Below, piece by piece: positions 1 through 64,000 of a DNA stretch of 64,000 nucleotides. The notes under the pieces were generated by a model. That model was not told where the DNA came from. It did no database searches and saw only the letters and a program-made list of their open reading frames with translations. Both the position numbers and the translations under genes were made by a program. The stretch comes from Leptonemataceae bacterium. GTDB taxonomy: Bacteria; Spirochaetota; Leptospiria; Leptospirales; Leptonemataceae. Position 1 is the first letter of the stretch; each line of letters begins with the position of its first letter. The stretch is taken from positions 3,424,001-3,488,000 of the forward strand of contig OZ245742.1 in assembly GCA_965227295.1 (NCBI GenBank), written 5' to 3'.

Positions 1-695
1 GCGTCCGTGCCGGGGCGAATGAAGATGTGTTCGTCCGCCAGATCCGCCGTTTCGGTGCGCCGGGGGTCCACGGTCAGAAATTTGCCGCCGCGTTCCTGAA
101 TGGCCTTGAGTCGTTTGCGCACGTCGGGCACGGTCATGATGCTGCCGTTGGACGCCAGGGGATTGGCGCCCATGATCAAGAAATACTGCGTGCGATCGAT
201 GTCCGGGACGGGCAGCAGGAACTGGTGGCCGAACATGAAGTAGGCCGCGAAGTGATGCGGAAGCTGGTCCACGGACGTGGCCGAGTAATGGTTCTTCGTA
301 CCGAGTTTGCCGTAGAAGCGCGGTCCGAAGAGCAGGGAGCCGTAGTTGTGGACGTTGGGATTGCCGAGGTAGACACCGACCGCATCGGCGCCGTCGCGTT
401 CTTTGATGCGATGCAGGTTTTCGGCGGTGTAGTTGAGCGCCTCGGCCCAGGAGATCTCTTCGAACTTGCCGTCCGCGTTCCGGCGGACCGGCCGGCGCAG
501 GCGATCGGGGTCGGCGTGCAGGTTCCCCAGCTCGGCGCCTTTGGGACAGATGTGCCCGCGGCTGAAGGGATCGTCGGCGTCGCCCCGGATGCGTGTGATC
601 TTTTCGCCGGCGCCGTTGGCTTCGAGGGTGATCTCCAGGCCGCAGATGGCCTCACACAAATTACAGGCGCGGTACACGGTGCGACTTGTGGACAT
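1..695 (-). CDS. Molybdopterin-dependent oxidoreductase, catalytic subunit (5' part; runs off window)
   Basis: Manual minus-strand translation from ATG 695: MSTSRTVYRACNLCEAICG...RGHICPKG (4Fe-4S motif)...GANPLASNG...DPRRTETA; not in ORF track because it has no stop in the window. Confidence 0.9.
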   Translation of the reverse strand, partial: MSTSRTVYRACNLCEAICGLEITLEANGAGEKITRIRGDADDPFSRGHICPKGAELGNLHADPDRLRRPVRRNADGKFEEISWAEALNYTAENLHRIKERDGADAVGVYLGNPNVHNYGSLLFGPRFYGKLGTKNHYSATSVDQLPHHFAAYFMFGHQFLLPVPDIDRTQYFLIMGANPLASNGSIMTVPDVRKRLKAIQERGGKFLTVDPRRTETADLADEHIFIRPGTD

Positions 696-758
696 GTCCG
701 ATTTTTATACTCACGTAAAGTTTTGTCAAGTACGTGCGCGAAGTACAGGCTTCGCGCC

Positions 759-909
759 AGGGATGCGCAGGGTGGCGCGTAGCGCCAGTCCGGAGCGAAG
801 CGGAGGACCGAAGCGATAGCGGAGCCCGGAGCAGCCCGACCAATTCCGCCCCGCTTGTCGGGGCGGAATTCATGTGTTCCCCCTCACCCGAAGGGGCGGG
901 GCGCCCAAA
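759..909 (+). repeat. Branched palindromic intergenic element, family B, copy 1
   Basis: AGGGATGCGCAGGGT...GTCCGGA-stem-GGAGGAC...GCGGAGCCCGGAGCAGCCCG...CGCCCA shared with 27159-27366 and, inverted, 56717-56832. Confidence 0.85.
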
Positions 910-978
910 AAAGATTTAGCTTCTCACCTTCTTTATTATTCGGTTGCCCCACCGGTATCACCGGCAATCCTGGAACCA

Positions 979-1722
979 ATGTTCGCCAAAATCACCTCGA
1001 TCATCTTCTGGGGCTACATCGGAATCCTGTGCATCGTCTGTTATTTCATCGCCGTGACGATCTGGCTGCTCACCGCGTTATTCGATCGACGCCGTGTCAT
1101 GTTGCACCAGTTCACGTGCTTCTGGGCGAACATGTTCACCTGGCCGAATCCGCACTGGAACGTAACGATCGAAGGCCTGGAACGCGCCGATCGAAAAAAA
1201 GCCTACGTCATCGTGAGCAATCATCTTTCGTTGGTGGACATTCCGGTGATCTTCCGGACCTGGCTGCATTTTAAGTGGGTATCGAAATCAGAGAACTTCA
1301 AGATTCCGTTCGTGGGCTGGAACATGCGCATGAATCGTTACATCGAGTTACGGCGAGGCAGCAATCGCAGCAACGCGCAGATGATCAAGGACTGTGAGGG
1401 CGCCATTGATAGCGGCAGTTCGGTGTTCATTTTTCCGGAAGGCACGCGTTCTAACGACGGCCGCGTGGGCAAGTTTCGTCGCGGCGCATTTGAAATTGCA
1501 AAGCGTACCGGTGCCGCGATTTTGCCGGTGGTCATTGAAGGTTCGGAGCAGGCGTTGCCGAAGAAGGGTCTGATCCTGCGCGGCTTTCATCGCATTAAGG
1601 TGCGCGTGCTGGACGAGATTCTGCCGGAAAGTTTCGCGGATGCGACGGCCGATGAATTAACGGAACGTGTGCGGGAAATCATCGCGGGCGAACACGCGGC
1701 CATGACCGCGGCGCGGGCTTAG
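979..1722 (+). CDS. plsC: Lysophospholipid (1-acyl-G3P) acyltransferase, PlsC family
   Basis: NHLSLVD and FPEGTRS motifs; ATG 979 chosen over the upstream start, which lies in the repeat. Confidence 0.9.
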   Translation: MFAKITSIIFWGYIGILCIVCYFIAVTIWLLTALFDRRRVMLHQFTCFWANMFTWPNPHWNVTIEGLERADRKKAYVIVSNHLSLVDIPVIFRTWLHFKWVSKSENFKIPFVGWNMRMNRYIELRRGSNRSNAQMIKDCEGAIDSGSSVFIFPEGTRSNDGRVGKFRRGAFEIAKRTGAAILPVVIEGSEQALPKKGLILRGFHRIKVRVLDEILPESFADATADELTERVREIIAGEHAAMTAARA

Positions 1723-1746
1723 GTTCGCATCGCCGCGCATCAGAAC

Positions 1747-2003
1747 TCACAACCCGTCCCAGATCCCCCGAATCTTCTCCGGTAACTTCATAGGATCGAC
1801 CGGCTTCGCCACGACCCGCGCGGCTGCCGTGTCGATGTACTCTTTCGCTTCGTGATCCTGGGCGCGCGCCATTAAAAAGATGACGGGGATCTTCGCGATC
1901 CTGTCGTTCTCGCACCGACAGTTCCCAGAGACATGCGCGCGATTTCCCGGAGATCGACCTCGTCCTCGGCGCAAAGAATCCGGTTGAGGCGGCGGCGATC
2001 CAC
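1747..2003 (-). pseudogene. Internally deleted, frameshifted stand-alone response regulator
   Basis: N-terminus (LNRILCAEDEVDLREIARMSLGTVG) and C-terminus (IPVIFLMARAQ...KPVDPMKL) are in different frames; the central phospho-acceptor segment is missing. Confidence 0.75.
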
Positions 2004-2206
2004 TTTGTAAGATGGTCCCGGCCGTCGTAAACCGGCAAGCAACTCCTTTGATCCCCGGCACGATGATTCTGTAGTTTTGCTAATCTTTGCTCACACAATC
2101 TTAACAATCTTACTTTTTTACAATTCCCGGCCTTCGGCGATTTCCGCGGTGGAACTCTTCGATTGTTACTTGCCACGCTCCGGCGCGACGGCTCTGCTGT
2201 CGTCAG

Positions 2207-4129
2207 GTGTCCTCGACCGGTCGCATATCCACCGCCGGGTTCCTGCGCGAACTCATGGGCACCGAGCCCACCCAGCCGATCTTCGATCGCCCGCAAAAGC
2301 TCGTCCTGGAACACGTACAGCAGCGCACACTTTCCGGGAACATTACCTCGCGTCGTCTGGTTTCCGTAGAAGGCTTCGACCTCCAGGCCACCGCGCTGGA
2401 AAGCCTCGATTACCGCGAACTGCTTCAGGAACTCAACGCCGGCCGCTACGTCTTTGTGTTCCCGTCGTACGAGTTCGATCCGGAAGGCGAGGGCGACGCG
2501 GGGCGCCGCCTGCGGGTGGTGCGTTACCTGGCGGCGCGCACAGAGCCGCAGGAACTCCTGCACGCCATCTACAAAGAACTCATGCAGGCCTCGGCCAATA
2601 CGTTGATGCTCTGGTTCGATGACATCAGCGACGCTGACGAATACTTACGCAAGATCCTGGAAAACGAGGACGGCTCCGCGAATCCGCTGCGCTTCGATGC
2701 GAAGGGCCTCATGCGTTATCTCAGTGCGCATGCTTCGTCGAAGTCTCTGTCGCCGCCGGACTGGATGTGCCGTGATTTCATGCTCGGTGTGCGCGACGAG
2801 ATGATGGCGAAGTCCGCGGCCCTGGAACTACCCGGCGGCGCCTTCCTGCCCGTGAACGATCGCTGGATCGTGCCCTACTTCCAGGTATGCGCGAACTTTC
2901 TGCGTAAGAACGCGGATTCCATGATCCGCCTTGCCCCGCGCATTAAACCGGGCCTTGAGAGTCTCAATCGAGCCGAGGCGGAGTATGCGCGCAAACCTTA
3001 CGCCGGGCCGGTTCTGGACTTCGATATTCGGCGTGCGAAATTATGGCAGGATGTGTCAAAAAATGAATCGACCGGGGCCGAGGCGAACCTGCTTTCTCGC
3101 CTGAACCTGGCCGTACAGATTCTTTCGGCTTTCGCGGAGCGGGCGGTGGAACGCCAGAAGAAGGAGTGGCGCGAGTACAGTGCCGGTTTCGTCGGGCGAT
3201 TCCTTGAGGGTCTCAAGAGTCCCGAGGCTTTTCAGGGTGATTGGCGCCGGGCCGTGCGTTTCGTGAATCCCGAGGAACGCCGGAAGATTCATCCGGCGGT
3301 GTGGCCGCTCCTGCGCAATCATCCGGGCCTCATGGACCGCCGCTGGGAGACGAGCGACGGAACCCTCTTTGTCTTTCTCGCCGACGATCCCGGCAGTCTG
3401 CGTTTTCTGGTCGGCTCCCTGGCGGACGACGGCAGCGCTCCCGGCTGGAAGGTCTACGTGATCTTCCAGCTTCTAGAGAACAGCGAGCACCTGGAGTTGC
3501 TGCGCGAGCATCCCTCGTTCGTGCGCGATTTTGCGAGGCTGCGTCGTCGGGCCATGGCGGCTTACGTCAGCGGTCCGTGGCGGTTGTTGCTTTTGATCCC
3601 GCTTCAGTTTCTGCGCGGCTTTCTGTCCGCCATGGCGCAAAACAGGGTAACCCTGGAACAGAAGAAGTTAAAGAAACAAAACCAGGAGGCCCAGTGGTCG
3701 CGCAGCGTGGGGCGCTCCGGCGAAGGCCGTGAGGCTCTCATTCGCCAGACGTTGCAGCACCTGGACCGGGAGTATTTCCAGCGCGGTCGCATTCCCTCGG
3801 TGCGCAGCGTCATGGAGGCTTTGCCCGGACTGCCGGAACTGAACGACATCCCCCTGGATCGTTACATTCATTTGCTCAAGCAGCACAAGTTCGTTCTGGT
3901 TCCGGTAGAGGGGCCGGACGGCATCCGTCGCGCCCCGGAGGCCGTGCTCATGTTTCCCAACGACGCCTCGTACCCGATCTATGCGGGGCGTGTGCGGGCG
4001 CTGGTGGAAAAGATTCTTAAGTCCGAATCCCTTCACGGTACAGACGGCGGTGCCGGCGGCGGCCTTCGTCGCGCGCGCGCCCTGGAAGCACACCTGGGCA
4101 GACCCGCGCAAGAAGTCGCGGCTTCTTAA
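2207..4129 (+). CDS. Hypothetical protein, 640 aa
   Basis: Long ORF with protein-like composition; no recognised motif. Confidence 0.75.
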   Translation: MSSTGRISTAGFLRELMGTEPTQPIFDRPQKLVLEHVQQRTLSGNITSRRLVSVEGFDLQATALESLDYRELLQELNAGRYVFVFPSYEFDPEGEGDAGRRLRVVRYLAARTEPQELLHAIYKELMQASANTLMLWFDDISDADEYLRKILENEDGSANPLRFDAKGLMRYLSAHASSKSLSPPDWMCRDFMLGVRDEMMAKSAALELPGGAFLPVNDRWIVPYFQVCANFLRKNADSMIRLAPRIKPGLESLNRAEAEYARKPYAGPVLDFDIRRAKLWQDVSKNESTGAEANLLSRLNLAVQILSAFAERAVERQKKEWREYSAGFVGRFLEGLKSPEAFQGDWRRAVRFVNPEERRKIHPAVWPLLRNHPGLMDRRWETSDGTLFVFLADDPGSLRFLVGSLADDGSAPGWKVYVIFQLLENSEHLELLREHPSFVRDFARLRRRAMAAYVSGPWRLLLLIPLQFLRGFLSAMAQNRVTLEQKKLKKQNQEAQWSRSVGRSGEGREALIRQTLQHLDREYFQRGRIPSVRSVMEALPGLPELNDIPLDRYIHLLKQHKFVLVPVEGPDGIRRAPEAVLMFPNDASYPIYAGRVRALVEKILKSESLHGTDGGAGGGLRRARALEAHLGRPAQEVAAS

Positions 4130-4160
4130 CCGCGATCGCCGGGAACTTACGCCGACAGGC

Positions 4161-6539
4161 TCACGTTTCCCCGCCCTCCGGCACGTGCTTCAGAATCATA
4201 TCGAGCAGATCGCTCTTTTTCACGGGTTTCGTTAAGTAATCGTCGCAGCCGGCCGCAGCGGCGCGTTCGCGTTCCTCGGGCAGGGCGTGGGCCGTCAGGG
4301 CGACGATGGGCGTTCGGCGGACGTCGTGTTCGGTTTCATAGTCGCGGAAGCGCCGGGTTGTGGACAGACCGTCGAGGACGGGCATTTGCAAATCCATGAA
4401 CACAAGATCAAAGCGGCGACTTTCTTCTATTAAAATGCGCAGGGCATCGGCGCCGTCGAAGGCACTCTCCAGATGCACCGGCGTGCGGCGGAGGTAGGCT
4501 TCGATCAGCAGGCGGTTGTCCGGGTTGTCTTCGACCAGCAGGATGCGGCATTCCGGGATCGTCGCTGCCGGAACGGGGAGGCGTGTGCCGCCGTCCGGCT
4601 CGGTGCGCAGGTCCCGGGTATTCCGAAAACGCGCCGTAAAACGGAAGACCGAACCGCGGCCCTCTTCGCTTTCTAATTTCATCTGACCATTCATTAATCG
4701 TACCAGATGGTTCGAGATGGCCAGTCCGAGGCCGGAACCTCCGTAGCGCCGGGTGACGGAGACGTCAGCCTGCTGGAAGCTTTCGAAAACGGAGCGTTGT
4801 TGTTTCTCCGGAATGCCCGGCCCGGTGTCTGCGACGTGGTACTCCAGTACGCTTGTCTCCTCATCGCTGTCCCCCGGCACCAGTCGCACCCCGGCCTCGA
4901 TGCGGCCGCTTTCGGTAAACTTGACCGCGTTGCCCACTAAGTTTAATAGAATTTGTCTTAATCGCAAGGAGTCGCCCAACAGGCTCCGGGGCAATCCCGG
5001 GGAAACTACGATCCTCAACTGCAGGCCTTTTTCTCTCGCGCGCAGCTCCATGATTTCCGTCACCGCTTCGAGGACGGTGACCGGATCGAAGGGGCTTTCG
5101 TCGAGCACCAGCCGGCCGGCCTCGACGCGACTGAGGTCCAGGATGTCGTCGATGAGGGCGAGCAAGGTGGTGCCGGCCTTTTCCAGGAGGCGCACGTAGC
5201 GTCGGCGTTCTTCTTCCGAGGGAGTCTCGTCCAACAGCGCCGCCGCCCCCAGGATGGCATTCATGGGCGTGCGGATTTCGTGCGACATGTTGGCCAGAAA
5301 CGCGCTTTTGGATCGGCTGGCTTCTTCGGCCTGGCGTCGTGCGGCTTCTAGATTCACGACGGCCTCTTCCAGTTCCCGGGTGCGAGATCGTACCGTGGCT
5401 TCCAGATGATCGCTGTAGCGTCGGCGGACTTCAATGAGTCGATCCGCCAGGGCATAGGATAACGAGAAGCCGCCGGCCAGGACACCGAAGGACATGGCAT
5501 AACGTATGAAAAAGTGATAGGGAACCAGGTCTAACATGAGCAGAACGTAGACTACGGCTCCGGAGAAGGCCGGCAGCCAGGCGAGCAAAAAGATGCGGGC
5601 CGGGCGTTCACGGCGCATGAGAGCCAGGGCCGTGCCGAGGATGACCGCGGTCGCAGCGAGGCCGATCCAGGCAAAGAGACGATTGGCGGTGCGATAATCG
5701 GCCAGGCCGTAGAGGGAGTTCAACACGGTCAGGATCATCATCAACCGGAACAGCAGTTCCAGACGACCGAAACGTTCGGTGCCGAGGTAGTTGCGCGTGA
5801 ATTGTAAGATGAAAACGATCACGCCGCCGGCGAAGACGATTACGGCGTGACCGGACCAAAACGGACTGTGCGGCCAGAGGTAGCGCGAGCTGACGCCTGC
5901 TAACGTTAACTGATATAAAACGAAGCAGAGAATGGTCAGTGCGATCCAGGCGTAGCCCGGATCCCGCAGCAAGCCGAAGATGATCAGGTTGTACACTACG
6001 ATGGCCAAACCCATGCCGCCGATCAAAAGGATGATTCCGCTGACGGCGCTGAGTGCGGCGTGCAGTTCATGGGCAGCCTCGACGTTCAGGCTGAGCCACA
6101 GCGCCGTATCGGAATGTATGCGCAGGTAGTAACGTCCGTCACCCGGCAGTTCGAAGACCGGCTGGATGTACTGGAACTCCCGGTCGGCGCGCGGGGTCAT
6201 GACACCGCCCGGACTCATGCTGTAGCCGCCGTCCGGCCGGGGGCGATAGAGATCGAGTTCGTAGAGCACGGCGTTGCCGACGCGCAGGAAGGCGGCTTCG
6301 TTTTCCGTGCCGCGAATGTCGAAGCGCAGCCAGTAGGCCGACGCGGTGATGCCGAAGTTCAGTCGGTCGATACTGCGGACGGGACGGAACTGTTCGTCGC
6401 GCAGGAGTGCGTCTTCGATACCGAGGTCGGCGGAAGAATCTTCCAGCACCATCACGTCCTGGATGCGGACCTCTGCGAAGAGCGGGGCGGCTCCGAGGCA
6501 TGTGAACAGGACGGCCGCCCTGAATATAAGACGGGCCAT
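4161..6539 (-). CDS. 7TM-DISM hybrid sensor histidine kinase/response regulator
   Basis: Signal peptide, DISMED2-like SAYWLRF, 7 TM segments, SHEIRTPMN H-box, N/G boxes, C-terminal receiver (FMDLQMP). Confidence 0.93.
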   Translation of the reverse strand: MARLIFRAAVLFTCLGAAPLFAEVRIQDVMVLEDSSADLGIEDALLRDEQFRPVRSIDRLNFGITASAYWLRFDIRGTENEAAFLRVGNAVLYELDLYRPRPDGGYSMSPGGVMTPRADREFQYIQPVFELPGDGRYYLRIHSDTALWLSLNVEAAHELHAALSAVSGIILLIGGMGLAIVVYNLIIFGLLRDPGYAWIALTILCFVLYQLTLAGVSSRYLWPHSPFWSGHAVIVFAGGVIVFILQFTRNYLGTERFGRLELLFRLMMILTVLNSLYGLADYRTANRLFAWIGLAATAVILGTALALMRRERPARIFLLAWLPAFSGAVVYVLLMLDLVPYHFFIRYAMSFGVLAGGFSLSYALADRLIEVRRRYSDHLEATVRSRTRELEEAVVNLEAARRQAEEASRSKSAFLANMSHEIRTPMNAILGAAALLDETPSEEERRRYVRLLEKAGTTLLALIDDILDLSRVEAGRLVLDESPFDPVTVLEAVTEIMELRAREKGLQLRIVVSPGLPRSLLGDSLRLRQILLNLVGNAVKFTESGRIEAGVRLVPGDSDEETSVLEYHVADTGPGIPEKQQRSVFESFQQADVSVTRRYGGSGLGLAISNHLVRLMNGQMKLESEEGRGSVFRFTARFRNTRDLRTEPDGGTRLPVPAATIPECRILLVEDNPDNRLLIEAYLRRTPVHLESAFDGADALRILIEESRRFDLVFMDLQMPVLDGLSTTRRFRDYETEHDVRRTPIVALTAHALPEERERAAAAGCDDYLTKPVKKSDLLDMILKHVPEGGET

Positions 6540-6547
6540 ATCGATTG

Positions 6548-7003
6548 TCAGGGAGCCGGATTTTCTTCGACGCGTTGGATGAAGTACTTCGTATCGCCGC
6601 GCCAGGGAAAGGCGTAGTACTTCTCATGATAGTAGAGCTTTACGCGTCGTCCCGAGAGTTGGTCGAGTTGTTCGATGAGTGCCTGGTTGCCCGCGGGCAC
6701 GGTAAAATCCCAGAGCGTGGTGATGCCGCCGTCGGTGCCGCCGCCGCTGATGCCGCCGACGTCGAGCTGGCCCTCCCAGGTCTTAAACACGACGCCCTTG
6801 TAGCTGATCTTGATCAAGCGTCCGCTGCGGCTGCCCTCGCTGTAGTTCGCGGAGTACAGAAACCACATGCTCAGTCCGCCGATGACCACGGCCAGGATCA
6901 CCACCCATTTAACGATGCGTACGGTGGTACGAACCATACTTCGGGCGCCGGACTTCACGCTCGTGCTGATATCCGTCACACGTTTTTGCAGCTCATCCTT
7001 CAT
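6548..7003 (-). CDS. Single-TM conserved hypothetical protein
   Basis: One TM helix followed by YSEGSRSGRLIKISYKGVVFKTWEG. Confidence 0.75.
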   Translation of the reverse strand: MKDELQKRVTDISTSVKSGARSMVRTTVRIVKWVVILAVVIGGLSMWFLYSANYSEGSRSGRLIKISYKGVVFKTWEGQLDVGGISGGGTDGGITTLWDFTVPAGNQALIEQLDQLSGRRVKLYYHEKYYAFPWRGDTKYFIQRVEENPAP

Positions 7004-7069
7004 GGGCAGAGGAGGCCGACGCGCCGTGGGGATGTCAAGTCCTTCGCGCCGTGCTTCGTAGAACCTTCC

Positions 7070-8644
7070 TTATGCGTTCATGTTCGCTTCCAACATGGAC
7101 GGATAGATCCACCAGGGGCGTCGCGTACAGTGCGCGTTCATCCATTGTTGTTCGAGGGAAAGCAGTTCTTCTTCGAACTTACGAAAGGCCTCCCGGCCCC
7201 GTTCGTCGGACGCGAGGTAGCCAAAGTCCTGCACGAGTCGCGTGCGGCGCACGTTCAGATTATAGTTGGCATTCATCAAACGCTGATAAAGATCCGCGGG
7301 AAGGCGGCGGCCGTCTTTGTAAACACGAACCGGCTGGACCTCGGGCCAGGCCTGGTAGTCCCACAGCAGCGTGCCCAATTGCTCATGACCTGTGGTGACG
7401 GTGTATATCAACCCGGCCGCCAGGCGTGAAACGGAAGCTATGCTGATGTGCGCACCGAATTCGCGTTGGATGCCGCCGGGAATCAGTTCGTCGAGTTCCT
7501 TCCACCAGGCAACGACATGTTCATCCGCGGCGAGGCCCGCATCGTCTGCGTAGTGAGCTTTGATGTAACGCTCCGTGTGCCGGTGAAACACATCGAAGAG
7601 CCGGCAATGATTGTCGAGAGAGGGCGTATCGAAGCCGGCCCGGGCGTAGCCGTACGTCTTTGCGTGGGAGCGGGGATCCAGGTTCACGGCGTCGTACGCC
7701 TCATAAAAACTCTCGAAGGCGTCGAGCAGGCCGCGGCGGGTGTACGAAAACATTTCGAAGTCACCGCCGGGATTCATTTGCACGAGGCTCACGTTGCGAT
7801 TGCTGTCGTGGGTGCGATAGATGTGCGGATGAAAGAGAAGGCGCAGCGGATGATCGCAGGGGAGATTGTTGCGCACGCTTACGGCGAAGGGCGCGCCCGC
7901 GGCCAGGTGGACCCAGGCGAAATGACGGAACAGCGAACAGTGGGTTGTGATTGAACACAAGGCCAGGCGCTGGGCGTCTTCCCAATCGGGGTCCGTCGGT
8001 ACAAACGTACGCCCGTCGGAAGTTTCGATGCCGGCCACCGTCAACCGGTCCAGCGAATGATCCACCAGGAACTGAACCCGCACGCCCAGGTTCACCAGGT
8101 CGTCCCGGTGTTCGAAGCGAGCCATGTCGCGCAGATCCCACTCGAACGTGCCGTCGCCGACGGCGCGGAGATAATTGAAGTACGGGCCGCGCACGGCGAG
8201 TTCGGCGAGGCGTTGCTTGTGATGCAGTCGTCCGTAGAGTTCCGGGAAACGCGGGGCGCGGAAGCGGCGTCGATCGGCGTCATAGGCCTTGCGCAGGGCG
8301 CGGTCCGGATCGTCGTCCATGGCCGCCGTGCCCGGGATCACCGGCGGCAGCACGCGTTGCAGCCAGGCCTGGAGGCAATGGAACCACCAGAACAACGGCA
8401 ACGGGATGCGCCCGAAGCGCAGCTCGTCCGCCGGAACATGGTCTTCGACTTTGACGGACCGGAGCGGGATTTTCGGAAAGACCTCGCCCATGGGTACCAT
8501 ACGAATGCGACGTTCGTAGCGCCGGGGCGCCTGAATGATCTTCGGTTTGGCCACGCGATACTTGAAGATCGCCAGCGCGTTCCAGAAATGTGTTATGATG
8601 TAACGTTTGATGCTTGTGCGTTTTGGTTTTGATGTGAGGGTCAT
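7070..8644 (-). CDS. Lipoxygenase-family protein (atypical)
   Basis: RHFAWVH, HPLRLLFHPH, DDAGLAADEHVVAWWKEL and TGHEQLG match LOX helices; ATG 8644 overlaps the upstream stop (ATGA). Confidence 0.8.
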   Translation of the reverse strand: MTLTSKPKRTSIKRYIITHFWNALAIFKYRVAKPKIIQAPRRYERRIRMVPMGEVFPKIPLRSVKVEDHVPADELRFGRIPLPLFWWFHCLQAWLQRVLPPVIPGTAAMDDDPDRALRKAYDADRRRFRAPRFPELYGRLHHKQRLAELAVRGPYFNYLRAVGDGTFEWDLRDMARFEHRDDLVNLGVRVQFLVDHSLDRLTVAGIETSDGRTFVPTDPDWEDAQRLALCSITTHCSLFRHFAWVHLAAGAPFAVSVRNNLPCDHPLRLLFHPHIYRTHDSNRNVSLVQMNPGGDFEMFSYTRRGLLDAFESFYEAYDAVNLDPRSHAKTYGYARAGFDTPSLDNHCRLFDVFHRHTERYIKAHYADDAGLAADEHVVAWWKELDELIPGGIQREFGAHISIASVSRLAAGLIYTVTTGHEQLGTLLWDYQAWPEVQPVRVYKDGRRLPADLYQRLMNANYNLNVRRTRLVQDFGYLASDERGREAFRKFEEELLSLEQQWMNAHCTRRPWWIYPSMLEANMNA

Positions 8645-10404
8645 GCTTGGGCTCTCCGCCACGGGTGGAATGCGTTCCGTGGAATGTGTTTTTCCAGTTC
8701 CGGATGATGGCGGACGATGACGTCTTTCATCGTCGTGTTGTCGATGTACTTCAGGCCCCAGCCGGTGTAGTATTCTTTCGTGTAGCAGCTTGTGAAAAAG
8801 CGATCCGTTAACAATCGCCGAGATGCCATTAAGACGAAAATCTGAAACGCCGTTTCGCCGAAACCGAAGCCCGGCGGTCGCCGCAGGGGGCCGTCCTCTG
8901 CCAGGCAGCCCACGAGCAGGTCCACCGCTTCGATCTCGCCGTTGTAGGCCTCGCTCAGTTCTTTTGCGATGTTCGGATCCGGATTGATCTCATCGAAGGA
9001 CTTCAATTCCGGGAGCTGGATCAACCTACGCAGCGCGTTGTAACGCGGGATCTGGCGTTCCCGATCGCGCAGGATGTCGATGGTGGCGAGATCGATGCGA
9101 ACGCCGCCGTGGTGCGGGGGCATTTGCAAATCCTGCAAGAAGCGCGGATAGTTGTGCAGAGTGAGCGCGCCGGGATGGACGGTACCGAACGAGTACATCA
9201 GATCCGTAAGATCGTACGGCGCCATGGCAGTACGGGTCTGCCGGTTTACCGCGTCCCCGGTGGGAAGCACGGCCAGGGCGGAGTCGTCCCGATGGGAGCG
9301 CAGGTCCAGTTCTTCGGGCAACAGCGGATGCAGGCGATAGACGGCGACGAATTCCTCGGTGAGCGTGTGTTCGGTACCGTGGTAGTTGCGCTTCGAACCG
9401 ACGATGCCGCTCAGAATGGGATTGCCGGTATGAAAAAGCTTCTTGATGTGCCGGCCGAGCAGGCCCCACCAGTTCGCCTTCATGGCGATGTCCAGGACCT
9501 TCGTCTGTAAAATGCCCGGCGTCCATTCCACCGTGTGGATTTTCGCCATGAGAGCGGTGTTGATGAGCCGCGCACGCTGGAACAGCTCTTCGTCCTGCAT
9601 TGCGGGATGGAGGCGCTTGAGTTCTTCGCAGATAAAGTTATGTTCTTTGGTCATTAAGGTGTGGAGCAGCGAGAGGCCGGCCCAGTAGTTCTCCTGGGTG
9701 CCGGTGAGGTCCACACCGAGGTGCTCGTCTTCAAGCAGGCGGCCGTCCGCGCCGATCTTCAAGTGCCCGCCTTCGCGGCTGCGCAGGCGCTCGCATTTTT
9801 CCCGGCTGTTGCCGTAGAGCTGGGTGCCGTCCCACCAGTGCGAGAAGTCGTTAGCGTAGGTCAGGATGCCGGGGTGCTTCGGATCGCTCCCGGAAACCGT
9901 GGCCGGCACGATCATGGGATCTTCGTGCCAGTCGTCATCCTCGGGCAGGGGGACCTCGTGATGTTCGGTGGTGGAGTTCACGTGAAAGAACCAGTCGTGG
10001 GCCATGAACTGAATCCAGGCGGCGGCGTGCAGGTTCAGAATCTTCGCCGGAATGAACTCCTTACGCCGCAGCAGTCGTCGGCTGATTTCCCGCGGATTCG
10101 GTTCGTTCAGTCGACGATCCTTGAGTTGCACGAGATTTTGCAGGGGGACATTGCGTCCGAAGGGCAATCGTCGCGTGCCCACGGCGGGGCTTTCCAGGTC
10201 GTTGCCCGCTCCTTCGGCGTCGCGATAGCGTTGATCCCCCGTCTGTACATCCGGAAGTAATCCATAAGTATTATGTAAGTTCTTTTTTAAGAGAGCACTG
10301 CGAATGAAGACGAGGTGTATGAGTGCCATGAGCCAGTTTCGGCTGTGCCAGGGGCGTTTGCTGTTCGGTTTTGTGATGTATGTACGCAGTCGCTGGAAGA
10401 TCAT
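8641..10404 (-). CDS. Animal-type heme peroxidase / fatty-acid alpha-dioxygenase-like protein
   Basis: AWIQFMAHDW, SHWWDGTQLYG, AKIHTVEWT, TEEFVAVYRLH, MASRRLLTDRFFT. Confidence 0.9.
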   Translation of the reverse strand: MIFQRLRTYITKPNSKRPWHSRNWLMALIHLVFIRSALLKKNLHNTYGLLPDVQTGDQRYRDAEGAGNDLESPAVGTRRLPFGRNVPLQNLVQLKDRRLNEPNPREISRRLLRRKEFIPAKILNLHAAAWIQFMAHDWFFHVNSTTEHHEVPLPEDDDWHEDPMIVPATVSGSDPKHPGILTYANDFSHWWDGTQLYGNSREKCERLRSREGGHLKIGADGRLLEDEHLGVDLTGTQENYWAGLSLLHTLMTKEHNFICEELKRLHPAMQDEELFQRARLINTALMAKIHTVEWTPGILQTKVLDIAMKANWWGLLGRHIKKLFHTGNPILSGIVGSKRNYHGTEHTLTEEFVAVYRLHPLLPEELDLRSHRDDSALAVLPTGDAVNRQTRTAMAPYDLTDLMYSFGTVHPGALTLHNYPRFLQDLQMPPHHGGVRIDLATIDILRDRERQIPRYNALRRLIQLPELKSFDEINPDPNIAKELSEAYNGEIEAVDLLVGCLAEDGPLRRPPGFGFGETAFQIFVLMASRRLLTDRFFTSCYTKEYYTGWGLKYIDNTTMKDVIVRHHPELEKHIPRNAFHPWRRAQA

Positions 10405-10481
10405 GGGTTCCTCTTTACGTCTGGAGTAGACGAAAGATCATCCATGAAAATGACGAGTGCTTAGAACTTTGTAAAAAAAAC

Positions 10482-13400
10482 TTAGTGGGCGGCCGGGGTT
10501 TGAGGGCGTAGCGGCAGGGTGATGGTGAAGCGGGCGTAGTTCCCGGCCTCGGAATCGAAACGCAATTGCCCGCCGTGTTTGCCGACCACGACGTCGTGAC
10601 TCAGGGAGAGGCCCAGGCCGACGCCGATGCCGGACGGTTTCGTTGTGAAGAACGGCGTGAAGATGCGTTGTCGATGTTCCGACTGAACGCCTTCCCCGTT
10701 GTCGTAAAACTCAATGATCACGAACTCACCCTCCCGGCGCAGGGATACGCGGAGGAGCGGACGGTAGGTGTCGTCGTCCTCCGCCTCGGCGCGCTCCGCG
10801 CGTTCCTGTAAGGAATCGAAGGCGTTGCGGGCGAGGTTCACGAACACCCGGGACATGTCCTGAACAAAGACGGGCACCCGGGGCAGGTTCGCCTCGAAAT
10901 CCCGTTCGATTTCCGGTAAGAACAGACCGCTGCGGGTTTTTGTTCCGAAGTAAACGAGGTCCAGGTCTTCTTTGAGTACGGTTTCGAGGTCCGTGAGCTC
11001 GCGCTCCTTCGACGGATCCCGGGCGTGCATGAGCATGCCGCGCACGATGCGATCAATGCGGCCGCCGTGTTCGTAGATCTTGCCCGCGTTCGTTTGAATG
11101 ATTTCCAGCAATTCTTGCAGGGATTCGCGTTGTTCCGTGGGTATTTCCGCCAGCTCTTCGAGCATATCCTCGACGACGCGCCGGGACATGTCGGCGAAGT
11201 TGTTGACGAAGTTCAGCGGGTTTTTGATTTCGTGGGCGATGCCCGCGGTCAGTTGTCCGAGGGACGCTAACTTTTCCTGAGAAATAATTTGTTCCTGCAT
11301 CTTACGCAGGTCGGCCAGGGCGTTTTCCAGGCTCTCGGTTTTTTCTTTGAGGTCCTCGGTGCGCTTCTCGACCATCTGTTCCAGGCGGCCGGCGTAGCCC
11401 TGCAACTCCTGGAGGGTGTCGCGCAATTTGAGATGGGTTTCCACCCGGGCCAGGAGTTCGCGCCGGCTGAAGGGTTTCGTGATGTAATCGTTGGCGCCGG
11501 CTTCCAGGGCGGCCACGAGGTCGGTGACCTGGTTTTTCGCGGAGAGGATGATGATGGGCAGTTCCGAGGCGGGATGTTCCTCGCGTAACGTGCGGCAGAC
11601 ATCGAAGCCGGAGATGCGCGGCATCATTAAATCGAGCAACACCAGGTCCGGCGGTTTGCCGGAAATCATTTCGAGGGCCTGGAAACCGTCCGTGGCCGTG
11701 CTCACTTCGATGCGCGCGTCGCTCAGATAGTCCTCCAACACCTGGATGTTTACCGGTTCATCGTCCACGACCAGGACGCGTTCGCCGTGAAAGCGCTTGT
11801 CCCGCGCCGCGGCGCGGCCGGCGGCGATGGGCATGCCGTGGATTTCCGGGGCCGGAGAGAAACTACTCAAGAGCGCGTCGCCCGCGCGCGTTTCGTCGCC
11901 GGACGTGAGGCCGCCGGCCTTGAGTTCCGGTCCGGCGCGCTCCAGTAAAAACGAAAACACGGAACCCTCGCCGACCCGGCTGTCGAGTTCGATCTCCGAG
12001 CCGTGCAGGCGCGTAAGGCTGCTGACGATGCTCAGTCCGAGGCCGCTGCCGCCGAACTCCCGCGCAATGGTGCCGTCGGCCTGTTCGAAAGAATCGAAGA
12101 TGCGCTGCTGTTGGTCTTCGGAAATGCCGATGCCCGTATCGTACACGGCCAGGCGAATGCGCTCGCCTTCGCGTTTGCCGATCAATCGAATGTCTCCGCC
12201 CGGCGGCGTAAACTTTACAGCGTTGCCGACCAGGTTCAGTAAGATTTGCTGGAGGCGATTTTCGTCGGCGGCGGCCAGGGGAAGGTCCGGATCGAAGTCG
12301 CCCTTTAGCTGGAGGCCCTTGCGTTCGGCCAGGGGCATGCTCACCTGTAAAACCAACTCACCGATCTTTTCGGCGTCCACGGCGCGCAGTTGTAGTTGCA
12401 GTTCGCCGTTCTTGAGTTTCGAAAAGTCGAGGATATCGTTTACCAGCGACGATAGGCGCTGACCGCTGGAGATGATCATGCCCAGGTTGCGCCGGAGTCG
12501 CTCGGGGTCTTCCGCACTGAACAAACACGACTCCGCCAGGCCGATGATGCCGTTGAGCGGTGTCCGCAGTTCATGGGACGTGTTCGCGAGGAATTCATCT
12601 TTCAGACGATCCGCGCGCTGCAAACTTTCGATGGCCAGTTCACGGCTTTTCAGGGCCTCGCGCCGGGCGAATTCTTTTTCTTCTTTAATGAGATTGAACC
12701 GATCCGCGAGGCCGAGAGACAGCAGCCATACCTCAAGAGCCGAGCCGAACTGAATGGCGTTGCGGGTAAAGAAGGTATCCGGTACGAGGCCCAGGCCGTA
12801 AAAGATGTACAGTGACGCGCCGAAGAAGAGCAGGCCCCAGGCGGCCATGTAAAAACGAGCCGGGCGATCTCCGCGCCACAACGAAATGCCGCCGGCGGTC
12901 ATGACCGCGAGAATCGTAACGAAAGAAAAGTATGACTTAAGGCTGACCAGATACTCCGGCAGGGAAATCTCAAGCAGCCAGAGCGGATAGGCCAGGAGCA
13001 TCATGATGCTCAGAATGCGATGCATAACCGGCGAGTTGTCCCGGGTGCGTAGATAACTGCGGGCGAAGCTGTTTACGAAGAACGCCGTGTTGTAGACGGA
13101 GAAGTGAATCAGGAAGGCGTAGGCTGCGGGGGTCGCGGGCCAGAGGTACTCCGCCCCGATGCCCGAGAGGGTCAGCATCATCAGCAGAAAACTGGCCACG
13201 AAGAGGACGTACTGGAGATAGCTTCCCTCGCGAATGGATACGAACAAGAAGAGGTTGTAGAGGATCATCACGGTGAGGATGCCCGCGTACATACCGTGGA
13301 AGAGTTTTTCGAAGGTGGCGATTTCCCAGAAGGTGCGCGCTTCCCGGATGAGCGGCGGCAGATTCAACGGCGCGCGCTCCCCGATGATGCGCAGATAGAT

Positions 13401-13907
13401 CGGATGTTCCGGGTGGAGGTCGTCCACCGGAAGTTTGAAGACCGGCTGAAAGTGCCGGATCTCGCGCTTCACAAACGCCACGGACTGACCGTTGCGTTGT
13501 TCCACGTAACGCCCGTCTTCGTAGACATACAATCGGGCGTCGTCGATCAATGGATAGTTTACTTCCAGGACGTAGTCGCGCTCCGTCGCCTCCGCTCGTA
13601 CGGGCAGACGAATCCAGAAGGCCGAGCGGGAATAACCCACCGCCTTCTGACCGTCGCGAAACGTGAAGACCGCCGGCGGCAGTTGGAGGATGTCCCGGAT
13701 TGTAAGCTGACGCCCGGGATCCTCGTACACCGCCCAGGCGTAGTCCCGCAGATCGTAGGAGTCCTGGTCGGCCTTCAGAACCAGGGGCCGTTCGACGGTC
13801 AGACGGACGGGATTGCTGCGGTCGCCCGCGGGTGAGTTCGGACCCGGGATGCAGGCCGTCAGGCCCAGGAACAACACCGGCATGAGAGTGAATGGCGGAC
13901 GGCGCAC
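10482..13907 (-). CDS. 7TM-DISM hybrid kinase with HK-REC-HK architecture
   Basis: SHELRTPLN, receiver LLDLMMP, second H-box AHEIKNPLNF. Start GTG 13907 or ATG 13883; the longer ORF overlaps the TauD gene and its extension looks spurious. Confidence 0.92.
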   Translation of the reverse strand: MRRPPFTLMPVLFLGLTACIPGPNSPAGDRSNPVRLTVERPLVLKADQDSYDLRDYAWAVYEDPGRQLTIRDILQLPPAVFTFRDGQKAVGYSRSAFWIRLPVRAEATERDYVLEVNYPLIDDARLYVYEDGRYVEQRNGQSVAFVKREIRHFQPVFKLPVDDLHPEHPIYLRIIGERAPLNLPPLIREARTFWEIATFEKLFHGMYAGILTVMILYNLFLFVSIREGSYLQYVLFVASFLLMMLTLSGIGAEYLWPATPAAYAFLIHFSVYNTAFFVNSFARSYLRTRDNSPVMHRILSIMMLLAYPLWLLEISLPEYLVSLKSYFSFVTILAVMTAGGISLWRGDRPARFYMAAWGLLFFGASLYIFYGLGLVPDTFFTRNAIQFGSALEVWLLSLGLADRFNLIKEEKEFARREALKSRELAIESLQRADRLKDEFLANTSHELRTPLNGIIGLAESCLFSAEDPERLRRNLGMIISSGQRLSSLVNDILDFSKLKNGELQLQLRAVDAEKIGELVLQVSMPLAERKGLQLKGDFDPDLPLAAADENRLQQILLNLVGNAVKFTPPGGDIRLIGKREGERIRLAVYDTGIGISEDQQQRIFDSFEQADGTIAREFGGSGLGLSIVSSLTRLHGSEIELDSRVGEGSVFSFLLERAGPELKAGGLTSGDETRAGDALLSSFSPAPEIHGMPIAAGRAAARDKRFHGERVLVVDDEPVNIQVLEDYLSDARIEVSTATDGFQALEMISGKPPDLVLLDLMMPRISGFDVCRTLREEHPASELPIIILSAKNQVTDLVAALEAGANDYITKPFSRRELLARVETHLKLRDTLQELQGYAGRLEQMVEKRTEDLKEKTESLENALADLRKMQEQIISQEKLASLGQLTAGIAHEIKNPLNFVNNFADMSRRVVEDMLEELAEIPTEQRESLQELLEIIQTNAGKIYEHGGRIDRIVRGMLMHARDPSKERELTDLETVLKEDLDLVYFGTKTRSGLFLPEIERDFEANLPRVPVFVQDMSRVFVNLARNAFDSLQERAERAEAEDDDTYRPLLRVSLRREGEFVIIEFYDNGEGVQSEHRQRIFTPFFTTKPSGIGVGLGLSLSHDVVVGKHGGQLRFDSEAGNYARFTITLPLRPQTPAAH

Positions 13908-14042
13908 GGGATTGAAATACGGTGGATGGAACAGATACGGACAATCAAAAAACGTACAAACTTCGGCAGATCTAAAATTTACGCCGGAAACCCGTGCTAT
14001 ATTTTCATTGACCACTGCTCCGGCACGGGCCGTTTTTGTGAC

Positions 14043-14906
14043 GTGCAGACCCAAACCCATCGCAATACCGGGATTGAGATTTGCCCGCTCACGGGCGCCC
14101 TCGGTGCTGAAATCCGCGGCGTGCAAATCCGCGAGCTGGACGACGCGGGCTTCGCCGCCGTTCACGACGCCTTTCTGAAGTACGGGGCAATATTCTTTCG
14201 CGAGCAGGAGCTGGACCGGCAGGCCCAGATCGACTTCGCGCGGCGCTTCGGCGAGCTGGAGGTCCATCCCATTGTCAACGGCATGGACGAACATCCCGAG
14301 ATCATTCAGGTGCTCAAACCGGCGGGGGAGCCGGCGACGTTCGGTACCGGCTGGCACACGGACAACTCCTTCTTTGAAAAACCCAGCCTGGGTTCGGTGC
14401 TGCACGGGGTCACGATCCCGCCCCACGGCGGCGACACGCTTTTTGCGAATCAGTATCTGGCCTACGAGAAATTGTCGGATGGTATCAAGAAAGTTCTCGA
14501 TGGTCTGACGGCCGTGCACTCCGCCGGCCCGGCCTATACCTCGGAATCGGCGAAGGAAAAATACGAGGGCAAAACGGCGATTACGTATCGCTGGTCTGAT
14601 TCGGTGCATGCCGAGGTGGAGCATCCGGTGGTGCGCACGCATCCGGGGAGCGGTCGCAGGGCGTTGTACGTGAATCCCATGTTCACCCAGCGTTTCAAGG
14701 GTTGGACCGCGGCCGAGAGCGCGCCGTTGCTAAAGTATCTTTATGATTTTTGCGTGAAGCCCGAGTTCTGTTGCCGTTTCCGGTGGACACCGAACGCCGT
14801 CGCCGTCTGGGACAATCGTTGCGTACAACACTACGCGGTGGACGACTACCAGGAGTACGAACGACTGATGTTCCGGGTGACCATCTCCGGCGAGCGGCCG
14901 GTTTAA
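14043..14906 (+). CDS. TauD/TfdA Fe(II)/2-oxoglutarate dioxygenase
   Basis: WHTD, GGDTLF, HPVVRTHP, WDNRCVQH; start approximate. Confidence 0.93.
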   Translation: MQTQTHRNTGIEICPLTGALGAEIRGVQIRELDDAGFAAVHDAFLKYGAIFFREQELDRQAQIDFARRFGELEVHPIVNGMDEHPEIIQVLKPAGEPATFGTGWHTDNSFFEKPSLGSVLHGVTIPPHGGDTLFANQYLAYEKLSDGIKKVLDGLTAVHSAGPAYTSESAKEKYEGKTAITYRWSDSVHAEVEHPVVRTHPGSGRRALYVNPMFTQRFKGWTAAESAPLLKYLYDFCVKPEFCCRFRWTPNAVAVWDNRCVQHYAVDDYQEYERLMFRVTISGERPV

Positions 14907-14915
14907 GATGGGACG

Positions 14916-15046
14916 ACTCCGAGGACCGAGGCACCGAGCTTTTATGGGAGAGGCCGGCATGGGACGGACGCGGGGTAAGTTAAGATCGCGGTAGGGTTCT
15001 TTTTTCTCCGCCCTGAGTCATTCCTCGGTTCCTCGGTCCTCGGAGT
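14916..15046. repeat. 23-bp inverted repeat pair (22/23 match) built from CCGAGG sub-repeats
   Basis: ACTCCGAGGACCGAGGCACCGAG (14916-14938) versus CTCGGTTCCTCGGTCCTCGGAGT (15024-15046). Confidence 0.8.
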
Positions 15047-15066
15047 TTTCTTAAAAGAGATTACAC

Positions 15067-15927
15067 GTGAACTTTCTCATCGTTGACGGTTACGCCCCGG
15101 ACGCCCGCGCGAAGCTCGGCGCCGCCGGGTGCACGCTCGCGGGGGATCTCTATGCGCGCATGGTCGAAGACTACGCGCCGGGCGCGCGCTACGAGATCGT
15201 CCATCCCGCCGACGGGCCGGAGTTTCTTGCGCGTCCCTTAGCTGATTTTGATTCGTTGTTATGGACCGGGTCGTCGTTGAATATCTATGACGACATTCCC
15301 GGGGTTCGTCGTCAGGTCGAGCTGGCGCGCGCGGCATTTTCCGCGGGAGTGCCTTCGTTCGGGAGTTGCTGGGCGTTGCACGTCGCCGTCACCGCCGCCG
15401 GGGGCAGGTGCCGGTTGAATCCGAACGGCCGGGAGTTCGGTATATCCCGGCGCATTGAGCTGAACGATGCCGGTCGCGCTCATCCCATGTTTGCCGATAA
15501 GCCGCCGGTGTTTGACGGTTTTACCTCGCACTTCGACGACGTCGAGGTGCTGCCGCGGGGATCGACGGCGCTCGCTTCGAACGGAGCGACTAACATCCAG
15601 GCGGCGGAGATTACGGCGAACGATACGTCGTTCTGGGCGGTGCAGTATCATCCGGAGTACGACCTGCGGGAGATTGCGGCGCTGGCTCGCTTTCGGGCGG
15701 AGGGTTTGATTGCCGAGGGGCGGTTTCGAGACGAGGACGACCTGCGCGGTTACTACGGGCGCTACGAGTCTTTGCATGATCGCTTTGATGAAGCGACGGC
15801 GCGGGAGTTGGAGATCGGCGCGGATTTGAGTGACGGTACCGTGCGCTGCGCGGAGTTTCGGGCGTGGGTGAAGTGGTTGGTTGGGGGGAGGGGAGCGATT
15901 CAAAGTTTTCGAGCAATTCCTGAATGA
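15067..15927 (+). CDS. Class I glutamine amidotransferase-like protein
   Basis: GSCWA nucleophile elbow, QYHPE. Confidence 0.88.
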   Translation: MNFLIVDGYAPDARAKLGAAGCTLAGDLYARMVEDYAPGARYEIVHPADGPEFLARPLADFDSLLWTGSSLNIYDDIPGVRRQVELARAAFSAGVPSFGSCWALHVAVTAAGGRCRLNPNGREFGISRRIELNDAGRAHPMFADKPPVFDGFTSHFDDVEVLPRGSTALASNGATNIQAAEITANDTSFWAVQYHPEYDLREIAALARFRAEGLIAEGRFRDEDDLRGYYGRYESLHDRFDEATARELEIGADLSDGTVRCAEFRAWVKWLVGGRGAIQSFRAIPE

Positions 15928-16330
15928 TCGCCTGTTGATCCCAAAGTCTCACTCTGAAAAACTGATTTTTTGTTTCCTTATCTACCGACGCCTTGAACCC
16001 GTTCCAGGAGACGAGCAGGCCGTGAGATGCATTTACGTTTTGCATTGTCCCGAGCAGTTGGTCGAGTGCCGGTCGATCGACAGGAGCATCCGAGGTCTTC
16101 ACCTGAACGCAGATTCGTGGTTCCCCGAAGCCGAGGCCTCCGGGAGCGGCGACTATGTCGACACCCTTATCAGGTCCGGGCGGACTTAATAAGTCTCATA
16201 TCCCTGGGCCTTTAGAATAGATTCAACGATTCGGGCCATCCCGTGCCCTTTGTATTTTCGTATAAGATACCTGGCTATTTGATCCTGGGCAATTTGTTCG
16301 AAATCGAAAACGCCCCGTTCGCAGTGAATC
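15890..16330 (-). pseudogene. Mrr-like restriction endonuclease fragment with two frameshifts
   Basis: Joined frames read KGHGMARIVESILKAQGYETY/SPPGPDKGVDIVAAP/GLGFGEPRICVQVKTSDAPVDRPALDQLLG...GLLVSWNGFK; AT-richer than its flanks. Confidence 0.8.
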
Positions 16331-16345
16331 CCGACAACCTCTCCG

Positions 16346-17347
16346 TCAACCCGCCAGAATTTTCGCCAGTTCCCCATCGGCGAACGCCCACACCGGCCGC
16401 CCCGGCTCTTCGCTTAACGTCTCCACTAACTTACCTGGAAAACCATCTACCACCGAACGCGCGCCGAACTCCGCGCGTTGGTTGATCAGCGAGCCCGCGC
16501 GCACGATCGAACCGGGGCCGACCCGACTGTTGTCGCATACGATGGCGCCGGGTTCGATCACCGAACCGCGGCCGATCGTGCAGCCGTGAATCATGGCGCC
16601 CGGACCGATGATCACGTCGTCCTCGATTACCAGCTCGTTTGACGGCAGCAGATGCAGCACGGTGTTGGCATGAATCTGCACCCGCGCGCCGATGCGTACG
16701 GGGCCGTGGGAATCGCCGATGATTTTTACGCCCGGGCCGATCGTGGAGCCGGCGCCGATGACGACGTCGCCCAGAATCTCGACGGACGGGAAAAGCGCGG
16801 CAGTCGCGTCGACGTGCGGATGTTTGTCGCGGAAGTCGTAGAGTTGTTGCATGGGTATATTCCGATGGTTGGAAATGATTTGCGGTTCGGCGTCGGGGAG
16901 GCTCAGGTCTCCGCCGCGCATTCGGCTTAACATCTCGTGATCTTTTGTTTGCAGCCGGCGGATGATCCGGCCCGGTCGGCCCAGGATGACCGACTCCGCC
17001 GGTATTTCGACACCTGCCGGGATGAGCGTGCCTTCGCCCAGGATGCAACGATCACCGAGTTTGGCGCCGGGCATGAGGATGGCGGCGTTGCCGACTTCAC
17101 ACAGATCGCCGACGGTTGCGCCGATGCACAACGTGCGATGCCCGAATACCGTCTTGCGACCGATGCGGCACGGCTGCTCGCTCGAACCCCAGGCGACGCA
17201 GTTTTCCAGAATCATCGACTGTGCACCGATCGTAAGACCACCGCGGTCGTGTAACACCGCGCCGAATGAGATATGCGTGCGCGGCCCGAGATGGACGTTG
17301 CCTGACAGCACGGCACTGTCGGCGATTTGCATCGGCGCGTCGGACAT
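16346..17347 (-). CDS. Tandem two-domain gamma-carbonic-anhydrase-like (LbH) protein
   Basis: Two hexapeptide-repeat domains; the second begins MQQLYDFRDKHPHVD near 16852. Confidence 0.85.
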   Translation of the reverse strand: MSDAPMQIADSAVLSGNVHLGPRTHISFGAVLHDRGGLTIGAQSMILENCVAWGSSEQPCRIGRKTVFGHRTLCIGATVGDLCEVGNAAILMPGAKLGDRCILGEGTLIPAGVEIPAESVILGRPGRIIRRLQTKDHEMLSRMRGGDLSLPDAEPQIISNHRNIPMQQLYDFRDKHPHVDATAALFPSVEILGDVVIGAGSTIGPGVKIIGDSHGPVRIGARVQIHANTVLHLLPSNELVIEDDVIIGPGAMIHGCTIGRGSVIEPGAIVCDNSRVGPGSIVRAGSLINQRAEFGARSVVDGFPGKLVETLSEEPGRPVWAFADGELAKILAG

Positions 17348-17386
17348 GTTTGTGGATACGCCCGGGCCGTGTACGATCAAGCAGTT

Positions 17387-18727
17387 TTAGCGCACCCGAA
17401 TCACCACCGGCATCCCATCCTTCGGTCGCAACGTAATCAGCGGCTCAATGCTGACATCCTTGCGCACGGGTTCCAGGTGAACGTTCGCCGCAATCCCGGC
17501 CAGCGCGATCACGAGTTCGGCCAGGGCAAAGTCCGCCCCGATGCACAGCCGCGGGCCGCCGCCGAACGGAAAGTACGCGTAGCCGAAGTCCCCGTCTCGT
17601 TTCGCCGGGCCGGCGTTCGGTACAAATCGCTCCGGAGAGAATGTTAGCGGATCTTCCCAGAACTGCGGATGGCGCCCGGTGAGCCACTGGGCGACGAACA
17701 ACTGCGCGCCGGCGGGGATGCGGTAACCCATCACATCGTCCGCACCGATCGCCCGGCGTGCGACGGTCCAGACCGGCGGATACAATCGCATCGCTTCCAG
17801 TACGACACCGCGCGTATAAGCAAGCTCCGGCACGTCCGCGAATGCCGGGACCGTGCCGCGGCCGACTTCCTGTTCCAGCACTTCGCGTTTCTCAGGATTC
17901 CGCGCGAGCAGGTACAACGTCCAGGTCAGCGCCGTGGCCGATGTTTCGTGTCCCGCGAGCAGCAGCGTGAGGACTTCATCGCGTAGCTGGTCGGCGTTCA
18001 TGGCCTGGCCGTCTTCGTCCCGGGCATTCATGAGCATGGCGAGTAGATCATCGTGTTCGTCGGGGTGATTGCGGCGTGCGTCGATGATCTCGTTCACGAT
18101 GCGGCGCAGTTCTTTTACGGCGCGACGCAATCGAAAGTCCAGGGGCAGGAAGTGCACGAAGTTCGGCACGCCGGTGAACACGCGTTTTGTCAGCAGCTTG
18201 TTCGCGCGATCCAGGGCGTCGCCGAGGGCGGCGGCTTCTTTTGTAAGATCGCGGCTGAAGAGGGCGAGCCCCGCAATGCGCAACGCCAGGCGCGCCGCTG
18301 CTTCGGCCAGGTCCACGCTTTCGCCGTCGCGGCGTTTCCATTCCGTGACGAGATCGGCCGTGCACTCGTGCATCCGGCGCCCGTACAACTCAATACGTTT
18401 GCGGTGAAAGGCCGGCTGGATCAAACGGCGCTGCTTTAGCCAGGACGCCCCCTCGTTCGTGAGCAGGCCCGTTCCGAAGAGTCGCGCCGCTAATAGCCTG
18501 TAATCGAAGGTTTGTTTGTCGTAGTTGGTATGATTGGATTGCAGTACGCGTTCCACCGCGTCCGGATGAATGAAGAGATAACCCTGTTCCAGACCGAAGC
18601 GAAAACGTACGATCTCGGAGAAACGTTCGCCCGTGCGGTCGAGGAAGCCCAGCGGGTCTCTGGCAAACGCGAGGATGTGACCGATGAGCGGAAGGCCGCC
18701 GGGGAGTTGAGGGACTTCGCGAGGCAT
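17387..18727 (-). CDS. Cytochrome P450
   Basis: AGHETS, EAMRLYPP, FSPERF, FGGGPRLCIG. Confidence 0.97.
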   Translation of the reverse strand: MPREVPQLPGGLPLIGHILAFARDPLGFLDRTGERFSEIVRFRFGLEQGYLFIHPDAVERVLQSNHTNYDKQTFDYRLLAARLFGTGLLTNEGASWLKQRRLIQPAFHRKRIELYGRRMHECTADLVTEWKRRDGESVDLAEAAARLALRIAGLALFSRDLTKEAAALGDALDRANKLLTKRVFTGVPNFVHFLPLDFRLRRAVKELRRIVNEIIDARRNHPDEHDDLLAMLMNARDEDGQAMNADQLRDEVLTLLLAGHETSATALTWTLYLLARNPEKREVLEQEVGRGTVPAFADVPELAYTRGVVLEAMRLYPPVWTVARRAIGADDVMGYRIPAGAQLFVAQWLTGRHPQFWEDPLTFSPERFVPNAGPAKRDGDFGYAYFPFGGGPRLCIGADFALAELVIALAGIAANVHLEPVRKDVSIEPLITLRPKDGMPVVIRVR

Positions 18728-18769
18728 GGCCGGATGAACTCACAGGAGGATGAGCGGTCGAGAGGTTTC

Positions 18770-19744
18770 TTACCAGTATCCCTTGTGTTCTTCCATCACG
18801 CCGAACATATCACCGGTTTCCACCCAGTCGCCGTCCACACGGACGACACCGCTCGCCTTTACGAAGATTTCGGTGTGCCAGATCATCATGGCCGTGGGGA
18901 TGTACGTGCGGTCGGTTTTCATCTGAAAGAGTTCTACGGCGAGGTCCATGTCCGGGGACGTCACGTGCCAGGTTTGTTTCCATTTGTCCTTGTCGCGAAA
19001 CTCGAACGACACCGTCTGCGACAGCCGCACCCACTCATTCGTGCGCGGGCTTTTGACGTTCGCGGTGAAGTAGATTTCCGTGTACAGCTGCGCGTAGGCG
19101 CCGTAGTTGATGAGCGAGGCCAGGCCGGCCTGTTCGTTCTGTACAGCGAGCCAGTGCCAGCCGGTGTTCCGGGGAATGCGGCCCCAGCAGTGATCGTAGT
19201 AGGTGAGGGCGTTGTCGAGATTGTAAGTCTTGTTGTTGGCTTCCACGGTACCGGTCGTGCGATTGTGGAAGAAATGCATGAGGCCGTAGCGGTTTCGAAT
19301 TTCGTAGTCGAACTTCGTGAAGTACGGAATCGACGACGTGATCTTTAAGTCCGCCTTGATGTTCCGGTTGTCCACCGTAAGCGCCCAGTTGCCCTCGCCG
19401 ACGTACGGATCGGACGGGTCGGATATCTCAAACGCGCCGCTGTACTCGAACTTCGTGCCGCCGAAGAGCGTGCTGCCTTTCAGGTAAAGTTGATCCGGCG
19501 GAATCTTAGAGTCCGTGTAGAGGATGGGTTTGATGTGCACCGGCTTTTCGAACTCCGGGTCGAACACCGACATTACGAACTGATCGGCGAGCCAGGTGCG
19601 CACCACGTACCAGCTCACGTAGAACTTGCCGTCGGGATCCATGGCTCCGGAGTACCACCATTCCTTGTAGCGCTGTTCGTCGCTGAAGGGATTGAGGATG
19701 TCCAGAATGCGATTGCGGAGGACTTTCTTTTCTTCGATTTCCAT
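18770..19744 (-). CDS. Tocopherol-cyclase/CrtC/DUF2804-like beta-barrel protein
   Basis: KEWWY, YYDHCWG, WHWLA, MEEHKGYW. Confidence 0.6.
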   Translation of the reverse strand: MEIEEKKVLRNRILDILNPFSDEQRYKEWWYSGAMDPDGKFYVSWYVVRTWLADQFVMSVFDPEFEKPVHIKPILYTDSKIPPDQLYLKGSTLFGGTKFEYSGAFEISDPSDPYVGEGNWALTVDNRNIKADLKITSSIPYFTKFDYEIRNRYGLMHFFHNRTTGTVEANNKTYNLDNALTYYDHCWGRIPRNTGWHWLAVQNEQAGLASLINYGAYAQLYTEIYFTANVKSPRTNEWVRLSQTVSFEFRDKDKWKQTWHVTSPDMDLAVELFQMKTDRTYIPTAMMIWHTEIFVKASGVVRVDGDWVETGDMFGVMEEHKGYW

Positions 19745-19772
19745 GTATGTTTCTCGCTGTCGTGCGTGCGGC

Positions 19773-20609
19773 TCAGGCGCCTTCGCCCGGCTCCGGTTCG
19801 GGGACGATCTCGGTGGCGTCCTTCGAGCCGGTCTTCAGGTATTCGTCGTACTTCGCGGAGCGGGTGCCGAAGACCGTGTCCGTCCAGTTGTAGAGCCCGG
19901 CATAGTTGCCGATGAACTTCGTGTGATGAAAATCGTGGAAGGCCGGCCCGTCGTAAAACGGCAGCCAGTGAAACGGATTCCACGGAAACGAATAGCCCGA
20001 GTGTTGCTCCGCCGCCTCCCATTGTCGGACGACGACCCAGATCCACACGGTAACGATGTGCGAGGACAGCAGGATCGGGCCGATCAGGATCATGCTGGAG
20101 ATCATGATGTACTCCACCGGATGCAGATAGTTGCCGGTAATGGAGATGGGCGTGGTGATGCGGTGATGGACCTTGTGAACATTCCGGTAGAGCCAGGGAT
20201 TGACGTGCATGTAACGATGGGCCCAGTAGTACAGAAAATCGTCGAGGATCGTGAAAAGCAACACCGAGCCCGCGATGATGTACCACGGCGGGAGGGGGCC
20301 CGCGTGAATGCCCGTCAGCCGGAGGACCGGCCAGGAAAGTACACTCAAAACCAACATTAACAAAAAGTTGCTCAGTAGCTGCTTGACGGAGTCGTTTACG
20401 ATACCATCATACGACTCCAGTCGCCTTTCCTGGACCCGGTACTTCCGGGCCCACTCCGGATTCCGGATGGCCAGGTAAGTCAGCGGCGCCGCCATGAGGC
20501 AGAAGGCCGAAAGGGCAATGAGGTTCGCGAAGATGGGAAAGTACAGGAACATCGGTTCCCGGTACCAGCCGGCGACGGTCTCGAAGAGTTGCAGTAAAGA
20601 TTCGCTCAT
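19773..20609 (-). CDS. Sterol desaturase / fatty-acid hydroxylase family (methylsterol oxidase-like)
   Basis: His boxes HRYMH, HKVHH, EQHSGY, FHDFHH. Confidence 0.92.
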   Translation of the reverse strand: MSESLLQLFETVAGWYREPMFLYFPIFANLIALSAFCLMAAPLTYLAIRNPEWARKYRVQERRLESYDGIVNDSVKQLLSNFLLMLVLSVLSWPVLRLTGIHAGPLPPWYIIAGSVLLFTILDDFLYYWAHRYMHVNPWLYRNVHKVHHRITTPISITGNYLHPVEYIMISSMILIGPILLSSHIVTVWIWVVVRQWEAAEQHSGYSFPWNPFHWLPFYDGPAFHDFHHTKFIGNYAGLYNWTDTVFGTRSAKYDEYLKTGSKDATEIVPEPEPGEGA

Positions 20610-20645
20610 AGGCTTACAGGCTTAAACTTTCATTGAAAGATCATT

Positions 20646-23600
20646 ATGCAAGAAACCAGGTCAAGCTTAAAATCAGTGATCCCGTATCTCCCGTTTGCGA
20701 CGGTGCGCAACCTTGTGGAGAGCGATCGCATCTCCCGTACGGAGACGTTGCGCGGCAGTGTTCTCTTCATTGATGTCGCGGGTTTCACACCCATGTGTCT
20801 CGCCCTGGCTTCGGAGGGCGCGGCCGGAATCCAGGCGTTGCAGGAAATCATGTCGCGCTACTACTCCGGGTTGCTCGACTTCGTCCGCGACTTCGGCGGC
20901 GTCGTCTACCAGTTCGCCGGCGATTCCATTCTGGTGGGCATGCGCCTCGGTCCCGACGAAAGCGATGCGGATGCGGCCGTTCGTGCCGCGCGTTGCGTCA
21001 CCGAGATGCATTCCGCCGTCGACGCCTTCGCGGACTTCGAGGCCCTCGGTCGTACGTATACCATTCAAACGAAAGCCGGTGCCGGCTTCGGTGAGTATCA
21101 CAGCATCTTGCTCGGCCAGCGGGACTCCTGGTTCTATCCGGCTCTCGTCGGACCGGCCGTCGAAGACGCAGTGGGCGCGGAGGTGCGCGCGAGCGGCGGC
21201 CAGACGTTGATCTCCGGCACGTTGATGCGGTTGCTTCCGAACGGGGTGGCCGACGCGCAGCCCACGGCCGACGGCGAAGACTTTTACGAACTGCGCGGCC
21301 TGGATCTTTCCACCGTACCGCATACCGCCGGCCGTTCGGACTTCGTATCGTTTCAGTTGCCCCAGGGTTTCGATCAGGACAAACTCTATCGGCGTTGCAC
21401 ATACTTTCTGCAAGACGCCTTAATTAAGAAGATTACCACCGGCCACCGCGGATTCACCGGGGATCTGCGCAACACCACCTCGCTTTTCGTGCGCTTCGAG
21501 GGCCTCGACTACCGCGATCGTCCGCAAACCCTGGCGACGAACCTGGGCGCTTTCTTTCGCTTCGTGCAGAGTGAGAGCCGTACGTCCGGCGGCCTCTTTT
21601 TGCAGGCGGACTTCACCGACAAGGGCGGGGTTTTTCTCATTCTCTTCGGCGCACCCACGGCTCTTGAGAACAAAGAGGCCGCCGCCGCGCGCCTGGCGCT
21701 GCGCATCCTCAAAGAACGCGCTCGCTTTGAGTTCATTGAACATTTGCAGGCCGGCCTTGCCACCGGGGACGCCTACTGCGGCGACCTGGGCGCTCCCTTT
21801 CGCAAAAGCTATTCCGTACTCGGAGAAAACGTAAACGTCGCCTCGCGCCTGGCCACCTTCACCGGCCGGGACGATTACACCGTCGAGAACGCCAGCGTCT
21901 TCGCCGACGCCGCCACGCAAACGCGATTGCCGCGCCGCTTCACCGTGGAGACCGTCGGCGAAACGAACCTTAAGGGTATCTCAGCGCCGGTTAAGACGTA
22001 TCGCATCCTCGGCGAAAAGGAGCTGCACGGCTTCTTTCATTTGCATCACGATCGGCTCATCGGCCGGCGGCGGGAACTGGCGTTCCTAAAGGAACAACTG
22101 GACGCCATCATCGACGATCGCCAGGGCCGGGTGGTTTCCATCAGCGGGGAGGCCGGCGTCGGCAAGTCCCGCCTGGTGGGCGCCTTCATGGAAGAGCTGG
22201 CCAATCGCCGGGTGGAACTCTACGGCGGTCATTGCTTCAGCTACGAACGGCACACGCCGCTGTTTCCCTGGAAGGAACTCCTGCTCCAGGTCTTCGAGAT
22301 CGACGAACACGATTCCAACGAGGCCAGGCTCGGTAAGATTGAAGCCGCCCTGGAACCCCTGGCCGACGTCTCGAAGGAATGGGCGCTGGCCCTCGGCGTG
22401 CTTCTCGGGTTCACCGGCATCCACGAAAAACCGCTGACGCGTTCGCTCGACGCGCGGGAAAAGAACCTGCGTCTATCGCAGATTGTTTGCGACCTCGTGC
22501 GTCACGCCGCGCGGGAGAATCCGGTGTGCCTCTACTTCGAAGACGCCCACTGGATGGACGAGACCTCGTTTAAGCTGATCGAGTTCGTCGTGGCCCGCAT
22601 TCGTGAACTGCCCGTCATTGTGCTGTTGTCCCTGCGTCCGGATCCCATCATCGAAAGCCTGGAACAGGATCACGCCAACGGCGCCCTGGCCACGCCCTAT
22701 GCGAAGCTGGAACTCGGTCACCTCGAAGAAGACGACGCCCGGGAGTTTGTCCGCCATCGGCTGCGGTTGAACGAGGAACACGGCGGCCTGGAGGATACGA
22801 TCTTACAGGTAGCGCAGGGCAATCCCTTCTTTATAGAGAGCATCGTGGACAGCCTGGTGGAGCAGGGGCACATCCAACAGAACGGAGCCACCGGGCCGGG
22901 CGGCGAGGACCTGCGTGAACTGGCCACCGAGGTGGATCGCATCCAGGTGCCGAACTCGTTGAAGGACGTGTTGCTCGCGCGCCTGGACGGCCTCGACGAA
23001 AACGCGAAGACGACGCTCAAGACCGCGTCGGTGATCGGTCGCGTCTTCGCCTTCGAAATCCTGCGCCAGCTTCTGCCGGACACCCTGAGCCACGACATGG
23101 CCGAGGCGTCGTTGATCGATCTGGAACGCATCGAACTGACGCGCCTGGAAACGCCCATGCCGCTCGAGTACATCTTCAAACACGTCGTCATTCGCGACGT
23201 CGCCTACGAAAGCATGCTGCTTTCCACGCGGGAGTTCATTCATCGCCGCCTCGCGCGGCATCTCGAAACATTGTACGAAGACAACTTACGCGACCGCGCC
23301 GACACCCTGGCCTATCACTTTCTCCAGGGCAAGGACTCGGTCGCCGCGCTGCGTTATACCATGCTCGCCGGGGACAAGGCCCGGGACAACTACGCGAACC
23401 GCGACGCCATCGCGTACTACGAGCAGGCGGAAAGCATACTGAGCGACCTGCGCTCCGGGGCGGGCGCGGGCAATCCCGAGGGCGATCCGGTGCCGTCGCC
23501 GGAGGAACTCCAGGCGCATCTCGTCGAAGTCAAACAACACCTGGCCGAAATCCGCAGCCGCATCGGCGAGTACGAAAGCGCGTTGAACGGTTACCGGTCC

Positions 23601-25049
23601 TGCTTCGAACTTGTCAGCGAACCGGAAGCACGCGCGCGATTGCATCTCGGCATGGGGCTCATTTACCAGGAGCGCGGCGAACCGCGCGAGGCCGTCTCCG
23701 AGATGGAACAGGCCATGAAACTCTACGGCAAGAATCCGCCGCGCACAAAGGTCGGTACCATCGTTTCGTTGCTCGGCCAGTTCTTCGTACGATTCCTGTA
23801 CCAGACCATGCCGTTTACGATTCGCCGTCTGCCGAAGTCCGATCGCGAACGCAACAAACGCCTGCTGCAATGTTTGCGCGTTCTGGAAAAGATGTACTTC
23901 CTCGTGGATCTCGAACGTTTCGCCTGGGGCGGCGCCTACGGCATCAACCTGGCCGAACGTGTGGCCGATCCCGGTGAACTGGCGCAGTTCCAGGCCGCCT
24001 ACGGTATGATCATGAACGGCATGGGTGCGAAGGCCGCCGCGCGCCGCTACCTGGAAGACGCCCTTGAGCTCGCGCGCAAATCCAAAAGCCGCAACCCGCT
24101 CATTGAAGGGTTGATTCTGCAACTCAACGGTACCTTCTACATGTTCTGGGACGATCCCGAGGGCGGCCTCGAAGCCCTCGACGAATCCATTCGAATCTAT
24201 CGCGGGGCCGGCGGGATGTGGGAGCTGCTCACGTCCCTCGGAACCCAGGGGCAGCTTTTATTTTTGTTGTCTCGATTCAAGGAATCCCAGGAGAAATACG
24301 AACAGTGCGGGGAGCTGGCGGAGGAACTGAATTCGGCGGTGCATCTCGGCTGGAGGTACTGCAAGGCCTCGTTCTGTAAGTTTCTCACAAACGAACCTAC
24401 GGCGGAGCTGGTGGGCGAGGTCCGCGCCGATCTCTACCAGGCCATCGCCCTTTCGGTTCAGGCCGAAGATCTCATGAATCATCTCATCGCCACGGCGCAC
24501 CTGGCCACGGTGGCGCGCATGTGCAACGACGCCGACGAGGCGGCGCGCCTGGCCGCGGAGGTGTTGGACATCAACCGTCGCTATAAAGTCAACGTACCGC
24601 ATGTTAAGATCGCCCTGGTCGACGCGGCGGATGCGGCGCTCTTTGCCGTGGAACACGTGCGGGAACACGGCGGCCAGGCCGGCGGCATGAGCGAGCGGGA
24701 TCTGTTCAAACTTGCGGCCGGTGCCTGGAAGAAGGCGCGGGCCCTCGGCAAAACCTTTCCATATCTGCGCGGGCCGGCGGAGCGGGCGCGGGCCTGGTAC
24801 GTGCATTTGCGCAAGGGACCGGCCCGGGCGCGGTCGATCTACGAAAAGGCGATCGAATACCTGGACGACTCGCCCCATCGCTGGGAATGCGCCCAGGCCT
24901 ACGCGGCGGCGGCGCGCGCGTATCCGGAGGGCGACGAGAAACGCCTGCGCTACCTCGACACCGCGCGGGAGATCTGCATGGCTCACGGCATCGAAGCGGA
25001 ACTGAGTCGTCTGCGCGGTTTGATGCCCGACGTCGCGGCGACCTCATGA
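20646..25049 (+). CDS. Tandem class III nucleotide cyclase + P-loop NTPase + TPR-like protein (sAC-like)
   Basis: FIDVAGFT, FAGD, DKGG..LFGAP, GENVNVASRL, GEAGVGKSRL, FEDAHWMD, GNPFFIE. Confidence 0.92.
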   Translation: MQETRSSLKSVIPYLPFATVRNLVESDRISRTETLRGSVLFIDVAGFTPMCLALASEGAAGIQALQEIMSRYYSGLLDFVRDFGGVVYQFAGDSILVGMRLGPDESDADAAVRAARCVTEMHSAVDAFADFEALGRTYTIQTKAGAGFGEYHSILLGQRDSWFYPALVGPAVEDAVGAEVRASGGQTLISGTLMRLLPNGVADAQPTADGEDFYELRGLDLSTVPHTAGRSDFVSFQLPQGFDQDKLYRRCTYFLQDALIKKITTGHRGFTGDLRNTTSLFVRFEGLDYRDRPQTLATNLGAFFRFVQSESRTSGGLFLQADFTDKGGVFLILFGAPTALENKEAAAARLALRILKERARFEFIEHLQAGLATGDAYCGDLGAPFRKSYSVLGENVNVASRLATFTGRDDYTVENASVFADAATQTRLPRRFTVETVGETNLKGISAPVKTYRILGEKELHGFFHLHHDRLIGRRRELAFLKEQLDAIIDDRQGRVVSISGEAGVGKSRLVGAFMEELANRRVELYGGHCFSYERHTPLFPWKELLLQVFEIDEHDSNEARLGKIEAALEPLADVSKEWALALGVLLGFTGIHEKPLTRSLDAREKNLRLSQIVCDLVRHAARENPVCLYFEDAHWMDETSFKLIEFVVARIRELPVIVLLSLRPDPIIESLEQDHANGALATPYAKLELGHLEEDDAREFVRHRLRLNEEHGGLEDTILQVAQGNPFFIESIVDSLVEQGHIQQNGATGPGGEDLRELATEVDRIQVPNSLKDVLLARLDGLDENAKTTLKTASVIGRVFAFEILRQLLPDTLSHDMAEASLIDLERIELTRLETPMPLEYIFKHVVIRDVAYESMLLSTREFIHRRLARHLETLYEDNLRDRADTLAYHFLQGKDSVAALRYTMLAGDKARDNYANRDAIAYYEQAESILSDLRSGAGAGNPEGDPVPSPEELQAHLVEVKQHLAEIRSRIGEYESALNGYRSCFELVSEPEARARLHLGMGLIYQERGEPREAVSEMEQAMKLYGKNPPRTKVGTIVSLLGQFFVRFLYQTMPFTIRRLPKSDRERNKRLLQCLRVLEKMYFLVDLERFAWGGAYGINLAERVADPGELAQFQAAYGMIMNGMGAKAAARRYLEDALELARKSKSRNPLIEGLILQLNGTFYMFWDDPEGGLEALDESIRIYRGAGGMWELLTSLGTQGQLLFLLSRFKESQEKYEQCGELAEELNSAVHLGWRYCKASFCKFLTNEPTAELVGEVRADLYQAIALSVQAEDLMNHLIATAHLATVARMCNDADEAARLAAEVLDINRRYKVNVPHVKIALVDAADAALFAVEHVREHGGQAGGMSERDLFKLAAGAWKKARALGKTFPYLRGPAERARAWYVHLRKGPARARSIYEKAIEYLDDSPHRWECAQAYAAAARAYPEGDEKRLRYLDTAREICMAHGIEAELSRLRGLMPDVAATS

Positions 25050-25441
25050 TCATCGCCGGTCTCGTATACTTCGCGCTGGTCTTCGGGGCCGGTTTTCTGC
25101 TCGGTCCGCCGCGCATCCTCTGGCTGGTCCCGCTGGTAGGTCAGCGCACCGCGGAATTGATCGAGACGCCCATCATGCTCATGGTGATTTATTTTAGCGC
25201 ACGCTGGGTGGTGCGTCGTTTTTCGTTGAGCGGTCGTCCTGCGGCGGCCCTGGGGGCGGGCGGATTGGCATTACTGCTCTTGCTGCTGATGGAGTTCACC
25301 CTGGTCCTGTATCTGCAGGGGCGCAGCATCGAGGACTACCTGGCGTCCCGGGATCCGGTCTCCGGAACGGTGTACGCCGTTTCGTTGCTGATCTTCGGAC
25401 TCATGCCGCTCTGGTTCAGTCGGCGACAGGCTGCACGCTGA
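25046..25441 (+). CDS. Small membrane protein
   Basis: ATGA overlap with the cyclase stop; about 4 hydrophobic segments. Confidence 0.8.
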   Translation: MIIAGLVYFALVFGAGFLLGPPRILWLVPLVGQRTAELIETPIMLMVIYFSARWVVRRFSLSGRPAAALGAGGLALLLLLLMEFTLVLYLQGRSIEDYLASRDPVSGTVYAVSLLIFGLMPLWFSRRQAAR

Positions 25442-25892
25442 TCGCAGGCTCATGTTTCACCGGAAAGTTCATTGAGTTTGCGATAAAACACTTCGCATGC
25501 GCTTCCGCATGCAGGGCGTTCGCCGGTTCGATCATCCCGGCGTCCGCCACGGTTACGCGCGGTCGTAAGATCACTTCCGTGAATCGCCCGCCGCCGTCCT
25601 GGTCGAGCAGCATCGTCCCCGTCGCCTCATCCTCGTAGCCGACGACCACGACCTTCGCCACCGCGCACAGATGCAGGTACCACAGCATGTGGCAGGCCGA
25701 GAGCGAGGCCACGAGCAGGTCCTCGGGATTGTGGCGGGAGGCATCGCCGCGAAACGCCGGGTCCGCCGAACCGTGGAGTTCCGCCTTGCCGTCGATGCGC
25801 ACGACGTACTCCCGGCCGTAGCTTTTGTACGTGGACGTGCCCGGGCCGGTGTTACCGGTCCAGATAAGATGCGTTGCGTAAGTGTGTGCCAT
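25416..25892 (-). CDS. OsmC/Ohr family protein
   Basis: NPEDLLVASLSACHML, AHAKCFIANS. Confidence 0.92.
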   Translation of the reverse strand: MAHTYATHLIWTGNTGPGTSTYKSYGREYVVRIDGKAELHGSADPAFRGDASRHNPEDLLVASLSACHMLWYLHLCAVAKVVVVGYEDEATGTMLLDQDGGGRFTEVILRPRVTVADAGMIEPANALHAEAHAKCFIANSMNFPVKHEPAISVQPVAD

Positions 25893-25898
25893 TGTAAG

Positions 25899-26303
25899 TT
25901 AAGGGGCGATGGATTCCAGGATCGCGCGGTATTCGTCGCTGATGGGAATCTTCGTCGCCTGTTTGTAATCGTAGGCCACCATCACCGTAACGGCCTCGGC
26001 GAAGGCCTTCCCGCCGCCGGGCGGCCGAATGTCGTAGGCGAAGTCCCAGGAAGTGGTGCCGATGCGCGGTACGGTGAGTTCCACCTCAATGCGATCCTGG
26101 TCCAACTCCAGGGGACGCCGGTAGTCGATGCGTGTGCTGGCCAGGATAAAGGGAATGTCGTGAGGTCCGCGCAGATTCGGATGGTGCTTGCGATAAAACT
26201 CCAGGCGGGCGGTCTCGCAGTAGCTCATGAACACCGCGTTGTTCACGTGCCCCATGCCGTCGGTATCGCGGAAGCGGATCTGGATTTCGATGACGTAGGC
26301 CAT
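25899..26303 (-). CDS. Acyl-CoA thioesterase (4HBT/YbgC family)
   Basis: DTDGMGHVNNA. Confidence 0.92.
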   Translation of the reverse strand: MAYVIEIQIRFRDTDGMGHVNNAVFMSYCETARLEFYRKHHPNLRGPHDIPFILASTRIDYRRPLELDQDRIEVELTVPRIGTTSWDFAYDIRPPGGGKAFAEAVTVMVAYDYKQATKIPISDEYRAILESIAP

Positions 26304-26598
26304 GGTGTCTGCCAGGCTACATTCTGTAATAGTAATGTAAACCCGAAAACGAATTGTCCGCCAGGGAGTACAGATCAGCCCAATGGAGTACTTCTTTCAA
26401 GCGCCTGGAAGAGTACATCCGACACGGCGCCGAAATTCTTGGAATGGAATCCGGCGATGTCCTTTACGTTGGTGATCAGCTCTCGGGGACACGGTAGCCC
26501 GGCCCGTTTTTATAAAGTCTTGACTGTAAACAATTAGCAGGCTGCTGAAAAAGTCGAATTTTCCTGGCGATTTCACGGCGTCCGTCCAGAAAAGTCAC

Positions 26599-27126
26599 AT
26601 GCGTGGCGAAGAAGAAAAGCAACCGAGTATCTGGAGTCATGTTTCGATGGAGGATCGGATCCCGTCGGATCACCCATTGCGTGGCATTCGCAAGTTGACG
26701 GATGAAGTGCTCGCGAAGTTGAGCGATCGATTCGATGAAATGTATCCGGCATTCGGACGGCCTTCGCTTCCGCCAGAGTATCTTCTGCGGGCCCTTTTGT
26801 TGCAGGTGTTGTTCACCGTGCGCAGCGAGCGCCAGTTGATGGAGCAGACGAATTGTAATCTGCTGTATCGCTGGTTTATCGGCTTAAGCGCGGATGATCC
26901 GGTCTGGGACGCGAGCGTATTTTCAAAGAATCGCGATCGTCTGATGCAAGGCGGTATTGCCGACGAATTCTTTCGCGGCGTTCTGGAGGTGGCGGATGAT
27001 CGCGGGCTGATCAGCGATGAACACTTCACTGTGGATGCCACGTTGCTGGAGGCTGCATCGAGCCTGAAGAGCTTCCAAAAAAAGAGGGCGGGCGATCTCC
27101 TTCGGATGAAAGAGGCCGCCGCATGA
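26599..27126 (+). pseudogene. Truncated IS5-family transposase (N-terminal half)
   Basis: IPSDHPLR, GRPSLPPE, RSERQLME, YRWFIGL, FSKNRDRL, HFTVDAT; ends before the rest of the DDE core. Confidence 0.88.
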
Positions 27127-27158
27127 TTGCGACTGCTAACTTGCGAATTATCAGCGTT

Positions 27159-27366
27159 AGGGATGCGCAGGGTGCCGCGCAGCGGCAGTCCGGAGCGCGA
27201 AGCGCGGAGGACCAGCAAGGCGCCGCTTGTCGGTGCCGCGGTAGATGTTCCCCGCTGGCGAAGCGGAGCCCGGAGCAGCCCGGCGCCCGGCGGCTTCAGA
27301 CGGGGTGGATCGAACAGCGACCCCGGCCAGCGGGGTCTCGTTGGCGCCGGCCGGGCGCAACGCCCA
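27159..27366 (+). repeat. Branched palindromic element, family B, copy 2 (inside the IS)
   Basis: Same scaffold as 759-909, with compensatory stem changes. Confidence 0.85.
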
Positions 27367-27483
27367 CAAGGATTTCACTGAATTAACTACTCAGGAGACT
27401 TTTTCAGCAGCCTACCATTTTCCGAAAAAATCCCGCGGGAAATCCTTGCAAGCTTCGCCGCGCTGGAGAAAGTTCTTCGTGTT

Positions 27484-27960
27484 ATGAACCGCCTTGCCGT
27501 ACTTCTGGGAATCATTCTCACTTTCGCCGCCGGCAACGTCTTCGCGCGCACGGTCTACGTGCAGAATCCGAAAGCGAAACTTCTGAACCAGCCGTCCATG
27601 AATGCGCCGGGCACGCCGCTGCAAAAAGGCACCGCGCTTACGGCCCTGGGGGACCAGGGCATGTTCGTTCAGGTTCGCGCGGCCCAGGGCAACGGCTATG
27701 TTCCGCGGCTGTTCGTTTCGCCGTATCCGCCGGGGAAACGCATGAACCTGGGCGGCAGCATCAAACGCAGCGACGCCGTGGAGGCCCGGGCCCGGGCGTC
27801 CACGTACTCCCGTACCGCCGCGGCCCGGGGTCTGGTGGTCACGCAAAAGAGTCGCCTGCGCGGGCGGATGAACGAGTACGACTTCGCCGCCGTCGACTGG
27901 CTGGAGGACGTACACGTGAGCGAGGCCGACGTGGAAGCCTTCCGTTCCGGCACGCCGTAA
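27484..27960 (+). CDS. Exported SH3-like domain protein
   Basis: Signal peptide, SH3b-like pattern, TAAARGL. Confidence 0.7.
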   Translation: MNRLAVLLGIILTFAAGNVFARTVYVQNPKAKLLNQPSMNAPGTPLQKGTALTALGDQGMFVQVRAAQGNGYVPRLFVSPYPPGKRMNLGGSIKRSDAVEARARASTYSRTAAARGLVVTQKSRLRGRMNEYDFAAVDWLEDVHVSEADVEAFRSGTP

Positions 27961-27965
27961 CTAAC

Positions 27966-28787
27966 ATGCAAAGAGCGATTGTTAGTCTGATGGTCGGGGG
28001 ATTTGCGGTTCTGCTGTCTGCGGGTTGCGCGAGCGCGCCGGCCGGTCGTTCGGTGGCGGACGTCAGCCAGGAACGCGACGTCGGTCGGGCCCTCGCGGCC
28101 TCGCTCATTCGCAATCACGGCGGCCTGGTGCGGGACGAGCAACTCACGCGCTACATAAACCTGGTGGGACTCTCCGTCGCGGAATTCTCCGGCCGGCCGG
28201 AGCTGCCGTTTCACTTCGGTCTCTTGAATTCCGACGACGTCCTGGTGTTCGCCTGTCCGGGCGGCTACGTCTTAATTTCTCGTGGGGCCATGTCAGCCAT
28301 GGAAGACGAGGCCGAACTGGCCGGCGTCCTGGCCCATGAACTCACGCACATTTCCCTCGATCATGCCGGGGACTTTCGCGCCGGCAATCGTTTCGTGGCC
28401 CTGCTCGGTACCTTTCTGAGCGGCGGCGGGGCGGTCCTGAACTCCGCCGTAAGATCCAACGTCCAGAAGTTAGAGGACACGCTCCTGGAAGAGGGGCGTT
28501 CGCCGGAGCTGGAGTTCGAGGCGGACCGTGGCGGCGTCATGCTCGCGGCGGCGTCCGGCTACGATCCGTCCGGCATCGTCCGCTACTTCGAACGCCTGGG
28601 CCGCGCGAGCGGGACCGAGCGTTTCGCAAAGACGCATCCGGCCATGGGGGAACGCGTTGTTCGATTGAAGGCGTTCCTGGGCGAGCAGGGATTGGGAGGC
28701 GGCGCTGTTCACGCGACGCGTTTTCTGGATCATCGCAGACGGTTGTCTTCAATAAAAGAGGAAGAGCCGCAAAGGCCAACACAATGA
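27966..28787 (+). CDS. M48 family metallopeptidase lipoprotein
   Basis: LSAGC lipobox, ELAGVLAHELTH, EFEAD, THP. Confidence 0.9.
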   Translation: MQRAIVSLMVGGFAVLLSAGCASAPAGRSVADVSQERDVGRALAASLIRNHGGLVRDEQLTRYINLVGLSVAEFSGRPELPFHFGLLNSDDVLVFACPGGYVLISRGAMSAMEDEAELAGVLAHELTHISLDHAGDFRAGNRFVALLGTFLSGGGAVLNSAVRSNVQKLEDTLLEEGRSPELEFEADRGGVMLAAASGYDPSGIVRYFERLGRASGTERFAKTHPAMGERVVRLKAFLGEQGLGGGAVHATRFLDHRRRLSSIKEEEPQRPTQ

Positions 28788-30238
28788 ACAGCACAAAGAT
28801 CTACACGATAGCCCTTGTCACGGCGCTCACTGTCCCGGCCTCGCTCGCCGCCGACGAATTTCACAACATCAACGGTTTCTTCGGGGAACGCGCGGCGGGA
28901 CTCGCCGGGGCCTACGTCGCCGTCAGCGATGACCCCTCCGGCATGGTCTACAATCCGGCCGGCCTGGTTTACGCCTACGACCAGTACATCTCGCTGTCCG
29001 TGAGTTCGTACAGTGAGACCTCGAAGGAATTCCGAAACGTCTTCGGCATCGGCCAGGACTATACGCGTACGTCCCGCGCCTACGCGCCGAATTTCTTCGG
29101 CGCCATTACGACCTTCGGCGACGTAAAGTTCGGCCTGGCCATCGTGAGCCCGCAGCAGGAAGAGTTCGATCAGGCCGATCAGATCTACTATCCCCAGAAC
29201 GGACCGAACTCCGCGTTCTTGCGGACGGACTTTACCGACGAAACTACCGAGATCCTGGGCGGGCCGGCCCTGGCCATTTCTCTGGGCGATCGTCTCTCCA
29301 TCGGCGCGACGATCTTCGGAGAATGGAACAGCCGGCGCATCATCTCGCGCATCTTAAACGTGGACCAGTCCGGTGGTTACGTCTCCGATTCGTTTCAGGA
29401 TCGCCGCCGGACCATCAGTATCGTGCCGGTCCTGGGTTTGCAGTACATGCCCACGGACGAACTGGCGCTGGGTTTTTCGGCGCGCCGACGTTTCGTAACC
29501 AGCGGTTCGCGACTGCTTTCTTCTATTACCACGACGTCTTCGAACTCGGCGCCGGACTCGCTGAGCATCGCTCAGGTCACGGACAAACGTTTCGCCGTGA
29601 TCAGTCAGGATCAGATCATCACCGCGCCCGGCGTGCGGGGCGAGTTGCCGGAAACCTACGAACTGCGCGGCGGCTTCGCGTACTTCGTCTCGCGCTATTT
29701 CCTTACGTCGTTCGATGTGATCTACACCAGCGGCTATCGCAGCAGTCAGCAAAATATCGGCGCGGAGCTCCTGTCGCGCACGCTCATCGTGGACAACGGC
29801 GACGAGCCGTTGCTCAGCCGCGAGGAAACCCTGAACGTCGCCGCGGGTCTCGAGTACTATGTCACGGACAACTTTTCGTTGCGCGGCGGTTTCTTCACGA
29901 ACAAGGCGAACTCCGAGGACATCGATTGGTTTCGGGCCGCTCTCATCGGCGCCGCGCGTAGCGTCATTCGCGAGGGCAACCTCTCGGCCACGGACGTCTT
30001 TACGCAATCGAACATCGTGGTGGCGGTGCCGGACCTGGCTCAATCTCTGCGCAACGAACACGTCGACCTGCAGGGCTATACCTTCGGCCTGGCCTGGGGA
30101 GATGCGACGTCCTCCGTGAGTCTGAGTTTTTCCCTGGAGCGCGGGCGGGGCGGGGCGCAGATCGATCCCGGCGGATTGCCCCAGCCGCTCGTCTACGAAA
30201 ATCGGACGGTCTACCTGGTGGCGAGCACGCGCCAGTAG
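28784..30238 (+). CDS. FadL-like outer-membrane beta-barrel protein
   Basis: GERAAGLAGAYVAVSDDPSGMVYNPAGL N-terminal motif. Confidence 0.8.
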   Translation: MNSTKIYTIALVTALTVPASLAADEFHNINGFFGERAAGLAGAYVAVSDDPSGMVYNPAGLVYAYDQYISLSVSSYSETSKEFRNVFGIGQDYTRTSRAYAPNFFGAITTFGDVKFGLAIVSPQQEEFDQADQIYYPQNGPNSAFLRTDFTDETTEILGGPALAISLGDRLSIGATIFGEWNSRRIISRILNVDQSGGYVSDSFQDRRRTISIVPVLGLQYMPTDELALGFSARRRFVTSGSRLLSSITTTSSNSAPDSLSIAQVTDKRFAVISQDQIITAPGVRGELPETYELRGGFAYFVSRYFLTSFDVIYTSGYRSSQQNIGAELLSRTLIVDNGDEPLLSREETLNVAAGLEYYVTDNFSLRGGFFTNKANSEDIDWFRAALIGAARSVIREGNLSATDVFTQSNIVVAVPDLAQSLRNEHVDLQGYTFGLAWGDATSSVSLSFSLERGRGGAQIDPGGLPQPLVYENRTVYLVASTRQ

Positions 30239-30272
30239 CCGATCGCTAACATTCGACCGGTAACAATCAGTC

Positions 30273-32495
30273 ATGAACATCCAACGCAAACTCATCTGGG
30301 CCGCGCTGTTCGTCCTGGTGCCGTTCGTTTACGTTGCGCTGCTCGACCTTGCCGGCACCCGGGAGCGCCTGGACAACGTGTTCGTCGACATTCGCTACCG
30401 GGTCGCGAATCCCGGGCACCGCATTTCCGACAAAATCGCCATCATCGACGTGGACGAGGAATCGCTGCAGCAGCTCAAGGACGACGAGTTGTTCGGGCGC
30501 TGGCCCTGGCGTCGCGCCGCTTATACGGAGGTACTGGACTTCGCCCTGTACCGGGCCCAGGCGCGGGCGGTACTCTTCGACATTCTGTTCGTCGAGCGTT
30601 CGTTTTTCCAGGGGCCCAACGCGGAGTTCAGTGACGACGAGATCCTGGCCTCCGCCGGCGACTACTTTCCGGGCATCTATCACGCGATCAACTTTCGTTA
30701 CGATGCCAACGCTCCCCGGGTGCCGCCGCCGTTGCCGGAGCCGGAGTTGCTTTCGAAGGCCTGGGACGTGCACGTGGCGAACGAGGACATTGTGCCCGTC
30801 TTCAATCGCGTCGCCTATCCGGCCGGGGAGATCGGCCATCGTGTGTCCGGGCTGCAGTCGGTGACGTTCGCCCCGGATCCGGACGGCATCTCCCGGCGCA
30901 TCCGCCCGCTGTTCGGCGTGGGGGAGGCGGGCAATCGAAAGTTCTACCCGACCCTGGCCCTGGCCGGGCTGGACGCCGTGCACGGTGTCCGTGACGTAAC
31001 TTACACTGAAAACAATCTAACGATTCAAACTCAGGACGGCTCCGCCCTCGAACATCCTCTGCAAGACGGGCAGATGCGCCTGCACTATTACAGCGAGGAA
31101 GAACTGGAACGCATTCCCCGCCTGGGCGTCTTCGCCTTTCTGGCGTCCATGTCTTTGATCGAGCAGGGCGTCGACGACTTCAGCGAACTGGCCGTGGACC
31201 CGACGCTGCTGGCCGATCGCGTAGTAATCCTGGGGACCTCCGCCGCCGCCACCCACGATACGGTGACGACGCCCTACGGCATCGCGCCGGGGTTTATGCT
31301 GCACGCGATTCTGCTATCGAACTTACTCGAGGGCCACGCCCTGCACGTACTGCCCGGCTGGCTCGGCTACGCGATGATGATCGTACTGTTGCCGTTGACC
31401 GTGGCCTGCGTCCTGTTTTTTCACAACGTGGTGTTGCGGGTGATTCTGCCCGTGACGGTGTTCCTCGCCGTGGGTCTCAGTGCGGTCGTCTTGTTTCAGT
31501 ACGACATCGCGCTGCCCATGGCGCACGTCTGGCTTTCCATGCCGCCGGTTTTTCTGGCGTCCATGGCGTTGTTGAGTTTTACCGAGGGCGCCGAGAAGCG
31601 TCGCTATCGTCGCGTGCTCTCGAACATGGTGGACCCGACCATCGTCGGCGAGGCGTTAAAGGATCTCGAAGCGTTGAAACAGGGCGGGGAGAAAGAAATC
31701 ACCGCCTTCTTCTCGGACGTCGCCGGTTTCTCGACGATCAGCGAAGGGCTGAGTTCCCAGGCCCTGGCCGATCTTTTGAACGAGTACCTTTCGGCCATGA
31801 CGCTCATCTTAAAACACCATCGCGGCACGCTGGACAAGTACATCGGCGACGCGGTGGTGGGCATCTTCGGCGCGCCGATTGATCAGCCCGAACACTTTCG
31901 CGACGCGGCCCGGGCGAGCCTGGAGATGCTTGAACGCCTGGAAGAATTGAAAGCGTACTGGAAAAAGAACGATCTCTACATAGCTGAAGCGCAGGACATG
32001 CAGGTGCGCATCGGCCTGAACACCGGCACGGCGAAGGTCGGTTTTATGGGCACGGACGACCTGGCGTCGTATACGATGATGGGTGACACGGTGAATCTGG
32101 CCGCGCGCCTGGAAGCGGCGGGCAAGGACTACGGCGTGAGTTGTTTGATCAGTGAGAGTACGAACGCTCTCATCAAAGACGAGATGCTCACGCGTTTGCT
32201 CGACGCCGTCGTTGTGAAAGGCAAAACGAAACCCGTGCGCATCTATGAGCTGATCGGCGGCCGGAGTACTGTCACGGACCAGGCGGTGGAGGCCGCGGCA
32301 AAGTTCGAAGCCGGCTTCGCTTTGTATCTCCAGCGCGATTGGGACGGCGCGGTGCGAACGTTAGCGGAAGCGGAGCGCTTGCGCGGGCAGGGGCCGGACA
32401 GGGCCGTGGCCATGCTGGTGGAACGCTGCGAGTTCTATCGATCCGCGCCGCCCGCCGAGGGTTGGGACGGCGCCTTTGTGCGAACGCACAAGTAA
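30273..32495 (+). CDS. CHASE2-domain adenylate/guanylate cyclase
   Basis: GRWPWRR, FSDVAGFS, DKYIGDA, GDTVNLAARLE. Confidence 0.95.
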   Translation: MNIQRKLIWAALFVLVPFVYVALLDLAGTRERLDNVFVDIRYRVANPGHRISDKIAIIDVDEESLQQLKDDELFGRWPWRRAAYTEVLDFALYRAQARAVLFDILFVERSFFQGPNAEFSDDEILASAGDYFPGIYHAINFRYDANAPRVPPPLPEPELLSKAWDVHVANEDIVPVFNRVAYPAGEIGHRVSGLQSVTFAPDPDGISRRIRPLFGVGEAGNRKFYPTLALAGLDAVHGVRDVTYTENNLTIQTQDGSALEHPLQDGQMRLHYYSEEELERIPRLGVFAFLASMSLIEQGVDDFSELAVDPTLLADRVVILGTSAAATHDTVTTPYGIAPGFMLHAILLSNLLEGHALHVLPGWLGYAMMIVLLPLTVACVLFFHNVVLRVILPVTVFLAVGLSAVVLFQYDIALPMAHVWLSMPPVFLASMALLSFTEGAEKRRYRRVLSNMVDPTIVGEALKDLEALKQGGEKEITAFFSDVAGFSTISEGLSSQALADLLNEYLSAMTLILKHHRGTLDKYIGDAVVGIFGAPIDQPEHFRDAARASLEMLERLEELKAYWKKNDLYIAEAQDMQVRIGLNTGTAKVGFMGTDDLASYTMMGDTVNLAARLEAAGKDYGVSCLISESTNALIKDEMLTRLLDAVVVKGKTKPVRIYELIGGRSTVTDQAVEAAAKFEAGFALYLQRDWDGAVRTLAEAERLRGQGPDRAVAMLVERCEFYRSAPPAEGWDGAFVRTHK

Positions 32496-32588
32496 CGCCC
32501 GTTGTTCTTGAAACGCAGTCTTAATTGCGATGGACTCCCGTGAAAAAATCGTGGTTGTCCCGGCGCGTCCGGTCGCGAGTTTTTTCCC

Positions 32589-33455
32589 ATGAACGAAGGT
32601 GCACTGCGATTCTCCGGGCCGCCGGATTCACTCCCCGCGAAACTCACGGCCGTTCTCGAAGTCATTTTGCTGCTGGCTTCCGCTACGGCGGTGCTGCTGT
32701 GGTTGATGGGCATGCCCCTGTTTTATGCGGACGGCGAGCCGGTGCTTTCCGTGTTCACGGCGCTGTCGCTGCTGCTGCTCGTGATCGTGAGGCTGGCGCG
32801 CAAGTTTCTCTTCGGCTGGCCCACGGCACTTTCGCTGGCGTTGATCGGCGCGGTACTCGGCGGCAATCTTTCGTCCATGCTCATGCTCACGAGCATGCCG
32901 CCGGGGCTCATGCGTTCCTTTCCGGACGTGGTCATGACCTCGGTCTTCACGTCCCTCGGCCTGCTGCTCTTTTGTCTGTACGAGTTACTGATCGTCCTGC
33001 GTGAAACGCCGCGTTCGACCTTTATTCTGGACGACATCCTGTTGCACCTCGCCCTGGTTCCCGGCGGCTTAAGTTTACTCGGCTATCTGTTTGGCAATCC
33101 GTTGTATCTCAGTGTCGGGGAAGATCCGCGGGTGGGCATCTCGCCGTTGGAGATGATGTTCATGGGAACCTATGCCGTCACGGCGGTACTTTCGAATCGT
33201 CAGTTGTTTTTGTGGCAGTTCCTGGCCGCCGGCTGGATCAACCGCCTCATTTTCGCCGCGTTGTTTGCGAATCAGTTCATTGCGCCGGTGATCACGGCGT
33301 ACGCCTTTTCGACGGGCCTCGAATCCGGCGGCGGGCCGGGCATTGAGCTGTTCGTGTTGTTGGCCGGCGTGATTGCGACGTTGACGTTCCTGGTGATCCA
33401 GGCGTACTTACACACGCGCTCGCGCGAATCCGCACCGGCTCCGTCCCGCGAGTAA
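32589..33455 (+). CDS. Multi-pass membrane protein
   Basis: About 8 hydrophobic segments. Confidence 0.75.
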   Translation: MNEGALRFSGPPDSLPAKLTAVLEVILLLASATAVLLWLMGMPLFYADGEPVLSVFTALSLLLLVIVRLARKFLFGWPTALSLALIGAVLGGNLSSMLMLTSMPPGLMRSFPDVVMTSVFTSLGLLLFCLYELLIVLRETPRSTFILDDILLHLALVPGGLSLLGYLFGNPLYLSVGEDPRVGISPLEMMFMGTYAVTAVLSNRQLFLWQFLAAGWINRLIFAALFANQFIAPVITAYAFSTGLESGGGPGIELFVLLAGVIATLTFLVIQAYLHTRSRESAPAPSRE

Positions 33456-33664
33456 AGGGGCGATGTCTGATATTCAGAGCGACAGCCCGTCCGTACTCCG
33501 CGCGAATTTGAATACATTTCCGGTGTCTGCGCCGGGTCTGAAAAAAGACTGGCGCCGGTTTGCGCGGTATTGTAAGTTCGGCGCGTGTTTTCTTCGTTGA
33601 TCTGGACGCTCATCTTCGTCTACGCCGCGTTCTTTTATTTATTGAACCGGGTGATGGCGGATTG

Positions 33665-34252
33665 ATGGTACTCGGACACTACGCCGCCGCATTTATTGCC
33701 CGCCCGCACGTGCGGGAGGCGCCGTTGTGGGTGTTGCTTCTCTGCGCGAACCTGGCGGAGTTTTTGTGGCTCGGCCTGGCGCTGGCCGGCATCGAGGCGA
33801 CCGAGCCCGCGTCCATTTTAGACGCCACGTTCCAGAACCTCAAAGTACACATGACCTACAGCCACAACGTCGTGCCGAATCTGCTGCTCGGCTTCGGCGT
33901 GTTCGTCGTGGTGTACGCATACTATCGCAATCGAACTCTGGCGCTCTGGTGTGCGGGGCTCACGGTGCTGCACGTATGGTGCGACTACATCGTCGGCTTT
34001 CAACATGAATGGCTGGGGCGGGACTCACTCAAGATCGGCCTCGATTCCTACGGGCACTTCCCGCACGTCGCGATCCTCATCGAACTCGTTTTCGCCGTCG
34101 GTTGCGTCTTTTATTACAGCGTCGCCGAAAAACGCGCGGGCCGGCCGGTGCCGCGGCGTAAGCTCGTGTTTCTCTACACGGCGTTCATCATCGGAGTCGG
34201 CGCCTGGTTGCCCACGGCCACGATTCCGTTGCGCACAGTGCTGGGGTTGTGA
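33665..34252 (+). CDS. Membrane protein, metal-dependent hydrolase-like
   Basis: MVLGHY, YSHN, HVWCDYIV. Confidence 0.7.
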   Translation: MVLGHYAAAFIARPHVREAPLWVLLLCANLAEFLWLGLALAGIEATEPASILDATFQNLKVHMTYSHNVVPNLLLGFGVFVVVYAYYRNRTLALWCAGLTVLHVWCDYIVGFQHEWLGRDSLKIGLDSYGHFPHVAILIELVFAVGCVFYYSVAEKRAGRPVPRRKLVFLYTAFIIGVGAWLPTATIPLRTVLGL

Positions 34253-34260
34253 GCCTTCGA

Positions 34261-35440
34261 GACGCCGTTCCGTTGCGCCTCAGAAAGGATTAATGTACAC
34301 TGACCGCCACTTAAGCCACGATCCGGGGCGTGCTCGAACTACTTGAGCGTTTCCGGTAGTTCAAGAGCTGCGATTCGTTGCGTTGGCCGTGAAAAATAGA
34401 AAGTAAGTCCCCCGCGAACCCGCACCCGCTCCGCCCCGCGAATTGAGCGGGGCTCCGGGGTGCGGATTCGCTTGATGTGCACTTCCAATCTGTGAGGCTC
34501 AGGCACCGAGAACATACCAACGCGTTTCTTACGGCAAAGACGCCGTTCCGGTGCGCCTTACCACATTCCCCGGCATGACCTCCGTTCATCTGCTGGAACC
34601 AGCCGTGACCATAAAAGTGTGAATCCAAACTGGCCTTAACTTACATCACGATTCGGGGCGTGCTCAAACGGATGAAAAGTTTCCGGCAGTTCAAGAACTC
34701 TGGCTCGCGGCGTTTGCCGTGAGACACATAAGGTAAGTCGCGCAATAGGTAAGGGATTGATTTGGCTACGGCTTTGCGGGAGTTGTGGATTTTCGTTTCG
34801 TTAAGAATGCTGCGTTCGACCCGGACGCTGATTGTGCGACTCAGCTACCGAGGCGATTCTTACGGCAAAGACGCCGTTCCGGTGCGCCTTACCACGTTCC
34901 CCGGCATGACCTCCGTTCATCTGCTGGAACCAGCTGTACCCATAAAATCATTACTGTACACTGGCCGCCACTTACACTACGATTCGGGGCGTGCTCGAAC
35001 GAATAAAACTTACCGGTAGTTCAAGAGCTGCGGTTCGTGGCGGTTGCCGTGAGAAACACGAAGTAAGTCGCGGAATTGTGAAGGGCTTTTTTTTGCTACA
35101 GCTGAGCGGGAGTTGTGGATTTTCGTTTTGTTAGGAATGCTGCGTTCGACCCGGACGCTGATTGTGCGACTCAGCTACCGAGGCGATTCTTACGGCAAAG
35201 ACGCCGTTCCGGTGCGCCTTACCACGTTCCCCGGCATGACCTCCGTTCATCTGCTGGAACCAGCCGTACCCATAAAAGCCTTAATCCAAACTGGCCGCCA
35301 CTTACACCACGATTCGGGGTGCGCTCGAAAGAATAGAGTTTTGCGGTAGTTCAAGAGTCGCGGTTCGTCACGTTGGCTGTGAGAAACATAAAGTAAGCCG
35401 CAGCATCGTTCAGTCTTTTGTGGGCTACGGCTGAGCGGAC
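34261..35440 (+). repeat. Tandem array 1 of ~330-bp non-coding unit (family A)
   Basis: Anchor GACGCCGTTCCG at 34261, 34539, 34870, 35200 (periods 278, 331, 330). Confidence 0.97.
34414..34471. repeat. 58-bp REP-like hairpin (family C) nested in array 1
   Basis: GCGAACCCGCACCC...GCCCCGC-loop-GCGGGGC...GGGTGCGGATTCGC; near-identical copy at 63079-63136. Confidence 0.9.
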
Positions 35441-35610
35441 TTGTGCGGGATGTCTCCTGCATCGCCTGCGCTCGTCAAGATTGATGTAAGCAAACTTCGT
35501 GATGTTGGCTCGCGTCGGAAAATTAGAAGGTTGCGGCAAAGAACGAGGATGTTTTTTTGCACCGATGCGATGGGATGATCGTCGAAGGCATACGCTGCAC
35601 TGATAAAAAA

Positions 35611-36981
35611 ATGCCCGCAAAGAAAAAAGAAAAACCGAACCTCGACGAAGCCCTGGAAAACGACGACGCCGATGCTGTGCGGCGTTGTTTGCGCGACGGT
35701 GCCGATCCGAACTTCATCGCCGAAAACCGGCGCAGTCTCCCGTTCATTTGCGCGGCCGAAGAAAACAGCGATGCAGTGGTGCGAGCGCTCGTCGAAGGCG
35801 GGGCCGACATCAATCTCCCGGGCAAGAACGGGAACACCCCGCTCAGCAGAATGTGTGGCGCCTGGGGTCCCGCTCGCGTTACGGTCATGGAATTCGACGC
35901 GCTGAAAGCACGGATCCGGCTCCTCGTGGAACTCGGTGCCGATGTCAACGCCATCGGGAAAAACGATACGACGCCGCTGCTTGCTGCGATCCATGGGGCC
36001 GGCGGCCCCATCGTGGAGTTACTGCTCAATGAACTCGGTGCCGATCCGACCATGCGATCCTTCGGTGGAACGACACCCCTGATGTATGCCGCGCTCTATG
36101 AAGACGTGACCATGATCGACGCACTCGTTCGTTGCGGTTGTCCGCTCAACGCGACGAACGAAAACGGCATCAGCGCCCTGCACATCACGGCGATCACGAA
36201 CAATCCGGTGGCGGCCCGGGCCCTCCTCGGTTACGGTGCCGAAGCAAACCTCGCGGATCGATACGGCGCCACGCCGCACGACTACGCGGTGTTGTTCGAA
36301 CTTCCCGAACTCGCGGAAATTCTGCGCACGCCGGAGACACCGGCCGCCACGGAGGATCGACTCCGCTCCATTTGCGACAGGGCGCACCGCAAGTTTCGGG
36401 AGTATGTCCAATCAGAAGCTGAACGACTGCTGAGTCAGGATTATTTCGACGCCAATTTTGAGGCCGTCGTCACGCTTTTCGCGAATCAGTACTTTTCGAT
36501 GAACGATCTTACAGTCCGGCGTGTCTTTGATCCTCTCTGGCCGCAGTTTCTAAAACTCGTGCCGCCTTTTGCGGCGGGTCACTATGCGACTACAACCTTC
36601 GAATTCAAGTCCCAGGGCGGCGCCATCCTGGACTTTTTTTACGACAAAGAACCATTGCTGGACGTTGCGATTGCACACTACGAAAGGCTCGGCCTGGCAG
36701 AGTTCGAAGAGCTCGCCCATAAAGCCCGAAGCATCTACTACGAAAGTGTGGTCTCCAAAATAGAAGCACTGCGCCAACGCATGCGCGACGAATACCCCCG
36801 TGACGAGTACGTCTCCGGTGAGGACGCCGTCTATGAATGGTACGAGGAGGAAGACGGCGATATTCCGGAGGGGAGACTCTTTGACGATATCCGTTCGAAA
36901 ATGGAGGATCTGCACGACGCACCGGCCGCCATAGAAGCCCGCAAGAAAGCCTTCGAAGAATACCTGCGCGAAGAATCATAA
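35611..36981 (+). CDS. Ankyrin-repeat protein with acidic, possibly DUF4375/DMP19-like C-terminal domain, copy 1
   Basis: GADPN, GNTPL, TTPLMYAA, SALHITA repeats; the C-domain assignment is tentative. Confidence 0.88.
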   Translation: MPAKKKEKPNLDEALENDDADAVRRCLRDGADPNFIAENRRSLPFICAAEENSDAVVRALVEGGADINLPGKNGNTPLSRMCGAWGPARVTVMEFDALKARIRLLVELGADVNAIGKNDTTPLLAAIHGAGGPIVELLLNELGADPTMRSFGGTTPLMYAALYEDVTMIDALVRCGCPLNATNENGISALHITAITNNPVAARALLGYGAEANLADRYGATPHDYAVLFELPELAEILRTPETPAATEDRLRSICDRAHRKFREYVQSEAERLLSQDYFDANFEAVVTLFANQYFSMNDLTVRRVFDPLWPQFLKLVPPFAAGHYATTTFEFKSQGGAILDFFYDKEPLLDVAIAHYERLGLAEFEELAHKARSIYYESVVSKIEALRQRMRDEYPRDEYVSGEDAVYEWYEEEDGDIPEGRLFDDIRSKMEDLHDAPAAIEARKKAFEEYLREES

Positions 36982-36994
36982 ACAGGAGAAGAAC

Positions 36995-38356
36995 ATGCCT
37001 GAAGAAAAAGAAGAGCCGCCCAATCTCGACGATGCCCTGGAAAACGACGATGCCGATGCTGTGCGGCGTTGCCTGCGTGACGGTGCCGATCCGAATGCCA
37101 GGATTAAGTACGGACAGCTTCCGTTGACCAGCGCCGCACGGGAGAACAGCGAAGACGTGTTGCGAGCCCTCGTCGAAGGCGGTGCCGATATCAACCTGCC
37201 CGCCGCGGCTCCGCTGAGCGCGGTCTGCGAAAGCGGCCTGGTCCCCGTTCACTTCCAGAGACCGGGACTCGATGCGGTGGAAGCACGCATCCGACTGTTG
37301 GTCGAACTCGGAGCCGACGTCAACTTCACCGCACAGAACGTCGACCCGCCGGTCTTTTGCGCGCTTCACGGAACCGGAGGCTCCATCGTGGAGTTACTGA
37401 TCAACGAACTCGGCGCCGATCCCGCGGTGCAGTCCTACAACGGAACGACCGCTCTGATGCATGCCGCGATTTACGAGGACGTGGCGTTCATCGACGGTCT
37501 CGTTCGTTGCGGTTGTCCGCTCAACGCGACGAACGAAAACGGCATCAGCGCCCTGCACATCACGGCGATCACGAACAATCCGGTGGCGGCCCGGGCCCTC
37601 CTCGGTTACGGTGCCGAAGCAAACCTCGCGGATCGATACGGCGCCACGCCGCACGACTACGCGGTGTTGTTCGAACTTCCCGAACTCGCGGAAATTCTGC
37701 GCACGCCGGAGACACCGGCCGCCACGGAGGATCGACTCCGCTCCATTTGCGACAGGGCGCACCGCAAGTTTCGGGAGTATGTCCAATCAGAAGCGGAAAA
37801 CCTTCTGAGCACTCCGTATTTCGACGACCATTTTTTCAGCGCCATCGTGCACTTCGCGGATCTGTACTTCGCGATAAAAGGGATTACGATGCGCCATGTA
37901 TTTTCGAATCAGTGGCCGCAGTTCTTAAAACTCGTACCGCCCTTTGCAGCAGGTCACTACGCCACAACTACATTCGAATTCCTGACCCGGGACGGAAACA
38001 TCCTGCACTTTTTTTACGAGAAAGAGCCGTTGCTGGACGTTGCGATTGCATACTACGAAAGACTCGGCCTGGCAGAGTTCAAAGAACTCGCCCGCAATGC
38101 CCGGAGCATCTACTACGAAAGCGTGGTCTCCAGAGTAGAAGCACTGCGCCAACGCATGCGCGACGAATACCCCCGTGACGAGTACGTCTCCGGTGAGGAC
38201 GCCGTCTATGAATGGTACGAGGAGGAAGACGGCGATATTCCGGAGGATAAACTCTTCCGGGACATCCGTTCGAAAATGGGTCGCCTGTACGGTACACCCG
38301 CCGTCATCGAGGCTCGCAAAAAAGCCTACGAAGAATACCTGCGCGAAGGATCATAA
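36995..38356 (+). CDS. Ankyrin-repeat protein, copy 2
   Basis: Paralogue of 35611-36981 with identical DNA tracts. Confidence 0.88.
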   Translation: MPEEKEEPPNLDDALENDDADAVRRCLRDGADPNARIKYGQLPLTSAARENSEDVLRALVEGGADINLPAAAPLSAVCESGLVPVHFQRPGLDAVEARIRLLVELGADVNFTAQNVDPPVFCALHGTGGSIVELLINELGADPAVQSYNGTTALMHAAIYEDVAFIDGLVRCGCPLNATNENGISALHITAITNNPVAARALLGYGAEANLADRYGATPHDYAVLFELPELAEILRTPETPAATEDRLRSICDRAHRKFREYVQSEAENLLSTPYFDDHFFSAIVHFADLYFAIKGITMRHVFSNQWPQFLKLVPPFAAGHYATTTFEFLTRDGNILHFFYEKEPLLDVAIAYYERLGLAEFKELARNARSIYYESVVSRVEALRQRMRDEYPRDEYVSGEDAVYEWYEEEDGDIPEDKLFRDIRSKMGRLYGTPAVIEARKKAYEEYLREGS

Positions 38357-38369
38357 TCAGGAAAACAAC

Positions 38370-38528
38370 ATGCCCGCAAAGAAAAAAGAAAAACCGAACC
38401 TCGACGAAGCCCTGGAAAAGCGTTTCTTCGATGATGCCGGGGTGCAACTGAACCTCCAGATCGACTCCAAAATCGCCGAGCAGCCGCGCCGGAAAGCATT
38501 CCAGGAATACTGGCGCGCGAAAGACTGA
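38370..38528 (+). pseudogene. Collapsed third ankyrin-gene copy
   Basis: Begins with the same DNA as copy 1 (MPAKKKEKPNLDEALE), joined to a C-terminal-like RRKAFQEYWRAKD. Confidence 0.8.
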
Positions 38529-38559
38529 GGGCCGGCGCGATCATTCCGCGCCGCTCGCA

Positions 38560-39348
38560 TCAATCGTCGCTGTCTTTCTGCGAGCTGTGCCGCGCGTAGC
38601 CGCGGTGGGACTTCGGCGCGACGAACTCGGCCCACTTCTTCAGGAAGGGATCGTCCTGGCCGTTCAGCCATTCTTGAAAGTCACCGAGCTTCATGCGCTT
38701 CCGGCAGAACAACTGGTAGCCCTCTTTGAGTTTGCTGACGCTCTCTTTCGGCGCCTTGTTCCGCTTGAGGCCGATGAGGTTTAATCCGCCCAGGCCGTTG
38801 TTCGAACCCACCATGGTAAACGGCAGGACGTCCTGGGCAACCCGGAAGAGACCGCCGACGATAGCCTGGGTGCCGACGCGCACATGCTGGTGAACGGCGG
38901 CGGCGGCGCCGAAGATAACGCGATCCTCCACAAGTACGAAACCGCCGAGCTTGGAATCGTTCGGCATAATGATGTGATTGCCGAGCACGCAGTCGTGGCC
39001 GATGTGGATGTTGCCCATGAAGTAGTTGTGATTGCCGATGATCGTCTTGCGGTTCGTTGAGCCGCGATGGAACGTTACGTGCTCACCGATGTAGTTGTCG
39101 TCGCCGATGTGCAGCGTCGTGTCCGTGTCTTTGAAGTTGATGTCCTGCGGTCCACCGCCCAGGGATGCACCGTGGCAAATGGTGTTGCGATCCCCGATTG
39201 TTACCGAGCCCTGAACGTACACATGGGGCGCGAACTTGTTGTCTTTGCCGATTTTCGCGCCGGCGTCGATGACCACGTACGGGCCGATTTCACAACCTTC
39301 GCCGATTTCAGCGTCTTTATCTACAATCGCGGTGGGGTGGATTTTCAT
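38560..39348 (-). CDS. lpxA: Acyl-ACP--UDP-GlcNAc acyltransferase
   Basis: IHPTAIV, GGPQD, HIGHDC, VHQHVRVG, QDVLPF, LNLIGLKR. Confidence 0.9.
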   Translation of the reverse strand: MKIHPTAIVDKDAEIGEGCEIGPYVVIDAGAKIGKDNKFAPHVYVQGSVTIGDRNTICHGASLGGGPQDINFKDTDTTLHIGDDNYIGEHVTFHRGSTNRKTIIGNHNYFMGNIHIGHDCVLGNHIIMPNDSKLGGFVLVEDRVIFGAAAAVHQHVRVGTQAIVGGLFRVAQDVLPFTMVGSNNGLGGLNLIGLKRNKAPKESVSKLKEGYQLFCRKRMKLGDFQEWLNGQDDPFLKKWAEFVAPKSHRGYARHSSQKDSDD

Positions 39349-39434
39349 TCGTAACTTCCTCGGGTGCTCTATCGAAAAAATCAATGCGAAGGTTCGCAGC
39401 AAGCCTTAGATTGTCGCTTACTTTTTTAACGCGG

Positions 39435-40334
39435 TTAGAGTTCCCTCACGCGCACACCGTCTTCGATTTCGCTGCCGGGATACACGATCACCACGTCGCC
39501 CGCGTTCAACCCGGCGTCGTCTTCCGCGGAAGATTGCAGCGCCACTTCCACGGCATTGCGCCCGGCCGGCTGCACGCTGAGTTTGCGCGCCCGGCCGTTC
39601 TCAATGCGAAAGACGGCCCAGTGGTCGCCTTCTCGAAACAGCGCGCCGGAGGGAATCTTCAGCACGTCCTCTGCGTTCGAGAGAATCAACGTGCACTCCA
39701 CGCGAAAGTTATCGCCCAGATTTTCCCAGAGTTCCGGCGGCGAGGTAATGTCCACCAATGCGTTGACGCGCTGCTCTTCCACGCCCAGGGACGAGAGCTT
39801 CGTCACCGCCGACGGTTCAATGCGGCGTACGGTTCCTTCGAGGACCTGGCGTCCGCCCCAGCGACTGATGCGCACCGGCGTCCCCGGCTTCACCCGCACG
39901 GCGTCCGCGGTGAGCAGATCCACGACAACCTCCAGCGACGCCGGGTCGCCGATTTCGAGAATCGCCATGCCGCGTTCGATGGGACCGGCATCCTCGCGGT
40001 GCACGCGCAGTACGTTTCCGGAAACCGGCGCGCTCACCGAACGCCGCGCGTCCCAGTCGATAAGCGCCACGGTCTGACCGCGCTGCACGCGATCCCCGGC
40101 GTGCACTTTCAAGCGTTGCAACACTCCGCTCACCGGCGCGAGCAGCAAAAATTTTTCCCGCACGCGTGTGGTGCCGTCCTCGGTTAAGATCTCCTGGAAC
40201 GGCCCGCGTTCTACGGCGGCGCTCTCGACGGGCAACGCCGCCGGAACGAAAAGCACGTACGCCAGGAGCAGCAAGATGAGCCCGCCCCCGGCAAACATCA
40301 GATAACGTCGATTCAACAATAACTTAAGATCCAT
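39435..40334 (-). CDS. HlyD/MFP periplasmic adaptor
   Basis: N-terminal TM, APVSG repeats, LGVEEQRVN. Confidence 0.9.
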   Translation of the reverse strand: MDLKLLLNRRYLMFAGGGLILLLLAYVLFVPAALPVESAAVERGPFQEILTEDGTTRVREKFLLLAPVSGVLQRLKVHAGDRVQRGQTVALIDWDARRSVSAPVSGNVLRVHREDAGPIERGMAILEIGDPASLEVVVDLLTADAVRVKPGTPVRISRWGGRQVLEGTVRRIEPSAVTKLSSLGVEEQRVNALVDITSPPELWENLGDNFRVECTLILSNAEDVLKIPSGALFREGDHWAVFRIENGRARKLSVQPAGRNAVEVALQSSAEDDAGLNAGDVVIVYPGSEIEDGVRVREL

Positions 40335-40339
40335 AACAG

Positions 40340-42754
40340 TTACTCGCGACTCTTCAGTACCGCGACCATGTCCAGACGATCGATGCGACGGCGAATGAAC
40401 CAGGCGCTCAGCACGCCGGCAATCAACACGACGATCACGGCCAGGGTAAAACTGGAAATTGAAATGATGATGGGAAAACGAATGCCGTCCACCGGCATGA
40501 GGCGAATCAGAAACACCACGAAAACGAAGCCCAGGGCGCAGCCGGGCAATAACGCCGGCGCCGTCTGGAAACTCAGTTCCCAGGCCAGCACCCGAAAGAC
40601 CTCCGCCCGGGAAAAACCCAGGACCCGGAGCGTCGCCAGTTCCCAGGAGCGCTCCGAGAGCGAGACCCGCGCCGTGTTGTAAACGACGCCGAAGGCGATG
40701 CTCACCGCGAACGTAATCAGGATGCCCGCGAAGACCTCGATGGTCCCGGCGGTCGTTTCTTCGATGGTGCGTAGAACCGAGGCCCGGCCGGCCACGGACT
40801 GCACTCGCGGCGCCGCCTTCAGCCGCGCGTAGAGTTCGTCGGCGAGGGCCTCGTCCACGTCCAGGGCGATGCGGTTTACGCTGCGTTCTTCGCCCAGGAG
40901 CCGGCGCAGGGCGTCCAGGTTCATGTAGGCCCCGCCGCCCAGGAGCTCCTCGGCCACGGCGACCACGGTTAACTCGACTTCGTTAGAATTTAGCGAACGT
41001 GTCGCAGTCTGCTCCACGTGAAAACGATCCGTTGCGAGCAAAGGCTCCAGGCGCACCGAGTCGCCGGCGCTCACGCCGAGTTTCTCCGCCAGGCCCGCGC
41101 TGAGCATGAGCCCCTCGGGTGGAACGTGAATGCGTTCGAGCTGCGCGTCCCGCAGAATGCGCAGCCGGGCGTCGGCGGGCAATCCCGTCACCGCGCTCTC
41201 TTCCCTGCGGTGCCCGGCGAACACACGCACTCCGATCAGACGATAGCCTTCGGCATAAAGGACGCCGGGGTAACGTTCGATCTCGTGCAGGGCCCGTGAG
41301 GACAGGGGCGTCTCAAAGGTAACGGTGGCGTCGGCGCGATCCATGAGACCGAAGTGCGCGTAGAAGATGTAATCGAGGGTGTCGCTCCAGAACAAACCCA
41401 GTACGACGATCAACACGGAAAAGGAAACCCCGAGAAACGAAAACACCGTGCGCAGTTTATGCAGGGCCAGGTTGCGCAAAGCCAGGCGACCACTCACGGA
41501 AAAAAAGCGCGTGAGCTGCCGGCGTTCCATCCAGCCCGCGCGGTAGGCCGGCGGGCTTTGCGGACGCATGGCCTCCGCGGGCGGCGTACGCAAAACGCCG
41601 TGAAGAACTCCGGCCCCGCCGGCGAGGGCCGTAACGAAACTCACGAGCAGGCCCAGAAACGCAATGCCCGGATCAAAGATGAAGTGCAGCGTCGGAAAGT
41701 GAAAGAAGAGTTTGTACATCTCGGTGCTCAGGTAGCCGAACCAGGCACCGAGGGCCAGGCCGAAGATCGCCCCGGGTAAAATGAGCGCGCTCACGAGCAT
41801 GGCGTAATGCAGCGCCACCGTTGCGTCGGCGTAGCCCACGGCCTTGAGCACGGCGATCTGTCCGCGCTGGGTTTGTACGAGCCGGCTTACGACGACGTTG
41901 ATCAAAAACGCCGCCACCGAAAGAAAGATCAACGGAACGACCGTCGCCATTACGTACTGCTGGCCGATCTCATTCGTAACGAAAACGTTCGAGACCTGCT
42001 TCTCGCGATCGTAGGCGCTCCCGCCGCCGTAGGGTTTCAGCAAACGATCGAGGGCGTCGAGCACACTCTCCGGACTGCCGGCGGGAGAGTACAACAACGC
42101 CAGCGAGTTGAACGAACCTTCGAGATCGGACGCGGCGGCCAGGGCGTCGCGCTGCATCCAGAAGACGCCGAAGTGTTCATTGTCGGGGAACGGCGAGTCC
42201 CCGCGGATGGCGTAGATGTACTCCGGTGAGACGGCCGTGCCGACGATGTGCAGTTTGCGATAACGACCCTGGAACAATGCCGCAATGCCGTCGCCGATGC
42301 GATAGCCGTTGGCTTTCGCGAAACCCTCGCTGACTAAAACCTCGGGCACCTCCGTCGCCGCGCTGCCGTGCGGCAGGCGTCCGCGCTGCAACTGCACACG
42401 ATTCAACGCCGTGGCCCCGTCCGGCGGCAGGGAGACGAAACGACCCACCACCGGTTCCAGGGAGCCGGGGATGTCCAGGATCGAGTCGCGAACGATGCGC
42501 AATTCGAAGGCGCTCACGCCGGGAATGGCGGCGATGTCTTCGCGCAACGAGAGCGGCGCCCGGCGCAGATCAGCGAAGGCGTCGGCGAAACGCGAGGTCC
42601 GGTAAAAATCCTCCTGCGCGGTTTCCAGAGATCGGTAAGTGCTGAGCGACGAAACGAAAACGGCGATACCGGCGGCCGTGACCAGGGCGATGGTAAAGAC
42701 CTGGGCCCGAAGCAGTCCCAGATCCCGCAGGACCTTAACATGAATCGCCCGCAT
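40340..42754 (-). CDS. ABC exporter permease (two FtsX/MacB modules)
   Basis: IAVLKAVGY, ELATLRVLGF. Confidence 0.92.
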   Translation of the reverse strand: MRAIHVKVLRDLGLLRAQVFTIALVTAAGIAVFVSSLSTYRSLETAQEDFYRTSRFADAFADLRRAPLSLREDIAAIPGVSAFELRIVRDSILDIPGSLEPVVGRFVSLPPDGATALNRVQLQRGRLPHGSAATEVPEVLVSEGFAKANGYRIGDGIAALFQGRYRKLHIVGTAVSPEYIYAIRGDSPFPDNEHFGVFWMQRDALAAASDLEGSFNSLALLYSPAGSPESVLDALDRLLKPYGGGSAYDREKQVSNVFVTNEIGQQYVMATVVPLIFLSVAAFLINVVVSRLVQTQRGQIAVLKAVGYADATVALHYAMLVSALILPGAIFGLALGAWFGYLSTEMYKLFFHFPTLHFIFDPGIAFLGLLVSFVTALAGGAGVLHGVLRTPPAEAMRPQSPPAYRAGWMERRQLTRFFSVSGRLALRNLALHKLRTVFSFLGVSFSVLIVVLGLFWSDTLDYIFYAHFGLMDRADATVTFETPLSSRALHEIERYPGVLYAEGYRLIGVRVFAGHRREESAVTGLPADARLRILRDAQLERIHVPPEGLMLSAGLAEKLGVSAGDSVRLEPLLATDRFHVEQTATRSLNSNEVELTVVAVAEELLGGGAYMNLDALRRLLGEERSVNRIALDVDEALADELYARLKAAPRVQSVAGRASVLRTIEETTAGTIEVFAGILITFAVSIAFGVVYNTARVSLSERSWELATLRVLGFSRAEVFRVLAWELSFQTAPALLPGCALGFVFVVFLIRLMPVDGIRFPIIISISSFTLAVIVVLIAGVLSAWFIRRRIDRLDMVAVLKSRE

Positions 42755-42760
42755 GTTAGA

Positions 42761-43528
42761 CTACCAGTCGATGTCCTCGGGCCGTTTTTTGGTTTTGTTG
42801 CGCTCCGAGCGTTCGATGCTGCCGTCGGTCATGTACAGGACACGATCCGCCATGCCCGCGATGGCGGCGTTGTGAGTGATGATTACGGTGGTGGTGCCGA
42901 GGTCCTTGTTGACCGCGGCCAGAGCACTGAGTACCACGCGACCGGTGGATTGATCCAGGGCGCCGGTGGGTTCGTCGCAGAACAATACCCGCGGTCGTTT
43001 TGCAATGCCCCGGGCGATGGCGACGCGTTGCTGTTCCCCGCCGGACATCTGGGCGGGGAAGTGATGCATGCGCTGTTCCAGTCCGACCAGGCGCAGCGCT
43101 TCTTCCGGTGACAGCGGATTCTCGACGACCTCCACGGCGAGGCGGACATTCTCGGCGGCCGTGAGCCCGGGGATGAGATTGTAAAACTGAAAGACGAAAC
43201 CGATGTGTTCCCGGCGATACTCGGTCAATTCCTGATCGCCCGCGGTATGCAGTGAACGTCCGGTACTTTCGATGTCGCCGCCGCTGCGAGGCTCGGGAGC
43301 GTAATAGACTTCTCCGCTTGTGGCCGTATCCAGGCCGCCCAGGATGTTGAGCAACGTGGACTTGCCGCTGCCGGATGCGCCGAGCAACACCACGAACTCG
43401 CCGGCGTGCAAGTCCAGATCCACGCCGCGGAGGGCCGCGACCTCGATCTCGCCCATATGATACGTTTTCGTGACACCGCGCGCCCGAAAGATGATCGGTG
43501 CCGCCGTTGCTGTTTTGCGTCGGGCCAC
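42761..43528 (-). CDS. ABC ATP-binding protein (LolD/MacB type)
   Basis: [27 protein letters not shown]. Confidence 0.95.
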
Positions 43529-43630
43529 GGATACACGCTTGTACGCGTATCACCGATCGCAAGCAAAAACCTGCGACAAGCGACGGGAACTCAGCCGCAC
43601 AACCTGCGCCCGGGTCGAACGCGGCTACAC

Positions 43631-44687
43631 ACTTAATCTTTCTCAAGATCCGCCACGTACCGCAGCTCTTGAACTACCGGAAACGCTCAAGTAGTTCCCA
43701 CACGCCCCGAGTCGTGGTGTAAGTGACGGCCAGTGTACATTAGCCTTGTATGGGTACAGCTGGTTCCAGCAGATGAACGGAGGTCATGCCGGGGAGCATG
43801 GTAAGGCGCACCGGAACGGCGTCTTCACTTTAAGAAACGCTAAGGTAGCTGCGTCGCAAACCGACGTCCGGGTCGAACGCAGCATTCTTAACAAAACGAA
43901 AAACCACAACTCCCGCGGACCGTAGCCAAAAAGGCCCTCAACGCTTGCCGACTTACTTTATGTTTCTCACAGCCAACGTGACGAACCGCAGCTCTTGAAT
44001 TACCGGTAAGTTTTATTCGTTCGAGGACGCCCCGAATCGTAGTGTAAGTGACGGCCAGTGTACATTAAGCCTTGTATGGGTACAGCTGGTTCCAGCAGAT
44101 GAACGGAGGTCATGCCGGGGAGTGTGGTAAGGCGCACCGGAACGGCGTCTTCGTCGTAAGAAACGTTACGGTAGCTGAGTCGCAAACCGACGTCCGGGTC
44201 GAACGCAGCATTCTTAACAAAACGAAAAACCACAACTCCCGCGGACCGTAGCCAAAAAGGCCCCTCAACGCTTGCCGGCTTACTTTATGTTTCTCACAGC
44301 CAACGTGACGAACCGCAGCTCTTGAATTACCGGTAAGTTTTATTCGTTCGAGGACGCCCCGAATCGTAGTGTAAGTAGCGGCCAGTGTACATTAAGCCTT
44401 GTATGGGTACGGCTGGTTCCAGCAGATGAACGGAGGTCATTCCGGGGAATGTGGTAAGGCGCACCGGAACGGCGTCTTCTTCGCAAGAGTCGCCCGGGTA
44501 GCTGAGTCGCAAACCGACGTCCGGGTCGAACGCAGCATTCTTAACAAAACGAAAGTCCACAACTCCCGCAAAGCCGTAGCCAAAAAAAGCCCTTCACAAT
44601 TCCGCGACTTACTTCGTGTTTCTCGTGGCAAACGCAACGAATCGCAGCTCTTGAACTACCGGAGAGTTTTGATTCGTTCGAGCGCGC
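43631..44687 (-). repeat. Tandem array 2 of family A unit (inverted relative to array 1)
   Basis: Reverse-complement anchors ending at 43823, 44149, 44476 (periods 326, 327). Confidence 0.97.
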
Positions 44688-44695
44688 ATATGTGT

Positions 44696-45073
44696 TCAAC
44701 GTTTCACGCCCACGATCATTACGATCCGCGCAACGACATAGATGAAGAGGAACGCAAGAATCCCGAACACGATGACACGCAGGGCCGACACGGCGATGTC
44801 GTCCCAGAACTCGCTGTCTACCAGGAAGTAGCCCGGCTCGTCCTGCGCGCGCGGGCCGGCGTGGCACATGCAACCGAAACGCGTAAAGCGGCCCAGGCGT
44901 TGTGCGTTCGTTTCGCCGTCGCCGGAGTACAAAGCCGCGCAGTTTGCGCTGCATTGCGTTTCGAGATAAGGGTCCACGTAATATGCGGTGAGCGCAAAGT
45001 AGGCGGCGAACATACACGCGGCTCCGATGATCACCATGACGATGCCGATGCTGTTGAGTTGCGTGCGGGCCAT
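44696..45073 (-). CDS. Small two-TM protein with Cys-rich loop
   Basis: Two TM helices flanking CSANC...GCMC. Confidence 0.65.
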   Translation of the reverse strand: MARTQLNSIGIVMVIIGAACMFAAYFALTAYYVDPYLETQCSANCAALYSGDGETNAQRLGRFTRFGCMCHAGPRAQDEPGYFLVDSEFWDDIAVSALRVIVFGILAFLFIYVVARIVMIVGVKR

Positions 45074-45103
45074 GCTGAACCATGCAACCGCGGGCAGGGC
45101 GCG

Positions 45104-45718
45104 TCAACGTTTTTGCTGCGGCGCATCCGTGGCACCGTGATACCACTGCTCGAATAAATCCACGGCCTCGTCGAAGTACTCCAGGCTGCCGGTGAGTTTC
45201 CACATTGTTACGGCGCCCTCGTGGCAGACATACATCTTGCGCGCGATGGAGACGGCGCGTGGCGTCGCGGGAAATCGGCCTTGCTTCATGCCGTTGCGAA
45301 TGAACGCCGTCATGCGCACGAGCCAGTGTTTGGCCAGATCGCGGACGTAGTCACGCATCTCCTCGTCCGCCGAGTCCGTCTGCATAATGAAATTCGCGAC
45401 GCCGCAGCCGTTGGCCAGGCTCTTGCCCGGCGCCGTTTCGTTTTTGTGAAAGCTCATCCACTTACGAAAGAACGTGACCAGGTCCGGCGCCGTTTCCGCG
45501 ATGCGGCTGATGTTCGCGGTCATGTGATCGCTGCGCCCCTTGACGAAGTCCCGGGCCAGTTCGTCCTTGCCCGCAAAGTAGCTGTAGAGCCCGGCCTTGT
45601 TCGTCCGGGCCGCCGCCACGATGTCGCTGACGCCCGTGTTCGGGTAGCCGTGCGTGTAAAAAAGGTCGTCCGCCGCGTGACGGAGGCGTTGTTCCAGGTC
45701 TGTTTTCGGTCGTGCCAT
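45104..45718 (-). CDS. TetR/AcrR family regulator
   Basis: MARPK...LFYTHGYPNTGVSDI...LYSYFAGKDEL. Confidence 0.92.
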   Translation of the reverse strand: MARPKTDLEQRLRHAADDLFYTHGYPNTGVSDIVAAARTNKAGLYSYFAGKDELARDFVKGRSDHMTANISRIAETAPDLVTFFRKWMSFHKNETAPGKSLANGCGVANFIMQTDSADEEMRDYVRDLAKHWLVRMTAFIRNGMKQGRFPATPRAVSIARKMYVCHEGAVTMWKLTGSLEYFDEAVDLFEQWYHGATDAPQQKR

Positions 45719-45763
45719 GATGCTCAATCCAACTGTGCGGGAGAAAAAGTACTTGCATGTTTT

Positions 45764-45811
45764 CGTACCGGTCGGTACGGTAATTCCATGGTTAGCGTAC
45801 CGATCAGTATG
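45764..45811. promoter_or_regulatory. Two candidate TetR operators
   Basis: CGTACCG-GT-CGGTACG (45764-45779) and CGTACCGATCAGTATG (45796-45811) in the divergent spacer. Confidence 0.7.
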
Positions 45812-45872
45812 GTAACCTCCGGCGTTCCGGGCAAGCCCTTTCCCGGGCCCGGCGCCGCACAGGAGCAGAAGT

Positions 45873-46373
45873 ATGAACGATCTCGAAAAACATCCGTCCT
45901 CGCTGGTGCGCATCCGTTTTCAGGACTGCGATCCCTTCGGCCATCTGAACAACGGCCGTTATCTCGATTACGTCATCAACGCCCGGGAGCAGCAGCTCCT
46001 GGACTACTACAACCTCGACGTCTACGCCGAGCGTTTTCGAGATCTGAACTGGGTCGTACGAACGAGTCGCGTCGCTTACCAGGTCCCACTGTTGCCGAAT
46101 CAACAGGTGCGCATCCAGACGGCGTTGTTGAACTATTCGCGCTCGGCATTGAATGTCGAGGCGGTGTTGAGCGATCCGGAAACGAACGTAATTCACGCCG
46201 CGGCCTGGGTGAACCTGGTGCACGTGAATCTGAAGACCGGCCGCCCGGCGAAACACGCGGAAGATTTGCTGGAGTTGTTCGAGGCCGTGCAGTTGGGCAT
46301 TGAGCCGGCGAGTGACGCGGAACGGTTTAAGACGATTAAGAAAGAACGGGAGCGGGTTACAGCGGGGGTGTAA
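45873..46373 (+). CDS. Acyl-CoA thioesterase
   Basis: DCDPFGHLNNGRY. Confidence 0.9.
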   Translation: MNDLEKHPSSLVRIRFQDCDPFGHLNNGRYLDYVINAREQQLLDYYNLDVYAERFRDLNWVVRTSRVAYQVPLLPNQQVRIQTALLNYSRSALNVEAVLSDPETNVIHAAAWVNLVHVNLKTGRPAKHAEDLLELFEAVQLGIEPASDAERFKTIKKERERVTAGV

Positions 46374-46489
46374 GATCAGGATAGCCGGACGGTGTTTTGC
46401 GGTCCGGCTGTCAAACTAACATCGTTTGCAACGCCCGCGCCGATACCCAATTCTCTTGACGCGCCTTAGCCCCTCATCATGCTCGCGCC

Positions 46490-48214
46490 ATGCATTTGTT
46501 ACACCCGTCCGATCCGACTCATCCCGACTTCGACAACGAGACCAACGACCTGCTGCGCAAGACCGTCGCCTTTTTTGAAAACAAGGGCAAGGCGGCCATG
46601 AAAGACGAGGACCACCGCGCCGTGTGGGTCCAGGACTTCATGGACTTCATCAAAGACAGCGGCGTGTTCGCTAAGTTTCTCACGCCGTCGGCCTACGGAA
46701 CGGACGGCTGTCGTTTCGATATGGCGCGCAATGCACGCATGAGCGAAATCCTCGGTTTTTATTCGCTGTCGCACTGGTATCCCTGGCAGGTTTCGATCCT
46801 GGGCCTGGGACCGTTCTGGATGTCGGATAACGAAGAAATGAAACGCAAGGCCGCCGCGGATCTCGCCGCCGGCGGGGTCTTCGGTTTCGCGCTCTCCGAA
46901 AAAGAACACGGCGCCGACCTCATCGGCACGGACATGATGCTGCATTCGAACGACGGCGGTGGTTACCTGGCCCGCGGCGACAAGTACTACATCGGCAACG
47001 GCAACTGCGCGGCCATGCTCTCGTGTTTCGCGAAGGTCGACGGCTCGAAGGAGTTCGCCTTCTTCGCGGTGCGCCCGGACCACGAAAAGTACGAGCTCTT
47101 ACAGAACGTCGTCTTCTCGCAGAAGTACGTCGCCGAGTTCATGCTGCACGATTATCCCGTGGGCGAGAACGAAATCCTCAGTCGCGGTCGCGCCGCGTGG
47201 GATGCCTCGCTCGCCACCGTCGCTTACGCGAAGTACAATCTCGGCCCGGGTTCGTGCGGCATCGCCACGCATGCGTTCTACGAAGCGATCCACCACGCCG
47301 GCCATCGCAAGCTCTACAACTCCTACGTCACCGACTTCCCGCACATCAAACAGCTCTTCACCGAAGCTTACGCGCGTCTCGTCGCTCTGCGTTTGTTCGC
47401 GTACCGCGCCAAAGACTACATGCGCGTCGCGTCCGCCGACGACCGGCGCTATCTACTCTACAATCCCATGGTAAAAATGAAAGTTACCATGCAGGCGGAG
47501 TCGGTCATTGATTTGATCTGGGACGTCATTGCCGCGCGCGGTTTCTGCAAGGATATGTACTTCGAGTCGGCGACGCGGGACATCCGCATGCTGCCGAAGC
47601 TCGAGGGCACGGCGCATGTGAACATGGTGCTCGTGCTTAAGTTCATGCAGGCGTATCTTTTCGACGAAACGCCGGTGCCCGCCGTACCGTCGGGGAACAC
47701 GCCGCACGAAGAGGACTATCTTTTCCGTCAGGGCGCGACGACGAAGAAACTCGACGCCGTGGGTTTCGGGCCGTGGCGCGAAAAATACGCGCGGCGTTCC
47801 GAACCCAACGTCGGCGTCTTTCTCGCGCAGGCGGACGCCTTCCGTGAATTCTTGCAGAGTTGCCCGCCGGACGCGGAGCAATCGAAGGACCTGGACTTCA
47901 TGCTGGCCGTGGGCGAAATGTTTACGTTGATTGCGTACGGCGGTTTGGTCCTCGAACAGGCAGACTTCGACTCCGTCGACAGCGCCATCGTCGACGAGAT
48001 CTTCGCCTTCCAGGTGCGCGACTTCAGCCGTCACGCGCTGATCCTCTATCAAAAGCCGTCGACCACGGCGGACCAGCAGGCGGCGTGCCAGCGAATTATG
48101 CAACGCCCGCGTCACGACGAAGCGCGTGCGCGGAAGGTGTACGACATTGTCATGAACTTAAAAGACGCTTACGTGATGCCGGAGGAGCCGGGCAAGGTCG
48201 CCGTCGCGCGCTGA
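46490..48214 (+). CDS. Acyl-CoA dehydrogenase family protein
   Basis: FALSEKEHGADL, GDKYYIGNG, LPKLEGT. Confidence 0.92.
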   Translation: MHLLHPSDPTHPDFDNETNDLLRKTVAFFENKGKAAMKDEDHRAVWVQDFMDFIKDSGVFAKFLTPSAYGTDGCRFDMARNARMSEILGFYSLSHWYPWQVSILGLGPFWMSDNEEMKRKAAADLAAGGVFGFALSEKEHGADLIGTDMMLHSNDGGGYLARGDKYYIGNGNCAAMLSCFAKVDGSKEFAFFAVRPDHEKYELLQNVVFSQKYVAEFMLHDYPVGENEILSRGRAAWDASLATVAYAKYNLGPGSCGIATHAFYEAIHHAGHRKLYNSYVTDFPHIKQLFTEAYARLVALRLFAYRAKDYMRVASADDRRYLLYNPMVKMKVTMQAESVIDLIWDVIAARGFCKDMYFESATRDIRMLPKLEGTAHVNMVLVLKFMQAYLFDETPVPAVPSGNTPHEEDYLFRQGATTKKLDAVGFGPWREKYARRSEPNVGVFLAQADAFREFLQSCPPDAEQSKDLDFMLAVGEMFTLIAYGGLVLEQADFDSVDSAIVDEIFAFQVRDFSRHALILYQKPSTTADQQAACQRIMQRPRHDEARARKVYDIVMNLKDAYVMPEEPGKVAVAR

Positions 48215-48223
48215 ACGAACACT

Positions 48224-48866
48224 TCAGGGGCCGGTGCGAACGCAACGGACGTAGTAGGTGTTCGACTTGTTGCCGAAGCTCGTGAAGCCGGAAACGAAGA
48301 TCATTCTCCACGCCTGGGCGACCGTACCCACGTTCGTGGAGGACGTCCAGTAATCCGAGGACAAATCCAGGGCGTCACAATCCGCCAGGGCCGTCACCCA
48401 GTTTCGTTGCGTTGCCGTCCCGGTGGTGCAGTCGGAACCGCCCGTGGGCACGCCGGCGGTGTCGTTGGTGCATTGAGTAAACACCAGGTTCGTCGTACTG
48501 TCGAAGATGGTGCCGTTGACCTGATCCGTATAGCCGGCGTCGGGCATCGTTTCCCCGGAAACGCAACGAACATAACTGCCCGTGGCCGGGGCCTGTCCGC
48601 CCGCGAGTCCGTTACGCATGTCAATGTACCAGAATTGCCCGGGGGTTGGGACATAGGCGATGGCCGTCCAGTAATTGGCGGACACGCCGTTGCCCGGTTG
48701 ATTCGGGAAGTAACTGTTCACGTCGTCGTCATCGGCAATGGGATCGCTGTAGTTGTAATCCGGTAAGAGTGAAAGAATCGGCGCCGGCATCCCGGCAAGT
48801 GCAGAAGAACGGCACCATGACGGCAAAAAGAGCGATCATGATGATTCCATGGATTCTTGCTATCAT
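48224..48866 (-). pseudogene. Degraded DUF1566 (Lcl-like) exported protein gene
   Basis: YWT...W...YVRCV twice; the usual WRLP..EL segments are missing, and the signal-like N-terminus (MIARIHG...) is out of frame. Confidence 0.7.
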
Positions 48867-49055
48867 CGATGGGTCGCGGGCCGGAAGATGCATGGCGGCC
48901 GCAGAGTGAGCCAGAGCCGGTTGTGGGCCGGATGGGAAGATCGAGTGCATCCGGACCCCTTCGTAAGTGGGTTCATCCGGCCATTCGTGTCAAATAGAAT
49001 CCCCGCCGATTTTGAATGCGCGTCTTGCCGGCGCCGGCCACGGGTGGGGGCGCTA

Positions 49056-50012
49056 TTACGTTACTGTGTTTTGCGGTTTGCCCTGCATGAAGCTCTTCAG
49101 ATTTTCCGCCGCTGTTTTGAGCAGTCGTGTCCGCGCCTCTGTCGTGGCCCAGGCGATATGTGGTGTTATGATGCAGTTTTTGGCTTTCAGCAGGGGATTC
49201 GCAATTTCAGGCGGCTCAGTGCTTAAAACATCGAGCCCGGCGCCCGCGATGACGTCGTTGTTCAGGGCGAAGGCGAGGTCTGGATCATTGACGAGCTGTC
49301 CTCTGGAAGTGTTGATGAGCAGAGCCGATGCTTTCATCTTCTCCAGTGCCCCTATGTTGATGATGCCTTTTGTCTCGCTGGTAAGCGGGCAGTGCAGACT
49401 GATGACATCGGAAGTTTTCAGTAGTGCATCCAGGCGCACCCATCGGGCACCCCCGGCTGCTTCCGGAGCGACTTCTTTCGGACTATGGTAAAGTACATTC
49501 ATCCCGAATGAGGCGGCAATGCCGGCGGTGGCCTGACCGATGCGACCGAAGCCGAGGATTCCGATGGTCTTTCCCTGGAGTTCGATCAGCGGTCGTTTCC
49601 AAAAACAAAAATCATCTCCCGCTGACCATTCGCCCTGCCTTACGGCATCACTGTGCAGGCCGACGTTGCCGGTCAATTCCAGTAAAAGCGAGAAAACCAT
49701 CTGAGCCACGGAGGCCGTGCCGTAGGAGGGAATGTTGGTAACCGTAATGCCTCTTTCCGAAGCGGCGTTCAGATCAACGACGTCGTACCCCGTAGAAAGG
49801 AGCCCGATGTATTTCAATGAAGGCAGAGACTGTATTTCGGATCTGCTGATCCTTACCTTGTTGATGAGTAGTGCTTCGGCCTCCCCGGCACGCTCTATGA
49901 CTTCGCTCGGTGATGATCGGTCATAAACGGTAAAGTCGCCGAGTGTTGCCAGGGGGGCCCAACTCAGGTCGCCTGGATTCAAGGTATATCCGTCAAGGGC
50001 AACTATCTTCAT
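49056..50012 (-). CDS. D-2-hydroxyacid (glycerate-type) dehydrogenase
   Basis: LDGYTLNPGDL, GFGRIG, LHCPL, INTSRG, TPHIAW. Confidence 0.93.
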   Translation of the reverse strand: MKIVALDGYTLNPGDLSWAPLATLGDFTVYDRSSPSEVIERAGEAEALLINKVRISRSEIQSLPSLKYIGLLSTGYDVVDLNAASERGITVTNIPSYGTASVAQMVFSLLLELTGNVGLHSDAVRQGEWSAGDDFCFWKRPLIELQGKTIGILGFGRIGQATAGIAASFGMNVLYHSPKEVAPEAAGGARWVRLDALLKTSDVISLHCPLTSETKGIINIGALEKMKASALLINTSRGQLVNDPDLAFALNNDVIAGAGLDVLSTEPPEIANPLLKAKNCIITPHIAWATTEARTRLLKTAAENLKSFMQGKPQNTVT

Positions 50013-50063
50013 TCTTCAATGTTCCATTGTGGATCGAGGTACGGCGTCGGACCCGCCGGGGCC

Positions 50064-50816
50064 CTACCACTCGCCGCCTTTGCTGAACTTCTTTTTCGAC
50101 TCGCCTTTGAAGGCTTTGCCGGCTTCTCCAATGTTACTCAGGATCTCATCATGGCTTTTGCCGCTGGTAAACCTTGCAGCGGGGATGATCGTGAGGCATT
50201 CGTTTACGTCCATAAAAACCGATGCCTCCAGTAATTTGGCCTCATCTTCAGGAGGGACCGCAAGAAAGCCGTGTTTGTCGGCATGCACAAGCTGTCCCGG
50301 TTGAACCTTGCAGCCGAAGACCTCGACTTCGCAGTTCCATTTTACCGGCGTGACGTGCGCATTGCCGATGCACAGACGTTTTGCAATCGCTTTGAATCCG
50401 GCATTGGTCATTTCGTCAATATCTCGCACGGCTCCGTCGGTGATCGTGCCGACGCATCCGAGGGAGCGGTGTATGTTCGCGTTTACTTCGCCCCAGAAGG
50501 AACCCACACATGCGGGTTTGTCGAGATCCTGGATGATTACAATCTTCGGGCCGGGAATACTCGCCATGTATGCCCGGTACTCGCTGACTGCTTTGGGGTT
50601 GGTTTCCGTATGTTGTTTGTTGCTCGGTTCGATAACAACGGTAACTGCATAGCCGACCATGGGCCCCATTCCGGGCATGAAGTCCGCGACCTCGTCAAGA
50701 TTGAAGCACTCCTGCGCAACGTCGCGGCCGGTGATCTGTTTCCAGCCATTATATATGGTGGGCGTGTTCCAGCGCTTTAATTGAAGCAGGTCTGCCTGCG
50801 AAAGAATCCGACTCAT
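50064..50816 (-). CDS. RraA / HMG-aldolase family protein
   Basis: TPTIYNG, GYAVT, WGEVNA, TDGAVRD, HADKHG; ATG 50816. Confidence 0.88.
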   Translation of the reverse strand: MSRILSQADLLQLKRWNTPTIYNGWKQITGRDVAQECFNLDEVADFMPGMGPMVGYAVTVVIEPSNKQHTETNPKAVSEYRAYMASIPGPKIVIIQDLDKPACVGSFWGEVNANIHRSLGCVGTITDGAVRDIDEMTNAGFKAIAKRLCIGNAHVTPVKWNCEVEVFGCKVQPGQLVHADKHGFLAVPPEDEAKLLEASVFMDVNECLTIIPAARFTSGKSHDEILSNIGEAGKAFKGESKKKFSKGGEW

Positions 50817-50856
50817 TGTAAACCTCCGGGAGTTTGTTCCCCTCGTGCGGGTATGA

Positions 50857-50878
50857 TTTATGTAGACAGTGACTACAT
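50857..50878. promoter_or_regulatory. Candidate TetR operator, copy 1
   Basis: TTTATGTAGACAGTGACTACAT, identical to 51794-51815. Confidence 0.8.
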
Positions 50879-51024
50879 GGGTGTTCGCCGTGTCAATAAA
50901 ATATTGTTCCCCCGGTAAATCCCAGGAGTTGCACGACTCTGCTCGGTGTGCGCGGAACACGTCCCATCGGTGAGGTTGAAATTGAGGTTGATCGTTACGG
51001 CAGGCGAGATTCACGTATTCTCCT

Positions 51025-51633
51025 ATGCGAAACAAGAACAACGTTGATGTCCGGGAAGCATGTGTCAGCGAGTCGCTGAAGATCATCGAAGAGCACGGGA
51101 TCAAAGGCTTGAGCATCAGGGAAGTGGCGCGTCGATTGAAGATCTCGCATGGCGCGCCGTACCGGCACTATGAAAACCGGGATGCACTGATCGCCGAGAT
51201 TGCCATCCGGGGTTATGAACTTCTCGCCAGTTATCTTGTGAAGAACATCGATTATGAAAAAAAAACGCTGCCGGAGAATTACATAAACCTTCTGGACAAC
51301 TACATGAAGTTCAGCAACCAACACGGAACTTATTACGACATCATATTTCTCTCCGACCTTCCGCCCTCGCAGGATTATCCCGCATTGAAGAAAGCGGGCC
51401 TCATGACCTACTTTATCTTCGAAGACCTTGTTGTAAAAATGAAAGAACGCGGTGAGTGGCAGGTGGATGACGTAAAGGAGGTTTGTCTCGAACTGCTTTC
51501 GAAGATGCAGGGCCTGGCCACTTTGGTCAGTTCAAAGAAGATCTATACCGCCGGCTACACCAGGAACGATGTTAAAAAATATTCCCGGAACATCTTCCAG
51601 CGCTTCTATGATTCCATGAAGAAGCAGCCGTAG
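51025..51633 (+). CDS. TetR/AcrR family regulator
   Basis: LSIREVARRLKISHGAPYRHY. Confidence 0.93.
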   Translation: MRNKNNVDVREACVSESLKIIEEHGIKGLSIREVARRLKISHGAPYRHYENRDALIAEIAIRGYELLASYLVKNIDYEKKTLPENYINLLDNYMKFSNQHGTYYDIIFLSDLPPSQDYPALKKAGLMTYFIFEDLVVKMKERGEWQVDDVKEVCLELLSKMQGLATLVSSKKIYTAGYTRNDVKKYSRNIFQRFYDSMKKQP

Positions 51634-51790
51634 CGTCGAACGCAAATATTCCGGCATGTCTTCCATTATATTAGAACGTTTCCTGTTCCGTCTCGCCCGT
51701 CCGCGTTAGCCCTGCTTTCTTTTCGATACACTCATTCATTCAGTTCGTTTTTCGCAGGACCTGCGTTTATCCTTGACCGCCATTCTGTGT

Positions 51791-51821
51791 CCTTTTATGT
51801 AGACAGTGACTACATAAAAGG
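51791..51821. promoter_or_regulatory. Candidate TetR operator, copy 2
   Basis: CCTTTTATGTAG-ACAGTGA-CTACATAAAAGG, 12-bp inverted repeat just upstream of the transporter ATG. Confidence 0.8.
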
Positions 51822-51834
51822 ACGGGTGGCGAAC

Positions 51835-53139
51835 ATGAAAGAAATATTCAATAGAGTGGCGAGTGCAAGGCCGGGTGGGATTCCCCTGTTTGTTGTGATT
51901 GTAATGGTCCTGACTTCCGTTGCGATCTGGCAGGCGGGGGCCCTTCAGGAAGGGGGCATTCTCACCGCCTGGCCCTTTATGATCTCCATGGGGCTCATCT
52001 TTTTCGCGATCGGCGAAAAGTTGCCCGTATGGAACAAGTTCTTCGGCGGCGGATACATTCTTGCCTTCGTTGGCGGCGCACTGCTGGCCAGGTTCGGCAT
52101 CGTCAACGCCGCCGATATCGAAGTATTAACCGCCAGCGCAATCGGAAACAAGTTCCTCTATTTTGCCCTGATCTTGCTGATCGCGGGAAACATTCTCGCT
52201 GTGCATAGAAGAACGCTGCTCAGGTCTCTGGTCGGCTATATCCCGCTGATTTTGATCGGCCTTACGGGAGCCGTGACTTTCGGTGGAATCGGGGGATTGA
52301 TCTTTGACATCCCGTTCTCGAGAATCATCACACACTACGTTCTTCCGATTATGGGCGGCGGTAACGGCGCGGGAGCGATTCCCATGGCCGAGATTTATGA
52401 GAACGTATCCGGAAAACCGCGTGGAGATTACTACAGCTATGCGATCGCAATTTTAACCCTGGCGAATTTGGTCGCCATCGTTCTCGCTTCACTGCTGAAT
52501 ATTCTCGGCAATAAGTTTCGATCATTGTCCGGCGACGGGAAGCTCGTTTACGACGATGCTAATGTGGCCGGAGGCAACGAAGACGAAGAAAAAGTTAACG
52601 TCGAGCCCACGGCCCAGGATCACCTGAATGCCTTTTACCTGGCCTTTGCCGTTTCGGGTGTTGCCATCATCCTGTACGGCCTGTTTAGTACGATTCATTT
52701 GTTCGCTTACGTCGTCGTCCTGTTTGTTATTTTGAATGCCCTCGATGTCGTATCCGCGCAATTGAAGGCGGCCTTGACCAACGTGATGAGGGGAGGGCTG
52801 AAGCTGATTCTGCCCATGGTTCTCTTTGTCATCGGTCTTGGGACGGACATCAACGAAATGATCAGCGCTTTGACTCTTTCGAATATGGTGATCATCATCA
52901 TGATCGTTTCGGGAGTCGTTCTGTTTATTCTCTGTTCATCGAGGCTCTTCAAGTTTTACCCGATCGAAGCGGCGATTACGGCGGGTCTGTGTATGGCCGA
53001 CAGAGGCGGCTCGGGTGACCTGGAGGTGTTGGGTGCATCGAAGCGCATGGAACTCTTCCCGTATGCGCAGCTCTCTTCACGAATCGGCGGCGGTCTCATT
53101 CTCGCTATCGCAGGCTACTTGTTCAGCCTGTTCCTGTAG
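51835..53139 (+). CDS. 2-hydroxycarboxylate (citrate/malate) transporter family
   Basis: PIMGGGNGAGAIP, GLCMADRGGSGD, SSRIGGG. Confidence 0.93.
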   Translation: MKEIFNRVASARPGGIPLFVVIVMVLTSVAIWQAGALQEGGILTAWPFMISMGLIFFAIGEKLPVWNKFFGGGYILAFVGGALLARFGIVNAADIEVLTASAIGNKFLYFALILLIAGNILAVHRRTLLRSLVGYIPLILIGLTGAVTFGGIGGLIFDIPFSRIITHYVLPIMGGGNGAGAIPMAEIYENVSGKPRGDYYSYAIAILTLANLVAIVLASLLNILGNKFRSLSGDGKLVYDDANVAGGNEDEEKVNVEPTAQDHLNAFYLAFAVSGVAIILYGLFSTIHLFAYVVVLFVILNALDVVSAQLKAALTNVMRGGLKLILPMVLFVIGLGTDINEMISALTLSNMVIIIMIVSGVVLFILCSSRLFKFYPIEAAITAGLCMADRGGSGDLEVLGASKRMELFPYAQLSSRIGGGLILAIAGYLFSLFL

Positions 53140-53192
53140 GACGCGCTGCGTCTTGAAGTGAAGAAGCATTAATAATTAAGAGGTAATTGAAA

Positions 53193-54563
53193 ATGGCAAT
53201 GGATGATTCAACGTGCAGGATCCTGGTCCCCATCGGAGCGGTGGGCGGTGGAATTGCAGAGGAGGAGTTCCGAATCGGTCTTTCCCGGCGTCCGGATGCA
53301 ATCGCATGTGACGCAGGTTCCACCGACTCCGGACCGTCTTATCTGGGGACCGGCCAGACTAAGTATGCCCGAGAGGCGGTTAAAGAGGATATGCGGATCA
53401 TGGTGGTCGGCGGCAACGAACTGTCGATCCCGGTTCTGATCGGTTCCTGCGGAACCTGTGGATCCGACATGGGCGTGGACCTGATGAAGGAGATCACACT
53501 GGAAATCTGCAGAGAAGAAGGCATCAGAGCAAAGATTGCGTGCATCTATACCGGGCAAACTCACGGTACCATTAAGGCGAAGTTGCGGGAGAATAAGGTG
53601 CGGGCCCTGCCTCCCCTGGGAGATCTCACCGAAGCCTTGCTGGATGAGTGTGATCACATTGTGGCTCTTGCCGGGGCCGAGCCTTTTATCAAGGCCCTTG
53701 ATGAGGGCGCAAACATCATCCTGTGCGGCCGGGCCACCGATACGGCTATGATGTCGGCGCTTCCGTTGAAATGGGGGCTGCCCCCGGGGCCGACCTGGCA
53801 TGCCGCGAAGACCGTCGAATGCGGCGCTCAATGTACTTCTATGCCCGCAAAGGGCAGCGTGTTGATTTCAGTGGACCGAGATGGCTTTACCGTTGAGCCG
53901 ACCTTAGAAGGGGCCAGGTGTACTCCTTATACCGTGTCCGCGCACATGCTGTATGAAAATGCAAACCCCTATAAGCTGGTGGAGCCTTCCGGGACTACCG
54001 ATACCAGTACGGCCGTGTATAAACAACTCAACGATATCGCCGTGCGCGTTGAAGGTTCGAGTTTTCATCCGGCCGAAACATATACGATGAAGCTGGAAGG
54101 AGCCGGGGCCGTGGGGTTCCAGACGATCACGCTCGTGGGCATTCGGGACCCTGAGGTGTGTGCCCATCTCGACGAGTGGTCTACGAATTTGAAGAACTAC
54201 ATCAACACGCAGATTCAGAGGCTTAAGTACGATACGAGCACCTTTTCGTATGATATGAAACTCTACGGTTACAATGCGGTCATGGGAGAGAAGGTTCCTG
54301 AAGATGCGCCGCCGCCCCGGGAGATCCTCGTCCTTTTTACGGCGACGGGAAGTACGCAGGAAATGGCCAGCAAGATCAACAAAATGGTGCAGCCGTATCT
54401 GCTGCATTTTCCGTACAACTTTAAGGAGCAATTGCCGAGTTTTGCGTTTCCGTTTTCTCCGTCGGCAATAGAGAAGGGTCCCATCTACGAGTTCAAGCTG
54501 AACCATGTTGTTGAGCTGGAAGACCCGCTTGAACTTGTGAAGTTTGAATATGTAAGCAGTTGA
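53193..54563 (+). CDS. AtuA-like (DUF1446) protein
   Basis: DAGSTDSGPSYLG, GRATD, AKTVECGA, AHMLYEN. Confidence 0.85.
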   Translation: MAMDDSTCRILVPIGAVGGGIAEEEFRIGLSRRPDAIACDAGSTDSGPSYLGTGQTKYAREAVKEDMRIMVVGGNELSIPVLIGSCGTCGSDMGVDLMKEITLEICREEGIRAKIACIYTGQTHGTIKAKLRENKVRALPPLGDLTEALLDECDHIVALAGAEPFIKALDEGANIILCGRATDTAMMSALPLKWGLPPGPTWHAAKTVECGAQCTSMPAKGSVLISVDRDGFTVEPTLEGARCTPYTVSAHMLYENANPYKLVEPSGTTDTSTAVYKQLNDIAVRVEGSSFHPAETYTMKLEGAGAVGFQTITLVGIRDPEVCAHLDEWSTNLKNYINTQIQRLKYDTSTFSYDMKLYGYNAVMGEKVPEDAPPPREILVLFTATGSTQEMASKINKMVQPYLLHFPYNFKEQLPSFAFPFSPSAIEKGPIYEFKLNHVVELEDPLELVKFEYVSS

Positions 54564-54587
54564 TTCTAAATTGAGAGGAAAGCGAAG

Positions 54588-54902
54588 ATGAGTCTTATTA
54601 AAGATGTGTCGAGGTACGTAAGGTCCAAGAATGCCGGTCCCTTCTGGATGACCATTGATGTCTTCTGCGATACAAGGGAAGATTATGAAACGATTAAGAA
54701 GTCGAAGGACATCTTGCCGGAAAAAGTGGCAGCCCTTTACGATGTGGATATTGATTCGATCATGTTTTTCTTTGCAGACGATCTATTGACTGTTAAGTTT
54801 TCCATGCCCAAGGTTAATCCTCAGGGGCATAAATACGAGAGCGACATGCACTCGGGACAGCAGTTTGTGAAGATTCTTGATCTGGAACTTGCGCCCGGGT
54901 AG
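54588..54902 (+). CDS. DUF4387 family protein
   Basis: RSKNAGPF...D..GQQ. Confidence 0.85.
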   Translation: MSLIKDVSRYVRSKNAGPFWMTIDVFCDTREDYETIKKSKDILPEKVAALYDVDIDSIMFFFADDLLTVKFSMPKVNPQGHKYESDMHSGQQFVKILDLELAPG

Positions 54903-55081
54903 AGGGATTGAGCCTGACAACGCCCGTGGATCGCGGACGTATACCGTCCCCCTTTTCCCCTGGACACCCCTTAAGCTGAATACAACAAAAGGGGTAACAC
55001 ATGGAACCGAAGATACAAAGACCAGCAGTAAAGACGAGCAGTCCGCGCACGAACCTGTGCAGGAAGATGCGTTTTCGCGGC

Positions 55082-55101
55082 CCGGCCGGGCGCAACGCCC
55101 A
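55082..55101 (+). repeat. 3' tail fragment of family B element
   Basis: CCGGCCGGGCGCAACGCCCA, identical to 27347-27366. Confidence 0.65.
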
Positions 55102-55159
55102 ATGAATCTCACTTATTCCGCTTTCGAATGTGTGTGGCGGCGTGGGCGCCACCCCTCAC

Positions 55160-55226
55160 AACGACAACGGCCCGGGGCCTGCACGCTCACTTTCTCATTG
55201 CGTGCAGGCCCCGGGCCGTTGTCGTT
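55160..55226 (-). terminator. Perfect 27-bp stem-loop directly downstream of tRNA-Leu
   Basis: 55160-55186 is the exact reverse complement of 55200-55226, with a 13-nt loop. Confidence 0.65.
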
Positions 55227-55229
55227 CAT

Positions 55230-55313
55230 TGCTCAGGAGAGGACTTGAACCTCCACAGGATTGCTCCCACTAGTACCTGAAACTAGCGCGTCTACCAGTT
55301 CCGCCACCTGAGC
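55230..55313 (-). tRNA. tRNA-Leu(CAG)
   Basis: GCTCAGG acceptor stem, anticodon arm CTAGT-TTCAGGT-ACTAG, long variable arm, GGTTCAAGTCC; CCA not encoded. Confidence 0.96.
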
Positions 55314-55546
55314 TTGTGACCGGAGCGCCTCCTGAAACGAGGCGCAGAACAACCAGAGTTTTCGGCCGGAGCCGGGACGCAATCATTTTCAGAATCACGG
55401 GGCGGCAAGTCAGGAGCGTTTCCGGGAGCGCATCATCCCCGGCACAATCCCATCTCCGTGGTGGCCGGCCGATTTCCTTCGTCTTCCCGGGCGGGGTTCC
55501 AGGAATTTGAGTTTGCGTCTGCAGTCCGGGCCGCACGAAATCGTCC

Positions 55547-55933
55547 ATGCAATCAATCACATCGTTTCATCAATCACTCGTTCTGGTCGCGTTAACGTTC
55601 GTGTTCTTGCCGGCCTGCGGCGGCCCGTCCGGCGACGCATCGCAGGATGAATCCGCCCTCGCACCTGCGCCGCCCGCTACCGCTCCGTTTGTCCCGGTCC
55701 TCGAATCCCTGGAACACGGCGACGTCGCGTGTTACGTCACGCTGCGATACGCCGACGGCCCCAAAGACATGCTTGCCGACTTCGCCATCTGTGACATGGA
55801 AGAAGCCATCGGATCAAAGGTGAGCATCCGCACCGAATCGCAAAGCGTCATGGCCGCCTCGTGCCAGGGCGATCCGGAGTGCACGGACAGCGAGACGGTG
55901 GAGTTGATTGTGGATCTTCGCGTGGTGGAGTAG
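55547..55933 (+). CDS. Small Cys-containing lipoprotein
   Basis: LPAC lipobox; GDVACY, SCQGDPEC. Confidence 0.75.
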   Translation: MQSITSFHQSLVLVALTFVFLPACGGPSGDASQDESALAPAPPATAPFVPVLESLEHGDVACYVTLRYADGPKDMLADFAICDMEEAIGSKVSIRTESQSVMAASCQGDPECTDSETVELIVDLRVVE

Positions 55934-56078
55934 GTCTCGCCCCGCGTCTGAAGAACGTCAACACGGAAATCCCGGCACGATTCCCGGTGCGCAACGACTG
56001 GATTTTTCTTTACCCCCGCGCCGATGATCATAGTATCTTCCATTAAAAGAGCGGCACCGTCCGCTCCGCACGACGCAC

Positions 56079-56699
56079 ATGAATCGCACCACCACCGAAA
56101 GCGCACGCACGGCCGGTTACTCCCGCGCCACCAGCGAGACGGACATCGAAATGTCCATCAACCTCGACGGCACCGGCCGCTACGAGTTCCAGACCGACAT
56201 CCCGTTCTTCGAACACATGCTCTCCCACATCTCGAAGCACGGCCTCATCGACATCGATCTGCGCCTGCGCGGGGATCTGGAGATCGACGGCCATCACAGC
56301 GTCGAGGATACGGCCATCGTCTTCGGCAATCTCGTGCGCGAGGCCGTCGGCAACAAGGCCGGCATGAACCGCTACGGCCACTTCACGCTCACCATGGACG
56401 AGGTACTCACAACGGTCGCGGTGGACATCGGCGGGCGTTTCAACTTCACCTATACCGGGCCGGAGTCCATCAAGGTCGGCAAGTTCGGCGTATACGATGC
56501 GGAGCTCACCAACGAATTCTTACAGAAGTTCGCCATGCACGCGGCCATGAATTTGCACGTGCACGTGCACTACGGTGACAATCGCCATCACATCCACGAG
56601 AGCGTCTTTAAGGCCCTGGGCCGCGCGCTGCGCATGGCCGTGGAACTCGATCCGCGGCAGCAGGGCGCAATTCCCAGTACCAAAGGCGTTCTGGAGTGA
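56079..56699 (+). CDS. hisB: Imidazoleglycerol-phosphate dehydratase
   Basis: [27 protein letters not shown]. Confidence 0.97.
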
Positions 56700-56716
56700 A
56701 GGTGAAGTAACACGAA

Positions 56717-56832
56717 TTTGGGCGCGTCGCCTGCGGCGACCGCGCTTTCCAGGGCTCCGCCTTGCGGCTTCGGTCCTCCGCCTTCGGCTCCGGACTCGCG
56801 GCTTCGCCGCGACCCTTCCAATCGCTCGCGCG
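56717..56832 (-). repeat. Branched palindromic element, family B, copy 3 (between hisB and hisH)
   Basis: Minus strand AGGGTCGCGGCGAAGCCGCGAGTCCGGAGCCGAAGGCGGAGGACCGAAGCCGCAAGGCGGAGCCC...CGCCCAAA. Confidence 0.85.
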
Positions 56833-56911
56833 AAGAAGTGCCTTTCATTCTCGCTACCTCGTGCGGTAAAAAAAAGCTGCCCGGGACAGCCCGCGAAAAA
56901 ACACTGACTCC

Positions 56912-57553
56912 GTGTCCGATCGCATCGTCGTCGTCGATTACGGGATGGGCAACATCCACAGCATCCTGAAAGCCCTGCGGCTCTACGCGGACGACGTCGT
57001 ATATACCGCTGACGTCGATGAAATCCGCAACGCCCGTTGCCTGGTTCTCCCCGGCGACGGCGCCTTCGGGGCCGCCATGCAGGGCCTGGCCCCGCTCGAA
57101 GCAAGCATCCGCGAGTTCGTGGAGCAGGGCCGCCCGCTGCTCGGCGTATGCATCGGTTTTCAGGTGCTCTTCGAAGACTCGGACGAAATCCACGACGGCA
57201 CCGACCGGTACGTGCGCGGTCTCGGCCTCATTCGTGGTAACATTCGCCGATTTCACTTTAGTGACGATCACGTTCGCGTGCCCCACATGGGCTGGAACCG
57301 ACTCATTCCGGCAGCCCGGCCGCAGGCAACCGACGGCGATTACGTCTACTTCATCCACTCCTACCGCGCCGAGAACGTTCCGTCGGAGAACATCGTCGCG
57401 TACTGTGACTATGCCGGAGACGTTTTCCCGGCCATCGTAACCAACGATCGCGGGAACGTGGTCGCGGCGCAGTTCCATCCCGAGAAAAGCGACGCCGTGG
57501 GACTGTCTATGTTGCAGGCCTGGGTCCGGGAACCGGAGCGACAGTTCGTCTGA
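56912..57553 (+). CDS. hisH: IGP synthase glutamine amidotransferase subunit
   Basis: DYGMGN, LPGDGAF, GVCIG, PHMGWN, QFHPEKS. Confidence 0.97.
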   Translation: MSDRIVVVDYGMGNIHSILKALRLYADDVVYTADVDEIRNARCLVLPGDGAFGAAMQGLAPLEASIREFVEQGRPLLGVCIGFQVLFEDSDEIHDGTDRYVRGLGLIRGNIRRFHFSDDHVRVPHMGWNRLIPAARPQATDGDYVYFIHSYRAENVPSENIVAYCDYAGDVFPAIVTNDRGNVVAAQFHPEKSDAVGLSMLQAWVREPERQFV

Positions 57554-57575
57554 GCGTCGTGTACAAGAACAAGTC

Positions 57576-58334
57576 ATGTCAAAGTTTCAAGTGATTCCCG
57601 CCGTCGATCTTTTGGGCGGCAACGTCGTGCGTCTCTACAAGGGCGATTACGATCAGTCCACGGTCTACGGGAAGGACCCGGCACAGCCCATCCGGGCTTT
57701 CATCGAGGCCGGGGCGGAACTGGTGCACGTGGTGGACCTGGACGCCGCCCGCCAGGGGGATCGTTCCGTAAACCGCGAGGCCGTCCGTCTCATCCGTGAA
57801 GCGGCCGGCGATGCCGTGCGTCTGGAGATCGGCGGCGGCATTCGCGACATGACCGCCGTCGAAGAGTACCGCAACGCCGGCATGGACCGGGTCATCATCG
57901 GTACCGCGGCCGTGCGCAATCCGGAGTTCACGGCGGAAGCCGTGGCCCGCTTCGGTGCGGACCACGTTATCGTCGGCGTCGACGCCCGGGACGGCACGGT
58001 GCGCGTGTCCGGCTGGGAAGAGGAGAGTTCGCTTACGGTGGACGACTTCGTGCGCGACCTGGCAGAAACCCGCGGTGTGACCGAAATCATCTTCACGGAC
58101 ATCGAACGGGACGGGGCGCTTACGGGCCCGCCGCTTGCCGCGCTCCGGAACCTGCTGGATACTTCGAGTCTGCACATCATCGCATCCGGCGGTGTCTCCT
58201 CTCTCGACGACGTGCGAACGCTGCTGGACCTGCGCCGTCAAAAACCCCGACTGGGCGGAGTGATCAGCGGCAAGGCGATCTACGAGGGCCGACTCGATCT
58301 GGCCGCCGCCGTACAACTCGCCTCTACCGTCTGA
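57576..58334 (+). CDS. hisA: ProFAR isomerase
   Basis: IPAVDL, HVVDLDAA, GGGIR, TDIERDG, ASGGV. Confidence 0.97.
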   Translation: MSKFQVIPAVDLLGGNVVRLYKGDYDQSTVYGKDPAQPIRAFIEAGAELVHVVDLDAARQGDRSVNREAVRLIREAAGDAVRLEIGGGIRDMTAVEEYRNAGMDRVIIGTAAVRNPEFTAEAVARFGADHVIVGVDARDGTVRVSGWEEESSLTVDDFVRDLAETRGVTEIIFTDIERDGALTGPPLAALRNLLDTSSLHIIASGGVSSLDDVRTLLDLRRQKPRLGGVISGKAIYEGRLDLAAAVQLASTV

Positions 58335-58696
58335 AGCAGATTCCCGACCGTTCATCACGGCCTATCCGACATAAGCCCCGCGGTTTATGTTAAAACTATT
58401 CATACCGTCAGTACTTCATGCTGCGTCCTTGAAAAAAACAGGCCGCGGCGAGTTTCTCAGCGTATAAACCAGGAAAAGCCGTTGCCAGAAACCGATATTA
58501 AGTTCGAATACTAAAGAAATTAAAGCAATCTCGAATAACCTGAAAGAAATTCAGTCGACTTTAATATGATTCAACTTTTGAATCAAAAAATATAAGCAGT
58601 GTTGATTCATAGTTGCCCTCTATTCGCTCCGACATCACCGATGGCATAAGTGTGAAGCGGCGTACGTTAAAAGACCGAATCTCGCAACACCGGATC

Positions 58697-60373
58697 ATGC
58701 GCTCCGGCCGGATGTGCCTTTGCTCTTTCGTCCTGTCCGTAGTGTTCGCTCCGGCGTGCATCGGTCCGCTTCCCGGCGCGGACGAAAACGTCACAATGGC
58801 CGCCGCCCTGGCCATGCTCGCCGGCAGTGTTGCGCTTCCGCCCACGGGGACCGCCGCCATCACCAACGTCCGGAGCGGCGGTATTCTCGAATCCAACTAC
58901 CTGACCGGGACCTCTTCCGAGGGAGTCGTCGAGGTCTCTCTGAATAACGGCAGTTACAGCCTGGCTTCGCTCACTACCGGTACGAATTGGAAGTTCGCAT
59001 TGCCCGTCGGCTCTTCCGGGTTGCGCGCCGGTTCGGTGCATACCGCCGAGGTGCGCAGCCTCGGCGGGACTCCGGCGACGATTGCGTTTCGCAAGGGGAC
59101 GAATCGTGATCTAAACGGCGACGGCTACGACGATCTGGTGATCGGCGCGCCGTCCGCTTCTCGCGTCAGCGTCTACTATGGAAAGGCTTCCGGCCTTGCC
59201 GGCACTCTAACGGCCTCGGGCGGCGATCTCCTGTTGTCCAGTACCGTGGGAGACCAGTACGGAGCCACTATCGGCTTTGGTGATGAAAACGGCGACGGTT
59301 ACGCCGATCTTATCGTCGGGGCGCCGTCGCATAACACCAACATGGGCCGGGCCTACCTCTATCGCGGCAGCGCGACGGGCCTTACGGCGATGTCGGCGGC
59401 GTCCGCGGACAGCATCATCACCAGCGCGACCGCCTCGGACAGTTTCGGCCAGGCGGCCCTGATCTGCGATGTCAACGGTGACGGCTACGGAGATGTAGTG
59501 GTCTCGGCTTCGACGGGAACTGGAAACGGTGAAGTCCGGGTCTTTGCGAGCAGCGCCTCGGGGCTCGTGGCAAGTATTTCCGCGGCCGCGTCTACTACGG
59601 CTATCACCGGGGAGGGGACGAACCAGTCCTTCGGTCAACCCACGGCCTGCGGGGCCGACGTCAACTATGACGGCTACGAAGACCTCAGCGCCGGGGCAGG
59701 CACCTTCGGTACCGATCAGGGCCGGGTCTACGTTTATCACGGCAGCGCTTCCGGCCTTACTTCGGGCAATGCACTAACCCAGGCCGCCACGGCACTCACC
59801 GGCCTGACCGTCACGGAGCGACTCACCTCCGTGGCCTTCGGTTATCCCCAATCGGACAACTTCGCCGACCTGGCCATGGGCGCCCCGGCCTTCGGGGGCA
59901 ATCCGGCGAAGGGCTACTTCGCTGCCGGATCAACGACCGGCATCAGCGGTACCTTCGGCGCGGAATTTTCCGAGGAGTCTCTGTCCTCCGGTCTCGGGGC
60001 CGCCGTTGCCTGGGGCGACCTCAACGGCGACGGCCGGGACGATCTAATCCTCGGTGCAACTAGCTTAAGCCGGGTTTATGTTAAGTACTCTACCGGAAGC
60101 TTCTCCAACGCGGCGGTGAGCGGCTTCGACGCGGTGTTCCAGGCCGAGAACGCCTCTGATCAACTGGGCAGTGCGCTGCGCGCGGCCGACTTAAACGGTG
60201 ACGGTTACTACGATCTCATCATGGCGGCGCCGAACTACAGCACGGCCCTGGGGCGCGTGTATATCTTTTACGGTAGCGAGAGCGGCGTCGGCAGCGGAAG
60301 CATTGCCGTTTCCGGGGCGGCCACGATCATCACCGGCGATGTCGGCAGTGGGTTGTTCGGCCGCCTGCGCTGA
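58697..60373 (+). CDS. FG-GAP (integrin-alpha-like) repeat lipoprotein
   Basis: Repeated D(L/V)NGDGY.DL.IGAP motifs; lipobox-like APAC; start approximate. Confidence 0.9.
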   Translation: MRSGRMCLCSFVLSVVFAPACIGPLPGADENVTMAAALAMLAGSVALPPTGTAAITNVRSGGILESNYLTGTSSEGVVEVSLNNGSYSLASLTTGTNWKFALPVGSSGLRAGSVHTAEVRSLGGTPATIAFRKGTNRDLNGDGYDDLVIGAPSASRVSVYYGKASGLAGTLTASGGDLLLSSTVGDQYGATIGFGDENGDGYADLIVGAPSHNTNMGRAYLYRGSATGLTAMSAASADSIITSATASDSFGQAALICDVNGDGYGDVVVSASTGTGNGEVRVFASSASGLVASISAAASTTAITGEGTNQSFGQPTACGADVNYDGYEDLSAGAGTFGTDQGRVYVYHGSASGLTSGNALTQAATALTGLTVTERLTSVAFGYPQSDNFADLAMGAPAFGGNPAKGYFAAGSTTGISGTFGAEFSEESLSSGLGAAVAWGDLNGDGRDDLILGATSLSRVYVKYSTGSFSNAAVSGFDAVFQAENASDQLGSALRAADLNGDGYYDLIMAAPNYSTALGRVYIFYGSESGVGSGSIAVSGAATIITGDVGSGLFGRLR

Positions 60374-60375
60374 TC

Positions 60376-61197
60376 TCAGGCCGGGCGAAGACGCTTCGGC
60401 TGCCAGACAATCACGTCCAATCGTTTTGCGAAGTGCAACAACGGCTCCGTGCCCTTGAGAAGCTCGATGCCGGCCGCCGCGGCCGTGCTCTCCACGTCGA
60501 TGCGGGCCCGGGCGGGTTGCAGCGGCCACGGTACGTGATGAATCTCACCGCGATACACGTTCCCGCGCCGGTCCAGGGAGTACAGGCAGTACCGTTCCGT
60601 AAGCCAGTGATCCAGGCTGCCGGGCTGCGCGTGGTAGACCTCGCCCACGGGACCGTAACTACCGATGAAGTCGGCGGGGTTGGCACCACGATGAGTGCGA
60701 TGATGAGAGTAACGAATGCCCTTGTCGGAAGGCATTAATCGCATGCGCGCGTTGAAGTACGGTAAGTGAAACCAGGCGCGGGCCAGGGCCACGGCCACAA
60801 AGTTCGTTGCGTCGAGACTGAAGAAGTACACGCCCGGTTTGCCGTCGACGGTAACGTAGGTGCGCACGTTGAGTTCGGGAAAGGCGGAGAGCCAGGGCAG
60901 GGGCGGGCAGAAGCGCGGGCGAATGCCGCTCATGCGAAAGGGAACGACACCGACGAAGGCGCGCCGACGCTTCCCTTTTTCTTCGAAGAGATCCAGATCC
61001 AGGGAAGAGGGCACCAGTTCGCGGAGCGCGTTGGGATCCACTTCCCAGTGGGCGAAAAGCAGGTCGTGCCAGGACTGCGCCATAATCCACGGACCTGGCG
61101 GCATGGGATAGGGGCGGTGTTTGTTGATCTCCGGCAGCGCGGAAAAGGGAGAACGCAGCACGACCGCGACGATGTTTCCCGGCCCGGCGCGTTGCAA
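60376..61197 (-). CDS. DUF2071 (YqjF) family protein
   Basis: QSWHDLLFAHW, FPELNVRTYV, LTERY; start uncertain. Confidence 0.88.
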   Translation of the reverse strand: MQRAGPGNIVAVVLRSPFSALPEINKHRPYPMPPGPWIMAQSWHDLLFAHWEVDPNALRELVPSSLDLDLFEEKGKRRRAFVGVVPFRMSGIRPRFCPPLPWLSAFPELNVRTYVTVDGKPGVYFFSLDATNFVAVALARAWFHLPYFNARMRLMPSDKGIRYSHHRTHRGANPADFIGSYGPVGEVYHAQPGSLDHWLTERYCLYSLDRRGNVYRGEIHHVPWPLQPARARIDVESTAAAAGIELLKGTEPLLHFAKRLDVIVWQPKRLRPA

Positions 61198-61203
61198 GCT
61201 CTT

Positions 61204-62568
61204 TTAGGTAGCCGGCGTGCGCATGGTAACGAACTCTTCGGCCGCCGTGGGATGAATGCCGATGGTCTGATCGAAGACCGCCTTCGTGGCGCCGGCCTTG
61301 AGGGCTACGGCCAGGCCCTGCACGATCTCGCCGGCCTCGGGGCCGGCCATGTGTACGCCGAGGACCCGGTCGCTCCGTGCGTCCACGACGAGTTTCATGA
61401 GCGTCTTTTCGTCACGGCCGCTCAGGGTGTGCTTCAAGGGGCGAAAGACGGAACGGAAAATGTTTACGTCTCCGTGGCGTTCGCGTGCTTCTTTTTCCGT
61501 AAGTCCTACTGTTCCAATGTTAGGCGAACAGAAGACCGCGGTGGGGATGTTTTCGTAGTCCACAACGGTGGGCTGATTGCCGAAGAGATTCTTCGCCACG
61601 GCCGTGCCCTCGGCCAGGGCCACCGGCGTTAGCTGGTAACGATCGATGACGTCGCCCACGGCGTAGATGGACGGCACACTCGTCTGGTAGTGTTCGTCCA
61701 CGATGATCGCGTGCCGCGCCCCGGTGGCGACCCCGGCTTCTTTGAGGCCGAGTCCGTCGGTATTCGGCAGACGGCCGATGGCGCACAGAATCAGTTCGCT
61801 CTCGTGGACCTCATTGCCTTCCAGGCAGGTACGGTAGACGGTCCTGCCGTTCGCCTCGTGTTTCTCGATTCGATCGAAGTCGCGTTCGTAGAGAATGGTA
61901 ATGCCCTTCTTCTGCATTTCGTCGGAGACGTGCCGGCGAATGTCGTCGTCGAAGCCGCGCAGGATCAGGTTGCCGCGGTGGATCAACGTGGTTTCCACTC
62001 CCAGGCCGTGAAAGACGCTCGCGAACTCACAGGCAATGTAACCGCCGCCGGAGATGAGCGCACGGGGCGGCAATTCTTCGAGGGCGAAGATTTCGTTCGA
62101 AGATAAAAACAGATCGTTCCCGGGAAAGTCCGGCGCAAACGGCCGGCTGCCCACGGCGATGAGGATGTACTTCGCCGTAATCGTTTTGCCGCCGACGTCG
62201 ACGCTGTGTTCGTCGATGATTCGCGCCCGGCTGTCGTAGATGGTGACGCCGGCATTGATTAACATGTTACGGTAGATGCCGTTCAGGCGTTCGATCTCGC
62301 GGTCTTTGTTTTCGCGCAACGTCTTCCAGTCGAACTCCGGGCGTTGCGATTGCCAGCCGTAACCGCGCGCGTCTTCGAAGTCGTCTGCGAAGTGGGCCCC
62401 GTAGACGAAGAGTTTTTTCGGTACGCAGCCGACGTTGACGCAGGTGCCGCCCATGAATCGTTCTTCGGCAACGGCCACGCGCGCGCCGAAACCCGCGGAC
62501 AAGCGCGCCGCACGCACGCCGCCGGAACCCGCGCCGATGACGAATAGATCGTAGTCGAAATTACTCAC
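61204..62568 (-). CDS. gor: Glutathione-disulfide reductase
   Basis: [27 protein letters not shown]. Confidence 0.95.
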
Positions 62569-62636
62569 AATGCTTCGGACGATTGTATGGCCCGGGCGTT
62601 ACGAGGCACCTTCTTTTTTTGGGCTTTGCACGGATG

Positions 62637-63282
62637 CAAGAACCCGGTTCGGTGCGTTTGCCGTGAAAAAAGGAGCAAATCGCAAAACGCTGAAGGGTCT
62701 TTTTTGGCTACGGCTCTTCGGAGTTGTGGATTTTCGTATTGCTGAGAATGCTGCGTTCGACCCGGACGCTAATTGTGCGACTCAGCTACCATAGCGTTTC
62801 CTGCGACGAAGACGCCGTTCCGGTGCGCCTTGCCACACTTCCCCGGCATGACCTCCGTTCATCGGCTGGAACCAGCCGTACCCAATAAAGTCTTAATCCA
62901 AACTGGCCTCAACTTACACCACGATTCGGGGCGTGTTCGAATGACCGAAAAGTTTTCGGTAGTTCAAGGCTTGTGGCTCGCGGCGTTTGCCGTGAAAAAA
63001 GGGAGTAAATCGCCGAACGTTAAGGTGGTTTTTTTTGCTACAGCTGAGCGGGAGTTGTGGATTTTCGTTTTGTAAGTCGCGAATCCGCACCCGCTCCGCC
63101 CCGCGGAGAGAGCGGGGCTGCGGGGTGCGGATTCGCTTCATGGATTTTCCAGGGAGAAGACGCCGTTCCGGTGCGCCTTACCACACTTCCCCGGCATGAC
63201 CTCCGATCATCTGCTGGAACCAGCCGTACCCAAAAAAGTCTTAATCCAAACTGGCCTCAACTTACACCACGATTCGGGGCGT
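62637..63282 (+). repeat. Tandem array 3 of family A unit
   Basis: Anchors at 62811 and 63159, plus a leading partial unit. Confidence 0.95.
63079..63136. repeat. 58-bp REP-like hairpin (family C) nested in array 3
   Basis: Near-identical to 34414-34471 except mainly in the loop. Confidence 0.9.
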
Positions 63283-63290
63283 CTGCGAAT

Positions 63291-64000
63291 TCAAACAAGA
63301 AACGGCACCGTCTTTTCGTAGAGCCAGTCGGGCATCTTTTTCTTGAGCGTTTCGTCGATGAAGTCGCGGCGATAGCGGGGCGAGAAGTGAATGAGATACA
63401 ACCGCTCCACGTCGCGCAACGCCTCGGCGTTCGCAACGATTTCGTCGAGATGAATGTGGCCCCACTGCCGCGCGCGTTCCACCGGGCGTTTGTCGTCAAT
63501 GAACGTGCACTCCAGAAACAGAATCTTCGACTGACGGACGATTTCGTTTTCCAGAAGAAACTCGATCTGCGTATCGCCGGAGAAGGTAATGTGCGGGACG
63601 ACGGCGTCGTAAAACATATCGTCGCGTTCTTTCTTGAGCCGCGCAATCTCCGGGCCGGGCAGATTCAGGAACTCCGGCTTGAGCTTGCGCGTGCGTTCGA
63701 AGATGGAGTAACCGTTGGACGGCACCCGATGCACGCTGCGCACGGCGCGAAACTTCAGGGTCCCGCTGAGATCGTACTCGCGATCGTAGTCCAGGGCGTG
63801 GACGTTGTAGGTCGCTTCGAAGTCTTCGATCTCGAACCACAGGCGGAGGATTTCTTTGAGCGGCCTTTCGACTTCCGGCGGCACGTAGATGTCCGCGGGC
63901 GGCAGGCGGCGCAGATTGCGTTGGGATACGTGATAGGGAATGCCGGCGCTGTGATCCAGGTGGCCGTGGGTCAGCAGGATCGTCGGCACCTCGACCAGCC
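63291..64000 (-). CDS. Metallo-beta-lactamase-fold protein, RNase Z-like (5' end outside window)
   Basis: THGHLDH, HRVP, FSGDT, LECTF, GHIH, IHFSPRY. Confidence 0.85.
   Translation of the reverse strand, partial: LVEVPTILLTHGHLDHSAGIPYHVSQRNLRRLPPADIYVPPEVERPLKEILRLWFEIEDFEATYNVHALDYDREYDLSGTLKFRAVRSVHRVPSNGYSIFERTRKLKPEFLNLPGPEIARLKKERDDMFYDAVVPHITFSGDTQIEFLLENEIVRQSKILFLECTFIDDKRPVERARQWGHIHLDEIVANAEALRDVERLYLIHFSPRYRRDFIDETLKKKMPDWLYEKTVPFLV

Follow-up and report, generated by a model that had tools for sequence, protein, structure and literature searches.

The 64,000-nucleotide stretch of DNA analyzed here (the window) carries three head-to-tail arrays of a repeat unit of about 330 bp. 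This repeat is real and matches nothing known; it is at most a candidate for a new molecular system. Our best guess is non-coding repeat DNA that is transcribed and whose core is under selection.

Arrays and anatomy of the 330-bp unit

The anchor GACGCCGTTCCGGTGCGCC was found at 9 sites in the window, against 0.02 expected, and 0 out of 100 shuffles reached 9. Eight of the sites are exact and the one at 34261 has one mismatch; all nine positions given for the anchor in the initial annotation are present. A search with nhmmer using a profile built from four full units gave 11 strong matches (E <= 1.7e-28) that form the three head-to-tail arrays, and the best match to the unit profile in the window outside these arrays had an E value of only 0.15. 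Tandem Repeats Finder reported array 1 (34515-35401, period 330, 2.7 copies, 86% matches) and array 2 (43655-44682, period 327, 3.1 copies, 90% matches); array 3 is absent from its output. The arrays and their units are as follows.

34261-35465, plus strand: array 1 (anchor, Tandem Repeats Finder, nhmmer)
34261-34538, plus strand: array 1 unit A1a, with an internal deletion and a hairpin
34539-34869, plus strand: array 1 unit A1b
34870-35199, plus strand: array 1 unit A1c
35200-35445, plus strand: array 1 unit A1d, truncated
43566-44695, minus strand: array 2 (anchor, Tandem Repeats Finder, nhmmer)
44477-44695, minus strand: array 2 partial first unit
44150-44476, minus strand: array 2 unit A2a
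43824-44149, minus strand: array 2 unit A2b
43627-43823, minus strand: array 2 unit A2c, followed by a diverged tail down to 43566
62624-63315, plus strand: array 3 (anchor, nhmmer)
62635-62810, plus strand: array 3 partial unit
62811-63158, plus strand: array 3 unit A3a, 348 nt, with a hairpin
63159-63293, plus strand: array 3 unit A3b, truncated

Successive anchors lie 278, 331 and 330 nt apart in array 1, 327 and 326 nt apart in array 2 and 348 nt apart in array 3. The period of 326-331 bp initially proposed therefore holds for four units and fails for two aberrant ones (278 and 348), each of which has a 60-nt GC-rich hairpin substituting part of the unit. It is extremely improbable that the arrays are an artefact of assembly: the copies differ by 5-30%, each has unique flanks, the source contig is 5.94 Mb long and we found no sign supporting an artefact.

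Within the unit two conserved blocks stand out.

Unit columns 1-73 (34870-34942 in A1c), plus strand: conserved block C1, which contains the anchor as well as a small hairpin whose loop includes CCTCC
Unit columns 239-310 (35108-35179 in A1c), plus strand: conserved block C2, starting with the 3' arm of a weak hairpin plus a T-rich run

Pairwise identity averages 95.5% in C1 (28 copy pairs) and 92.9% in C2 (15 pairs) versus 66-79% between copies in the five variable segments V1-V5, a difference that speaks for a selected core. Uneven gene conversion is an alternative source of uneven conservation. Out of the 145 columns of C1 and C2, 24 vary, compared with 98 of the 161 columns of the variable segments; the segment boundaries were drawn after inspection of the data, which inflates the Fisher p value of 1e-15, and only 6-10 copies cover each alignment column. 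Each unit has its core in the order C2, a 20-nt hypervariable linker and C1, alternating with about 165 nt of variable sequence. Among the blocks quoted in the initial annotation, the 36-mer is exact in 5 of the 8 copies with its region and one base off in each of the remaining three, GGGAGTTGTGG has 6 exact occurrences, and the 22-mer is exact 6 times, that is in every copy with its region. Column counts and block identities thus agree with the alternation of near-invariant blocks and variable segments described there. The variable segments had also been described as more AT-rich, and this is only partly so: the GC content is 0.63 in C1 and 0.52 in C2 and ranges from 0.42 to 0.54 in the variable segments. 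Between A2a and A2b, identity is 95-100% whichever segment is compared.

Coding potential, RNA structure and transcription signals

The unit is non-coding, as had been noted initially. Substitution events amount to 21, 19 and 21 at the three codon positions, that is no codon periodicity. The codon log-odds of the unit ORFs were 0.0-0.07, compared with 0.31 +/- 0.13 for chunks of real genes and -0.10 +/- 0.12 off frame (about 4% of the codons in the reference table come from one gene entered out of frame), and their GC3 was 0.56-0.61 versus mostly 0.70-0.80 in the window genes. The frame is broken in 4 of 8 copies by 1-nt indels, an in-frame TGA or a frameshift. Pfam and NCBIfam returned no family for the unit ORFs, and the AlphaFold model of a unit ORF had a mean pLDDT of 52.6 and a pTM of 0.28.

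These results bear on another reading, in which the units are partly decayed tandem copies of a gene of about 61-100 codons for a small protein, and which we consider very unlikely. The C1-V1 frame is open in 6 of the 8 window copies, the equivalent frame is open in P0001, P0002, P0003 and P0007 (ORFs read from other copies, see below), public collections list such ORFs as predicted proteins, and synonymous-like changes are slightly commoner in the C1-V1 frame (17/58 versus 11/55 and 11/57). Beyond the absent periodicity, the codon usage and GC3 that differ from those of window genes and the low pLDDT, this reading is opposed by a 1-nt indel just upstream that creates two upstream frames within the family, by a sole consistent start that is GTG or TTG and has no clear Shine-Dalgarno sequence before it by eye, by conservation outside the ORF that equals conservation inside, and by the lack of a homologue beyond the source contig among 1.84 billion representatives. 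The practical lesson is that predicted ORFs of 48-100 codons within the repeat are very likely not genes.

A multimeric structured RNA, one of the possibilities raised by the initial annotation, found no support in the fold and covariation analyses. The z-scores of the full-unit folds were +0.23 and +0.07 on the two strands, no better than shuffles. Five candidate helices were 93.2% paired versus 92.9% in shuffles, with 126 out of 500 shuffles as high, and had a covariation score of 0.050 versus 0.048; a long-range helix between unit columns 62-72 and 225-235, suggested by the inverted-repeat search, was 81.3% paired versus 80.7% in shuffles (299/500). In a covariation scan of both strands the number of compensated pairs never exceeded 2 per helix, and RNAalifold on 4 units gave no support beyond shuffles on either strand. 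In the predicted C1 hairpin 7 of 9 pairs are invariant and the 2 others are broken in one copy each. On the fold z-scores and covariation, whose power is limited by the small number of similar copies (6-8), we set aside a structured RNA as recognized by excess stability or compensatory changes. That the arrays encode a new family of non-coding RNAs of about 260-330 nt, or a multimeric transcript, with C1 as an invariant 5' domain and a body of recombining variable modules, is unlikely.

What is conserved is sequence and not structure, and reading C1 reveals a short inverted repeat of 5+5 bases flanking two A's. Both features would fit an action at the DNA level, in which a regulator or nucleoid protein would bind to the invariant blocks and their repetition would provide a platform. 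We judge this quite unlikely, because the roughly 145 conserved bases per unit far exceed the need of a binding site and other genes have no such block upstream: when the window was scanned with core 13-mers, allowing one mismatch, 26 positions came up outside the arrays, and those that were placed lie within ORFs. A 17-mer resembling block 1 at 45-61 and a weak colinear match at 232-301 are inside a molybdopterin oxidoreductase gene and were taken as chance.

Two kinds of hairpin were located in the units.

35096-35128, plus strand: terminator-like site in array 1, where a T-rich run follows a weak hairpin
34766-34788, 62708-62729 and 63038-63060, plus strand: terminator-like sites at the equivalent unit position
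44579-44557, 44244-44230 and 43918-43904, minus strand: terminator-like sites at the equivalent unit position
34413-34472, plus strand: GC-rich palindromic hairpin of 60 nt replacing the C2 part of A1a
63078-63137, plus strand: second copy of the GC-rich hairpin, in A3a

The terminator-like site is present in all seven units that have the region, each time on the strand of its own array; with energies of -8 to -10 kcal/mol and z-scores between -0.15 and -1.23, its hairpins are weak. The GC-rich hairpin at 34413-34472, whose arms also turned up in the inverted-repeat search, reaches -43.7 kcal/mol (z = -4.77; 0 out of 200 shuffles equally stable) and the one at 63078-63137 reaches -49.1 kcal/mol (z = -4.67). 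They are 91% identical over 65 nt (repeat family D17), and in these variant units the strong hairpin occupies the place of the terminator-like site. The strong hairpin of two units, like the ORFs in other copies, had been missed in the initial annotation. The scan for sigma-70-like promoters was negative in all three array regions; by eye, none was seen before the tRNA gene either, and the scan may misfit this organism. A Shine-Dalgarno-like motif lies upstream of only 5 of the 27 Pfam-supported ORFs, which weakens the candidacy of the CCTCC loop as an anti-Shine-Dalgarno site; we found it unconvincing.

The LDR and QUAD/Sib repeats of E. coli are type I toxin-antitoxin repeats, with intergenic units of several hundred bp that are tandem and present at two or more loci. 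Their layout is similar to the one described here, and each of our units could by analogy be a module made of a toxic-peptide gene and an antisense RNA. This is highly improbable: unlike LDR and QUAD/Sib, the 330-bp unit is without a small hydrophobic ORF. In none of the arrays does a stop-to-stop frame contain a 17-residue window with a Kyte-Doolittle mean above 1.5, the maximum being 1.5, and the best windows contain charged residues. A type I toxin was rejected on these grounds.

Genomic context, spread and probable recombination

Array 1 starts 8 nt past the stop codon of the ORF at 33560-34252 (plus strand) and is upstream of an ankyrin-repeat ORF at 35557-36981 (plus strand). The start of array 2 directly abuts the stop codon of the ORF at 44696-45073 (minus strand), and array 3 is flanked by ORFs at 61204-62568 (minus strand, glutathione-reductase-like) and 63291-63998 (minus strand). 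Related sequences include a glutathione reductase of 69% identity in a genome of 6.44 Mb and a match of 89% on a contig of 2 kb. Arrays 1 and 2 have the orientation of both their neighbors and array 3 opposes both of its own. None of the 51 window ORFs scanned has a transposase, reverse transcriptase, integrase, cas or other mobile-element domain. The three array regions contain 3, 1 and 2 pairs of inverted repeats of at least 14 nt, none of them at the ends of units or arrays. In both respects the initial annotation, which had seen no adjacent transposase, reverse transcriptase, integrase or cas gene and no terminal inverted repeats, was correct, and its statement that the repeat is neither CRISPR, attC cassettes nor short REP elements was likewise borne out. 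A CRISPR array was rejected because the copies are homologous across the whole 330 nt, with variable segments that are 66-79% identical, and because cas genes are absent among the 51 ORFs scanned. Clusters of attC sites are defined by attC sites that bound unrelated cassettes, the integrase being optional. Here the units are homologous to each other over their full length and the window ORFs include no integrase, and on these grounds an integron cassette or attC array was rejected. A MITE or other non-autonomous transposon is also disfavored: the arrays have neither terminal inverted repeats nor common termini. No cognate transposase was found within the 64-kb window.

Protein searches recovered 10 more short ORFs translated from copies elsewhere (P0001-P0008, P0013 and P0014). 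All ten map to the 5,938,550-bp contig on which one of the window genes was found at 100% identity, and none of the eight ORFs P0001-P0008 is identically encoded in the window. ORFs of 48-100 codons in other copies are predicted proteins in public collections (ncbi, ena). A profile search of 1.84 billion proteins gave 11 matches at E <= 0.001, of which 7 are family ORFs from a single contig; the other four (P0009-P0012) are long unrelated repeat proteins that we set aside after reading. The suggestion that the family extends past the window was thus right, with at least 10 more ORF-bearing copies on the same contig, and its description as high-copy is unsupported, the 10 being a lower bound.

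Scanning genome contigs with a degenerate 22-nt C1 pattern gave 23 single matches in unrelated taxa, which we judged to be chance; nhmmer gave matches at E <= 1 for 12 of these 23 loci, all within model positions 23-70 and with a best E value of 0.016. The contigs scanned therefore do not include the source genome. One unit compared by blastn with plasmids and phages had no match. The initial annotation had proposed an Infernal-type comparison with Rfam, and the repeat matches no family there: over the whole window only a tRNA passed the gathering threshold, and the three arrays gave 7 matches at E <= 10, all far below gathering (best 20.7 bits versus 55). The anchor sequence is absent from the literature searched, and keyword searches of the literature found no description of such a repeat. 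In all, the family is dispersed in the source genome and was not found in any other sequence searched.

Counted in unit columns, the array starts are at 1, about 120 and about 151 and the array ends at about 248, about 315 and about 134. The variable segments are a few alleles common to different arrays in differing combinations. In V2, A1c is 96% identical to A2a and A2b, and A1a is 88% identical to A2c; in V3, A1d is 93-95% identical to A2a and A2b; in V1, A1b and A1d group with array 3. The array ends, unlike at each locus, together with the alleles shuffled among arrays suggest growth driven by recombination and not by transposition, and the differing ends argue against an element with fixed termini.

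Another reading of the spread is a selfish, satellite-like or non-autonomous element without host function, whose core would be the target of a trans-acting enzyme (a recombinase or rolling-circle Rep) encoded elsewhere and whose arrays would be seeded by excised circles or illegitimate insertion. We regard it as possible, if on the unlikely side. The family was found in one genome only, the arrays occupy unrelated intergenic places, and array 3, running from about column 151 to about column 134, is consistent with the insertion of about two units in circularly permuted form, but arrays 1 and 2 are not circularly permuted. P0008 consists of 43 unit-derived residues followed by a lipoprotein-like ORF whose profile match begins at position 108 of 276, and could mark an insertion into a gene, but its NCBIfam score of 92.6 bits against a cut-off of 250 makes the truncation uncertain. 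The lack of mobile-element domains in the 51 scanned window ORFs, and the scarcity of inverted repeats and their absence from the ends, also oppose this reading.

Interpretation and likeness to known repeats

The best explanation overall, quite possible in our view and put forward tentatively, is an intergenic non-coding DNA repeat that recombines, has a selected core and is transcribed as an RNA with C1 as its working part. Arrays would grow, shrink and swap segments as their units recombine homologously, through unequal exchange and gene conversion, spread would not occur via transposition of a fixed-ended element, and selection would keep the core constant. More speculatively, the units may be transcribed in the direction that reads as plus in array 1, from their own unrecognized promoters or by read-through from the upstream gene; the transcript of a standard unit may end at the weak hairpin and U-run, with the strong GC hairpin at that place in variant units; and the 73-nt C1 may be what works in the non-coding RNA. 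For a plus-strand RNA speak the terminator-like site in 7/7 units, the strong hairpin at that place in two variants and the co-orientation of arrays 1 and 2 with their neighbors. Against the RNA step speak the negative fold and covariation results, the lack of a recognized promoter, the weakness of the terminator-like hairpins and the orientation of array 3 opposite to both its neighbors.

The repeat resembles the species-specific intergenic repeats and minisatellites of prokaryotes, of which the mycobacterial MIRU-type VNTRs are an example, in being tandem, non-coding and restricted to one lineage, with two of the three arrays sitting between same-direction genes. It differs from them in a unit of about 330 bp instead of tens of bp, in its modular layout of conserved and variable parts and in alleles shuffled among loci. 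With eukaryotic satellite DNA it shares monomer size, head-to-tail arrays at several loci, ragged ends and neighboring monomers that are most alike (A2a and A2b), but it is on a bacterial chromosome, with two to four units per array and strongly uneven conservation. The embedded 60-nt GC-rich hairpin is reminiscent of a REP/BIME element, whereas the 330-bp unit is non-palindromic and copies within an array are co-oriented. NsiR1 of Nostoc is reportedly a tandem array of small-RNA genes. Our units are likewise non-coding and head to tail, with a terminator-like site in every standard unit, but the 330-bp unit is several times longer, has no recognized promoter and occurs at several loci.

A conserved stretch alternating with a variable one in tandem is, according to a recent preprint, the architecture of many RNA-guided systems, and 96.1% of the 1,672 periodic clusters in its survey have periods of 5, 18 or 60-79 nt (10.64898/2026.10.21.760802). 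The arrays described here share this alternation with RNA-guide arrays (CRISPR, TIGR, VIPR), but their period is about 330 nt, their variable parts are diverged homologues (66-79% identity) and not unique spacers, and no effector gene is near them among the 51 window ORFs scanned.

Orphan repeats are common, at least one species-specific repeat being present in 97% of 613 species (PMC3372372). As it stands, the 330-bp repeat is one of many such orphan species-specific repeats. In compact bacterial chromosomes, arrays of 330-bp non-coding units with a near-identical core nevertheless need explaining. Transcribed units would represent an RNA family specific to the lineage, with a modular body that recombines; untranscribed ones would be a rare case of satellite-like DNA spread within a bacterial chromosome.

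Three arrays of a modular repeat

The 19-nt anchor that marks the start of the unit was recovered at all nine positions where the initial annotation had placed it (eight exact and 34261 with one mismatch; 0.02 expected by chance), and the three conserved blocks quoted there were found as described. Tandem Repeats Finder reported array 1 (period 330, 2.7 copies) and array 2 (period 327, 3.1 copies) and did not report array 3. Searching the window with a profile of four complete units gave eleven strong pieces (E <= 1.7e-28), grouped as three arrays, and no further copy within the 64 kb better than E = 0.15. An assembly artefact would be a very unlikely rival explanation of such arrays.

Profile matches of the repeat arrays
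34261-35465, + strand, array 1
44695-43566, - strand, array 2
62624-63315, + strand, array 3

A 17-mer resembling block 1 with one mismatch (45-61), together with a weak colinear profile match (232-301), was treated as chance; both fall within a gene for a molybdopterin oxidoreductase that is read from the opposite strand.

Successive anchors are 278, 331, 330, 327, 326 and 348 nt apart. The two units of odd length, A1a in array 1 and A3a in array 3, have part of the unit replaced by a GC-rich hairpin, which may represent a separate REP-like family.

Copies of the GC-rich hairpin
34413-34472, 60-nt palindromic hairpin inside a repeat unit
63078-63137, 60-nt palindromic hairpin inside a repeat unit
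33423-33465, left-arm half-copy at the 3' end of ORF 32589-33455

Another small repeat family is a 44-nt direct repeat (89% identical) at two distant intergenic sites, 754-797 and 27154-27197. At the border of array 1 (34222-34279) we noted by eye an 11-nt identical stretch, possibly a microhomology, which occurs both in the last bases of ORF 33560-34252 and in the first unit's mutated anchor; its two copies start 38 nt apart. The ORFs 35557-36981 and 36995-38356, both with ankyrin repeats, form a pair of tandem duplicates (period 1375-1384; identity about 78%), followed by the start only of a third copy (38361-38470).

The eleven pieces were aligned in one register before the unit was subdivided, and the boundaries of its blocks and segments were picked post hoc, with the data in view.

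Subdivision of the unit (mean pairwise identity)
Columns 1-73, block C1, 95.5%
Columns 111-123, island, 93%
Columns 148-158, island, 89%
Columns 239-310, block C2, 92.9%
Remaining columns, segments V1-V5, 66-79%

C1 and C2 together have 24 varying columns out of 145, compared with 98 out of 161 for the variable segments, the most variable part being V5, a 20-nt linker (66%). Since C2, V5 and C1 are contiguous in an array, each period consists of a core of ~165 nt followed by ~165 nt of variable sequence. This core appears to be under selection, and C1 might be the working part; a DNA-level binding platform would be a rival reading. The variable segments are diverged homologues and not unique spacers. 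A few alleles are combined differently across arrays: V2 of A1c is 96% identical to that of A2a and A2b and V2 of A1a is 88% identical to that of A2c, V3 of A1d is 93-95% identical to that of A2a and A2b, and V1 of A1b and A1d groups with array 3. A2a and A2b, which are adjacent, share 95-100% identity whichever segment is compared. We infer that the arrays were built, trimmed and reshuffled by recombination between units, through unequal exchange and gene conversion.

Coding capacity and RNA-level signals

Each unit contains ORFs, the frame through C1 and V1 is open in six of the eight window copies, and comparable ORFs of other copies stand as predicted proteins in public collections, so that decayed small-protein genes have to be considered. 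The initial claim that the unit is non-coding was nevertheless upheld by codon positions, codon usage, broken frames, lack of a family match and a poor predicted fold. Substitutions are spread evenly over codon positions (21/19/21), and the codon log-odds of unit ORFs are 0.0-0.07, versus 0.31 +/- 0.13 for 157 chunks of real genes and -0.10 +/- 0.12 off-frame. Their GC3 is 0.56-0.61 versus mostly 0.70-0.80, and GC content is 53% for the unit versus 59.4% for the window. In array 2 the loss of 1 nt just upstream alters the upstream frame, and in array 3 an extra nucleotide separates the anchor from the block that follows it. The frame is interrupted by a TGA in A1b and shifted in A2c. Conservation outside the C1/V1 ORF equals that inside, Pfam and NCBIfam searches of unit ORFs returned no family, and AlphaFold gave a mean pLDDT of 52.6 and a pTM of 0.28. 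The array ORFs of 85-105 codons (34762-35019, 62773-63075, 34311-34628 and similar) are most likely not genes. Type I toxin-antitoxin-like modules were considered too, but the arrays are without a hydrophobic ORF.

The structured RNA also proposed at the outset found no support, fold z-scores being near 0 and pairing equal to that of shuffles, although six to eight similar copies give such comparisons low power. Rfam run over the whole window at the gathering score returned a tRNA-Leu alone and no family for the arrays, where E <= 10 yielded seven weak matches, all far under threshold. The full unit folds no better than shuffles (z = +0.23 and +0.07 on the two strands), and the RNAalifold covariation term for four units was positive, that is unfavourable, on one strand and slightly favourable on the other. 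When stacked compensated pairs were sought, no helix exceeded two such pairs. Five candidate helices were 93.2% paired versus 92.9% in shuffles (126/500 equally high), and a long-range helix taken from an inverted repeat, with one compensated pair, was 81.3% paired versus 80.7% (299/500).

Only one strand-specific feature recurs: where C2 begins, a weak hairpin precedes a T-rich run. It was flagged as terminator-like in 7/7 standard units, each time on the strand of the array itself. The stability of these hairpins is low (-8 to -10 kcal/mol, z -0.15 to -1.23), and at the same place A1a and A3a carry a very stable one (-44 and -49 kcal/mol, with z near -4.7). The units might be transcribed on the + strand of array 1. 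No sigma-70-like promoter was seen in any of the three array regions; the scan may not suit this host, since by eye none was seen upstream of the tRNA gene either. The host also seems to use Shine-Dalgarno sites little: only 5 of 27 Pfam-supported window ORFs have a motif resembling one in the 20 nt that precede the start of the longest ORF.

Mobility and distribution

The 51 ORFs scanned in the window encode ordinary chromosomal functions, and no domain of a transposase, an integrase, a reverse transcriptase or a cas gene was found among them. Between 7070 and 20609, lipoxygenase-like, animal-type haem peroxidase, cytochrome P450 and fatty-acid hydroxylase genes lie within ~14 kb, possibly an oxylipin-type pathway, adjoined by two 7TMR-DISM hybrid sensor kinases. 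No inverted repeats were found at unit or array ends, and the three arrays start and stop at different unit positions, which argues against an element with fixed termini. The ends of array 3 lie at nearly the same unit position and would fit an inserted circle of about two units, or duplication in place. A selfish satellite-like element could alternatively depend on a partner enzyme encoded elsewhere.

In a collection of one genome per species, a degenerate pattern derived from C1 matched 23 times, each match standing singly; all were rejected as chance, leaving no relative with the C1 block in that collection, which does not include the source genome. Plasmid and phage collections held no match to the unit. 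Searching with the forward-frame ORF retrieved six short proteins, and a profile search of 1.84 billion protein representatives returned the same proteins minus P0004, plus P0007 and P0008, and no relatives on other contigs; a reverse-frame ORF added two more. All ten ORFs lie on one 5,938,550-bp contig, which also encodes a protein 100% identical to the glutathione-reductase-like one of the window. As the window encodes no identical version of any of the eight forward-frame proteins (P0001-P0008), they derive from further copies elsewhere in this genome. The glutathione-reductase-like protein has its nearest relatives at 89% (a 2-kb contig) and 69% (a 6.44-Mb genome) identity, and the absence of homologues may partly reflect how few close relatives have been sequenced. 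Three of the eight (P0003, P0005 and P0007) have different sequence upstream of the C1-encoded residues, so non-standard units seem common. P0008 combines 43 residues derived from the unit with an ORF that, further along, shows a weak match to a lipoprotein family (starting at profile position 108; 92.6 bits versus a cut-off of 250).

RNA-guide arrays show a similar alternation of conserved and variable stretches; they differ from the ~330-bp units, whose variable parts are not unique spacers. A literature search for the anchor sequence found no occurrence in the papers covered, and keyword searches listed no similar repeat. In a recent preprint survey of 1,672 periodic intergenic clusters, the period was 5, 18 or 60-79 nt for 96.1%, and exceptions are described with periods of 10, 8 and 7 nt (10.64898/2026.10.21.760802). 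Species-specific repeats are common, at least one occurring in 97% of 613 species (PMC3372372). The initial suggestion of an undescribed system is so far unsupported. The closest descriptive class is that of species-specific intergenic repeats or minisatellites of prokaryotes. The repeat is real, non-coding and modular, stands head-to-tail at three loci in the window with more copies elsewhere in the genome, and matches no known family.

Follow-up and report, generated by a model that had tools for sequence, protein, structure and literature searches.

A BIME-like mosaic repeat of about 330 bp in intergenic arrays of a Leptonemataceae genome

BIME-2 elements are tandem inverted pairs which, as outlined in PMC3333891, spread by transposition or recombination and are then amplified locally. 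The CGTC repeat families are presented, in the account of PMC3733652, as lacking a dedicated transposase. The origin and spread of bacterial intergenic repeats without a RAYT is the question addressed by the genus described here, whose genomes appear to hold a series leading from a solitary motif through an inverted dimer to genome-wide arrays. A literature search, with supplements and subscription journals outside its scope, returned no published description of the 330-bp family concerned.

The family was noticed in a 64-kb stretch of DNA, hereafter the window, of a Leptonemataceae genome (G000) that consists of a single 5.94-Mb contig with 60% GC and is 93.6% complete. Two other genomes of the same genus, the congeners G001 and G002, were compared with it. 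A preliminary description, made from the window alone, had reported a non-coding unit in three tandem arrays marked by nine copies of an anchor sequence, with full periods of 326-331 bp. All nine copies of this 19-mer are found where it placed them, at 34261 (with one substitution), 34539, 34870 and 35200, at 43823, 44149 and 44476 on the minus strand, and at 62811 and 63159. The full periods measure 331, 330, 327 and 326 bp, and the remaining two anchor intervals (278 and 348 bp) each combine a deletion with a plug-in hairpin of about 60 bp. TRF detects arrays 1 and 2, with periods of 330 and 327. The features are as follows, in window coordinates.

34261..35445, plus strand: array 1, made of an anchor fragment, a partial unit, a plug-in hairpin, two full units and a partial unit; it starts 8 nt past the stop codon at 34252
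34284..34409, plus strand: partial unit of array 1 (unit positions 76-201), from the nhmmer profile
34414..34471, plus strand: plug-in hairpin B of array 1, about 60 bp
34539..34869, plus strand: full unit of array 1, 331 bp
34870..35199, plus strand: full unit of array 1, 330 bp, the reference copy
34875..34947, minus strand: half X′ (unit positions 6-78), the three-box core in diverged and inverted form
35095..35157, plus strand: half X, the three-box core common to the two congeners (box 1, 11-12 nt, box 2, 27 nt, box 3)
35200..35445, plus strand: partial unit of array 1 (positions 1-249) with a ragged 3′ end
43624..44687, minus strand: array 2, made of a partial unit, two full units (327 and 326 bp) and a partial unit; it starts 8 nt past the stop codon at 44696
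62635..63293, plus strand: array 3, made of unit positions 152-330, 1-265, plug-in hairpin B and 1-134; it ends on a stop codon, that of the gene at 63291-63989
63079..63136, plus strand: plug-in hairpin B of array 3

A solitary partial copy of plug-in hairpin B is also present 800 bp ahead of array 1, at 33420-33463, where it and the 3′ end of the gene terminating at 33455 overlap; 45 of the 50 genomic copies of this hairpin are located at arrays of the family. The genome's other large repeat family, composed of mini-hairpin modules, has a copy at 27196-27256 of the window (genome position 3451215) and has module E in common with the 330-bp arrays.

The proposal that these arrays belong to a high-copy, genome-wide family was borne out by a whole-genome profile search. 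The anchor occurs 186 times in G000 at no more than one mismatch, and not once in the reversed genome used as a control. A profile built from 97 near-full copies found 312 pieces, which merged into 115 intergenic arrays with 126 near-full units, spanning 74 kb or 1.25% of the genome, with unit periods ranging from 325 to 334. Because adjacent units are only 74-96% identical (mean 0.84, vs 0.79 between loci) and short-read contigs tile the arrays with piled-up depth, an origin of the arrays as assembly artefacts is unlikely. The contigs come from two runs of one study, one of which may be the source sample, and match the arrays at 95% identity or more in 468 and 312 pieces. No single contig spans an array, and joints between pieces in these contigs, which may stem from other loci of the family, were left out of account.

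The 330-bp unit consists of two diverged halves in inverted orientation, X and X′, each organized around a three-box core. A half comprises about 165 bp and its core 65 bp, with the boxes spaced by 11-12 nt and about 27 nt. The unit profile matches its own reverse complement at unit positions 62-236, and a profile of the first half matches the second half on the opposite strand in 41 of 97 copies at E<10 (7 at E<0.01), compared with 3 (0) for reversed controls. Direct comparison of the two consensus halves gives weak similarity (global z 1.8; local p 0.019); their relatedness rests mainly on near-perfect inverted dimers at four G000 loci, where the second member has features of both halves. 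Two of these four intermediate dimers match both half profiles. The preliminary description had denied any terminal inverted repeats, which is correct for the array ends and incorrect for the unit, since the unit itself is such an inverted pair. Strong invariance accompanies this architecture: 57 of 330 columns are invariant over the 97 copies, vs 0-1 in 20 single-rate simulations, the first few columns being partly invariant by selection because copies were chosen by a match starting at the anchor. Plug-in hairpin modules of 59-75 bp enter at fixed points, namely the symmetry centre, the interior of box 2 and the interior of the inverted box 3. On the reverse strand the core begins with CGTC, and CGTC and GTAG words are found at the core ends with no hairpin after them.

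Array placement is strongly tied to gene ends. With genes called by our own codon model (4,816 in G000), 61 of the 115 arrays lie between convergent genes and 6 between divergent genes, where 17% would be expected for each (p 2e-18 and 3e-4). Array ends are within 25 nt of a facing stop codon in 48/88 and 57/82 cases and within 25 nt of a gene start in only 1/27 and 6/33. Convergent gaps that lack an array are small to begin with (median 25 nt), so no deletion is needed at array sites. The ends are ragged over the whole unit and cluster near positions 110-185 and 300-330, close to the two symmetry centres. No terminal inverted repeats or fixed ends were found at the arrays, and no target-site duplication was apparent, as junction matches at the 115 arrays, whose ends are fuzzy, do not exceed in length those of shuffled pairs. 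The phase at which an array starts and the one at which it ends differ by no more than 30 nt in 36 of 88 arrays, where 24.3 would be expected (p 0.002); for a limit of 10 nt the count is 12 (9.2 expected, p 0.2), three cut-offs having been tried.

The units are mosaics of one another. Linkage among variable sites drops from an r2 of 0.27 under 10 nt to 0.018 beyond 40 nt, vs a flat 0.13-0.15 at both ranges in three clonal simulations, although the simulated tree was built from these mosaic data, and recurrent mutation reduces linkage too. Haplotype blocks of several bases are independent at a distance of 200-250 nt (p 0.26 and 0.11) and are not so at 30 nt (p 0.005). Identical tracts are up to 234 nt long within an array and up to 142 nt between loci, so local duplication and inter-locus exchange both take place. 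Arrays are found at new positions downstream of stop codons; their ends are ragged, target duplication is absent, and they grow by period-length duplications and swap short tracts between loci.

Strong, block-wise conservation and the entry of plug-in hairpins at fixed points could also befit a multimeric structured RNA, as considered in the preliminary description, in which each unit would be either an RNA gene or a monomer released by a ribozyme and perhaps circular. A weak hairpin at 228-250 with some one-sided G-U-compatible changes points the same way. However, the comparison with Rfam that had been proposed returned no family at the gathering cut-off or at E<=5, apart from a tRNA and a chance Pab91 match on plug-in B. 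The RNAalifold consensus reaches at best -21 kcal/mol with zero compensatory pairs, and the strongest covariation (mutual information) connects neighbouring positions in haplotype blocks, not pairing partners. Circular folding of 15 single copies gave z averages of -0.26 for one strand and -0.10 for the other, and the cross-species core alignment folds at -3.7, so that neither the halves nor the core yielded a conserved fold by RNAalifold, covariation or single-copy folding. Units are moreover cut at many positions by array ends, and co-directional contexts comprise 27 sense and 21 antisense cases. A structured RNA is thus very unlikely, and a viroid- or retrozyme-like rod was rejected for its lack of conserved structure by mutual information, RNAalifold and circular folding.

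Nor is the unit a gene. In agreement with the non-coding character first assigned to it, periods vary from 325 to 334 and no frame is distinguishable from column-shuffled controls. Of the six frames, +2 performs best in synonymy, BLOSUM and stop rate, with z of only 0.4 and 0.9, and one of its codons is a stop in 64 of 97 copies; a coding origin was rejected, as this frame is not significant against the controls. The same figures weigh on derivation from a decayed coding repeat or from a MITE of a resident IS1595-like transposon, a most unlikely source, for which the rank of frame +2, a stretch 'AGT..H..L...W' that by eye resembles an IS1595-type N-terminus, and the tandem arrangement of the IS1595-like genes themselves in G000 and G001 might be adduced. 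Array ends have no terminal inverted repeat or target duplication. The unit and core profiles have no match at E<5 in the IS1595-like flanks, and for this want of similarity the MITE was set aside. The characteristics of MITEs in general are absent: terminal inverted repeats or fixed ends, target-site duplication, and ends like those of a resident IS. The IS1595-like transposase genes are arranged head to tail at genome positions 34765-38225, 9060-11252 and 5924602-5926794 of G000 and at about 1565000-1647000 of G001 C2, with a period of ~1.25 kb, their inverted ends being separated by 8-bp spacers; in several clusters the first copy comes immediately after a stop codon.

Other known arrangements were considered. 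As the preliminary description had held, the arrays are unlike CRISPR arrays, which were rejected since the variable blocks recur as shared haplotypes and not as unique spacers, the best match of the 49 CRISPR spacers tested being 13 nt. They are equally unlike integron attC cassette arrays, as there are no ORF cassettes between units. DGR-like A-specific mutation was rejected because the spectrum is one of ordinary transitions, and a group II intron or retron origin because the unit has no similarity to intron domains or to the retron locus. G000 does carry CRISPR array(s) of about 50 spacers with a duplicated leader-like segment at 780340-786088 and, at about 4547700-4559100, densely clustered tRNA-like sequences that the genome contains twice.

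The congeners provide a different picture of the same element. Copies of the three-box core at E<1e-7 number at least 15 in G001 and at least 23 in G002, mostly solitary; these are lower bounds from the 150 candidates scored per genome, and the training alignment for the core included 16 congener copies. Arrays of the 330-bp unit were found in neither, and tandem arrays occur only in G000 among the three genomes of the genus. Among 39 loci, spacer 1 measures 11 nt in 27 and spacer 2 measures 26-30 nt throughout; the sequence of the spacers varies, and hairpins enter these cores at the same point as in G000. The three-box scan of G000 located only one solo core outside arrays. Because the congeners hold mostly solo cores and near-perfect inverted dimers survive in G000, an order of states from solo core to inverted dimer to tandem array is suggested. 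At the fliN locus the congeners have one inverted pair and G000 an array. Both congeners have an empty site at the position of array 3 (a gap of about 150-170 bp vs 722), and gene order at array 2 is not conserved in them. Five congener core loci have both neighbours adjacent in G000 and no array there, and at two further loci the best G000 matches (54% and 49% identity), which may be paralogues, are next to arrays. A second repeated non-coding motif is found within a few hundred bases of several solo cores (five loci in G001 and G002).

Beyond the genus, 39 other genomes of the family and 120 of the class gave one weak match each (E 0.003 and 0.008), and plasmid and phage collections gave none. 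A pattern scan of genome contigs retrieved 2 loci, both with a congener-type core. Scans of metagenome and viral sequences returned 0 and 0, then 8 and 1 matches, all inside long ORFs and judged to be chance.

G001 and G002 have six core loci in common at orthologous positions, with the boxes kept and the spacers different. Together with the occurrence of the fliN element in all three genomes, this would be expected if the boxes were host protein-binding sites at gene ends, for a nucleoid, topoisomerase or termination factor, that were maintained by host selection and expanded without a dedicated enzyme. The route would lead from an inverted dimer to circles formed by homologous recombination, illegitimate re-integration and host conversion, and the long identical tracts within arrays and between loci, as well as the failure to find a dedicated enzyme (see below), are compatible with it. 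However, the core sites are not essential, because five congener loci have no array in G000 and only one solo core exists there outside arrays. The neighbours of arrays and cores share no common function, and more than 100 new sites would seem many for illegitimate integration. Expansion of host sites in this manner is unlikely overall.

Array orientation is linked to replication. With origin and terminus assigned from GC skew (dnaA at 1,186,497), the anchor strand reads as lagging-strand sequence in 72 of the 115 arrays (63%, p 0.009). Among the seven subsets in which this bias was examined, it reaches 42/61 between convergent genes (p 0.004) and is not significant between co-directional genes (26/48). 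When the assumed origin is slid along the genome, the bias is maximal at the dnaA-marked origin and is reached by 8 of 119 offsets. Orientations of neighbouring arrays are uncorrelated, and the motifs of the other repeat family display no bias (100/200 and 88/169). Transcription may contribute as a confounder, because the operon facing the array 3′ end is longer (2.9 vs 2.0 genes, p 0.03). Causes discussed in PMC3971601 for replication-orientation bias include oriented targets, selection after insertion, fork interaction and clamp-binding DDE enzymes.

Reverse transcription offers another route to oriented, mosaic arrays. G000 encodes 10 RT genes (9 group II intron copies and 1 retron-like gene) and has arrays, whereas no RT genes were found in G001 and G002, which have only solo cores; all nine introns (9/9) are oriented with the replication fork. 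Group II intron RTs switch templates. Such an RT, acting in trans, could copy read-through dimer transcripts with template switching and insert the products at fork single-stranded DNA, a target of group II introns (PMC6698660), to leave ragged mosaic multimers. Near-free shuffling of blocks and ragged ends would fit this process. Yet the comparison comprises only three genomes, the array bias of 63% is far weaker than that of the introns, there is no fold for an RT to recognise, and cores have spread in congeners that are now devoid of RT. The intron loci show no resemblance to the unit profile either, and the retron-like locus is matched by neither the unit nor the core. Mobilization by an intron RT is quite unlikely. 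One group II intron family has four G000 copies, alike in their flanks, at genome positions 32446-34330, 3743265, 4553832 and 5028782, and at least one of them is directly upstream of an IS1595-like cluster. The single retron-like RT gene (341 aa) is at 3068800-3069813 and has an AT-rich upstream region.

Searches for a transposase of the RAYT type employed two profiles, because PF01797 aligns only in part with some TnpA(REP) classes (PMC6006769). Neither PF01797 (0/3) nor NF047646 (0/3) found a Y1/RAYT transposase in the three genomes, which are about 93% complete, with positive controls matched. A regular expression for the HUH motif yielded 0 candidates, which is a weak test. A search for IS91 Y2 genes returned nothing either, but its positive control was not matched, so this result carries no weight. 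Profile scans found neither unit nor core at the IS ends of G000, nor at one IS110 gene or at GIY-YIG, IS4/IS5-type and DDE_Tnp_1_6 genes, which were rejected as drivers on that ground. As stated in the preliminary description, no mobility gene adjoins the three arrays of the window, whose six flanking proteins have no mobility domain in Pfam. The 224 array neighbours in G000 include no family larger than 3, and the 72 neighbours of congener cores include no dedicated mobility gene except two IS3-type pieces. The locus at which a unit would flank a mobility gene, which the preliminary description had proposed to look for, was not encountered, and its suggestion of an undescribed system is to that extent not established.

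Tyrosine recombinase genes are found near arrays more often than expected, with 3 of 4 within 1.5 kb of one, vs 8% of genes (p about 0.002, calculated by hand and noticed post hoc). Two of these three are, by our own reading of names, a XerC/D pair common to the congeners. These XerC/D-like genes occupy genome positions 2962948-2963793 and 5671707-5672744, both within 1.5 kb of an array, and an array fragment lies 72 bp upstream of the start of one. Two paralogous small elements headed by a tyrosine integrase (PF00589), absent from the PF00589 matches of both congeners, are located at 2989306-2991719 and 4223524-4225977, and an identical AT-rich 15-mer opens both and abuts a repeat, which belongs to the 330-bp family in one case and to another family in the other. 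The integrase at 2989306, beside an array and the third of the recombinase genes just mentioned, was rejected as the driver since its paralogue adjoins a different repeat and no att duplication was seen.

From the observed architecture, placement, polarity, invariance and mosaicism we infer an enzyme and a mobile intermediate. The non-autonomous element with a trans-acting enzyme encoded elsewhere, one of the two options first offered, remains the best reading. More specifically, the family would be a non-autonomous BIME-like mosaic element, inserted at replication forks by an enzyme in trans and then duplicated and converted locally, a scenario with about an even chance of being correct. The boxes are proposed to be invariant because a trans-acting protein recognises them. 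The intermediate, made of dimer or multimer pieces, would be circular or single-stranded; it would be opened at imprecise points close to the two symmetry centres and inserted with preferred polarity at replication forks. Selection would retain insertions downstream of genes, and host recombination, or the same enzyme, would subsequently duplicate and shuffle units. The enzyme may be lost or may belong to an unrecognised class.

Several observations sit uneasily with this non-autonomous element. No RAYT/Y1 enzyme was found in the three genomes, no IS end of G000 was found to carry unit or core, the halves do not fold as REPs do, and the direct similarity of the consensus halves is weak. At the 10-nt limit, start and end phases do not match significantly. 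The orientation bias amounts to no more than 63%, is not significant co-directionally and is confounded with operon length. The six core loci in place in both congeners also fit a host function, and no excision or insertion event was observed. A more specific version is possible but doubtful: a BIME-like system read by three spaced boxes instead of hairpins, with fork-polar insertion and blocks shuffled at a 10-20-nt scale, whose enzyme would lie outside HUH Y1 (an unrecognised nuclease or recombinase encoded by the host, or a group II RT in trans). If true, a box-recognised non-Y1 system would be a new route to bacterial repeat expansion, with three stages (solo, dimer and array) in one genus. 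The three-box site is sharply defined and usable as bait for a binding protein, and the replication-polarity signal narrows the mechanism. Without the enzyme, the family is one more lineage-specific mosaic repeat, though an unusually large one, in an uncultured organism.

Among described systems, IS200/IS605 elements and group II introns have an orientation tied to replication direction, as do the arrays, but encode their own enzyme and have defined hairpin or ribozyme ends (PMC3971601, PMC6698660). The pneumococcal BOX, RUP and SPRITE repeats, as characterised in PMC3049150, are likewise species-restricted, modular and enriched between convergent genes, lie 61-63% on one replication strand and insert into one another. 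BOX and RUP differ in having terminal inverted repeats, target duplications and folded RNA, none of which is found here, and their strand bias mirrors gene bias, whereas the bias of the arrays is clearest between convergent genes (PMC3049150). REPs tagged GTAG or CGTC are described as lying within ~20 bp of both stop codons of convergent genes and as forming dimers, and the CGTC families further resemble the present one in having no dedicated transposase; those repeats are short stem-loops, unlike the spaced three-box motif without conserved fold (PMC3733652). In REPINs of Pseudomonas fluorescens SBW25, as reported in PMC3116915, an inverted doublet is the likely replicative unit, tandem clusters extend over several hundred bases and singlets are more diverged, all features with parallels here. 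REPINs nevertheless form hairpins and are accompanied by a RAYT in the genome, whereas the solos of the congeners are the main form and keep their boxes, with no excision observed (PMC3116915).

The closest counterpart is BIME-2. Against the preliminary statement that the unit matches no REP or BIME, the inverted halves in tandem, the placement at gene 3′ ends and the plug-in modules all correspond to BIME-2/REPIN clusters; the size, the non-hairpin halves and the lack of a RAYT do set it apart. With REP, BIME and REPIN sequences it shares an extragenic location, high copy number, gene 3′ ends, convergent enrichment and inverted pairs in tandem, and it has neither their 20-40-nt hairpin palindrome nor a cognate RAYT/TnpA(REP) flanked by repeats. 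Since the short hairpin and the cognate RAYT are both missing, it is not counted as a member of REP/BIME. Its halves of ~165 bp, with a 65-bp three-box core, exceed the 20-40-nt palindromes of BIME-2 with TnpA(REP) described in PMC3333891, and it differs further from BIME-2 in that it forms no stable hairpin, no hairpin was seen after a REP-type tag, no Y1/RAYT gene was found in the three genomes and neighbouring copies are only 74-96% identical. Nonetheless, the element works like a BIME: as in E. coli BIME-2 and atypical BIMEs, related halves are inverted and in tandem, extragenic, and cover about 1% of the genome, and variable linkers, chimeric copies and dispersal combined with local amplification are common to both (PMC3333891).
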